A stretch of DNA of 64,000 nucleotides, taken from assembly GCA_964016885.1 (NCBI GenBank), contig OZ024740.1, forward strand, positions 77,810,001 to 77,874,000. The letters are read 5' to 3'. Origin of the DNA: Eledone cirrhosa. Lineage: Eukaryota. The notes beneath the pieces are model-generated. The model made no database searches. It was not told where the DNA came from and worked only from the letters and a program-made list of their open reading frames with translations. Both the position numbers and the translations under genes were made by a program. Below are positions 1 through 64,000 of the stretch, piece after piece. How positions within the stretch are numbered: position 1 is the stretch's first letter; each line of letters opens with the position of its first letter.

Positions 1-1902
1 TAGCTGAAGCGTAGAGAAATCTCACATATGATCGTAAAAACAAACGACTGTCATTGTGAGCAGTCATAAGTTGCGTACTCTCGGGTCTCGAGTAATCGTC
101 CCCCACCCGCTTTATTAATTTTTCACATTTTTTCCACCCCCACCCACCCCTTGCTTGTAATTTTATTTTAGTTGGTAATGTAAAGTAAACGACTAATTCT
201 GGTTTTTGAAAAAAAAATCAACGGAGACAACGTAGAACAATTATCGCTTCCCCATCCCACTTATTTCAACCTCCTCCATTATTTTTTTTTACCCAAGAGT
301 AGGTCGTAATTCAAGGAATCCCTGAATATGTGTATATTCAATAGACTGGCTAGTTTTAGCATCTAGGAGGAAAATGTTTCGAAAATGAACATTTGTTGTC
401 AATCTATAGTAAATGTTGTGTTTTTCATGCTAAGCCAGAAGCTAAAAATACAACTGTGGTGGAGTGGCTGTTGCAACGGGTGTCACTGGCCATTGTCCAC
501 GGAAACACCTTTGCAGTATTGTCCGTGGGGTGACTCCGAAACACCGTGCTGACCTAGGCGTAGAGTCTGTCACCCTCTCCCCTTCCCTCTCTCTTTCTTC
601 TGTTGCCTAATAACCCTTGCTTTTTCCCTTCTTTTTCTTCGCATTTATGGCATTTATAGTCCTTTCCTTTACTTTCCTATACAGCCAGATCTGCCCTTTT
701 TTCCCCTTCACACATTTCTTTGCATTTTTTTCAATATTTATATCATCGTATAACTTCTCTCTGTAAAATATAGTTGACATAATAAGTTTATTTTATTATA
801 TTTAAAAATAAAACTGTGGTTATCTTCTTTTAAAATCCACCGATAGGACGACGGAACAGTCAAATGTTTCTATGCTGATTGGCAGAAAATATAGACAAGC
901 TATTTCGAATATTTTTATTTTGGCCTAATTTCTTCTTGGCATTGGCTCAATAGAGTTATTTTCCTTTACACGTTTTTTTTTTTTTTCAGTTACTTAGAAT
1001 GAAAACTGGTAAACAGATAAACCTTCACATTTCAACCATATAAAGGAGCTTTTCCACGGTAACCAAAAGCCAAATTGCCTCAGTGTGGGTGTGTGTCCGT
1101 GAAACATATACGTAGACACCAGGTCCGAACACAAAGGAACCAAATTCCCAATGTCACTGTCTCCGTCTCTTCCGCTCTCCCCATCTTTCACTATTATGAG
1201 CAAATGGGGACTCACACACTGGCGGTCCCGCGGCCCCAACGGACAGAATAGAGGAGGCTTTCTCCGGTGGAGGGTGAGAGAGACGCGCTGGAAAAGTCAT
1301 TCTAGCTCGCGAGGCTCACATCTGCGAGTAGCCAGCTCTGGCCGTGAGTAGGGAAGTGGCCATAGGGTCAAGGATACCAGAAGTCTCCACTGCTACGGGC
1401 TCGACCGCAAACCTGTCGGAGAGCGACCGATATTTGGAGAGTTTACGCTCTTCGGCCTGAAGTGCAGCAGAGCCTCACTCAACAAATTAGAAACGGCAGC
1501 CAAATCTTCAAATTGTATGCCAAGCTTTTTGACATTAAACCACTTGAATACGCCCTAGTTCGGCAATTTTTTATTTAGTGTTTATATTTATCTGAAAACT
1601 TTCCATCATAATTTTATTTAAGCGCCCCAATGGAATTACCCCTTTTTCCCTTTCGAAGGAGATAAATCCCTTATCTGGGACACGACATGCTGTGACACGT
1701 TTTACATCTCCAATTTAGTCGCCTTGGCCACAAATCCCGGTACTTGCAGCTCACAATGCAGAGTATAGGAAGACAAGTACCAGAGCTTGTCCGGCACCAT
1801 TTTGTCCGCGAGGCGCAGCTGAAACACTACTCTCATATAGTTATAGAGTCTATCACCCTCTCCTCTTCCCCCTTTCTTTTTTCTTTTGTCTAGTAGTCCT
1901 CT

Positions 1903-2127
1903 GCGGAGGCACTTGGCCTACTGGTAAAGGTTCGATTCCTGGACTAGGTTGCGTGTTGTGTTCTTGAGCAAAACACTTCATTTCATGTTGCTCCAGTATA
2001 CTCAGTATACACGATGGACTGGCATCCTGTCCAGGGGGAGCCTTGTACTCTCAGTCGTTTCATGCCATAAAACCGGGATAAGCACTGGTCAAATGAGCCT
2101 TCTGTCTTAAGACAGACTTTAGACTTT
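1903..2127 (+). mobile_element. tRNA-derived CORE-type SINE (octopus-like), degenerate
   Basis: A/B-box-like head (TGGCCTACTGG...GGTTCGATTCC), then CORE-like GTGTTCTTGAGCAAAACACTTCATTTCATGTTGCTCCAG and an (AGACTT)n tail; relatives at 13133-13380 (+), 41288-41578 (-) and 44858-44948 (-). Confidence 0.75.
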
Positions 2128-2649
2128 AAGCTAGTTGTCCACTTCCTCTCCTTTTCCTCTCATTTATGGAATTTATAGTTCTTTCCAATACTACTTTCTT
2201 TTTCTGTGTGTTTAACCAAATAGACATTTTGAAAATGCAAAAAAATATTTATTTAAGAACCTTTATTAAGTTATGCTCCAAACACCAGCTTAATAATATT
2301 ACTAAATCCCACCAAATTATTGATATTCAAAATTATCTGAAAACCATAGGGAGTGTTTTACATTGGAAATAGTAACTTAAGGGGTTAAGTGAGAAAATGT
2401 TCCATTAGATAATGTAGTCCTAAAGAGGTTGGATGGGCATGACTGGAACATACCCTTGCAGTTATGTATTGTTTCATTTTTAGCCTCTAGGTATTCGTTT
2501 GATCTGCTAGAAATAGAAACTATATGCCCTGCAAATAACAGCCCACAATTTTAAAAAGGAGATACATTGCATAATGTAGGCCTGAATAGACTATGCCTGA
2601 TTAGAAGGTGGAATGGTCACGACTGGAACGCTTTTGAACTGGTCTACAT

Positions 2650-5340
<2,691 letters not shown>

Positions 5341-5341
<1 letters not shown>

Positions 5342-5529
5342 GTAGTAGGTGAGTTTTATTGTAGTACAATAAAGCAATGCAGATATCGAATAAGTAGCAC
5401 TCTACAATTTGTAGGACTGGAGTATAAATAATATATAAGATCAAAAGATGGTTAAAAGAGTTCCATGTATTGAAATGCGCATAATAAAATACATGGAACT
5501 CTTTTAACCATCTTTTGATCTTATATTAT
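5341..5529 (+). mobile_element. HHR family A fragment with fold-back
   Basis: GAAATGCGCATAATAAAATA (3' half of the family A HHR) lies between ~40-bp inverted arms (5431-5470 / 5489-5527); 5341-5385 matches the reverse complement of ~34255-34300. Confidence 0.7.
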
Positions 5530-5530
5530 A

Positions 5531-6434
5531 CTAGCATTAAAGCCCGGCGTTGCTCGGGGTCATTAAGTTACCAAAGTTAGGTTGCACCACCCATTTTATG
5601 GCAGCACTTTTTTGTCTGCCAGGCACTGGGTGAATGAATTGCAGACCTGGACTGCCGAAGCAGGAGCTGCGCCAGCAGTGACAATTGTAGTTTCGCCTAT
5701 GGATATTATCTCTGTGCAAAAAAGTGTTGAAATTTATTGTTTCACAGTACTTGCGCAACACGCGCGTAGACGATGCCAGCCGAACAACAGAGCTGCGATG
5801 GAGTTGTTCTGCATGGTTGTCTGTGTGTTTTCTAAATTTAAGACAGTAGGGAGGGTTGTGATATGAGGGAGAGTTAGCTGTTGTTTTTAGCAGGTTTAGT
5901 GACCTCATAGAGGATATGTGTTTTCTAAATTTAAGACAGTAGGGAGTGGTGTGATATGGGGGAGAGTTAGCTGCTGTTTCTAGCAGGTTTAGTGACCTCA
6001 TAGAAGATATGTTTTCTAAATTTAAGACAGTAGGGAGGGGTGTGATATGGGGGAGAGTTAGCTGCTGTTTCTAGCAGGTTTAGTAACCTCATAGAGGATG
6101 TGTTTTCTAAATTTAAGATAGTAGGGAGTGGTGTGAACGGACAGTATCACCATCAAGCTTGGAAAGAGAAAGTAGCAGAAAGTATGAAGTTGTATGGATT
6201 TTGAATGGTAGTAGAAAAAGAGTTCAGCAGTTTAAATGAGAGAGAAAAATCGTAAAATATTGAGTTTTATCTATTTTTTGCGTAATTGTGGGTGAAATTG
6301 AAAAAATTATCTGCGTCAAGACGCAATCGAAACTATTTCGAATACTGAATTGTAAATTTCAATTGAAGAAATTCTATATCGTAGATTTCTATAACGAAGG
6401 AGCATGACCACATACTGAGCTTTATAGATTATGA
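5531..6434 (-). mobile_element. Non-autonomous Helitron with internal ~90-bp minisatellite
   Basis: Minus strand starts TC and ends with hairpin CCCGAGCAACGCCGGG followed by CTAG|T; about 3.3 tandem ~90-bp units at 5826-6135. Confidence 0.7.
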
Positions 6435-6450
6435 TATATATATATATATA

Positions 6451-6501
6451 TTAGAATTAGCCGTCGAAACGGCTTGAGCTCAGCCGTAGGGGTCCTACTC
6501 G

Positions 6502-6553
<52 letters not shown>

Positions 6554-6771
6554 AACGAGTAGGAGCGCGACGGCTGAGCTCAAGCCGTTTCGACGGCTAA
6601 TTCTGGACAATTTTTTTTCTTTTTTTAGTCCAGAATTAGCCGTCGAAACGGCTTGAGCTCAGCCGTCGGGGTCCTACTCTCCTACTCGTTCCTATTACCC
6701 ACTCTATTACCCTAAGTATTGAGTACTTTGGTGCGTTGTGGTCCACCTGGTTCCTTACCACGTTTCCTTCG

Positions 6772-6773
<2 letters not shown>
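6451..6773. mobile_element. Family X elements (3' half of an HHR plus tail), three pieces in alternating orientation
   Basis: GAAA-CGGCT(TGAGCTC)AGCCG-TC-GGGGTC; tail ends CCTTCGTT then (AT)n; also at 17214, 19432, 21017, 34356 and 63431. Confidence 0.75.
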
Positions 6774-6819
<46 letters not shown>

Positions 6820-7253
6820 ATATATATATATATTTCCCACATCTTACGTTAACTATTTTTCCATTTTGACGTTATAGTCACTTATATATTATGAAATACT
6901 GTTGGCTTCACGCTCACAACAATTTCTATACTTTAATTTATATATATATATATATATAAAATATATATAAATTATGTAGAAGTTGTATTTAATTTGTTGG
7001 AAGTCCGACAAACATAAATGTTTATAACTGATTTAGAGCACTCAACAGTTTGCGTCTCTATTTATAAAACAAACTTTGTATCTTTCTCCAGTGTCATTTA
7101 AATAAACGCTTGTTTTTTCAATTATTTACACATTCATTTGCATATTCACACGTAAGTTTGAATAATCGCTGATATGTTTCCACTATCCAGTGAATTTCCA
7201 ACCGTTAAGGTATGATTTTCATGGGTACGTCTCTATTTATAAAACAAACTTTG

Positions 7254-7318
7254 TATTTTATCTGATGAAAGCGTACCAATGTTGTCTTGGGTGCCCTTGA
7301 AATATATATAATAAAATA
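7254..7318 (+). ncRNA. Type I hammerhead ribozyme motif (family B)
   Basis: Stem I TATTTTAT/ATAAAATA; CTGATGA at 7262; stem II AAGCGTACC/GGTGCCCTT; GAAA at 7299; helix III ATATATAT; AUA site. Confidence 0.8.
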
Positions 7319-7381
7319 AATATGGTTTTATAAATATACTTTCCATTTATTTAATATCATGGTATATATATATTATATATA

Positions 7382-7431
<50 letters not shown>

Positions 7432-7464
7432 GGAAACTATATTTATAAAACCATATTTATTTCC

Positions 7465-7496
<32 letters not shown>

Positions 7497-7595
7497 ATAT
7501 ATATATTTTTTTTCTCTTACTCTTATATTTTTGTCATATGTAGACTGTACACTTTCTTGTTCACAGGTGTTTTTAGGCCTCATATCATATTACCT

Positions 7596-7665
7596 TATTT
7601 TATCTGATGAGAACGCAATTTTTGTTCCAGGATGAGGTTGTTTTCGAAATGCGCATAATAAAATA
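7596..7665 (+). ncRNA. Type I hammerhead ribozyme motif (family A)
   Basis: Stem I TATTTTAT/ATAAAATA; CTGATGA at 7604; GAAA at 7646; palindromic helix III ATGCGCAT; AUA site at 7655-7657. Confidence 0.8.
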
Positions 7666-7860
7666 TATGGAACTATTTTAACCATCGTTTAATTTCTTCT
7701 TTAATATATACTCCAGTTCTACCAACTGTTGAGTGCTACTTATCTGATATATGCATAGTATATACATATATACACATATAATATATATATATATATATTC
7801 ATATATACATACATATATAAAGAATATGTATGTGTGTGTGTGTGTGTGTGAGTGCGTGTT

Positions 7861-7891
<31 letters not shown>

Positions 7892-8263
7892 GTGTGTGTA
7901 TATGTATGTATGTATATGTGTGTGTGTAGAAGGTGGGGGAAAGGAAAGAGCAAGAAAGAAATATAAATAATACACATACAAGACAAGGAAAATGCATTAA
8001 CACACAAATGAAGGCAAATACCTACATAAGCATACATATACATACATACATACATACATACATACATACATACATACATACATACATACATACATACATA
8101 CATTTATACATACATATACACATACAAACATACATATATAAATACATACATATATAAATACATACATATATCATATATACAAACATGCATACATACATAC
8201 AAACAAACATACATACATACAAACATACATACATACATATATACATACATACACACAAATGAT

Positions 8264-8338
<75 letters not shown>

Positions 8339-8376
8339 TCCTTTATTATTTAACTATATAACTATATATATATATA

Positions 8377-8584
8377 TAGTTATCTAATAAACAACATAAT
8401 ATAATTATTTCATTTACCACCGGTTTCTTGAAAGCAAACTAAATTTGCCTTCAATCATCGGAATGAAAAAGTCCTGGTGTCACCAGGATTTTTTCATTCT
8501 GATGATTGAAGGCAAATTTTGTTTGCTTTCAAGAAACCAGTGGTAAATGAAATAATTATATTATGTTGTTTATTACATAACTAT
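8377..8584. repeat. Fold-back palindrome (~103-bp arms, 1-nt loop at 8480) carrying family C HHRs
   Basis: CCTGGTG-T-CACCAGG centre; arms are reverse complements with few mismatches; the left end abuts (TA)n. Confidence 0.9.
8492..8552 (+). ncRNA. Type I hammerhead ribozyme motif (family C)
   Basis: Stem I TTTCATT/AATGAAA; CTGATGA at 8499; 11-bp stem II TTGAAGGCAAA/TTTGCTTTCAA; GAAA-CC-AGT-GG-TA (GUA site). The mirror copy has CCGATGA. Confidence 0.85.
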
Positions 8585-8901
8585 TAAGCTTTGTAACCTA
8601 CATAGAGCACTCTTTTTTCCTGGACTTTTCCGACGGAATTACTTCATTCACACACACATATATATATATGAAGGGAGTCAGGATCCAGACCGCGTCATCA
8701 AGCGGTTTGGGCTTGCTGAACACAACCGCTTGGCGTGGCGGTCGGAATTAAACATATCTCTATACCCACTGTGCATCTTCCCATACATTCAGTAATCCCA
8801 TGATTATTGATCTTCCCGGTATCAGCACCGCAGACTCTATACACCCCCACCCCCACACACACATGCGCGCGCGCACACACACACACATACATATATATGT
8901 A

Positions 8902-8983
<82 letters not shown>

Positions 8984-9069
8984 TGGAACACTGGAAGGTA
9001 ATATCCGTAGTGGTAGAGCACTCAGTCCATGGGACGAGTTAGGTAGAAGTGGTTACACAAGTGTAACCA

Positions 9070-9176
<107 letters not shown>

Positions 9177-9559
9177 GTGATAAAATACAAGCTGTTCGAT
9201 AGTCTACCAGAGATCGTGAGAATTGGAAAGCATCTGTGAGAGATAGAAGGAAGCAGACAAGACAATGCTGGGGCCATACCCTTAATATTTTATATTGATT
9301 AGGTATTTTCCATTGAAGGACAGCCTAGCTGCTTAGTAAATGTGTACTTGTATAAGTTGAAGTGTATATTTTAGAGGTTCTTGTGTATCATGTTGAAATG
9401 GTGAATGCTGAAGTTTCTATCACAATGGACCCGCCTGTTGGATTGGCGAGTTGTCCAGAAGGTCGAACGTGAAAACAGATACTTCCTGAAAGGAGGAGAC
9501 GATGTGAATATCTTGGTGTTAGAATTGAGATATTCATTGGAGCATTTTAATCATTGACG

Positions 9560-9970
9560 ATTTAGGCTCATTTTAGAGGTCTACATCTCCTGGATCCGTT
9601 ACTGTAAGCCGTGGGCTTTCGAGAATAGTTCATATTAGTCATAATATTGATTCCTACCTTTCAAGGTCTATACGTGATTCGCTAAAGCTGCAGAGGTTCT
9701 CATAACATGTTTGTGGAGTGAAACCTATGGGTTGTATTTAGGTTTAAGAATTTCTTCAACCAATCCAGTTTTCTGTTTATTGTTTGGTTTGCAGTGTCCG
9801 AGGAGACTACGGCCTCGTGTACCACCAGTTTGATATTGAATTCCTAGTCTAATGGGAGTTTATCCTACTTTCTTAATAAATAACCTGCATTTTCAGGAGA
9901 TTTGGTTTAGTTGTTATAAAGGATTTCATGTTAGGAACATCTACTGAAGAATTTTTCTATATCTTCTTTA
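9560..9970 (-). pseudogene. Decayed Penelope-like element GIY-YIG endonuclease fragment
   Basis: Manual minus-strand translation across stops and frameshifts gives VVHEAVVSSD...RTSAALANHV*TLKGRNQYYD...*TILE.PTAYSNGSRRC, resembling the PLE endonuclease pattern ST.LS.H.W.LK...W.I..KA..Y.NGSK.C. Confidence 0.6.
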
Positions 9971-9974
9971 TCAT

Positions 9975-10430
9975 TCTTCGCCCACTTATTCCTGGGATGG
10001 TCGCAGGGGCAGAGTCCTCAAGCATGGCTGTCCTCAGCGTGTCCTGACAGAAGAAACTTTCAACAATTGATCTGACTAGATCCCCAAGCAAAACCAATCG
10101 AGCTCATGGATGTTAGCCAACCATCTTACTAGGGTCTACTCCTGAGTCTCCTGCCAGTTGGTTTTGCCCGTAAAATCTGTTCAGTGATTCTTTCCTTAGA
10201 TATTCTGACCATATGTCCGTAGTATCGGAGCTATGATTTCTCAATTCGGAGGAGTAGCAGTTCTACTTAGAGCGACTCTCTGATCTTCGAACTATGCACT
10301 TTACCGAATAACGTTACTCCAAAGACCCTTCGTAGGAACCACATTTCGGCCGCTTGTATTCGCGGTCGTACTCTTTCGGTCATTAATTATGACTGTAGAT
10401 AAGGGTTGGCACGAATACTGAATTGAAATA
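9975..10430 (-). mobile_element. RTE-clade LINE 3' fragment
   Basis: Homologous to 45390-45820, whose translation is RTE-like. Confidence 0.75.
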
Positions 10431-10834
10431 TATCGGTGTAGCGTTATAGAATATCTTGTAGAACAGAGAATATCTTACCTCTGTCAGTTTTAATGTTTAA
10501 TGGGGGATAGGAGCAAGAACTAGATGGCTTTTCTAGGCCTGTTCTTGTATCTTTTGAATAGATATAACAGGACTGTGGAAATATTGTCTTTGGAGCCCCT
10601 GTTTAGATCGGTCACATAATTGTATGAAACCTCCTTAATAAATCTAAACTTAGAAAGAAGCGGTTAGAGGGGGAGGAGGAAATTTAAGAGGGAGTAGTTT
10701 CGAGGGAAGAGGTGATGGTGAAAGGGGAAATGGGGGAAAGAAGGACCTATTACCGTCCCATGGATAAAATGCGATGTATTATTTTATCCACCATGTGGGG
10801 TAGGTGGATTTGAAGAATGACTAGTGCATTTATG

Positions 10835-10992
10835 GAGCATTTATTCTGACTCTTTGCGTTCTGAGTTCAAATCCCGCCAAGATCAACTTTGTTTTTCATT
10901 CTTCATTGGTCAGTAAAATCAAAATATTAGGATCGACATAATTGAGGTTCCCACCAAACTGCTGATCTTGTGCCTAAATTAGAAACTGTTAT
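10835..10992 (+). mobile_element. tRNA-derived SINE (Nin/Deu-domain-like), degenerate
   Basis: CTGAGTTCAAATCCCGCC...AACTTTG...TTTCAT motif shared with the 36.2-37.0 kb copies. Confidence 0.65.
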
Positions 10993-11811
10993 TTTATCCA
11001 AATGTTCCACTAAAATTTGTTATTTTCAACTGTTTACTTTCTATTTACTGCTATCTTTTATATCTGAGTACGCAGCAGAATCTAACTCTCTTCGCTATTG
11101 TTATTTCTAGTTTTACTTGTTTAGTTCCTCGTCTTTCCTGGCCATCTGCTGACTCACTTAATTTTCGGATTCGAAGAGTTTTTCCAAATTTTCTGTTATA
11201 ATAAAGTTCTATCTTTTGTCTCTGATTGGCTACAAAACCTTTACTGAGATTGTTATAGAAATTATTTTTTTTTACATATTTTAAAATAAGTTGAACTAAA
11301 ATGATTTAATATATATTTTTAACAAGCAGCCCCCACCCCTAGATTTTTTTATACGCTGAATTTTTCAAGTTGGTTATGCTCACCCGCGATGTTATATGTG
11401 TGTGTGTGTGTGAGCGTGCGTGTGTGTCTGTGTGTGTGTGCGTGTATGTGTGTGTATATATCAAGATTAAGCTAGTATTAAACTAGTCAGACCATTATTC
11501 AACTGAATATTCAATATTTGGGATAGGAGAAGCCATTTCTGTATCAAATAAATTAAATAATGATGTTTACACTCTACTAATGTATTAAGTAATTTTTTAA
11601 TAGTGGTTACCCCAGATTTAAATCGGGATCTCTCTATCTATCTCTATCTCTTTCTCTCTATATATAATAAGTTGACGGGACTAGCATGGGTTTCACTGCT
11701 AGGACGGTTCCATCTCAGCGTATTCAATAACTAATGTTATGTAAATTCCCAGAGTAGACACATAGTTATTCGCTTCAATACAACACACGTAAATGGGTAC
11801 CTTCATTCTAT

Positions 11812-11924
11812 ACCCGTACTCTAGTTTCGACCACACTTATTGCAGAAATAGAGTGCACAGCATCCACTGTCTGCATTTATTATGCAATAATGCACAACCG
11901 ACGCATGTGGCTTCATCAGCAGGT
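11812..11924 (-). ncRNA. Type I hammerhead ribozyme motif with ~70-nt loop II (family D)
   Basis: Minus strand: ACCTG-CTGATGA-AGCCACA...TGTGGTC-GAAA-CT-AG-AG-TA-CGGGT; stems I, II and III all pair; GUA site. Confidence 0.7.
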
Positions 11925-13132
11925 TGATTTACGGCATTTCTAGAGCATTTTTAATTCTAGCGGAGCCCATCGCCTCTCCAGGTCTGTATAGAGCAGATTT
12001 CTCCCAGAGAAGGGTAGAGTGGGAGAATGGATGTGAGAAAGAGATAGATAGGAAGAATCGATCCCAATACGAGACTAGTACTTCAATGAATGAAAGGCAA
12101 AGTTGACATCAATGAGATTTGAACTCAGAAAGCAGAGAACCGAACCAAATAACATCCAACATTCTAACGACTCTGCCTATTCGCTGTATTATCAAAGTCG
12201 CAACATTTAATTCTATTTTAAATGAACTGAGAACAGAATGCAAAGACAGAGGATAGAAGCTCCACAGAACAGAGAACAACTTAAAATAAATACTCATATT
12301 TCTGAGGTTTGATTTAATTGCTGCTGTTCCAGGCTACTCCTATCGATGAATGCAGTAGCAATAGAGAAACAGGAGCTGGAATAGCTTTGTCAGTAGAAAA
12401 TTGTATGTTTAGTATGGCTCTTTGAATTACAGGTACAATTCCTTTTTGCCAGCTGAGTTGATTGGAGCATGGTAAAATTCCACAGACGCGTGTACCCTAA
12501 TCATAATTCTGAAGGGGATTCAGCGTGACACCGTTTGCTACCGTATGCTGGCCCTTTGAATTATAAGTACTGTCCATCCAACAAGCTTCCAAACAGTTTC
12601 CGTCTACCCAGTTTTACTTACGAGGCCTAAATGTACATGAGAGGCTTCTTCTTTCTACCTTTTTCTTATTGCTAATATCATCACTAGGGTCAGTATGCCT
12701 GAGCTGGGCAATAGTTTGAACTCTTGCTGGCCTACAAAATGACTCAAATAGATTGTGTTTATCACCTCTGCTGGCCAAACTCCTTCCCATGTGTCCCCGT
12801 CGCACCACTGTTTCCACCAAATTGGGTTGGGTGTGAAAGTGAGAGCTCGGCGCTATAACCGATGCTATCCTTGGAGTGCACTATCCTAAAGTGCATTTAC
12901 TTGCAGCTGGACATCATTTGTGAGACCAATCACCCGAAGAAACTCCATTAAAATAAACTTACACAGTGAATTCCTTCGATCAAGTCGGCTCAACCCACTG
13001 CGGAAGAACACCACCACGAATACAAAAAGTAAGTAGAGGTAGACTTTTTTATTGTAATGTAGGGCCAGCAATGTCTAGGTTTTGGGATCTACTTCTTTCA
13101 TATTCCAGATACGTTTCATACACAGTGTGCAG

Positions 13133-13380
13133 GCAGGTGGGTTCGATTCCTGAAATAGGTGACACGCTGTGTACTTGAGCAAAACACTTCATTTTTCTTT
13201 GCTCCAGTCCAGTCAGCTGAAAAAGGAGTATCAGTAGCAACTGGGAATTAACCCTGAGTTGGCCTGGCATCTTGTCCAGAGGAGAGTCTTGTACTTTCGG
13301 TCACATAACGCCGATGAAACATAAGACCCAAGTTAAACACCGACCTGATAAGCCTGATAGCTTTGGAGAGACTTTGGCTT
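13133..13380 (+). mobile_element. CORE-type SINE, 5'-degenerate
   Basis: GGTTCGATTCC B-box, then TGTACTTGAGCAAAACACTTCATTT...GCTCCAGTCCAGTCAGCTG. Confidence 0.7.
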
Positions 13381-13564
13381 ATAAAAAAATGTTCACACAC
13401 ATTTGTAATATTGTCAAAAATTCACCCTAAACACTAGCTTTCCTCTTAATGGCCAGAAGATAATTCAGTCCAGATAAGTGGCCAATTCTCTACAAAGGTC
13501 AACTGCTACCCATATAGACACTACTGCTGCTCAGGTGATGAAGAGTGAGGGTATCATGGTGGGG

Positions 13565-15535
<1,971 letters not shown>

Positions 15536-16699
15536 AGCATAGTAGTCGTCAAAAATGAATGGGTTTATAGTAAAAACATATTTTATTTAAATCCTTCATT
15601 GTACAACATTCAATGTTAAGATGCTTGAATCGTCGAGTTTTCGAGGTCTTTTTCACGCTTCTCCCGCTGGTCATCAATGTATTGTATATCAAATTCATTT
15701 ACATCTTCATTCATATTTTCTTTACTCATAATCAAATATGCAGAAGTTAGCCAATGATAAAAATATGAAAACAAAAGATAAATACAAAAGAAGGAAAAAG
15801 GGGGTAAAGAAGGGTAGATCTGACTGTATAGGAAAGTAAGGAAAGGACTATAAATGCAATAAATGAGAAGAAAAGAGGGAAAGCAAGGACTATTAGACAA
15901 CGGAAGAAAGAGAGGGTGGATGGAAGAGGGGGACAGATTCGACGCCTAGGTCGGGACGTTGTTTCGGCTGCACCCTGCGGACAAAACTGCAAAGGCATTT
16001 CTGCGGACAATGACCAACGACATTCGCTGCGAAACCCGCCCCAACTCACGTGGCTCATTCCTCATACGGGCTGTTGACGTTCCGATTTTGCGGAGGATCT
16101 GGGCTGTCCGGAATTCGAGAACGCCTGAGGTCTCGTTGGCGACCGGCGTAAAGGAGGAAGCGACTGGACAAGCCCTACTATTTGCTTGTCTTCCTGTCCT
16201 CTGCATTGCAAGCCGCGGTACCGGGGTCAGTGGCGGCAGCAAGTAAGCTATAAGCGGAGAACGTGTCATCCACTAAATTACGACTTTGATCTACCTTTGT
16301 ATCTTTCTTCGCACTGCTGTTGGGATACACGCTTTGCTGTTGTTATTGTTGTTCTTGTCTCGAAATACGGACATTGTTAAATGAAGATAAATAGATAGCT
16401 ATAGACATGTTGGTAGGGAATGAGATAGCTAGATACATAGGTAAACAGAGAAACAGAAAAACAGAGGCATATATAAATAGATATATACATAGATGTTTTT
16501 ATTGTCCGAAGATAAATACATAGGTATGTAACTATATATTGGTGGTGCTCTACAAATGAACATATTTTCAATACATACAGATGCTCAAATTACCACAAAA
16601 ATCTAGCACAATTGTTGTCAATTGACTCGTGTAGTTTATTATTATGTTGTATATATAATTTGTATATATGTACAAACACATACACACAAACACAGACAT

Positions 16700-16831
<132 letters not shown>

Positions 16832-17137
16832 TTATTAAATAACAGATTAAAGTTTAAGCAAAGAATCGCTGCTTTCACCCTTAACGAGATCTTCTGAAAC
16901 TAAAAAAGTCAATCTGTCAACGCAGAAGTGGATATTTCAAAAAACGTTGCAACCGGAGGAAGACAGGAAGACGATACTTTGGTTCGTGGAAACGTTCCCT
17001 GGCAAAGAACGGGAAAAAACGAATATAATACGTCATTATCGAGCCCTCTTTGGATTTTAGTCTTCAAATTTATTATTATTACTATATATATATATATATA
17101 TATATATAGTTATGTAATAAACAACATAAGATAATTA

Positions 17138-17194
17138 TTTCATTTACCAGTGGTTTCTTGAAAGCAAACGAAATTTGCTTTCATTCATCAGAAT
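17138..17194 (-). ncRNA. HHR motif, family C, 5'-truncated at (TA)n
   Basis: Minus strand: ATT-CTGATGA-ATGAAAGCAAA..TTTGCTTTCAA-GAAACCACTGG-TA-AATGAAA. Confidence 0.7.
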
Positions 17195-17213
17195 ATATAT
17201 ATATATATATATT

Positions 17214-17401
17214 ATAGGAAAATAGTCAGGGCCCCGACGGCTGAGCTCCGGCCGTTTCGACAGCTAGATCCGAACGGATCTAGTTCAGATCTAGCTATCG
17301 AAACGGCTGGGGCTCAGCCGTCGGGGTCATGACTCTTCCTCTACCCACTCTACTACTTAAGTATCGAGTACTCTGGTGCGTTATGGTCCACACTTTCTTT
17401 G

Positions 17402-17403
<2 letters not shown>
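17214..17403. mobile_element. Family X fold-back element between (TA)n tracts
   Basis: Inverted partial copy, a CTAGATCCG-AA-CGGATCTAG hairpin, then the sense copy ending at (TA)n. Confidence 0.8.
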
Positions 17404-17477
<74 letters not shown>

Positions 17478-17549
17478 AATGTATAAATTGAGTTTGAAAC
17501 TCAAATAGTCTCTTACAATAAAAAGAAAGAGAATTTTTCCGAGCCGTAT

Positions 17550-18105
17550 ATTATAATGGAATATAAAGGAAAAACGAACACAGATATATACATATAAGTG
17601 TTCAAATCGCAAGGGACCAGATTCGCTAAGGTGAAAAGAATACTAACTATAGACAATAGGGTTTGCCTGACTCAATATATTCGGCTCCGTTAATTTGTTG
17701 AGCTAATTGAAATGTCGAATAAACCTGGCTGCTATTTTTAGTGGTGTAAGTTTGTGAGACGCGCTAAGTTCGGATACCACGTGCGTTATTTATATAAGCA
17801 CAATATTCAGTTTCTTAATATACTTAGAAGTGTCTAGGATACTAATTCTTCACCCACTGATGAGCATGAATTGGCATTCCTGTTCACAATTAATATTGCG
17901 AAACAGCATTACCAAAAGCTGTCTAGGTGATTGGTAGTTACCCCAATTCCGGTTTGGATCTATTTTCTTGCTTTATTCTTAAATTGAGTCAGGCAACCCC
18001 TATTATCTATAGTTAGTATTCTTTTCACCTTAGCGAATCTGGTCCCTTGCGATTTGAACACATATATGTATATGTCTGTGTTCGTTTTTCTTTTATATTC
18101 AATTA
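17550..18105. mobile_element. Element with ~125-bp inverted arms (17550-17675 / 17983-18105) enclosing an HHR
   Basis: Arms are reverse complements; a third arm copy lies at 20850-21000; the right end abuts (TA)n. Confidence 0.8.
17850..17930 (+). ncRNA. Type I hammerhead ribozyme with full helix III (family E)
   Basis: TCACCCA-CTGATGA(17857)-GCA...TGC-GAAA-CAGC-loop-GCTG-TC-TAGGTGA; GUC site, cleavage expected after 17923. Confidence 0.85.
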
Positions 18106-18132
18106 TATATATATATATATATATGCATGTGA

Positions 18133-18166
<34 letters not shown>

Positions 18167-18525
18167 ATACGTATACACACATACATACAGATTACCTGCA
18201 GACAATCGCCAAAGGACAACGCCTATTTCCCAGTGGTGTTTCAATGAAATCATCGTTAAAGCAGGCGTTCTGATGACAAAATTGGGTTTCTTCCTTCAAA
18301 AACCTTATTTAACTTCATCGTTTACTCACCGCACCTCTAATCACAATACAACTACTGCTTCATGGCCTGTCTTCTAAAACTACTGCCTTTTCCTCCTTCA
18401 ATTTTGTTTTCGATAATTTGTAGTTTATTTATAGGACATGGTGCAAACGTGCTATATCTTGTGTGTGTATGTCTGTGTGTTTGTAAGTTGGCAGTAATTC
18501 GATTCAACTGAACTCGTTGACTAGT

Positions 18526-18603
<78 letters not shown>

Positions 18604-18623
18604 AGTAGTTTCACAACAGTTAG

Positions 18624-18684
18624 TTCACCATACCGAGAATTAAATGTTTCACCTTATGTGGATCTTCAGCTCGGTCTGAGTGAA
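18624..18684 (-). ncRNA. Type I HHR motif (family F)
   Basis: Minus strand: TTCACTCAGACCGAG-CTGAAGA-TCCACATAAGGT-GAAA-CATTTAA-TT-CTCGGTATGGTGAA. The sister fragment at 19383-19420 has palindromic helix III ACAATTGT; family tails at 8982-9072 and 19300-19420. Confidence 0.65.
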
Positions 18685-18727
18685 GTTGTACGGAAAAGGA
18701 ATATATATATATATAATCATCAGGAAA

Positions 18728-18776
18728 GCTTCCTGGTGATTTCCTTCGAATGAAACAGTTCAAGTCCTGTAGAAGC
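18728..18776 (+). ncRNA. Type I HHR motif (family G), core mutated to CTGGTGA
   Basis: GCTTC-CTGGTGA-TTTC..GAAT-GAAA-CAG...CTG-TA-GAAGC; the tiny upstream fold-back (18718-18727) reads CTGATGA on the other strand; inverted relative at 19165-19280. Confidence 0.65.
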
Positions 18777-18859
18777 CATTTCTATATCAAAAATGTATAC
18801 TCTGTTATACATTGAGTACCTTACTTACTGTGGTTACCCCCGATTAAACCCGGGATACA

Positions 18860-18931
<72 letters not shown>

Positions 18932-19118
18932 GTATAAGATTGGGAAAATAAAGAGAGGACAACGAACAAAACAAGGTATATCGAAAAACCTTTTTGTAAA
19001 TAAAAAGACAAACGAAAGACACACAACTCTAAAGTCTTCAGCCGTCGAGATGAACTTTCGACCTCTACCGACGGTACTGTTGGTCCACCGGGGTCACAGC
19101 GTCTGACACAAGCTCTCC

Positions 19119-19166
<48 letters not shown>

Positions 19167-19551
19167 GTTATTCCGGGTTGAATCGGAGGTAACCACAGTA
19201 AGTAAGGTACTCAATACATTGCAGAGTATAAAAGTTTTAATATAGATGAGATTCTACAGGACTAGAATTGTTTCATTAAAACTGTATATATATAGTAGTA
19301 GAACACTGGAAGGTAATAATATCCGTAGTGGTAGAGCACTCAGTCCATGGGACGACTTAGGTAGAAGTGGTTACACAACAGTTAGTTCACCATACCGAGA
19401 ACAATTGTTTCATCTTAGTGATATATATATATAGGAAAATGTTTAACCCCGTCTCGGGGTTAAACATTTTCCTATTACCCACTCTACTACCCTAAGTATT
19501 GAGTACTCTGGTGCGTTATGGTCCATCTGGTTCCTTACCACACTTCCTTCG

Positions 19552-19613
<62 letters not shown>

Positions 19614-19652
19614 ATATTAAATAAATGGAAACTATATTTATAAAACCATATT

Positions 19653-19716
19653 TATTTTATTATATATATTTCAAGGGTACCAAGACAACATTGGTACGCT
19701 TTCATCAGATAAAATA
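19653..19716 (-). ncRNA. Type I HHR motif (family B), within element 19610-19885
   Basis: Stem I TATTTTAT/ATAAAATA; CTGATGA; stem II AAGCGTACCAA/TTGGTACCCTT; GAAA; helix III ATATATAT. Confidence 0.85.
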
Positions 19717-20072
19717 CAAAGTTTGTTTTATAAATAGAGACATACCCATGAAAATCATACCTTATCGGTTGGAAATTCACTGGATAGTGGAAATATATTA
19801 GGGATTATTCAAACTTATGCGTGAATATCCAAATAAATATGTAAATAATTGAAAAACAACCGTTTATTTAAATGACACTGGAGAAAGAGAGAGATAAAAA
19901 ATATAAAGGGATAAAGATAAACAATATTACGAGAGAGATAGAGAGAAGAAATAGACATAAAACGTTAATTTGGGGAAAATATATTCTAAGTATATATCTA
20001 ATAGTACGTGTATTTACGATTATTAGTTGTTTAAAATCCGTTTCTAATATAATATTTTCTGTTATAAGTAGA

Positions 20073-20107
<35 letters not shown>

Positions 20108-20256
20108 ATAGATAAATCAATGAATAGATGGGTATATCATGTTATAGATGATTGTTTTAATGAGTTATGAGGGATATAGGTTTTGTATTTAATGTAAGTA
20201 AATAAATTTAAGTTTCTCGGACTAAATACCACTTCTACTTATATATAACACTTCTA

Positions 20257-20310
<54 letters not shown>

Positions 20311-20367
20311 AGGAAGGTATACGATGCTGACGATAGCTAATAAGCTTGAAACTAGTACATCGTTCCT
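20311..20367 (+). ncRNA. Minimal type I HHR (family H)
   Basis: ACGATG-CTGACGA(20327)-TAGCT-AATA-AGCTT-GAAA-CTAG-TA-CATCGT; palindromic ACTAGT helix III; stem I extension AGGA/TCCT; starts right after (TA)n. Confidence 0.85.
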
Positions 20368-20639
20368 GTGTCAGTGTTGAACAGAAAGGCGACGATGGTT
20401 GCCTGAACACTTTACGGCGTAATTCGGGCTGTTTGTTTGTTTACAAACAAACCGAACATTATAATAAATGTTCGGTAAACCCATACGTACATATATATAT
20501 AGGTGTGCATGTATGTATATATATACATACTACTCTACGTCTGTATACATATATGTATGTACGTATACATACATACTTACATTTAAGTATCAGTCGTACT
20601 AAGAGTGAGAAATGAAATTTCGTTTCATTATTTTCCATT

Positions 20640-20679
<40 letters not shown>

Positions 20680-20746
20680 AACCGGAATATATATATATAT
20701 ATATATATATATTCAAATGGAAAAGAATGAAACGAAATACAAACCG

Positions 20747-20826
<80 letters not shown>

Positions 20827-21016
20827 ATTTATTTGTATTTATGTTTGTATTTATTTTCTTGATTTATTCTTAAATTGAGCCCTGGCAAACCCTATTTTCT
20901 ATAGTTAGTATTCTTTTCACCTTAGCGAATACGGTCCCTTACGATTTGAACACATATATGTATATATCTGTGTTCGTTTTTCTTTTATATTCAATTATAA
21001 TATATTATATATATAT

Positions 21017-21197
21017 AACGAAGGAAGTGTGGTAAGGAACCAGGTGGACCAGAACGCACCAGACTACTCAATACTTAGGGTAGTAGAGTGGGTAATAGGA
21101 AAATGTTAAAGACCCTGACGGCAGAGCTCAAGCCGTTTCGACGGCTATTTCTGGACTAAAATTGAGCTCTGCAGTCGGGGTCTTGAACATTTTCCTA
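21017..21197 (-). mobile_element. Family X element with short inverted copy
   Basis: Same sequence as 6626-6773 in reverse; flanked by (TA)n on both sides. Confidence 0.8.
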
Positions 21198-21220
21198 TAT
21201 ATATATATATATATACATAT

Positions 21221-21546
21221 ATATTAAAATACAAATATTAATAAAATAGATGTTCTTGTGATCAATTTAATTTTATTATACATATTTCAGAGCTACAACA
21301 GTACGTCCTCATCAGATAAAATAAAATGATACATGACATACCCTGAGATGTTAAATGGTTAAGATTTAATCAAGGTAGTACCTTTAATCTACCTTGATTA
21401 AATCTTAACCATTTAACATCTCAGGGTATGTCATGTATCATTTTATTTTATCTGATGAGGACGTACTGTTGTAGCTCTGAAATATGTATAATAAAATTTA
21501 ATTGATCACAAGAACATCTATTTTATTAATATTTGTATTTTAATAT
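21221..21546. repeat. Near-perfect palindrome (~158-bp arms, 10-nt spacer 21379-21388) with one HHR per arm
   Basis: Arms are reverse complements; HHRs at 21270-21322 (-) and 21445-21497 (+). Confidence 0.92.
21445..21497 (+). ncRNA. Type I HHR motif (family I)
   Basis: ATTTTAT-CTGATGA(21452)-GGACGTAC-TGTT-GTAGCTCT-GAAA-T-ATGT-ATA-ATAAAAT; stem II is imperfect. Confidence 0.7.
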
Positions 21547-21637
21547 TAATAATTCTGGAAAAAATATTAACTGTAGAGTGCTTCCAATCTACTGTAAAAC
21601 TCATTCTTTGATGTACTCATTGAATCTTGTTTAACTC

Positions 21638-21678
<41 letters not shown>

Positions 21679-21812
21679 AAAAGAAAGTGCGCAAGCGCAT
21701 AAAGGCTATAGAAGTACCTTATAAAATATGGTGAAGACCCTTAAAAGACGGACATTGTTTGTTTAAATACGGATGTCTATCTGTCGGTCTCCCTGCCTGC
21801 TGAAATCTGAAA

Positions 21813-21886
21813 GATGTTGTCCAGTTATCTAGTTAAAACGTCTAGCCGGTATCTGGAAGATATGGGGTTCAATTCCTCATAGCACC
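21813..21886 (+). other. tRNA-like sequence (pseudo-tRNA or SINE head, GGT at the anticodon position)
   Basis: Acceptor GATGTTG/TAGCACC, anticodon arm TCTAG-CCGGTAT-CTGGA, T-arm TGGGG-TTCAATT-CCTCA; D-arm is poor. Confidence 0.55.
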
Positions 21887-22452
21887 GATGGCAACTTTTT
21901 TCCGTCTTTTAAGGGTCTTCACCCTATTTTATAAGCTATCTTTATAGCATTTCTGTGCTTGAGCATATTCTTTATACTTATCGGGGGTTACCTCCCTTGG
22001 AGAAAACCACGTGTCTGTGGCGACATTTAAAGCTACAACATACCCGCTCAGACTAAGAACAAAAGACCTGCTGAAGAAGGAAATCCTATGTTCTGTCGTC
22101 AAAAACCATTATATTGCAGACTCCTGCAATCGGAATTTGTCGATCTTGGATTTGCAGAAACTTAGTTGTTTGCTGTATATGATGTATATTGTTGATATAC
22201 GATGTAAGTTATATATTTTGCACTCAGCCTCACCGCTCTGTCCGGGTCAGTATAAAATCTTTTCCTGGGTCCTGTATTTTCGTTGCTCTAGTGATGCGGC
22301 TGGACTGCCGACCGCTATAGCTGATTTGCTAAGCTGTCTGAACGTAATGTTATTATTCTGTGGTCCTTGCTCATCCGAGTGCTAAAGCTACTGACAGATT
22401 ATGCATTCGCTAACTTGGCCGTGTTCTAAAGCTTCGTCAATGCTGTACTAAA

Positions 22453-22510
<58 letters not shown>

Positions 22511-22709
22511 ATAATATGAAATAATAATAATATGAAATAATAATAATATGAAATAATAAAACATATGAAATAATACAGCCAATTTTCCACGCAATACTTT
22601 TAGTTAGCACCCGAACGTATAATTGGGAATATAATCACTTATTTCCTAATGTTTGTTGAGTGAGTTGGAATTTGGCCGGAGTATCGCTAAAAAGCTTTCT
22701 CCGATATTG

Positions 22710-22749
<40 letters not shown>

Positions 22750-22750
22750 G

Positions 22751-22807
<57 letters not shown>

Positions 22808-22994
22808 GCCTGCCCGCCCAGCCAGTGGGATGGCGTCATCGTACGGCTAAAACAGCACGTGCTGTGACCAGCGGCGCCGAATGGCGTCCGACAGACTGGT
22901 CAGTCAAGGTGATCAAGGTGATATATATATATATATATTCTCAGCGCTGCAAAAGCGGAAAATTCGGCTCCGTGAATTGTTTGTATATATATAT

Positions 22995-23361
22995 ACAATG
23001 TACCCACGACATTCGCAGTCCTGACATTCACGGTTCTAACATTTGCGATCTCGGTTATTCGCGGAATTTTCCTTAGAACCTTACTAATAATTGTTCGTTT
23101 GAAACCACCGCGTATTCGCGGAATCGTAAATATTTTCCACGATATTTTTATGGCTTTTTTCGTGGAAATATATATATATCTTTTTAACGCTAAATTATTA
23201 ATATCAATATACCGTATTTACCGGCCTATTGGACGCCCCTTCGCATAAGAATCTCCCTCTTTTTTATTATATTTTACGTTATATTTTGACGTTTATAGGC
23301 ATTTTTATGGACCACGTCCAACATTCGTGGTTTTCCACACTTTTCGAGTGCTCTATGACAA

Positions 23362-23368
<7 letters not shown>
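22995..23368. mobile_element. Degenerate Tigger/pogo-like MITE
   Basis: TA-CA(A)TGTACCC-like start, repeated ATTCGCGG subterminal motifs, and a nested TACCGTATTTACCGGCCTAT pogo-like end near 23209. Confidence 0.5.
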
Positions 23369-23400
<32 letters not shown>

Positions 23401-23754
23401 ATCACTGATGAAGGACTAACTTTATTCATATGTAACCCATTAGCAACCACGCAGCACGTTTATTCTCATATTTACACATATTTTTTTCCCCGCTATAACC
23501 CGTCTATTTCGTTCTTACTGCTTCCTCTTTCTCTGTATCTTTACCCTCTCTAGCAGTCACTCTCTCTGTTAGCCTCTTCCTCACTTTTCGTTGCTTCACC
23601 ATCTTTGTTTGTTTACACTCCCGTGTCCCCTTTATTTACGTGTCCCAACGACTTTTTTTAGCCGTTGCTCGCACCAACCGGAGGTATATGGTCTTTAAAG
23701 CGATGAAATACCAATGATGGTTGGAAGATCACTGATGAAGGACTAACTTTATTC

Positions 23755-23802
<48 letters not shown>

Positions 23803-23897
23803 ATACATACATAGTTGAAGAAATAAAACAAAACAAACATAGGGATGCAAAAATAAAAAGACTTATTAGGAACACGCTTAGGAGGACGTGGAGGAGG

Positions 23898-23933
23898 TTT
23901 CGGTGTTTCGGACGGAAATCCTTCGTCAGGAAA
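23898..23933 (-). ncRNA. HHR-like ultra-minimal motif (family O)
   Basis: TTTC-CTGACGA-A-GGA..TCC-GAAA-CACC-GAAA; no canonical UH site. Confidence 0.4.
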
Positions 23934-24279
23934 TGGAGAATTCGGATACGTGTATGAAAGATTGGAAAAGGTTGTTAAGGAAGATGGATGTGGTCCGACA
24001 TTCGGGTGTGGGAGCCGAAATGGAGGGTCCAGGTGTGTCATGGGTGTGGTTGTGTGTGTACCGATGGGGTGAAATTGCTAGGTGTACATTATGGCATCCG
24101 TTTATGTGTGTACACGTGCGTGTCTCTGAGTCTTATATTGTTGGTGTGTGTGCGTATATGTCTGTGAGTTCTTTGTTGTTTTGTGCATATGCCTGCGCGT
24201 GAGTGTAACTTTTTTCTATTGTTTCTTTACATGTGAGTATGTATGCTTGTGTGCGTGTGTGTGAATATTTTCACTCGTC

Positions 24280-24414
<135 letters not shown>

Positions 24415-24504
24415 CGTGTGTGTAAAAAGTAATAACAAAGCAACCGATACAGTATTGACATTGAAGGAATATATTAGTTTAACGCTTGAATAATCAGTAA
24501 AAGA

Positions 24505-24545
24505 GTTTTAACGTTTCGGACGTTAGTCTATCATCAGAAGTTAGA
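24505..24545 (-). ncRNA. HHR-like minimal motif (family O)
   Basis: CTGATGA-TAGAC-TAAC-GTCC-GAAA-CGTT with palindromic AACGTT; stem I is weak. Confidence 0.45.
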
Positions 24546-24698
24546 ATTAGAAATAAAAGGTAAAATAGTCATGTAAAGAGGGAGAAGAAGAAAGAACAGA
24601 AAAAAATAAATAAACACACGTGCGTATTCTGTCAGCCATTTTGGAGATGTATGTAGATATGTGCGCAGTATGGGTGTTTTACAATAGTTCTTTTGTAA

Positions 24699-24753
<55 letters not shown>

Positions 24754-24767
24754 CGTGTGTGTGTGTG

Positions 24768-24824
<57 letters not shown>

Positions 24825-24831
24825 TATATAT

Positions 24832-24900
<69 letters not shown>

Positions 24901-24914
24901 TATATATATATAAG

Positions 24915-24951
<37 letters not shown>

Positions 24952-25295
24952 ACACTCATACACGTACACACGTGTAGCTAGTCACAGATATGATATTCCC
25001 CCAAATACCAAACTAACAGGTGTGTCGACTTAGTTCCGTTTGTACTACGACGTTCTGTGAATATTTCTCACGTCTTATAGAATATTATTTATATAATATG
25101 AACAAGTGGAGTGAACTCAATGGAAAAGAAGTTTCTTTTGTGGTCTTTATGCATATATCGGTATTTATGTATGCAGAGGCGTAATGTTCTTCACCACATC
25201 GCTATTTCGGGAAAAAACAGTGGGGAAATTTCGGACAAAACAGGAAGAGAAAGTATAAAGATTAACAAATTAACAATGATAGCAAACTAACAGCT

Positions 25296-25335
<40 letters not shown>

Positions 25336-25508
25336 AAAAGATAACAAGGACGATTGGTTACTCCTATATATATATATATATAAGCAAAAGGGATATTCAA
25401 TTTGTTGGTAATTCAACAAATATAAATGTTTATAACTGATTCAAAGCACTCGAACCGTTAAGGTATTATTTTTTTCTGGTTATGTCAATATTTATAAAAC
25501 AAACTTTG

Positions 25509-25569
25509 TATTTTATCTGATGAGAGCGTACCAAAGTTTTGGTACCCTTGAAATATATATAATAGAATA
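25509..25569 (+). ncRNA. Type I HHR motif (family B), within element 25395-25615
   Basis: TATTTTAT-CTGATGA(25517)-GAGCGTACCAAA-GT-TTTGGTACCCTT-GAAA-T-ATAT-ATA-ATAGAATA. Confidence 0.85.
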
Positions 25570-25608
25570 AATATGGTTTTATAAATATAGTTTCCATTTA
25601 TTTAATAT

Positions 25609-25660
<52 letters not shown>

Positions 25661-25697
25661 CTAATGAATGAAACAGTTCTAGTCTTGTAGAATCTCA

Positions 25698-25732
<35 letters not shown>

Positions 25733-25734
25733 TG

Positions 25735-25772
<38 letters not shown>

Positions 25773-25866
25773 CGTGTGTGTGTGCGTGTGTGTGCGTGTG
25801 TGTGTGTGTGTGCGTGTGTGTGCGTGTGTGTGTGTGTGTGTGTATGTGTGTGTGTGTGTGTGCGTG

Positions 25867-25898
<32 letters not shown>

Positions 25899-25902
25899 CG
25901 TG

Positions 25903-25945
<43 letters not shown>

Positions 25946-26227
25946 GTGTGTGTTAGGGTGGCCCTTATTTTTCAACTTTCTAAAAGTTTAGCTCCCTCCC
26001 CTATCTTATTTCAACTAATAAAACACCCATCCATGCAAAATTTTAGTTCAAGCGGACAAATGCAAGGCGACCCTCATCACCGTAATATTTTGAAGCTTTC
26101 GTCCGGAAAGTCATTTATTTATTCAGATAAAAAAATGTTGAGTATTCTGTATTGAGTAATATATATATACGTATACACATATATAGATATATGTGTGTGT
26201 ATATATATATATGTATATATATATATG

Positions 26228-26414
<187 letters not shown>

Positions 26415-26438
26415 CATACATACATACATACATACATC

Positions 26439-26491
<53 letters not shown>

Positions 26492-26503
26492 TATATATAT
26501 ATA

Positions 26504-26598
<95 letters not shown>

Positions 26599-27093
26599 TT
26601 TGTGAAATGGGCGGTGGTTGAAATTCAAATGTGCACGGTTAAATGGTAGTAGACGTGGTCGGACTGACATGAAAATTTACACACCTATGTAAAAACTGCC
26701 AAGGAAGCAAATAGACGAGGTTTCAAATCTCTAACTTGAAAAATGTGGTCCCTGGGGCCCCAAAACTATCGCGTTCGGTGAGTTATTTCCCCCTGTTCTA
26801 ATACTTTTATCTTATTTACAATTTCATCAACGTTCTTTCGCTGTTAACATACAGTACCAATAATTTGAAAAATATTATTGAAAGTTTATTATAAAGAAGC
26901 AGTTTCAGGAAAAAGTGTAAACTATCATACAAACCTTCATAATATGCATTTTTAAACTTGCATATCATCGACATTGCTATTTCGCTGTTAATAAACTATC
27001 ATCCTTCTACATTTAACGATCATACAGTACCGTTTTATGAAATAGATTCTGCAGTACGGTCACTGTTTTCCATCAAAAGAAATAAAACCCTCG

Positions 27094-27823
27094 GCGATAC
27101 TTGGTTTTAGTGTCCTAAATTATCCTCATCGACATTCAATTATTAGCTCCACCCACTACACGATACGTCACGAAGATAAAATGTTTCGAAAAAATGTTAA
27201 ACTGTATATCGAAACAATATATTGTTTAAAGAAAATTTTTTTCTGTTGTTAAAAACTGTAAATCTGTTTTAAAAAAATGTATTTCGCAGCAATTTTTTTT
27301 TCTGTTAAAAACTGTAAATAAATATTCATGTAAAAATGAGGCATAGTGTTTCGGTTAAATACATATTTTTTTAACAGATTTACAGTTTTAAACAACGAAA
27401 AAAAAATTCTTTAAACAATATATTGTTGCGATATACAGTTTAAAATTTTTTCGAAACATTTACCTTCGTGACGAATCGTGTGTTAAAAAAAAAATGTATT
27501 TCGCAGCAATTTTTTTTCTGTTAAAAACTGTAAATAAATATTCATGTAAAAATGAAGCATAGTTTTTCTGTGAAAAACTGTAAATAAATATTTATTTTGT
27601 TCAAAAAATAAATCAAAAATCTAATTTTCTCTGTTAATATTTTAATAAATATTTTTTCTAAAAATTCAATGTTTTTTTGTGTAAAAATGAAGCATGTAAG
27701 AAAATGAATATGTAAAAATCAAGGAGCAGCAGCTGATGACGTGTCGTGACGTATCGTGTAGTGGGTGGAGCTAATAATTGAATGTCAATGATGATAATTA
27801 GGACACTAAAACCAAGTATCGCC
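27094..27823. mobile_element. Fold-back/MITE-like element with ~78-bp terminal inverted repeats and nested internal repeats
   Basis: GGCGATACTTGGTTTTAGTGTCC... at 27094 and its reverse complement ending 27823; inner inverted pair ~27158-27285 / 27357-27481; TTAAAAACTGTAAAT repeats. Confidence 0.75.
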
Positions 27824-27926
27824 CTTTTAGCCCATAGAAATTAACTAGACAAATAATTATAATCTATGAAACGGAGCTAGGTCTAAAATATAAATTAGAA
27901 GAAAAAACTTTACCAAAATTCCTCTA

Positions 27927-28012
27927 GTCCCGACTGTCGACAGTTTCGTTCGCACTTTGTGGATATATCCGATCCTGGTATTATCCATGAGGCTTCGAGC
28001 TTATCAAGAGAC
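27927..28012 (-). ncRNA. Type I HHR with U3-A8 core (family J)
   Basis: Minus strand: GTCTC-TTGATAA-GCTCG...CGAAC-GAAA-CTGTCGACAG-TC-GGGAC; 12-nt palindromic helix III; GUC site. Confidence 0.8.
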
Positions 28013-28460
28013 CTCTCAGGTTTGGAGTAAAATTTCCACAGTGAACACCGCCAGAAATGAATTCAAAATGGCTAGTGGTCAAAGTAGAAGGTTGTAAATG
28101 GAGGCCAGGCGGCAGGTAGGCTGGCTGCTAAAAAACGCAGCCAGATACTGCCTAAAGTTTTACTCTACCGTGCGGGAGTATATATTAAATTCATAGGGAT
28201 ATATGTATATATTTAGACATATATTCAGACATAGTCACAGATACATATATGAGTGTGGCTACCTTTCACGGTGTGGCTCAATGAAAGATTTAATTAAGCA
28301 AATAATTATTAATCAGAGCTATATATAAAAATTACAAGTTTGAAGAATTATTAGATAAAATATATCCAGTCTTTCTTCACCCTAGTCCGTAGAAATCAAT
28401 ATATATATATACATACATATATACACACACATATATACAGATATATATATATATATATAA

Positions 28461-29041
28461 TATTATAAATCATGTCTACAGAATTATTAGATAAACAAAA
28501 TATATACTCCATTTCCTCTGCCAAACAGCACAATCAGCCATATAAAAAAATCAATTATACTAACCCATAAGGATAAAAGCTCCTATGAAGAAATCTCCGA
28601 CAAATAAACGAGAGTGGCTTCTTCGCGGTATCCACAGCAGGTTATTTATCCAACATTTCGACAGCATGCATAAATCGACCAAGTACATAATTAACCATAT
28701 ACAATTCGGTGTAAAATCAAACATAGAAGAACTGTGTACATACCGTAATATAGTTACGGTATGTACACAGTTCTTCTATGTTTGATTTTACACCGAATTG
28801 CATATGGTTAATTATGTACTTGGTCGATTTATGCATGCTGTCGAAATGTTGGATAAATAACCTGCTGTGGATACCGCGAAGAAGCCACTCTCGTTTATTT
28901 GTCGGAGATTTCTTCATAGGAGCTTTTATCCTTATGGGTTAGTATAATTGATTTTTTTATATGGCTGATTGTGCTGTTTGGCAGAGGAAATGGAGTATAT
29001 ATTTTGTTTATCTAATAATTCTGTAGACATGATTTATAATA
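28461..29041. repeat. Near-perfect 581-bp palindrome (288-bp arms, 5-nt loop 28749-28753)
   Basis: Mirror ORFs 28585-28785 (+) and 28717-28917 (-); one arm mismatch noticed; the left end abuts (TA)n. Confidence 0.95.
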
Positions 29042-29131
29042 ATATATTGCTCTGAGTATTTAATTTATTAATTCTTCATAGAGCTAAAAAGTGACCGGTT
29101 GTAACATATATAAATTTATGTATATGTAAAC

Positions 29132-29175
<44 letters not shown>

Positions 29176-29181
<6 letters not shown>

Positions 29182-29588
29182 TAGCGAGAATCGAATTTCA
29201 GCTCAGGAATTAACGAAAAACACTTCCGAGTTGTGTGGCAAGCGCTCGATAATTCATATGAATTAGTGCTACAACATACGTTAAAGGCCAAACACACTGA
29301 GATGGTGGTTAAACTAATCATCCGCACAGCTAAAAAAAAACGATCAAGCAATTCAGGTCAAACAAATAAAAATATATGTGATTGAAAATTTACCCGGACC
29401 CCTGGAGATGGTAAAATCCAGTATTTGGGTTTCTGCGGCTCCATAAATCAATTACTGTCCGCTTATATAAAGAATGTTAGGCTTCTGGTAAGATGACTGA
29501 ACAAGGAAGCCACTTTTTCAACGGGATTCTGCTCAAATGCTATACTCATCACAGTTTGTGATTAATTCCTGACCCCACGTCGGAGTTC

Positions 29589-29650
<62 letters not shown>

Positions 29651-30057
29651 AACTCCACGTCGGGGTCCAGTAATAATCACACTTATGTATAGCATTTGAG
29701 CAGAATCCCGTTGAAAAGTGGCTTCATTGTTCAGTCATCTTACCAGAAGCCTAACATTCTTTATATAAGCGGACAGTAATTGATTTATGGAGCCGCAGAA
29801 ACCACAAATACTGGATTTTACCATCTCCAGGGGTCGGGTAAATTTTCAATCACATATATTTTTATTGTTTGACCTGAATTGCTTGATCGTTTTTTTTTTA
29901 GCTGTAGCGGATGATTAGTTTAACCACCCATCTCAGTGTGTTGGGCCCTTTAACGTAGTGTAGCACTAATTCATATGAATTATCGAGCGCTTGCCACACA
30001 AACTCGGAAGTGTTTTTCGTTAATTCCTGAGCTGAAATTCGATTCTCGCTAATTTAT
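29176..30057. repeat. ~415-bp inverted repeat arms around a (TA)n spacer
   Basis: 29176-29593 is the reverse complement of 29645-30057 apart from scattered 1-nt indels; (TA)n on both outer sides. Confidence 0.9.
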
Positions 30058-30307
30058 ATATATATAAATATATTAAGAAACACACAGATACATGCGGACA
30101 CACACATATATACATGAATGCATCCGCACCCAACTGTGAGTTAAGGGTGCCAACTTCACCGATGTTGCTCAATGAATGACTGGGACAGACCAATTCAGTT
30201 TGAACCAGACTGAACCAGTATCAGAGTTAAAAATACATTATGAAGAGAGAAGAAACATTTAGATATAATTAGTAATAAAATGTATCATACCTAAACTGTT
30301 CCTAAAT

Positions 30308-30395
30308 TCCTCGACTACGTAGTTTCGTGGCATAAACAAAAACAATATATCAAAGATATAGAGTCCTTGCGAGGTCTGCCGACTTATCAAGAGGA
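30308..30395 (-). ncRNA. Type I HHR with U3-A8 core (family K), inverted copy
   Basis: Reverse complement of 30732-30819. Confidence 0.8.
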
Positions 30396-30731
30396 TACCT
30401 CATTTTACTAGTCTCAAGAACGCGTCTACACGACGTGTCCGCATGTATCTGTGTGTTTCTTAATATATTAATAACTCCCTCTGGTCGAGCAATCTTTGAA
30501 GTGTGGGGACAACTGGAAAGCTTCCATTACTCATACTTCTCGCCTTCTTCACTACCTCTTCTACGGCCTCGATATGAATACCCCCTCCGCCTCCGTGGTA
30601 TTTTCTTCGTGGTTATAAGAGGCTTAGCTCTGTTTCTCGACCGTTATATCGCGTGACTATCTCCCCCTCCGCCTTTTGGGATTCTTTCTCACGTCGTGTA
30701 GACGCGTTCTTGAGACTAGTAAAATGAGGTA

Positions 30732-30819
30732 TCCTCTTGATAAGTCGGCAGACCTCGCAAGGACTCTATATCTTTGATATATTGTTTTTGTTTATGCCAC
30801 GAAACTACGTAGTCGAGGA
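30732..30819 (+). ncRNA. Type I HHR with U3-A8 core (family K)
   Basis: TCCTC-TTGATAA(30737)-GTCGGCA...TGCCAC-GAAA(30801)-CTACGTAG-TC-GAGGA; palindromic ACTACGTAGT; GUC site, cleavage expected after 30814. Confidence 0.82.
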
Positions 30820-31322
30820 ATTTAGGAACAGTTTAGGTATGATACATTTTATTACTAATTATATCTAAATGTTTCTTCTCTCTTCATAATGTATTTTTAA
30901 CTCTGATACTGGTTCAGTCTGGTTCAAACTGAATTGGTCTGTCCCAGTCATTCATTGAGCAACATCGGTGAAGTTGGCACCCTTAACTCACAGTTGGGTG
31001 CGGATGCATTCATGTATATATGTGTGTGTCCGCATGTATCTGTGTGTTTCTTAATATATTAATAACTCCCTCTGGTCGAGCAATCTTTGAAGTGTGGGGA
31101 CAACTGGAAAGCTTCCATTACTCATACTTCTCGCCTTCTTCACTACCTCTTCTACGGCCTCGATATGAATACCCCCTCCGCCTCCGTGGTATTTTCTTCG
31201 TGGTTATAAGAGGCTTAGCTCTGTTTCTCGACCGTTATATCGCGTGACTATCTCCCCCTCCGCCTTTTGGGATTCTTTCTCACGTCGTGTAGACGCGTTC
31301 TTGAGACTAGTAAAATGAGGTA

Positions 31323-31410
31323 TCCTCTTGATAAGTCGGCAGACCTCGCAAGGACTCTATATCTTTGATATATTGTTTTTGTTTATGCCACGAAACTACG
31401 TAGTCGAGGA
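31323..31410 (+). ncRNA. Type I HHR with U3-A8 core (family K), second tandem copy
   Basis: Same sequence as 30732-30819, 591 bp downstream. Confidence 0.82.
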
Positions 31411-31479
31411 ATTTAGGAACAGTTTAGGTATGATACATTTTATTACTAATTATATCTAAATGTTTCTTCTCTCTTCATA

Positions 31480-31535
<56 letters not shown>

Positions 31536-31635
31536 TATATATGTATATATATATATGTAATATATATATGTATATATATGTAATATGTATGTATGTAAAA
31601 GGTAAACAGAAATAACAACACAATCGGTACAGTAT

Positions 31636-32356
31636 ATGGAAGGGATACTCTCCTTACTATCCTTGCTCCCCTTTTCTCATTGTATTTGTATATAAACAAA
31701 TACATAGATACAAGGAGAAAGGGAGGGCAAGGAGAGCAGTGAGAAAGGAGAGCAAGGAGAGCAATAGGAAAAGGAGAGCAAGGATAAAAGGAGAGCAATG
31801 CGAAAAGGAGAGCAAGGAAAGCAAGGAGAGCAATTGGAAAAGGGGAGCAAGGATGAAAAGAGAGCAATGCGAAAAGGGCAGCAAGGAGAGCAGTGAGAAA
31901 AGGAGAGCAAGGAGAGCAGTGAGAAAAGGAGAGCAAGGATAAAAGGAGAGCAAGGAGAACAGTGAGGAAAGGAGAGCAAGGAGAGCATGGAAGGGATACT
32001 CTCCTTACTATCCTTGCTCCCCTTTTCTCATTGTATATAAATAAGTACATAGATACAAGGAGAAATGGAGAGCAAGGAAAAAAGGAGAGTAACGAGAAAA
32101 GGAGAGCAATGAGAAAAGGGGAGCAAGGAGAGCAGTGAGAAAAGGAGAGCAAGGAGAGCAAGGATAAAAGGAGAGCAAGGAGAGCAATGGGAAAAGGAGA
32201 GTAAGGATAGCAGTGATAAAAGGAGAGCAAGGATAAAAGGAGAGCAATGAGAGCAAGGAAAGCAATGAGAAAAGGAGAACAAGGAGAGCAGTGAGAAAAG
32301 GAGAACAAGGAGAGCAATGAGAAAAGGAGAACAGGGAGAGCAGTGAGAAAAGGAGA
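31636..32356. repeat. Purine-rich ~10-bp minisatellite (AAGGAGAGCA) within a ~350-bp higher-order duplication
   Basis: ATGGAAGGGATACTCTCCTTACTATCC occurs at 31636 and ~31987, each followed by the array. Confidence 0.9.
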
Positions 32357-32750
32357 TCAAAAATTGCCCAAGTTATGCTGGAAGCAAACAAAGGTGAAGA
32401 AGAGGAATAAGAAAAAAATCAACTGAAGAGGTACTTTCTGCACTAAAATGACTTTACAAACATCGAGTTTTTGTCTTTTGTAACTCCTGGTACAAAAACT
32501 TTCTTCGCAAGATTTCTACCAGCACATCGACAAAGACCCTTCAACATGGAAGGATGATCCTGGTTACAAAAGTGGACTTGAAAAACTTGAGAAGACAGTT
32601 GTTGTGAATGATGTTGCAGAAAGATGTGTCAAATCATTCAGGATTACAATAATATCTCACAAAAGATGAAACTGAAAAACAATTTGTTTACAGATCGTTA
32701 CCGAAACCCATAAAACATACCTAACTGCCACTAAATATTCTCTTATGCGA
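32357..32750 (+). pseudogene. DNA transposase C-terminal fragment (probably Sola2-like)
   Basis: Manual translation KDPSTWKDDPGYKSGLEKLEKTVVVNDVAERCVKSF, then with frameshifts DYN..LTKDETEKQF..QIV; a candidate terminus GGCCACCC ends at 33148. Confidence 0.6.
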
Positions 32751-32754
32751 AAAT

Positions 32755-32935
32755 AATTGTTTCTACTTTTGGCACAAGACAGCCAATTATCCCAGTGTAT
32801 TACTGGTACTTTATTTTATCGACCCCGTAAGGATGAAAGGCAAAGTTAACATCACGGGATTTGAACTCAGACCATAAAGGGCCGTAACTCTTTGCTGCAA
32901 AGCATGGCATCAAACCCTCTACCGATTCTGCCAAA
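32755..32935 (-). mobile_element. Nin/Deu-domain-like SINE
   Basis: Reverse complement of the 36.2-37.0 kb SINE unit. Confidence 0.8.
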
Positions 32936-33150
32936 AATAATGTTCAATATATAGTGTTCAGAGTTCACGTTATGTTATAGAAATTATTGCTGTAAATAAA
33001 CATGCGTTTCTCTTCTAGAAGTTGTGTGCTTTATTAGGAAACCCTGAAATTTCGCACATCCCGTGTTTCTGTTGATTGAAACAGGATTAGGGAGTGGGAG
33101 CCGCAACGTTTTAACTTTCGGAAAATTGCCTATTGTTAAGGGCCACCCTA

Positions 33151-33185
<35 letters not shown>

Positions 33186-33188
<3 letters not shown>

Positions 33189-33264
33189 GGTGTCCCCAAA
33201 AATTGTATACGCATTTTTATTAGAATGTTGTTGAAGTGTAAATACATTTTTGGGGGACACCCCT
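33186..33264. mobile_element. Tiny Tc1/mariner-type MITE
   Basis: CAGGGTGTCCCCAAAAAT...ATTTTTGGGGGACACCC inverted termini in a TA context. Confidence 0.6.
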
Positions 33265-33447
33265 ATATATACATAATACACAGTATATTGTATGTGTGGG
33301 TTCGAGTCCCTGGGTGGTGGTGTACAAATGTTTTCCGTCTTCAGGATATGCATGTCCAACTTATAAGAGTATTTTTCATAGTCAAACAACGTTTATACTT
33401 CTTTCAAATTCACAACACTTCCTATCGCTCGACTGTTCTAGAAATAG

Positions 33448-33521
<74 letters not shown>

Positions 33522-33568
33522 AAGAGTGAAGAATATCATGGTCGGCTGTACAAAAAGGGTTTTATTTA

Positions 33569-33683
33569 CAGTATTAACAATTGTTTCATTGATCGGGTGA
33601 GTCTAAAGGCCGCTAATCACTCGAAGTTGCATCACTCTACCTTAAATACAGTATGTGTCTCTGATCAAATCATCGGAATACTG
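33569..33683 (-). ncRNA. Type I HHR motif with long loop II and CCGATGA core (family L)
   Basis: Minus strand: CAGTATT-CCGATGA-TTTGATC...GATCAAT-GAAA-CAATTG-TT-AATACTG; 7-bp stem I; palindromic ACAATTGT. Confidence 0.7.
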
Positions 33684-33893
33684 TTGAGTCAAACAACGCC
33701 GTACGTTAAAACTATCCATAGTACAGAGTACTCACAACCTCTAACTGGATTACCTATAACTATAACTTGTTATCCCATATGATTCCAGTTCCTCAGTGAA
33801 AAAACAACCCAACCAGGAACTGGGCATATCAGAGTTTTGACAAAGTTATACACCTCAACAACATGTCTACTCGTCTCTACCACACTAATTCGG

Positions 33894-33948
33894 ACTGCCT
33901 GAAGAGGTCACAGTCAAAGATGGCTGTCACCGAAATATATATAGCAGT
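33894..33948 (+). ncRNA. Type I HHR (family M)
   Basis: ACTGC-CTGAAGA(33899)-GGTCACAGTCA-AAGA-TGGCTGTCACC-GAAA-T-ATAT-ATA-GCAGT, followed by AATAAA. Confidence 0.88.
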
Positions 33949-34160
33949 AATAAACGAAGCCAAATTTTAAACATTTGACTTATTTATTTTATTTTATTTT
34001 ACATTACTCCGGAGTAACCAAACCAACCTGCGCACTTCGTCGAGTGCTCCAATCTGCATACTAGGTGTTGGTATACAACCAACATATACTCAAAATTTAT
34101 ATATATATACATATATATATATATAGGAAGAAATTAAAAGATGGTTAAGAAAGTTCCATG

Positions 34161-34231
34161 TATTTTATTATGCGCATTTCAAAAACAAATATCAACCTGC
34201 GACGATATTTGCGTTCTCATCAGATAAAATA
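34161..34231 (-). ncRNA. Type I HHR (family A)
   Basis: Minus strand: TATTTTAT-CTGATGA-GAACGCAAATATC...GATATTTGTTTTT-GAAA-T-GCGC-ATA-ATAAAATA. Confidence 0.85.
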
Positions 34232-34309
34232 GGGAAACATGATATGAAGCCTTAAAAAAACACTTGGTATTTGCATTGCTTTATTGGGCTACAATAAAAC
34301 TCACCTCCT

Positions 34310-34355
<46 letters not shown>

Positions 34356-34356
<1 letters not shown>

Positions 34357-34552
34357 ACAAAGGAAATGTGGTAAGGAACCAGATGGACCATAACGTACCA
34401 GAGTACTCAATACTTAGAGTAGTAGAGTGGGAAATAGGAAAAAGTATGACCCCGACGGCAGCGCTCAAGCCGTTTCGACGGCTATTTCTGGAGTCCAGAA
34501 ATAGCCGTCAAAACGGCTTGAGCTCTGCCGTCGGGGTCATACTTTTTCCTAT
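34356..34552. mobile_element. Family X fold-back element
   Basis: Minus copy 34356-34491 joined head-to-head to plus partial copy 34492-34552; (TA)n on both sides. Confidence 0.85.
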
Positions 34553-34686
34553 ATATATATATATATATATATAAATGAAAAGTATAGAAATTATTATGAG
34601 CAAGAAGCACACAGTATTTCATTATATATATATATATATATATATGAAAATAAAGCAAATAAGCCTTCAATACATCAAAAGTCTTT

Positions 34687-34732
34687 ATTAGCCAACAATG
34701 TTTCGTCCTATTAAGGACTCATCAGGGCAATC
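34687..34732 (-). ncRNA. Type I HHR (family N), left inverted arm
   Basis: Reverse complement of 35419-35464; arms 34643-34765 / 35386-35508. Confidence 0.88.
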
Positions 34733-35418
34733 AAAACCACAAGAAGCACTATCGGCCAATACAAGAATTGATTTGTTAACTTACATGCCATTATATATTA
34801 TATATTATTATATTATTATTATAGTGTTATTGTGACATCTATATTGTTTGTGTAAATTAACCGGAGATTACCTATTATATTATATTATATATTATATAAT
34901 TATATAGTTTATTATATATTATATTATTGAATATTATATGTGTTACTTTTAATCATTTCATTACTTCATGTTATACTGTATATTAGATATACGTATTATT
35001 TTTATTTTTATTCCTATTATGCTTATTTATATTTAAACTCTTAATAAGGTTTAATTTGTGCTGTTAATAATGGAAATGTGTATTTATGTATGTGTGCGTA
35101 CGTGTGCGTATATATATACATATGTATACTGTGCCTTTTAATTTTAATTTTAATTTTAATATTGTTACAAGTATATTATATTATATTATATTGTATTATA
35201 TATAGTACTATAATTCCCGCTCTATATAACCACCTTTGTTTAGCTCTAGTTTTTTTGCTTTGGACTATATTTGTAATATGGTTCAAAATGTTATCCACCT
35301 CCTTAGTGATTTTTATTATATATTTTTACCCATAATCTTCCAATACTTTAGTGTATGTACACTCCATATTCTTCGGAGTTTTCGGCTTGTATTGGCCGAT
35401 AGTGCTTCTTGTGGTTTT

Positions 35419-35464
35419 GATTGCCCTGATGAGTCCTTAATAGGACGAAACATTGTTGGCTAAT
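35419..35464 (+). ncRNA. Canonical minimal type I HHR (family N)
   Basis: ATTGCC-CTGATGA(35426)-GTCC-TTAATA-GGAC-GAAA-C-ATT-G-TT-GGCTAAT; GUU site, cleavage expected after 35457; AATAAA at 35462. Confidence 0.9.
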
Positions 35465-35624
35465 AAAGACTTTTGATGTATTGAAGGGTTCTTTGCTTTA
35501 TTTTCATAATTCTTCGGCTCTGTTTAATTACATTGAGCTATACCTTTTACTGTCATTTCTATAATACGAAGAGGGTGTTTAACTCCAACACGCTCCAGTA
35601 TTTTAATCCTTATATATATATATA

Positions 35625-35787
35625 TATAAAGTTTCAGACACTTAACATGTATGTGCGATCATTGGTTTCGGGGTCCAGTTATGTACCTCACTCTATAGTG
35701 GAAGAGGCTCTTTCTAATTAGCTAGTGATAGCCATAACTGGAACTCGAAACGAATGGTCTCACATGTTAAGTGTATGAAACTTTATA
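35625..35787. repeat. Imperfect fold-back (~55-bp arms) adjacent to (TA)n
   Basis: TATAAAGTTTCAGACACTTAACATGT...CCAGTTATG / CATAACTGG...ACATGTTAAGTGTATGAAACTTTATA. Confidence 0.75.
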
Positions 35788-35887
35788 CTAAATAAGATCT
35801 CTTGCACTAAATTGAGCAATGCCATGTAAGTGAAATTAGATAGACGGAATGTTTCTTTTTCTCTCTCTCTAAACACACACACACACA

Positions 35888-36033
<146 letters not shown>

Positions 36034-36208
36034 ACGCAATATCTGTATGTACGTCATGGTACGTTATATGTCTGTGTGTCTTGGAAAATTTAGATCATTC
36101 TCGCCGACGATAAATGAACAATATTGTATAAGAAAAGGTGCTACAGTGATGTAAGAGGTGGGATACACAGGACGGATGTTGTTCACATTACTATTATTAT
36201 AAAACAGA

Positions 36209-37048
36209 TCGAGGGCAGTGGACTGGTAGTATCGGTAGAGTGTGGGACGCCATGCTTTTCAGCATAAAGTTACGGCCCTTTATGATCTGAGTTCAAATCC
36301 CGCCGAGGTTAACTTTGCCTTTCATCCTTACGAGGTCGATAAAATAAAGCACCAGTAATGTACTGGGGTCGATTTAATCGACTATCCCTTCCCACCAAAT
36401 TACTGTCCTTGTGCCTATACTAGAAATCATTATAATAAAACAGATTGGCAGTATCGGTAGAGCGTCGGACAACATGATTTGCGACATGTAGTTACGTCCC
36501 TTTACGTACTGAGTTCAAATCCCACCGATGTTAGCTTTGCTTTTCATCCTTATGTCGTCAATAAAATAAAACACCAGTCATGCACTGTGGTTGATTTAAT
36601 CGACTTTCCCCTGTCCCCAAATTACTAGCCTTATGTCTATACTATAAATCATTATTACAGAGTGGGGGACGCATAGAGTTACGGCCCTTTCCATTCTGAG
36701 TTCAAATCCCGCCGAGGTCAACTTTGTCTTTCATCCTTACGGGGTCGATAAAATAAAGTACCAGTAATGTACTGGGTAATTGCTGGCCTTGTGCCTAAAG
36801 TAGAAACAATTATTACAAAGTAGAGTATTTAGGGCGTTGTATTGGCAGTATCGGTAGAGAGTCGGACACAATGCTTTGCGACATAGAGTTACGGCCCTTT
36901 ACGGTCTGAGTTCAAATCCCGTCGAGGTTAACTTTGCCTTTCATCCTTACGGGGTCGATAAAATAAAGTACCAGTCCCGCACTGGGTTCGATTTAATCGA
37001 CTTTCCCCTCCCCTAAAATGTCTGGCCTTGTGCCTATACTAGAAATCA
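36209..37048 (+). mobile_element. Head-to-tail array of four tRNA-derived (Nin/Deu-domain-like) SINEs
   Basis: CTGAGTTCAAATCCC...CTTTCATCCTTACGGGGTCGATAAAATAAAGTACCAG recurs at about 36287, 36509, 36696 and 36906; other copies at 37830-38008, 42860-43010 and 59632-59825 (-). Confidence 0.85.
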
Positions 37049-38127
37049 AAGTAGAGTGTCGGACAGGTGAGAGAAGCACGTTACTATTTTCATATTGACA
37101 TTACTATTACGATTATAGTTTTATAGAAGTGCCCCAAATGGGGAGAAATGAGGCAAATATAAAATACAAGATCTGGTCAATTTATACAGGTGAATTATTT
37201 TATTTGGTAAAATATAAAATGTGAACGAAGCGAACATTCCAAGACCGTCGCAACCGCTACTTGAAAGCGAGGTAATCAGCTTGTACAGGGGTTCCAGAGA
37301 TCCTGGCCACCCGACACACACGAATCAGCCAGAGAATACCTTCTCTATTTTTAGGTCATTAGATAAGAACTCTTGTCTGACGACTTTGTGATTAACAAGC
37401 GAAACTCCAGAGTAACCAGACTCATTATTCAGCCTTAATAAAATAAATATTAAAACTCTTTTTTGGTATTGTATACTTCTTTCTTCCAACCGTCAACCGC
37501 ATACAAATATATATATATATATGTACGTGTGTGTGTGTGCGTGCGTTTGTATTGGAAAGAGTACCTAAAATATAAGCACTCAATACATGTATGTAGCATG
37601 GAAAATTTATGTTCTACAGAGAAAAATGTTAGTGACTTCGAAGATTCTTGGTCGCTTCATATATAGATTTGCCATCCCAATCACAGTTTGGCATCAACAT
37701 ATATTTCGCATGGCAATTTTTTCTGAATATGTGTGTAATTTTCGAAAACGAAATTTATTTTCCATGCTTAGTTATTTTTATTTTTCTGAAATTTTTCTGA
37801 AATTGAAATGTTCACCACATATTACTTTAAGCGGTGGTTTAGCAGTATCGGTAGAGCGTCAGACACTATGCTTTGTAGTATAGACTTATGGCCCTTTGCA
37901 TTCTGAGTTCAAATCCCACCGCTTTGCCTTTTATCCTTACGGGGTCGATAAATAAAGCACCAGTAAAACTCTGGGGTAATTGTTGGCTTTGTGCCAAAAG
38001 TAGAAACACTACTTTAAGCACAAAGACTGTAACCCACAGTCCTTCCCTTTTTCTGTTTTATTATCAAAATCTTTTCCGAATAAAAATCCCATTTTTAAAA
38101 CAGCATATTCGATTTATCATCATCATC

Positions 38128-38370
38128 ATCTTCTTCTTCTTCTTCTTCTTTTTTTTTTTCTTCTTCTTCTTCTTCTTCTTCTTCTTCTTCTTCTTCCGGC
38201 TAAATCCCCAAGCAAGACCAGCTGAACTCATGGATGTTATCCAACCATCTTGCTCAGAGTCTACTCCTGTGTTTCCTGTCAGTTGGTTTTGCTCGTAAAA
38301 TCTGTCCAGCGATTCTTTCCTAAGACATTCTTCTAACCACATGTCCGTAGTATCAGAGCTGTGATCTCAA
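38128..38370 (-). mobile_element. RTE LINE 3' fragment with (AAG)n tail
   Basis: Homologous to 45490-45650; (CTT)n on the plus strand. Confidence 0.7.
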
Positions 38371-40063
38371 TGCAAATACTTGGATTGGATGCTTATAACA
38401 GCTAAAGGCACCCAAAGATCTGGTGGTGGTTTTAAACCGAGAAACAAATTTAGTCGCACACCACCTAGAACTCAAAACAAGTTTGCCAGATCAATTTAAT
38501 AAAAAGTAGCGCAAAATGTTCTAAAGGTAGCAGATTGTGTTGGAAAGTCTTTCCATGTAAGATTCTCTTCTTAATGCATATCTGTTTCGGTTAACAAATA
38601 ATCAATGCAGGGAGATAATTCTTCAACAACATGGGAGCACAGAGAGTGTGGCAAATACATTTTATTACAATCATGTCAGACCTGCCAACCTCTAAAAGAC
38701 AAAATGGGGAGTACCATGAAAAGAAGTGCCCCAAATGGGGAGAAATGAGGCAAAATGAGGAGATTTTACATAATGAAAGCTATACCCATTTTCACAAGAA
38801 AAGACATGACAGTGGGTGGGGGATCTCCCCATCGGACGGCAAGAGTTGACAGGTCTGATATGTTGATTGCCTAATTTCATTAAAGTATAGAGAGGAATTA
38901 ACACAATGGTTTGATTCAATGCCAAATCAGATCTAATTTTGTTATTTTACTATAGGAAAAAATAGCTTTGATAGTTTGTTGCAATTTGGAGTTTATTATA
39001 GCACCATTTTTTTATGCTTAGCTGAAGAAGAATACTTTGTTAAACCCTTTTTGTGAGCTCGCGTTTCAACATTGTACAATATTTATTACTATTGTATTTT
39101 ACTTTCTCCTATCTTAATACTCTAACAATTGTGTTAATCTGCTACCTTGAACTGGTATTTCATTTTAACGTTTCTTCAAAACAAAGTTGACTTCGGTGTG
39201 ATTTGAGCTCAGGGTGCAGAGAGCTGGAATGAACACTGCAACACATTTTCTCACATGCACTGACGACTCCGTCTTTATTAAAGTCAAGGTTTGTATTAAA
39301 TTTGCTTATGAAAAGCTTCTTTTCGTGTTCTTTATTATGAATTGGTATTGAATTTATTTTGAATATCTTGTTCAGTTCTCAGGCTCGACAAAAACATTTC
39401 CTTTGTATGCACTTGTCTAATTCGAAAAAAAAAAACGTATGTTTAAAACGTGTTTCTTTTCAATTTTTGCATTTATTATATTCCCATACTGCATACCAAA
39501 GTCCGTATTTATCTGTATATCTATCTATTTATGTTCTTATCCCCCTAACCCTCGCGTTCATTCCCCACCCCCATCCCACTTATTAAATTTTGTTAATCTA
39601 TCTCCGGCGAAATTTCATTATAAGTGATTCATATCGATACAGCAGCTGAACAATCTAATAATAATTTGATATTACATTACAAAATTAATATATATGACCA
39701 AAAATAAACATTACAAGAAATCCCATATTTACGAACGTACACAATACAATTACCGATTTCTTCCCCAACCCCGTTTATTCACCCCGTCCCCCGCTTATAA
39801 AAATTTAAGCAAATGTCCGACAACCACCACCCCGTTTATTTTACATAAGGAAAGAAAGAAGTCTGATGTTTCGAGCTTTGAGTTTTTATCAAGGAAAATA
39901 TTTGTTGCCGATTTGTTCCGATTTTGAATTTTCTTTTAAAATGATATTAGTCCTTCCATTTATGTTGTTTTTCACTCGGCGCAAAACTATTTCTAATTAG
40001 ATATTTTCTGTTGACTACTTAAAATATATCAACACTAACTAATCTATCTATTTGGCTCTACAA

Positions 40064-40142
<79 letters not shown>

Positions 40143-40333
40143 CGTACATAAATACATACATATGTAATTGGATGGAGTGCCACACAAGAGGGTTATCAAG
40201 ACGTTCGGTATGTAAAAATTATATTTAATGTTTATTACATATTAATTGGGTTATAACCCTAAATATTCTTTGGTAGACAAACCAACGGAGTTACGTCATA
40301 ACCACTCATAGATACACACACACACGCACACAC

Positions 40334-40414
<81 letters not shown>

Positions 40415-40416
40415 TA

Positions 40417-40825
40417 TCTATATATATATAAAAGCAAGTCGGTCTGTGTATCTGTCTGTCTGTGTACAAATACTAGGCTCCTTTTAACTTTTGAAGTACT
40501 AGGCCGATTTCAACCAAATTTGGCACACATGCTGCTTATATGCCAGAGCAGGTTTTGGACAAAAACAAATTTGAAAAAAAAATCAATATTGGGGCCGAAA
40601 AATCGATTTTGTGTGTGTATCTGTCTGTGTACAAATACTAGGCTCCTTTTAACTTTTGAAGTACTAAGCCGATTTGGCACATGCTATTGAGGCGACTTCT
40701 CATTGGCTAGCCAATTAGCTGACATAAGCTGACATGCACTCAGAAATTGCTAGCTAAGCCATAAAAGACCTTGAACAATTCAGGCTGTCATTCATTTCCC
40801 GAGCAACGCCGGGTACATCTGCTAG
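40417..40825 (+). mobile_element. Non-autonomous Helitron
   Basis: A|TCTATATATATATAAAAG start, (TCTG)n, and 3' hairpin CCCGAGCAACGCCGGG then CTAG|T. Confidence 0.78.
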
Positions 40826-41002
40826 TATATATATTTATATATATAACAGAGTAATAACTCTGTTACGTCATAACCACGCATAGATACACACACACACACA
40901 AATATATATATATATATATATATAAACATATATATATAAACATTTATCTATATATATATATATATATATACATATATATATGTGTGAGTGTGTGTGTGTA
41001 TG

Positions 41003-41122
<120 letters not shown>

Positions 41123-41287
41123 AGTTGCTTGCATGTTTCACCGTTGTATAGAGTTTACGGACCTGTAAAAAGGTCGAAACTTATGAGTAGCTGTTATCCT
41201 TAATAATATAAAATGTTCTCTTTATTTAATAACGATTTCTTAAAAATGTGAACTAAGATCGTTTGCCGATTCAGTTCAAATAATGTC

Positions 41288-41578
41288 TATAAGTCTAATG
41301 TCTGCCGTAAGCCAGAAGGCTCATTTAGCCGGTGCTTATCCGGTTTCATGGCGTGAAGCGACTGAGAGTACAAGACTCCCCCCCCCCCCTGGACAGGACG
41401 CCAGTCTATCGCAGGGTTAAACCCCCAGCTATTGCTGGTACTCATTTTCAGCTGAGTATGTTGGAACAACGTGAAATGAAATGTTTTGCTCAAGAACACA
41501 ACACGCAACCCAGGAATCGAACCCATGACATTATGATCGTAAGACCAACACCCTTACCACTAGGCCACGTGCCTCCAC
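41288..41578 (-). mobile_element. CORE-type SINE, nearly full length
   Basis: Minus strand begins GTGGAGGCACGTGGCCTAGTGGTAAGGGTGTTGG (A-box), then GGTTCGATTCC (B-box), CORE-like segment and AGACTT tail. Confidence 0.85.
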
Positions 41579-41589
41579 TTCAAATAATG

Positions 41590-42655
41590 TACAGTTCGGG
41601 TAATGGGCAGGTTTCCATATAAGCTTTCATTTGTAATACGTTGACCCCTACTTTATGTTTCGTACAACCCTAAACATTTAAATGTATACACCAACTAGTT
41701 TTCCTCAAGTGCTTGTGTCAGGGTTCAGGTACCTGATCCATACAACACCGACTCAACAAATGTTCTGAAGAATGATATTTTGATTTTCCTGAGTAAATCT
41801 GACCATCATATCCTTTCCATTTTATTCATTGCAGCCCAGACTTTGGAAATTCTAATGTCAATGTCCTTTTTTGATGAATACATCCAGTTGTCCATATATA
41901 GAAAATCATCAATTCGATTTAGTATTCCGCCATCCAGTGTAATGAGATTTCCATCTTCTTGGTTTAGTGACATGTACTCTGTCTTGGTAACATTTTTGTG
42001 TAGACCAAGAACATTTATAGCAAAAACTATGACATTAGGTATGACATATCCAACTAGCATTGACATAAGCTTTCTTCTATGGATGGAGTCAAAAGGCTTT
42101 TTGAAGTCAATGAAAGTTAGTACAGTTTTCAGGTTCTTTGATCTGACGGCTTCTGGTATCCTTCACAGTGTCAATATTTGTGACACAGTCAATATATATT
42201 GTCTGAAACCATTTTGATTTATTCTGAGTTTCGGGTCTAGATGTGGTCTTATTATGTGGTATATTTTAGCTGTAACTACTGAAAAAGTAATTCCTCTGTA
42301 ATTTGCTGTGTATCTCACGCCATCCTCTTTGATTGAAAAATTGGTTACTGGATCCTTACAAAAATGCAAGGAATTTATAAATATAATGTTTTTCAACACT
42401 GGGACCCTAAATAACACTAGGAGAATAAATGAACTTATAGCACTCTGCGAACTTTACAAGTTTGAAGTTACATGTGTACAAGAATATCATGATTATAAAA
42501 AAAAATAGAAACTTGTGTTTAATGCAGCTGAGAAGGCTCAAACAATTCAACTATTGGAGGAGTCGCATGATTTTAAGCCCCAAAGTACAAGAATCTTTGC
42601 TTTGTAATGAGTCTATAACACCAAGAATAATAGTAGCAACTTTCAATGGAAAAAA
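41590..42655. pseudogene. Decayed RTE/RTE-X-like LINE: RT on minus (41590-42340), APE fragment on plus (42385-42655)
   Basis: Minus: NYRGIT...KIY...LRINQNGFR and SSKKDIDIRISKVWAAMNKMERI; plus: FNTGTLNNTRRINELIAL...VTCVQEY and ITPRIIVATFNG. Confidence 0.7.
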
Positions 42656-45305
42656 AAATTTCACTTTCTTTATTAGTAGCGTTCCTGAATCCATTTGTGT
42701 TTTAATGTTTCGAAGCCTTCACGGCTCGATCTTCACAATTGGAATGGCATACTAGTGACGTACTGATTACATACTTAGCTGGGTCATAAAGTATCATGGG
42801 AGTAGTAGGATATCGAGGGTGCCTGATTTAAAATTCCTCAACGGCTAAAGGTGTCGGTGAATTATCAGGGTCGTTACAACGTCGGATAGAATGATTTGCG
42901 CTATTCGTTCCGGCTCTCTGCGGCCTGAGTTCAAATTCTGCCGAGGTTTACATTGCCTTTCAACTTTTCAGTATAATATAAAAAAGGTACCAGTCCAGTA
43001 TTAAGGTCAATTCTTCTTCTATGTCTCTCTCTCACTTCACTCTGTCTCTCTCCTCCTCTGGAAGAAATCGGCAGTGTTCAGACATGGAGAGGTCTGGGGT
43101 CCGCTGTGTTTAAATGTCCAAGAAACGTTGTATGTCACTACGGCGCCCCTACGACTCCAGCAGAAGCTACAAATACATACATACATACATACATACATAC
43201 ATACATACATACATACATACATACATACATACATACATACATACAACAGCTGAAGCATGGTAATTGTAATTGGTTTCGCGTATGCTATTTTTGAATTGGG
43301 GTTTGTTCTTGTGATGGTTGATGTTGTTATTATTTTTATCACCCTCATCATCTGTTGTTCTTTGTGTTGCTGTTGTTGAAGCTGCTGTTGAGGTTTTTCT
43401 CTTGGGGGGGGGGGGGGCTGTTGTAGTTGATGTCGTTTAGTCCAGATCAACCCCGATAAAACCCAATTATTATTAAAAACATTTCAACCATGATTATTTT
43501 AAATTTGTCTGGGTTTATATCATCCAGGACTTGTATGTCCTTCCCATTTTTTAAATGACGGGGGGAGATAATTGAGGTATATTTGATTATTCCTAACAGG
43601 TTCGGTGACCACATCGATGTTCCTCATATAAAAGTCAGAGCTCCCAACAGACTTCATATTTTCTGACAAGTGACACCAGGTCTGTTTTAGCAATCATCAA
43701 AACTGTTTAGTTGTGATATTAGTAATACACTGTGGTGTTTATTCCAGCTCACGCCTGCCTCCTCCATATGATGTTTATAGAGTTTGAATGACAAGGGCTA
43801 GCAATATCTATTTACAAATATGTATGTGGGTTCCCTCCCTTTAATTTGTCATTTACCATCCTAATAGGTTTGGTTGTTTCTTTTCTACCTCCTGAAAATA
43901 TCTACCGATATCTTGAAATTAAACAAGCCATTTATAAGCCAACATCCTCACAGACCTCTTGCTGGTTGTACAAGTTTTCCTCCATAACATTAAAACCGGA
44001 AAATTAACTTCTCATGCGACGGAGAGCCAATGGGTTTTCAGCTCCTGTTCACAAACTACACTGAAACACAGAAACAATCTTCCTACACATTCATAAAATC
44101 ATAATTTACATGCATTAACTATGAGAATTACAACTTCAATGACAGCGGGTGCCGCTGGCAATTGTCCGCGGGAATGCATTTGCGGACATGTCCGCGGGGC
44201 GCAGCCCCAACATCGCCGCACCCTAGGACTAGATCCCCCCCCCCCCATCTTCTGTGACCCTAGAGCTCTTATCTTCCTCTTCCTTTCCCATTTTCATAAC
44301 CACAAAACACGATAAACTAGCGAAAGATTTGGGAAAATAATTCTAATCTCCTCTTTGATATTGTGGTATCTCCGACTCATTCGTCTTTTCTCCTCTCCAT
44401 GTTATATATACCCCCACCAGGCCCCGCAATATCAATCATGTCCTGCTAAAAACGTCAGCCTCTTGGAGTTCCTTCCCTAATCATATCTTTCTCAGAGGCG
44501 TTGACTTACAACTGTTTAAGTGGATCATGAACAGCATTTATCTCACCGGAAAGCCTGAGAATGTCACGACCACTATCCCTCTTCCAGGCCCATCAAATAA
44601 AAACAAAACACATAACATAGATAAACATCCGTGAGATGCAATAATATAGTTAAATATTAAAATGAGAAACGAGATATATACCACCAGTAAATACAAAAAA
44701 AATAATCCCTAAACATCAGAATAATAGTATTCATAGCTCATACCTGTGTAAGTTTAGCTGGGTTCCTACGTGGTTACATCTCATAGGGGAGCTTCTCGAG
44801 ATTTTAACGATAAGGGTCCCAGTCCTATCATGAAAAGAGACGCGAAATTAATCGTCTTTTTCAAGAACACAACATGCTGTCCAGTCCAGGTATCGAACCC
44901 CCGATCCTATGATTGTAGGTTAAACGCACTAATAGGTCACCTGTCTTCACTCCCAATCAGAAGGGGTGTGGTAACTCTCATAACCATTTTCAATATTTCG
45001 GTGACTGGTTAAAAAAACAACTGAAATAAAAGATCACTGGTGGGTTAGCTGTCCTTAAACCGGAGACCTGGTACGAATACTTACGATATAGTGGACTCCG
45101 CTAAAGAGACCCTAGTGCCAAATGGGTAATAATTTGGGCAAGGAATTAAGTCTACCACATAGTGGCAGCCACACTCTATCAAACGGACTTCCACACAACT
45201 CCACCCATGAGGCTTGCGTCAACAGATTCAAGTGCAAATTCAATTTTTATCCATCAACAATTTCTTCACGAATTATATACATTGATTGACGAATGAGATA
45301 AAGAT

Positions 45306-45820
45306 GTCTTCTTCTTCTTCTTCTTCTTCTTCTTCTTCTTCTTCTTCTTCTTCTTCTTCTTCTTCTTCTTCTTCTTCTTCTTCTTCTTCTCCCACTTATT
45401 CCTAAGAGGGTCGTCGTGGCAGAGTCCTCAAGCACTCCTTCCAGCGGGTCCCGTCAGAATCAACCGTCTCCAACTGATCCGGCTGGATCACCAAATGTGA
45501 CCAGCCAAGCTCATGGATGTTATCCAACCATCTTGCTCGGAGTCTACTCCTGGGTCTCTTACCAGTTGGTTTTGCCCATAAAATCTGTCTAGTGATTCTT
45601 TCCTGAGGCATTTTAACCACATGCCCATAGTATCGGAGCTGTGATCTCTCAATTCGGAGAAGTGGCGGCTCTACCTGGAGCGACTCCCTGATCTCCGAGC
45701 TACGTTACTCCAAATCCCCCTTGGAGAAACCCCATTTCAACCCCTTGTATTCGCGATCATATTCTTTCAGTCATTACCTATGATTCATGACCATAGATAA
45801 GGGTTGACACGAATACCTAA
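45306..45820 (-). mobile_element. RTE-clade LINE 3' fragment with (AAG)n tail
   Basis: ORF 45402-45620 MPQERITRQILWAKPTGKRPRSRLRARWLDNI is a typical RTE C-terminus. Confidence 0.85.
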
Positions 45821-46313
45821 AATGTAATAATCAAAATATATAGCAATAAAAAGGGAGATATAGGTTGAAAAGGTCCATAGAAATATAAAAGGGATTTTTA
45901 TTCTTTTTGATGAACCTTCTCACCTGTCAATTAATATGTAACTCTTCGCCTACTCTGAAATGTATAAAGATAGAATCTGCTATACTGAATATAATTACTA
46001 TTGAACTATCGAAACAGTTTAAGCTCCCAACCTTCCTCTCTATATCAAGTAGCACCAAACTCTCCCCCTCTCTATATCTACTACATGGAACTTTCTTCCA
46101 ATCTCTTCTCTATATCAATTACCACCAACGTCTCCCCCTGTCTATGTCTATCCTCTCCCATCTATCTCTACATAACGTCTACATAAACTGTAGCGCATAC
46201 ACAAATAGATGTGTTTTGGTAGTGTGGGGAGAAATCAATAATTAATGGCAGGCGGGGCATGCCCACCCCTGTCCCCTCCCCCAGTTCCACCGCGCCTGTA
46301 TATATATATATAT

Positions 46314-47758
46314 ACAATAATCTCCCGCTATATCGCGGTTCAATTTTCGCGGTCCTGCTACATCGCGGATTTTTCGTTAGAATATATCTATTTTCTTAGC
46401 ACGGTTCGTAAGTCTTAATAAAAAGTGTTTAATCTACTATATAAATTGGAAGTGGTCGGACGTTGTATATGTAGGTGTAGTTGGATAAATGTCGAAGCGG
46501 CTTGGTGGAATGCAGCGAACATTTACACATTTATGCAGAATGACCCGAGGAGGCGTTGGGTCGACTTTCAAGCTACAAGCTTCTATGGTTACGGAGAAAA
46601 TCGATGAAACAGGAATTTCCCATTCAAATTGAATTGAGAGTAATCTGTGAACGCAGAAGTAAATATTTTGAGAAACGTTGCAGCCGAAAAAAAAAAAAAG
46701 GAAGACGATATTTTGGTTTGTGAAGACGTTCCCTGGCAATGAACGGAAAAAAGCGAGGATTATACGTCGTTATGCGGACCGTGAAGAACAATTTCATGCA
46801 AAGACGAGACCAAGTTTATGGTATAAATGGAGTCGTTAGACTAATATTCTATTTAAAATAACAGAATGGTTTCCAGCTCCGGAGTTTAAGAATGATGTAA
46901 ATAAAATTGAAAACGAAAATGACAGAGGTTATTAAAATAGTAAAAGTAAATAGTGAAGATTTAGGCCAGTACATACGTATGCCCCGACGGACATACACAT
47001 ACATACGCACACACAAATACATACACACACAAACACACACGCGCGCGCGTTTGTATAAACCTTATGCATTTCTACAGTATTTTCACCAAACTTAAGACAT
47101 AGGTTACTTATGAACCGATTTTCACAAAACTTAACACATGGGCTACGTTTGTCCTACAAATGAATGTGAACTCTCAGAATTGGCACATATTGATTAGGGG
47201 ACCCCTGGGGGCAGGAACCCCCTTTGGGAAAAAGCCGATTATTTTGTAAAAGTATAGTTTTTGAAGCAGCACTGAAGTATTGTATACACAACTGCTATTT
47301 AATACCCGAGCAACGCCGGGTACCTCTTCTAGTATTAAATAAGTTTTGATGTGATTGAAGTGTATAGTGTTTTTTATTTTTCATTCCATTACTAATTTAC
47401 TGATTGTGTTTTTCTCTAATCTACTACAAACCCTTCATAGATTGACGGGAGATGTGCAGTGTATAACTAAGCGGCTGATGTGGCTGACGATGGTCGTCAT
47501 TGGTAACTAGTGATACGATGGTTGGTGGTAGTTTCTATACCATCGTTACTGGGTGTTTTTTTTTTGGGGGGGGGGGGGGGGGTTACATACAAAAGCGTGT
47601 TTTAATGAGTTTATATGTACTTAAAGCGTGTAGGAGGGGTATTTCAAGGCTTAAACTATAAAAACAACGGTTGCCTTTATGGTCTCTCTATATCGCGGAT
47701 TGTCATTTATCGCGGCTGGTTCTCTAACGTATCTCCCGCGATAAACGGGGTATTACTC
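46314..47758. mobile_element. Tigger/pogo-like non-autonomous transposon with nested insertions (including a Helitron 3' end at ~47045-47332)
   Basis: TA-CAATAATCTCCCGCTATATCGCGG ... CCGCGATAAACGGGGTATTACTC-TA termini; internal CCCGAGCAACGCCGGG..CTAG. Confidence 0.6.
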
Positions 47759-48228
47759 TATATTCAATGTATTAAGTGTAAATAGTGAGTCTTGTTACTC
47801 TGGAGTTTCACCTGTTTATCACAGGGTTATCATTATATATGTGTGCGTGTGTGTGTGTGAGGCGTGTGTGTATGAGTATGTACATTTTGTAACAAACAGG
47901 TGTTTCAGATGTGCTCGGTAGAAATCAAACTAAAAAGACAACATATTTATGTGTGTGTGTGTGTATCTATGTATGCTCGTGAAGGGGACACAGTATTTTT
48001 ACCTTTGTGTATGTGTGAGTGTGTCTGTGTGTGTGTAAGGAAAAGTAGACGCAAGTATAGCAGAAAGTGTACGTCACACACACACCCCCCACACACACAC
48101 ACTTATAAATATACATATATCTATTAATTTAAACTTTTCTGGGTGTATGTCTGTGTATATGTGACAAGGTGTCTATATGTGTCAATGTGTGTATATGTGT
48201 GAAGATAGCTAGTTAGATACATTTATCT

Positions 48229-48802
48229 AAAAACGAAGGAGAGGCGGTTTTCCTTTGTGTGATAGCTATGGCGAAAGAGGTTGTATGGTGGACAAGGTTG
48301 AAAGGGCTGAGGTCAGACACCTTTCTCTCCGGCCAACAACTGATTATCTTTTTCAAATACCACTTTGGAAGAAGAATCAGGATGGAGAGAGAGGTGCTGT
48401 ACCCCAGCAAGTTTTATGAAAGGTGGGTGAAAGTGGCGAGAATGGCCCGAGTGAATGGGCCTTCTCTCTATATCAGCCTGTAGGTTGATGAAAAAGAGGA
48501 AGAGAGGAAAGGGGTACTCACTCTTCGTACTCCTGGAGATGATGGTTGCACATTTTTTCGGGGGTATGTGTTTCCCATATGAAATGTCTCCCCCTATTGG
48601 GGAAAATCGATTAACTTTTAAATTGTATTCATGATATTTTATACGTTTTTATTGTATGTAAACTTCCCCCTTTGTATTTGTCCCCTTCTTTTGTGCCCCT
48701 GCGGCTAATAAAGAAACCTATCTATGTAAACTCCCCTCTTTGTATTTGTATTTTTCTCCATCTTTTGTGCCCCTGTGGCAAATAAAGACATTTATCTATC
48801 TA
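48229..48802 (+). mobile_element. 5'-truncated Tx1/L1-clade LINE copy with a duplicated 3' end
   Basis: ORF 48259-48483 is nearly identical to the ORF2 C-terminus; two AATAAAGA..TATCTAT ends. Confidence 0.9.
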
Positions 48803-49944
48803 TGTGGGGCTGGGGTGAGTGCGTGCTTCTGTGTTTACCAATAACAAATAACAGACAAATCTGTGTTGTTGAGCGCGTCGTTGTATGTAACACTGTGTGT
48901 GTACATGTTTATGTGTGTGCGTGTGTGCGTGTGCGTGTGTGCGTATGCCTCTGTGTATTACTGAGCGTTAGTGTGTATATGTATATATGTATATGTTTGT
49001 GTGAGCGTGTATGTATGTGCATGTGTTTGAAACCTATATTTATTTCTATTAAGACTGTACACAGTTAAGGAGGTGGCGTGGGGAGGGTGTACCTACATAA
49101 TACAGGTGTAAGGAGATACTGTAGCTCCTTATCTATATCTCCATAAACATGCTGATATTACATGACCGATATTATATATATATACTGGATATCATATGAA
49201 AGGTCACCTTATAAATCAATCAGTCCATCTATCTATTCACATAACTATATACAAACACAAACACACACAGATACACACATACACACATGTATATATATAT
49301 ATATATACGGATGTGTGTGTGTGGGGGGGGGGGTGCATAGACACCTGAACTGTTGACCTTTCAACATGACTGCAATTCACACACACATCCCTACTGACCA
49401 TTATCACAACAATGAACCTCTTTACTACACACACACACACACACACATATTTGTCTTAATAAACTTATTTTTCAGTGACTTCTCAATCAGGCGAAAAAGG
49501 ACACTCTTCGACAAACCTACATTTGGCGCCAAATCAATTTTTAACATTCACGTGACCTCTACCGACCAATCAAAATTGTTTTGACTACAAGAATCTTTGC
49601 AACACGAATTGGCGCGAAATTTATAGTACTCATTCACGTGACATTCAACAACCAACCAAATCTTAATACCGCTGGAGCCACTTTTTCACATAAAACAGGT
49701 AGAATTTCCCAAACTGATCAGATTAGAGCAAACACCCCGAGCGCTCTATCTCAAAATTATTTTTGAAAAGCATTAGAAATGCGCAACCTGTAAAAACTTA
49801 AAACTAAAACTGAATACTAACCAATACTTATTACTAATTTATACTTATTCCTAATTAAACTGTTTTTCACTGGGAAAAATTTGTCAGCATTTTCTTTTCC
49901 TTTTACTAATATATCACAACTCGTGTGTCACACCTCTATTTTTT

Positions 49945-49992
<48 letters not shown>

Positions 49993-50831
49993 CATGTGTG
50001 CGTATGTCGTAAAACGCTTTTGGATTATCTCCCTTTCCCTTCTCCCTCTCACTTTCGGTTGCTCCGTCTCTCTCTCTCTCCTTCTCTCTCTCACCCTCTC
50101 TCTCTCTCCCTCTATCTCTCTCCCTCTCTCTCTCTCACCCTCTCACGTGTGCGTATGTCGTAAAACGCTTTTGGATTATCTCCCTTTCCCTTCTCCCTCT
50201 CACTTTCGGTTGCTCCGTCTCTCTCTCTCTCCTTCTCTCTCTCACCCTCTCTCTCTCTCCCTCTATCTCTCTCCCTCTCTCACCCTCTCACCCTCTCTCT
50301 CTCCCTCTTTCTCTCTCACCCTCTCTCTCTCCCTCTTTCTCTCTCTCCCTCTCCCTCTCTCTATCTCCCCCTCTATCTCCCTCTCTCTATCCCCCCTCTC
50401 TCCGTCTCTCTCTCTCTCTCTACACTCACTCTGCTGAGATCGCACGGAACAACATCGCTCCCAGTTATTTGACTACAAGACTTAAGTCTAATCGGGTCGT
50501 TGTAACATTCTATTTTTCCTCTGTTACTCGCATGTTCCATTGATCCCCCCCCCCCCCTGCTTACTTCGTTTTTTCCTATTTCCTTTTTCTTCTTTCTTCT
50601 TCTCTCTTCAATATTTTTTCTTTTCTTTTCCTCGTGGTCTTTTGATCGATAAAAGGCCTTGGGCGCACTGCTGATCGAGTTCGATGTCCTGTTTTAAGCG
50701 CCGAAACATCTATGATCACAGTTAACAGCTGATGAAGAGTCTCTCCTCTTGTTTACGTCCATATTACTATCTTAAACTTTGTTTACAGTAACCATACAGC
50801 CCGCTATGTTTCTTGTAATTTTATATATATA

Positions 50832-51669
50832 TCTAAAACAGAGAATGTCTGTCTGTCTGTCCCCCCTAAAACTCGAGAACCACCCAACCGATCTTTTTCA
50901 AACTTTACACATGTAATACTTATGGTCGTGTGAGTGTTTTGAGCAAAGAATATTTCAAATTTTCAATCTTCTTGGGCGCATTAGGCGAAAAACCGCATAT
51001 TTTAGGCTTTAAAGGCTTTTTAGACACATAACGAAACAATAATCCAGGCGATTTCTTCAAAATTTGCATTACTTATGTCGTTTAAAATGTTTTGAGCAAA
51101 AAAGATTTTCTCATTTTCGCATTAGGCGAAAACCGATTTTTAAAAGCATTTTGGTTTCGTTAGGGCCTGTAACTCAAGAAGTACCCACTGATTTTTTTTT
51201 TATTTTGCATATGCATTACTTATGTTTCACACATTTTCTTGACTGAAAAAGATTTCAAATTTTTGCTCGGGGACCGCATTGTTTAACATTTCGGTTGCGT
51301 TAGGGCCTGTAACCTTAAAAGTATCCAACTAAATTCCTTCATGCTCTCCACCGCTGCAGTCCCACATGCTTACTGCTCTGTAACTATTGCTTTCATTGTA
51401 CCATAACACAACAAATACATGTTCGGTTTGTCGAATGCCTTTTTACTTAACCCTATCGTCTAGGCTTTCGTGGGTTGAACATTTTACTCTCAGGCACCCA
51501 ATTAAGTTAAACCCCTGGTAATCTATGACGAATCTTTTTTATAAGCATAAAATGTAGACACCATCTCCGGGCCGAGGTATTCCGTACTTCTCTGTACTGT
51601 TTCAGAAAGGAGATATTAACATGCCAATCTATGTTTAGAATCCCGAGCAACGCTGGACCATTCTGCTAG
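50832..51669 (+). mobile_element. Non-autonomous Helitron
   Basis: (TGTC)n near the 5' end, CCGATCTTTTTCAAACTT subterminal motif, and 3' CCCGAGCAACGCTGGA..CTAG|T. Confidence 0.65.
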
Positions 51670-51978
51670 TTATTACTATAAATGAGAATAAGAGTGAGAG
51701 ATAGCTAAATAGATATGTTTCTTTTATTTGCCACCAGGGCATCAAAAGTGGGACACGTACAATGGGGGGAGTTTACAAAACAAGGCGTCCTCAATAAGGA
51801 GGAGGCAATAACAATATATAAAAATAAAATAAAATATAACAAAAATAAAATTTATAACAAAGTCTTCAATAGAGAGGAGGCGCCTTGGGGGGTCGCACAC
51901 TCCCCCGAAAAAAGTGTGCAACCCTTCTCCTCAGGAGCACAGAGAAAGGGTGCTCCCTTGGTCTTTCATCTTCCTCAC

Positions 51979-54900
51979 CTATAGTCTGATGTAGAGTGAA
52001 GGCCCATTCACACGGGCCATTCTCGCCACTTTCACCCATCTTTCATAGAAACGGCTGGGGTGCAGCACCTCTCTCTCCATCCTGATCCTTCTTCCGAAAT
52101 GATATCGGAAGAAACGGACCAGTTGTTGGCCAGAGAGAAAGGTGTCTGACCTCAGTCCTTTCAGACGCGTCCACCATACAACCTCTTTCGCCATGGCTAT
52201 TACGCACAGAAACACCGCCTCTCCTTCGTTTTTGAAGAGGGGAGGCGGCTTGATCGTTACAATAGACTCGGTGGTCAACCGGATCGGTCCCACCCTTGAC
52301 AGCAGTTGTTCGACATAGCCCCACAGATCGGCAATGCCCGAGCAGTGTACCAATGCGTGTGCAACGGTTTCCTCGTCGCACACGCATCTGGGACAGACCT
52401 TTTTCGATGGGTCCCTACCCGGGCGCCCGTGTCTGTAGAGCCTTTCTCGAACGGGCAGAGCCCTTCTGTAGCATTGCCAGGCCAGGGACCTCTGGAAGTT
52501 ATCCATGGGTCCCGGGCTGAATGTCCTACCGAACAGGTTGGCCAGTTCGTCTTCCTCCATGCCTAGGGCTTCTCCGAGGGCGTCGTCGCACCTGCTAACC
52601 ACCAGCTCTCTATAGAATGACGAGGTGGATTCTCCACTGACAGCCGGGTCCGCCTGCCAGAGAGCCGTGAGCGCCTGGGCACACTCGGTGTGCCAGGCGC
52701 CCAGTTTTCTCGGTCTTTGCTTGACCCAGGATTGCAGCTCGGTGAGTGAGACGAGTCTGGGAAAGGCTCGCCTCACAAACGGAGCCCACACTGGTTGACC
52801 GGAGAGGAATACCTGAAGGTGCCGTAGCCTTAATGCGTGTTTACGTATCATCAGCCACGGCATCCCCAGCCCTCCTTTCGAAGGGTGTTGACAGCAGATG
52901 GATCTCCTCACCATAGGAGCCCGCTTCTTCCAAAGGAATTGGAAGAGTGCGCGCTCCATTTTGGCGAGCGTTTCCCTTGGGCAAGGCACCACGATCAGGC
53001 GGTAGTAGATGACGGACGCTATATAAGTGTTCGCCACCTCCGCCTGACCTTTCAGGGACAGTTTGCACTCGGCCCACTTCTGGGTCAGTGCAAACACCCT
53101 GCTCGTCACCTCACCCCAGTTCTTCTCCACCTGGAGGTCTGGTCCGAACCAGACCCCGAGCAATTTCACCGGGCCCTCCGTCCAGCGCCCGACGACGCCA
53201 TCGGAGGGCATCGATCTGCCCCTCCACGTGCCGAGTTGCAGACCGATCGACTTGTCCCGGTTCAGCTTAGCCCCTGTAAACCTTTCGTACTCCTCCAGTA
53301 AGGTGCCGATCGCCCCGATTTCCGAGGCCGTCGACACCATTACTGTTACGTCATCGGCGTAGGCTGACACCGCTTTCCGCAATCCCGGTTCCAACGGGAT
53401 GCCCTGCAACAACTCCAACTTCCGCAGCAGTGGCTCTAGAGTCACTACATACAGAAGGGAGGAGAGAGGGCACCCCTGTCAGATGGACCGCGCGATTTCG
53501 AACGGCTCCGAGAGGTAGCCGTTCACCTTGACCCTAGAGCAGATGCGGCTGCTGTGCATGGCATTGATCCAGCCCCTGAAAACGGGTCCGAAGCCTGCCG
53601 CCGCTAGCACCGCATCCAGGTAACCATGGTCGACCCTATCGAATGCCTTAGATTGATCCAAGTTGATCAGGGTCCCACCAAAGCCGGGTTCGTTCCCAAC
53701 CCTCTCTATGATGTATCGCATGAGGTGGAGGTTATCGTGGATGGACCTGGACGGGATAGCACATGTCTGCGCATCTCCTACCAGGTTGCCCACGACAAGC
53801 GCCAACCTCCTTGCTAGCACCTTGGCCAAAATCTGTAACTCTGTATTTAGCAGAGTTATGGGCCTGAAATTATTTATATCGTCCCCCTTGTTCTCGTCCT
53901 TCCTCACTAGCGTGACTACGCCCTTGGTCACAGCACAGGGAATTCTCCCGTTCTGTCGCCAGTTGCAGTAGACCGCCTCGAGGAGTTCGGGGAACAAGTC
54001 CGGCATAGCTAGATATAGTTCGTATGGAAGACCATCGAGACCCGGGGATTTGCGTTTGCCGCATTGGCTCAGCACGTCCTCTATTTCAGCGGCTGAAATC
54101 GGCTCCTCGCAGGACTTCGCCTCCCTGTCCGAGAGACGCGGCAGGCCGTCGAGGTATGGACCGAAGTCCACGTCCCCAACCGGCCCCCCGCCCCTTCCGA
54201 ACAATTCGGCAAAGTGCTTTTGAAAAGCCTCGCACATCTGCTTAGGTTCAAGGATCACCCGTCCATCCTGGTCTCGCAAAGACCGGATAGTGGATCTGCT
54301 CCCTCTTTTGGCTTCTGTCACGCGGGCCCAGCTAACAGCTTTGGTCCCCTCGTTTCCCAGAGCACGTATTTTGCTTCGGACGATGCAGCCTTCGTGTTTC
54401 GCGTCGAAGAACTGGCCCAGGGCCGTTCTCGACGCTAGCACTCTGGCTACGTCGCCGCTTCTAATTGCCTCTTCTACACTATCTACCAACTTCCTTTCCT
54501 TCCTATTTCTATTGGAGGCTAACTCCTTACTAAATTCTATAGAGACTGCTCTAATCTCTCTTTTGAGAGATCCCCACCACCTGCTGTTGACGATGGCGCC
54601 CGTCAACCGCTCCTTAACTAAAGTGCTAATCCGGTTCCTGTAAGCCTTACTTGCCGGTAAGGACAAGTTGAGCTTCCAGTAACCGGGTCCCTGTCTATGA
54701 GTTCTGTCAAGGTTGACCATGCAGGTCACTAATTTGTGGTCTGAATAGCCAACCATGCGCATTTTTGGACAATTTAAAAAGTCCTTATCCTTAATTCTAA
54801 CTAAGAACCTATCTAGGTACGACCTAGATGTTCCGCTACGATTTGCCCAAGTCCAGGTTGGCGCAGTCGGAAAATCTAGTCGATATCTATCGGCCAGGTC

Positions 54901-55416
54901 AAATCGACCGATTAACCCTTTGAGGCTATTACACCCCTCTCTATCGGGACAGGCCCCTACGTAGTCCCAGCGTGCATCTAGGATACCATTCCAGTCCCCC
55001 ACTAATAGCAAGGAGCGGGACGTCCCTAGAAAAGTCTCCAGACGATGAAAGAAGTCCGGCCGCATTGACCCGAAAGGGCCGTAGGCGGCTACCAACCTAA
55101 ACGCTCCGCCTTTACCACTGCCAAGGTCCAGAACCACTAGTCGACCCTCCGGGTCCAAATGTACCATCTGTGTTGCGAGACCCAGATGTTTTTGCAGCAG
55201 AACAACAACTCCACCCCCACCTCCGGGCTGACAGAGAGATGCGTGCATCTCAAAGTCATCAAAGGTGGGGGCCAGCTGTCGCACGTTGCTGATCCGGGCC
55301 TCGCAAATAACCATCACATCTATACGTTGTGACCTGAGGTCATTTAGAAGCATTGCTTGCTTCCAAGTTGAGCCCAGGCCACGCGCATTTAAACAGCCTA
55401 CTCTTAGCATAGCCAT
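51979..55416 (-). pseudogene. LINE ORF2 (APE endonuclease, reverse transcriptase, C-terminal Cys/His domain) with one in-frame premature stop
   Basis: LNARGL, GDWN, LDR, SDH (APE); PGLDG, FRPITLLN, DQSKAFD, SI*QGCPLS, YADD (RT); CPRC..ETVAHALVHC. The two listed ORFs (53479-55440 and 51979-53445) are in the same frame, separated by TGA at 53479-53481. Confidence 0.93.
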
Positions 55417-55738
55417 GTTGGTGGTGAAGAGAAAAGGCACTTACCTCTCTGCGTCCCGGGTATCGGGCTGCACAATTTCCATTAGGGTGGGGGATGGGTT
55501 GTTGGGTGGGGTGGTGGTTTGTGGAAGTGTAGGGGCATCAGTGTGTTGTGTGGTTGGGGAGCTTGGAGTTGTGTGGGTGTTTGGGGAGGGGGTGGGATAG
55601 TTTTTTAGGAGGACGCGGTTAATGGGCCCAACGCAGGGGGGACCCACGTCCTCTTTAAAATTGTTTTTTAAAGTTTTATAGGTGTCCTGTGGGGCCTTAA
55701 TCATTTTGAGGTGGGGGAAATCCCCTGCCTGGGTGAAG

Positions 55739-56980
55739 TTAGGCCCTTGTGTTTTTATTAGATTGTTGTTGTACACAATGTTTAACAGTTTTTTGTTTCT
55801 TGTGTTTATGTATGTGTATGCATGTTTTTGTTTTTGTGTGGTGTTTTTTGTTTGCTGTTGTTGTGAGCTCTTTTGTGTTGGTGTCAGTGTTATGTTTTGG
55901 GGAGGGGTTGTTTTCATTTGTGTGTCTGAGGTGTGTTTTCTTTTTTTTTCTTTTGATTGTGTGGAAGTGCTCCTCCTCGTCTGACGACGAACTAGGGTCA
56001 TCTTCCGCGTTGGAGGGGAGGGGTATATTTTCGGGTTGTGTTTGCGGTACGGGTGTTTTGGAAATTGTTTTTGTTTTTTGAGTGGAGGGGATGGGTTGGA
56101 CATTGTTTTGTTTTGGTTTGAGCTGTGGTGGTTGTTTATGTAGTGGTAGTTGTGGTGATTGTGTTGGTTGTGCAGTTGTTGGTGGTGTAGGCAGGATTGG
56201 GGATTTCTTATTAAGTTGGGGACAGACAGCCCTCAGGTGACCTCTGGTTCCGCAGAGGTAACACGAGGGCCGTCTACCCTCAACGGTAATGTTGATGAAG
56301 GTTAGATCATCCAGTATGACGCGTTCAGGGATCTGGGCGATCCTTTCGGGCCTCATTTGAACTACAAGTTCGAGGCTCGTTCCACTGAACGCGTCACCCG
56401 ATGCCTTTCCCATGGACACCAGCATGTCATCCTCCAGGTCCAGAAAACCTGTCAAAACCCACCATATGTCCATAATCGGCAGGATGGTGTGGATTTTTAT
56501 TTTTTGTGTTCTTCTACCCATGTACGTAGGGTAGAAGGTGTATGCGGTGGATGTGATTGGTTTGATGGACAGTTTCACTGCTGTGTCCCTGTCCTTCATG
56601 AGAATGGATAGACTCCCGTAGAGTCTATCCTTCTGAATGAAGGTGATGTCCTTCATGACGTCTTTTAAAACCAGCTCTATCTCGCTCTGTGATGGTTGAG
56701 CTGGTTTTTTACTTTTGTTCGAGATTGTCCTAAACATGACCGTGTTTAGGAGTCTCTGGCTTTTTAGTTCCGGGGGGGAATGGATTGTGAATGAACCATT
56801 TTCTCCGTACACTATATATTTTTTCGCATCCGCCAGTAGCTCCTTCGCTTTGGTTATATCTACTGGCAGATAGTCGAGGGTTTTCCTTGTCGTCTCGGCG
56901 AAGGAGAAATTTTGTTTGTTTGTGTTGTTGTTGTCGTTGGTGGTGTTGTTGTTATCATTGTTGTTGTTGTCACCGTTATT
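55739..56980 (-). CDS. LINE ORF1 (gag-like, zinc knuckle), 5'-truncated; possible frameshifted continuation to 55441
   Basis: CYLCGTRGHLRAVC CCHC motif; the frame stays open upstream of 56812 (NNGDNNNN...FSFAETTRKTLDYLP) to the (GATA)n tract without an ATG. Confidence 0.75.
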   Translation of the reverse strand, partial: NNGDNNNNDNNNTTNDNNNTNKQNFSFAETTRKTLDYLPVDITKAKELLADAKKYIVYGENGSFTIHSPPELKSQRLLNTVMFRTISNKSKKPAQPSQSEIELVLKDVMKDITFIQKDRLYGSLSILMKDRDTAVKLSIKPITSTAYTFYPTYMGRRTQKIKIHTILPIMDIWWVLTGFLDLEDDMLVSMGKASGDAFSGTSLELVVQMRPERIAQIPERVILDDLTFINITVEGRRPSCYLCGTRGHLRAVCPQLNKKSPILPTPPTTAQPTQSPQLPLHKQPPQLKPKQNNVQPIPSTQKTKTISKTPVPQTQPENIPLPSNAEDDPSSSSDEEEHFHTIKRKKKKTHLRHTNENNPSPKHNTDTNTKELTTTANKKHHTKTKTCIHIHKHKKQKTVKHCVQQQSNKNTRA

Positions 56981-57037
<57 letters not shown>

Positions 57038-57039
<2 letters not shown>

Positions 57040-59525
57040 TTCTTTATTTGCCACAAGGGCGCACAAGAAATGGAACATTACAAGATGTGACGGCGAGGGT
57101 TTTGAAAATAATCGTGTAAATAAATGTAACAACTATAAATAAAAAATCGAAATCTCCAGTAGTGGGGAACGTTACTCCGGAGATAGAACAACCCTCAACA
57201 CCAGGATCCCGTTTTGTAAGTGCTCCCGTCTTCCCTCTTTTGTCTTCTTCAACCTACAGGTTTATATACAGAGAAGGCCCATTCACTCGGACCAATTTCT
57301 CCATATTCACCCACCTTTTAGCGAATTTACTGGCGTGCAGCACCTCTCTCTCCACTCTCACCTCCCTTTTGAAATTGCATTTAAAGAGTTGTTGTCCGGA
57401 GAGGAAGGTGTTTGCCCTCAGTCCTTTCAGTCTCGTGCACCATATCGCTTCTTTCACCATACAGAGGAAAACCATCTCTCCGTCGGTGTTAAATGAAGGT
57501 GACGGAGTAATCCTCACGATGGACTCGGCTGACTGTTGGATTCGTCCTACATGTGACAGAAGCTGTTCGACATAATTCCACAGGTCGGTAACTTCTGGGC
57601 ACTGAACTATTGAATCTTGGACAGGTCCTTTTGGCAGAGTCTCTGCCAGGGCATCTGTGCCCGTAGATTTTATCTCGAACTGGTAGAGCTTCTCGGTAGC
57701 ACTACCAGGCCAGAGAAGTCCTCTGGAATAGACTGGCCAGTTCGTCCCCTTCGACGCCCAGAGTTTCCACGAAAACGTTGTTGCACTTATCCTCCACTAA
57801 TCCCCAACAGAATATTGGCGTGGAGTTTCCACTGATTGACGTTTACGCCTGGTAGAAGACTGTGAGCACCTGAGCGCACTCTAGTTGCTTGGCGCCCGTT
57901 TTCGGTCTTTGCTTGACCCAGGAGAGCAGCTCCATTAGCGAGACAAGCTGTGGAAAAGCTTGTCTCACGAAAGACCACCACACCGGTTCAGCGGTCAGGA
58001 ATACCTGTAGATGGCGTAGCTTCAGCGCGTTTTTACGCATCATCAGCCACGACATTCCCAGCCCCTCGTGGGAAGGGTATTGGCAGCTTCCAAAGAAACT
58101 GGAAAAGTAGACGTTCCATTTTGTCGAGGTGATCACGGGGACAAAGCATGACTGTCAAGTGGTAGTTGATGGCGGACGCTATATAAGTGTTCACCACTTC
58201 CACTCGACCTTTTAAGGAGAGTGTGTGATCAGCTCACTTCTAGGTGAGCGCAAACACCTTCACCGTGACCTCGTTCCAGTTTTTATCCACCTGGAGGTCT
58301 GGATCGAACCAGACTCAGAGCAATTTCACCGGTACTTCCGTCCAGCGACCAACGACGCCATCGGACGGCATGGGTTTGCCTCTACAGTTGCCAAGCTACA
58401 AACCAACAGACACATCCACGTTTATTTTTGCTCCCATCAACGTTTTATATTCCTGTAACAAGTTGCCATTACTCCGATTTCCGAAGTTTTCGACACCATT
58501 ACAGTGACATCGTCGGCAAAGCTGACACTGCCTTTCCAAGTCCTGGTTCAAGTGGTATGCCCTGCAACAGCTCCAACGTCTGCAGTAGTGGTTAAAGTGT
58601 CAGTAGATACAGAAGGGAGGAGAGAGGGCATCCTTGACGGATGGAACGCGTGATTTGACATGGCTCCGACAGATTTCAAATGGCTACTGAGCAGATGCTG
58701 CTGTGCATGACAATGATCCAGCCTCTGAAGACGGGACCGAAGCCAGCCGCTGTAAGCACCCCTCCCAAGTATTGATGGTCATTCGTATCAAATACTTTAG
58801 ATTGATCTAAATTGATCATAGGCCCGCCAAAGCCAGGTTTACACCCTACCCTCTCTATGATGTATCGTATGAGGTGGAGGTTGTCGTGGATGGACCTGGT
58901 TGGGATTGTATAAGTTTGCGCTTCCCCTACCAGGTTCTTGACGACGAGCACCAACCTCGTTGCTAACACCTTCAACTCTGTGTTGAGCAGAGTTTTGTGC
59001 CTAAAATTGCTTCTGGCATTCCCTTTGCTCTCATCTTTCCTGATCAGTGTTACTACCTCATCAGTTTACAGAACTGGGAATTCTCCCGTTCTACTGTCCG
59101 TTGCAGCAGACCGCTTCGAAGACGTCAGAAAACAAGTCAGGAATGCCTACATAAAACTCATAGGGTAGACCATCCAAACCAGATGATTTGCGACTCCCAC
59201 AGTTGTCTAGGGGTGGTCTTGTATTTCACCCGCTGTTATCGGCCTTCCGCAGCTCTCCGCACCCGTGTCCGAGAGTCACGGTATGCCATCGAGGTAGGAA
59301 CTGAAAGCCATCACCCCGTCCGACACACCGCTCGGCCCGAACAGTTGCGCAAAGTGCCGCTGGAAAGCCACACACATCTGCTTGCATTCCAGTAGCACGC
59401 ATCTATTTTGGTTTTCCTAAGACCGAATTATGGCTATGTACTTCTGACAATACAACCTTTGTGTTTCCCGTTGAAGAACTGATCTAGTGCCGTTAGCACG
59501 TCAGCTGTACTGCCACTCTTAAGAG
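57038..59525 (-). mobile_element. Older, degenerate 5'-truncated Tx1 copy in tandem with the main element
   Basis: Fragment ORFs homologous to ORF2 (SIHDNLHLIRYIIERVG; KEAIWCTRLKGLR); bounded by (GATA)n at 56981-57037 and 59528-59540. Confidence 0.9.
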
Positions 59526-60016
59526 CCAGATAGATAGATAACCTTGGTAATAATATCCATTTATATATATGTTAAATCATTTCCACTTAACATTTGTCGG
59601 ATTGTACATATTTATTATAACTAATGATAAATAATTGTTTCTACTTTTGGCACAAGGCCAGCAATTATTCCAGTGCATTACTGGTATTTTATTTCATCGA
59701 CCCCGTAAGGATGAAAGGCAAAGTTAACCTCGGCGGGATTTGAACTCAGATCATAAAGGGCCATAACTCTTTGCTGAAAAGCATGGTATTCGACCCTCTA
59801 CCGATACTGCCAATCCACCGCCCTACTTAATGATAAATAATAAGATCATTCACGAGTCGATAAAATAGATTTCAGCTGAATGTGCTTTTATTATCGCTTG
59901 TTCCCTCCCTATTGAATTTGTGGTCGTATTCCTCAGTAGGTAGGCTCCTATCAATCTATCTATCTATCTATCTATCTGGTGGCAAATAAAAGAAACATAT
60001 CTATCTATTTATCTGT

Positions 60017-61232
60017 CTCGGCAAAATGGAGCGCGCGCTCTTCCAATTCCTTTGGAAGAAACGGGCTCCTTTGGTGAGAAGATCCATCTGCTGCCAACAC
60101 TCTTCAAACGGAGGGCTGGGGATGCCATGGCTGACGATGCGCAAACACGCGCTCAAGCTGCGGCACCTCCACGTATTCCTCACCGGACAACCCGTGTGAG
60201 CCCCGTTCGTGAGGCGAACCTTCCATTCGCTAACCGAGCCGCAGTCCTTGGTCAAGCAAAGACCGAGGAAAATGGGCGACTGGCACATCGAATATGCTCA
60301 GGCGCTCACAGTCCTCTGGCAAACGGACCCGGCGATCAGTGGAGACTCCACTTCGACATTCTATAGAGGGTTGGTCCGCAGCAAGTGCGACGACGCGCTC
60401 GGAGAAACTCTAGGCGTAGAGGAGGACGAACTGGCCAGTCTGTTCGGTCGGACCTTCCGCTCGCGACCGATGGACAACTTCCAAAAGTCCCTGGCCTGGC
60501 AGTGCTACCGAGGAGCTCCACCAGTTCGAGACAAGCTCTACAGACACGGGCGCCCGGGTAGGGATCCTTCGAAAAAGATCTGTCCGAGATGCGTGCGCGA
60601 AGAGGAAACCGTCGCGCACACATTTGTACACTGCCCGGGTGTTACCGACCTGTGAGGCTATTTAGAACGACTATTGTCGCGAGTGGGACCAATCCAGTTG
60701 ACCACCGAGTCCATTGTCATGATCAAACCGCCACCCTCCTTCAAAACCGAAGGAGAGGCGGTTTTCCTATGTGTTATGGCTATGGTGAAAGAGGTTATAT
60801 GGTGGACGAGGTTGAAAGGGCTGAGGTCAGACACCTTTCTCTCCGGCGAACAACTGATTCGTTTTTTCAAATATTATTTTGGAAGAAGAATCAGGATGGA
60901 GAGAGAGGTGCTGTACCCCAGCAAATTTTATGAAAGGTGGGTGAAAGTGGCAAAGATGGCCCGAGTGGTTGGGCCTTCTCTCTATATAAGCCTGTAGGTT
61001 GGGGAAAAAGAGGAAGAGAGGAAAGGAGTACTCACTCTTGGTGCTCCTGGAGATGAGGGTTGTACATTTTTTTTTCGGGTGTGTACAATCCCTGTGTAAC
61101 GCCTCCCCCTTCAATTGTTATTTGTTATTTTATTAATAGTTTTATTTTCATATACCTGTATGTAGACTCCTCATTTGTATTCGTCCCCTTCTTTTGTGCC
61201 CTTGAGGCTAATAAAGAAATTTATCTATCTAT
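60017..61232 (+). mobile_element. 5'-truncated Tx1 copy, preceded by a ~25-bp 3'-end-only copy at 59978-60005
   Basis: ORFs 60209-60655 and 60674-60997 match the ORF2 C-terminus; (TCTA)n on both sides. Confidence 0.9.
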
Positions 61233-61244
61233 AGTTAGATATTT

Positions 61245-62553
61245 AGGTAGGTAAGTAAGGAGGTACATACGTAGGTAGGTAGATAGGTAGGTAAGTGGGT
61301 AGCTAGGTTGACATGTAGGTAAGTAGGTAGGTAGGTAGGTAGGTAGGTAGGTAGGTAGGTAGGTAGGTAGGTAGGTAGGTAGGTAGGTAGGTAGGTAGGT
61401 TGAGAGGTAGGTAGGTAAGTAGGTAGGTAGGTAGGTAGGTTGGTAGGTAGGGTTGGTAGGTAGGTAGGTAGGTAGGTAGGTTGGTAGATAGGTAGGTAGG
61501 TTGGTAGGTAGGTAGGTTGGTAGGTAGATAGATAGGTAGGTAGGTAGTTAGGTAGGTAGGTAGGTAGATAGATAGGTAGGTAGGTAGGTAGATAGATAGG
61601 TAGGTAGGTAGTTAGGTAGGTAGGTAGGTAGGTAGGTAGGTAGGTAGGTAGGTAGGTAGGTAGATAGGTAGGTAGGTAGGTAGTTAGGTAGGTAGGTAGG
61701 TAGGTAGGTAGATAGGTTGGTAGGTAGGTAGGTAGGTTGGTAGGTTGGTAGGTTGGTAGGTAGGTAGGTAGGTAGGTAGGTTGGTTGGTAGGTTGGTAGG
61801 TTGGTAGGTTGGTAGGTAGGTAGGTAGGTAGGTAGGTTGGTAGATAGGTTGGTAGGTAGGTAGGTTGGTAGCTAGGTAGGTAGGTAGGTAGGTTGGTAGG
61901 TTGGTAGGTTGGTAGGTAGGTAGGTAGGTAGGTAGGTTGGTAGATAGGTTGGTAGGTAGGTAGGTAGGTTGGTAGGTTGGTAGGTAGGTAGGTAGGTAGG
62001 TAGGTTGGTAGCTAGGTAGGTAGGTAGGTAGGTAGGTAGGTAGGTAGGTAGGTAGGTAGGTAGGTTGGTAGGTTGGTAGGTTGGTAGGTAGGTAGGTAGG
62101 TAGGTAGGTTGGTAGATAGGTTGGTAGGTAGGTAGGTAGGTTGGTAGGTTGGTAGGTAGGTAGGTAGGTAGGTAGGTTGGTAGCTAGGTAGGTAGGTAGG
62201 TAGGTAGGTAGGTAGGTAGGTAGGTAGGTAGGTAGGTAGGTAGGTAGGTAGGAGGGTAGGTAGGGTTGGTAGGTAGGTAGATAGGTAGGTAGGTAGGTAG
62301 GTAGATAGGTAGGTTGGTAGGTAGGGTTGGTAGGTAGGTAGGTAGGTAGGGTTTGTAGGTAGGTAGGTAGGGTTTGTAGGTAGGTAGGTAGGTAGGTAGT
62401 TAGGTAGGTGTAGGTAGGTAGGTAGGTAGGTAGATAGGTAGGTAGGGTTTGTAGGTAGGTAGGTAGGTAGGGTTGGTAGGTAGGTTCGTAGGTAGGTAGG
62501 TAGGTAGGTAGGTAGGTAGGTAGGTAGGGTTGGTAGGTAGGTAGGTAGGTAGG
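61245..62553. repeat. 1.3-kb (TAGG)n satellite with TTGG/TAGA variants
   Basis: Directly visible; explains the PTYL ORF. Confidence 0.97.
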
Positions 62554-63371
62554 CATGTTATTAGCTAAATATAAAGGTACATAGGGTGTACATAGGGGTC
62601 TTCATTTTAACTACTCGGGTAGAGTGAGAGAGAGAAAGAAAAAGTGAGAAGGAATGAGAAGAGAGAAAGAGAGGGGCGTCAACGGTGCTTTAGGGTAGAT
62701 GTGTGTGTGTGTCAGAGAGAGAGAGTGTGTGTGTGAGTATGTTTGTGAGTGTGTACGTGTGTGTGTGTGCGTGTGTGTGTGTTTGTGACTGTGCGTGTGT
62801 GTGTGTGTGTGAGTGTGTGAGTGTGCGTGTGTGTGTGCGTGTGCGTGCGTGCGTGCGTGTTTGTGTGCGTGTGTGTGTGTGTGTGTGCATGTGTGTTCGT
62901 GTGTGTGTGAGTGTGTAGGAAGTCCTGAGAGAGATAAATCTAATCGTATTGGAAAGTTAGCTCTAATCTTATTCATTGACAAGTGAAAGCTTCTGACCCC
63001 CTCACATGAAAATGTCGCCAGTCCATTGACAGGCGTATTGTTTGTGTAACCAGATCAACGCCTCCACACATTCTGCTGCTGCACATGGCTATATATATAT
63101 AGTCAGATGAAAAAGTAACTTAAACACCATTATACCTTTGAAATATGTATAATAAAATATACATTTTGATTATGAGAATATTTTTCATTTATTAATATTT
63201 TGAATAATATATGTGTAGGTATGTATATTTCCTCTGATAGTTTGTAATATTTTTACATAGATCTATATGATATACAAACCAACACACATATATATCCTAG
63301 AAACGATCGTAAAATGATGATTTTTTTAATATAAGTAACTTGTTCTTTGTTTTTATCCATTGTTTTTATTA

Positions 63372-63430
<59 letters not shown>

Positions 63431-63432
<2 letters not shown>

Positions 63433-63567
63433 GAATGAAGTGTGGTAGGGAACCAGGTGGACCATAACGTACTAGAGTACTCAATACTTAGAGTAGTAGA
63501 GTGGGTAATTTCAGTCCAGAAATAGCCGTCGTAACGGCTTGAGCTCTGCCGCCGGGGTCATGAACAT

Positions 63568-63572
<5 letters not shown>
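63431..63572. mobile_element. Family X rearranged copy in (TA)n; a degenerate family I HHR relic lies nearby at 63102-63210
   Basis: Minus-strand tail 63431-63508 joined to plus-strand GTCCAGAAATAGCCGTC...GGGGTC; GAAATATGTATAATAAAAT at ~63141. Confidence 0.7.
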
Positions 63573-63623
<51 letters not shown>

Positions 63624-63791
63624 ATATAATATAATATAATATAATATAATATAATATATATATAATATAATATATTTATATATAATACATAATATAATAT
63701 ATATATAATATAATATATTTATATATAATACATAATATAATATATATATAATATAATATATTTATATATAATACATATATATATATATAAT

Positions 63792-63991
<200 letters not shown>

Positions 63992-64000
63992 ATAAATATA

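Follow-up and report, generated by a model that had tools for sequence, protein, structure and literature searches.

Non-coding tandem elements with U3-A8 hammerhead motifs in Eledone cirrhosa and the core pairs C-G, U·G, and U-A among their relatives

How a tertiary catalytic pair can be exchanged without loss of function is the question raised by a locus of Eledone cirrhosa, in which hammerhead motifs read UUGAUAA and thus have U3-A8 at the place of the C3-G8 pair of the general hammerhead form. The same locus bears on the need for hammerhead cleavage in the transposition of retrozymes and Penelope-like elements (PLEs), which was left in doubt by an in vitro study. The window, i.e., the whole stretch of DNA analyzed, comprised 64,000 nucleotides of contig OZ024740.1 from a repeat-rich genome of 3.0 Gb. 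We consider it probable that the two families concerned, J and K, are non-coding tandem elements with predicted dimer-cleaving type I hammerheads and are likely copied by PLE proteins, and that the core pairs C-G, U·G, and U-A found in the J clade likely mark a stepwise compensatory swap.

Hammerhead motifs in the window

Four type I hammerhead motifs (one of J and three of K) were found in the window at the places given by the original prediction, and all the parts described there were seen, namely, stem I, a G-C-closed stem II with an insert of ~50 nt, the subsequent GAAA, a palindromic helix III, and GUC. The type I pattern (N3 U G A N N8 A, G A A, A15.1-U16.1, and H17) was present in its U3-A8 variant with GUC. 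The features are as follows.

27822..28408, minus strand: J element, a single partial copy of a non-coding tandem unit of ~720 bp, 3'-truncated ~185 nt past the core
27926..28018, minus strand: J hammerhead, with loop I TGAGA at 28018-28014 and the U3-A8 core at 28007-28001
28013-28008 paired with 27931-27926, minus strand: J stem I
27992-27988, minus strand: CCTCA in the extended J stem II
27948-27944, minus strand: CGAAA of the J hammerhead
27944-27933, minus strand: J helix III palindrome ACTGTCGACAGT, with GUC and the predicted cut at 27932/27931
30063..30437, minus strand: inverted arm of the K insertion, 375 bp, with 99.7% identity to 30690-31064 and an end within a TA run near unit position 35-39
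30308..30402, minus strand: K hammerhead copy 1, with the U3-A8 core at 30390-30384 and the predicted cut at 30313/30312
30435..31485, plus strand: tandem arm of the K insertion, a 591-bp unit (30435-31025) and 460 bp of a second one, 100% identical
30725..30819, plus strand: K hammerhead copy 2, with TGAGG at 30725-30729, the core at 30737-30743, and CCTCG at 30753-30757
30804-30813, plus strand: helix III of K hammerhead copy 2, with the predicted cut at 30814/30815
31316..31410, plus strand: K hammerhead copy 3, 591 nt downstream of copy 2 and likely its helix III dimer partner, with the core at 31328-31334 and the predicted cut at 31405/31406
31486..31528, no strand: (TA)n run bordering the K arm on its 3' side, likely the target site of the K insertion

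The K motifs (palindrome ACTACGTAGT; stem I TCCTC/GAGGA) had been taken for three separate copies; the motifs stood, and they proved to be 99.7–100% identical parts of one insertion, the first of them on the minus strand. This insertion is young, and its tandem arm, which stops 80 nt beyond the predicted cut site, holds an intact pair of predicted ribozymes. J is an older repeat than K. The J copy in the window has a stem II mismatch (CGAAC, compared with CGAGC in its relatives) and loop I TGAGA in place of the TGAGG of the family; as it is single, truncated, and carries two mismatches, it is probably inactive.

Rfam returned no hammerhead match in the window at the gathering score and none among 55 matches to E=10, and the C3-G8 hammerhead motifs of the window were likewise missed; the expectation that a CUGANGA descriptor would overlook the U3-A8 motifs was also borne out. 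Weak Rfam miRNA matches in the window were inverted repeats.

The novelty of the U3-A8 core had been overstated. According to the sections of the sources covered here, to which all our statements on the literature refer, natural U3-A8 hammerheads and the covariation of C3-G8 to U3-A8 were described by Perreault et al. 2011 (PMC3088659), ~1,300 minimal hammerheads of this kind were retrieved from the PLEs of S. mansoni with a U3-A8 descriptor (PMC4209133), and UUGAUAA itself stands in the supplementary alignment of the latter. The variant and the element class are therefore already published; the addition made here, not found in the literature searched, is a J-clade series of C-G, U·G, and U-A cores together with the covariation of a predicted pseudoknot and dimer.

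Core pair in the K family and the J clade

Copies of K were located genome-wide with a core pattern in which positions 3 and 8 were degenerate, and 5,857 exact matches were obtained compared with none for the reversed control. TTGATAA was read in 99 of the 100 matches listed, C3 in four of the 5,857 (each with A8), and C3-G8 in none; U3·G8 was found eight times with a pattern 2 nt shorter (~5,860 in total). Single core changes are few in K and fall symmetrically, which is the pattern expected of mutation after insertion. A second K subfamily reads GTC GGGGACTA and resembles J in this stretch. For J, all 28 matches to the pattern had TTGATAA (control, 0), so that this core is the state of both families and not a sporadic variant, as had been predicted. 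The J unit is non-coding and ~650–720 bp long (period of 719 in copy L026), and the window copy aligns from -401 to +185 relative to the core.

The C3-G8 pattern gave 89 matches, nearly all from one sister family that is 72–82% identical to J over ~200–1,000 bp. The existence of this sister family, together with the pairing of positions 3 and 8 in 48 of 48 aligned copies (rows chosen from these core states), upheld the claim of a compensatory change under selection. With positions 3 and 8 left free, the J clade had 161 matches genome-wide. A hand count of the 100 matches listed yielded 52 C-G, 32 U-A, 16 U·G, and no C·A; over all 161, there were 27 U·G, 3 C·A, and 2 A·A, the three C·A copies being singletons in differing backgrounds.

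A tree was built from 97 of 108 J-clade rows (11 were too short and were dropped) with the two core columns masked and without a root. The groups followed the order C-G/GUA, C-G/GUC, U·G, and U-A, with a support of 100/100 for the C-G clade; the bootstrap was unsettled (0.964), and many backbone forks were weakly supported. Between the C-G clade and the U-A side were placed 18 of the 23 U·G rows. Three further U·G rows lay among U-A and two among C-G, and two U-A rows lay among U·G; position 8 changes at least five times on the tree. Since U·G rows stray into both flanking groups, some U·G copies are sporadic. The middle group has diagnostic letters of its own, namely, helix III CTACCGGTAG, stem I CGTCTC or TGTCTC with GAGACT, and loop CGAGG, which are absent from both flanking groups, and this suggests that the wobble-core lineage probably multiplied as a source lineage.

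The U·G copies might instead form no lineage of their own and have arisen by mutation after insertion, or by exchange of sequence between C-G and U-A sources through recombination or gene conversion, the ladder in the tree being a mosaic artefact. This would account for the stray rows in both flanking groups, for the two of 26 copies at the C-G end that read TTGATGA, and for the weak backbone and the similar apparent age of the subfamilies (mean pairwise differences of 7.3–9.6%, roughly 7–10%). However, U·G cannot result from a crossover 5' of the core, and a crossover between positions 3 and 8 should produce C·A just as often, yet the counts are 27 and 3; in K, the two single classes occur in similarly low numbers (8 and 4 of ~5,860), and the diagnostic letters of the middle group occur in neither flanking group. 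We regard a mosaic origin as distinctly improbable and retain the reading of a U·G source lineage.

A further U3-A8 subfamily, the most diverged one of the J clade (mean pairwise difference of 12.1%), joins beyond J on a long branch. As both this subfamily and K are U3-A8, the sequences hint at a direction from U-A to C-G, in a setting where C3-G8 is the hammerhead form most general, sampling differed between the J-clade groups, the group ages overlap, and the tree was built without K since the stem II inserts do not align. Family M, which has a short stem, comprised 15 U-A, 2 U·G, 1 C·A, and no C-G copies (n = 18) and has no core series. Further U3-A8 families with a short stem II gave 107 matches compared with 11 in the control and score as unrelated to J.

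J and K had been described as two unrelated families, a claim that was not supported. In an anchored alignment with the core excluded, the ribozyme flanks of K reached 55.5 with the highest-scoring of 73 J-clade copies. Among 38 control hammerhead-like motifs, the maximum against the J clade was 36.0, and none of 300 structure-preserving shuffles reached the score of K. K has TGAGGTATC in common with the C-G subfamilies and the helix III arms CTAC/GTAG in common with the U·G subfamily. Over whole units, neither an 18-copy J-clade profile (nhmmer) nor blastn matched K. J and K are thus likely distant relatives with ribozyme modules from a common ancestor, and for this reason we do not count them as two independent origins.

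Covariation of the ribozyme and the predicted dimer

In 48 J-clade copies, pair 3-8 was U-A in 21, C-G in 15, and U·G in 12, with none unpaired, in the covariation test that had been asked for by the original prediction. Over the whole structure, 92.9% of cells were paired compared with 35–41% in slid-structure controls, for copies chosen to span subfamilies and shuffles that ignore relatedness, and nine pairs were changed on both sides. Helices I, II, and III were supported by covariation; helix I is open, and the outer pair of stem I was unpaired in 31 of the 48 copies.

Upstream of stem I, NGAGG can pair with CCTCN in the internal loop of stem II, forming a predicted 5-bp pseudoknot (95% paired, with CCTC partly imposed by the search patterns). 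Its outer pair was C-G in 16, U-A in 14, U·G in 14, and other in 4 (n = 48), one of the five pseudoknot pairs having a two-sided change; in the K subfamilies, U·G, C-G, and U-A all occur at this outer position. About 40% of hammerheads have been predicted to carry a pseudoknot that connects stems I and II (PMC3088659).

Helix III stays palindromic through several double changes, and the pair that would close a 2-nt loop in a monomer covaries (29 C-G, 13 U-A, and 4 U·G). Helix III of K forms no hairpin, and its self-duplex is predicted at -12.9 kcal/mol. The covariation thus supports, at the level of sequence, a possible pseudoknot between loops I and II and a dimeric helix III. Because a monomer could not form the covarying helix III pair and the K self-duplex comes without a hairpin, modelling and sequence favor cleavage as a dimer of adjacent units, for which the covarying center of the palindrome would be direct sequence evidence. 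In modelling free of pseudoknot and dimer, the hammerhead fold lay 4–5 kcal/mol above the predicted MFE in three of three folds.

Insertion shape and likeness to Penelope-like elements

From a small share of the ~5,900 K copies, which was inspected individually, K arrays are dispersed and tandem with a period of ~590–595, often two-armed, with up to five cores per arm. The arms stop at unit position 460 or 34–42 and border there on (TA)n; counted from the predicted cut at position 380, these end points lie ~80 and ~245 nt downstream, respectively. Among the sampled copies we counted 11 distinct two-armed insertions, of which 9 combine an end at 460 with one at 34–42, as in the window. In J-clade copies, which likewise stop in (TA)n, the end and the core are ~385 nt apart. 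In the sampled arrays of both families, unit runs directly into unit with no ORF between. Folded as a circle, the K monomer has z = -6.8 (against 30 shuffles).

The insertion shape is of the PLE type (partial tandem, inverted 5' arm, fixed tail ends, and a microsatellite target). PLEs have tandem, inverted, and tail structures with a (TA)n bias (PMC8557442), and internal RT initiation has been described (PMC11167929). Because of this match, J and K look to be mobilized by PLEs, in the manner of retrozymes.

The genome carries an intact family of 758-aa RT/GIY-YIG-like ORFs and a Neptune-like family, and in both of them a separate hammerhead-like motif with C3-G8 is present. The two families were assigned to PLEs from Atlas look-alikes and RT and GIY-YIG motifs, the clade names being taken from the motifs; Pfam returned no family for three PLE proteins. 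As an autonomous partner, neither family had sequence in common with J or K (30 loci each). No RT/GIY-YIG ORF was found within the window or joined to the sampled J or K copies, and PLE copies near J and K are separate insertions into the same TA runs.

It is highly improbable, in our judgment, that J and K are solo or truncated pseudo-LTRs (pLTRs) of an autonomous PLE with unsampled ORF copies, or satellites amplified at the DNA level. Typically, pLTRs contain minimal hammerheads that have U3-A8 and a palindromic helix III (PMC4209133), and the share of K copies inspected leaves room for such ORF copies; however, the sampled arrays pass from unit to unit without an ORF at a period of 590–591 and with as many as five cores in an arm, and the PLE ORF fragments nearby are split off by TA runs or oppositely oriented. 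The copies are also dispersed with fixed ends, unlike satellites that arise by unequal crossover.

In the explanation that we prefer, copying by PLE proteins, a transcript through a tandem array would bring two ribozymes together, and the palindromic halves of helix III would pair across units. The pseudoknot would dock helices I and II, each ribozyme would cut after GUC, and K would yield a 591-nt unit RNA, probably circularized by a host ligase. Judging from the insertion shape and the literature, a Penelope-type RT/GIY-YIG protein would nick (TA)n and prime within the RNA at set positions (in K, ~+80 and ~+245 nt relative to the cut; in the J clade, ~+385 relative to the core), giving tandem and inverted arms. 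At the sequence level, the J clade has subfamilies in which the 3-8 pair is C-G, U·G, or U-A, and C·A hardly ever occurs; the U·G form would have been good enough for its source element to go on spreading.

Several known systems resemble J and K in the sections of the literature covered. The hammerheads of the Penelope-like Cercyon elements of S. mansoni (Cervera & de la Pena 2014, PMC4209133) are likewise of type I with U3-A8, a palindromic helix III, and predicted dimer action, and copies in opposite orientation lie 100–700 bp apart. In contrast to Cercyon, J and K have a two- or three-part stem II insert of ~50 nt, a predicted pseudoknot to loop I, a helix III of 5–6 bp, units not separated by an ORF, and a U·G subfamily that links C-G and U-A relatives.

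Animal non-LTR retrozymes (PMC7229834; bioRxiv 10.64898/2026.07.22.740005) are also non-coding, tandem, dispersed, and low in GC with one type I hammerhead per unit; as in K, the monomer is highly self-paired, and they coexist with PLEs, of which they have been proposed to be non-autonomous derivatives (Li et al. 2026, bioRxiv 10.64898/2026.07.22.740005). The units of K and J (591 and ~650–720 bp) exceed the 170–400 nt given by Cervera & de la Pena 2020 (PMC7229834) and fall within the 51–972 bp of Li et al. 2026. Unlike in these retrozymes, the J/K core is non-canonical, no sister pLTR occurred in the two PLE families compared (30 loci each), and the circular RNA is a prediction.

The Poseidon PLE of Anolis (Frangieh et al. 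2024, PMC11167929) has in common with J and K an AT-rich target, two internal RT starts downstream of the hammerhead, and tail ends; it differs in being autonomous and in the distance between its two starts (30–40 nt, compared with ~165 nt in K). Poseidon mutants with a C3-G8 swap partly rescue cleavage (PMC11167929). Neither a U3·G8 family nor a series of subfamilies within one genome is reported in the sections covered of PMC3088659, and no natural U3·G8 hammerhead family was found in the literature searched, with supplements covered in part.

The elements could be as described and nevertheless spread without cleavage, the hammerhead being a folded module for recognition or stability, or a passenger, and U·G a sign of relaxed selection on catalysis. 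In vitro, the insertion of a PLE was equally efficient with a dead hammerhead, and RNA-seq gave no reads with an end at the cut site (PMC11167929, sections covered); PLE hammerheads were poor cleavers in vitro (PMC4209133), Naiads spread without canonical hammerheads (PMC8557442), and J and K insertion ends never fall at the cut site. On the other side, subfamilies up to 25–28% apart keep the other core letters, the H17 triplet (GUC/GUA), the helix III palindrome, and 3-8 pairing, and C·A founds no subfamily. We therefore rate dispensable cleavage as unlikely, and favor a hammerhead whose cleavage would serve the copying of the elements.

In engineered hammerheads, U3·G8 strongly lowers activity. 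We raise only tentatively, and with more doubt than confidence, the bolder proposal that a catalytically competent U3·G8 wobble lineage, kept active by the pseudoknot and the dimeric helix III, spread and bridged U3-A8 and C3-G8, possibly backwards from an ancestral U-A to C-G. If true, the genome would hold a dated natural series of a catalytic pair crossing a fitness valley, and cleavage would be under selection in retrozyme transposition. Natural sister subfamilies whose cores are C-G, U·G, or U-A, and which are 72–90% alike, are ready-made constructs. Descriptors should admit long inserts in stem II as well as U3-A8 and U3·G8; ~5,900 motifs missed by Rfam come from K alone.

In two sequencing runs of unknown kind, a single contig of 620–621 nt spans one K unit, an observation given no weight as evidence here since a tandem array, trace DNA, and an RNA circle all fit it.

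Variation at the core and cut site

In the main subfamily of the J clade (the element J of the window and its relatives genome-wide) that carries a C3-G8 core pair (L065-L094), the cut-site triplet was GUA instead of GUC, and helix III contained a one-base insertion. Position 7 alternated between U7 and A7 in one U3-A8 subfamily. A rare U3·G8 change was common to both units of one array of the tandem-repeat element K (L352, G000:C19:18237718; L353, G000:C19:18238309), which is expected if a single template was copied more than once.

Two more families with U3-A8 cores were observed among L095-L124: family M has a short stem II, the helix III ACAATTGT, and a long, interrupted stem I, and family N lacks a clear stem I.

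Comparison of sequencing runs X1 and X6 with window positions 30644-31391 yielded just one contig, 620-621 nt long, which covers exactly one K unit at a depth of ~8; a tandem array, trace DNA, or an RNA circle could each explain it. Both runs carry the labels of other organisms, and other host repeats were scarce in both.

Penelope-like families of the genome

The family with a 758-aa ORF (L128-L157), which we take to be Penelope-like, is young and intact. In its hammerhead-like motif, located upstream, stem II is weak, and an 8-nt loop caps a helix III of 4 bp. The 3' ends of the Penelope-like element (PLE) at L158-L187, presumably Neptune-like, contained a hammerhead-like motif with the core CTGAAGA; two alternative 3' ends, ~57 nt apart, ran into (TA)n.

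Other insertions and motifs in the window

The two palindromic insertions listed first are probably further PLE-type two-armed insertions.

Further features of the window
28455-29047, near-perfect palindromic repeat insertion (594 bp, 99%)
29160-30073, near-perfect palindromic repeat insertion (934 bp, 93%)
34643-34765 and 35386-35508, inverted pair, arms 98% identical, one C3-G8 hammerhead-like motif per arm (cores near 34725, minus strand, and near 35426, plus strand)
Near 24537 and 23929, minus strand, additional C3-G8 hammerhead-like motifs
Near 33899, 37377, 17857, and 7604, additional C3-G8 hammerhead-like motifs
51889-61232, endonuclease/RT non-LTR retrotransposon, several copies
51979-57043, minus strand, long ORFs of this retrotransposon

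Both palindromic insertions lie between J and K and are flanked by TA runs.
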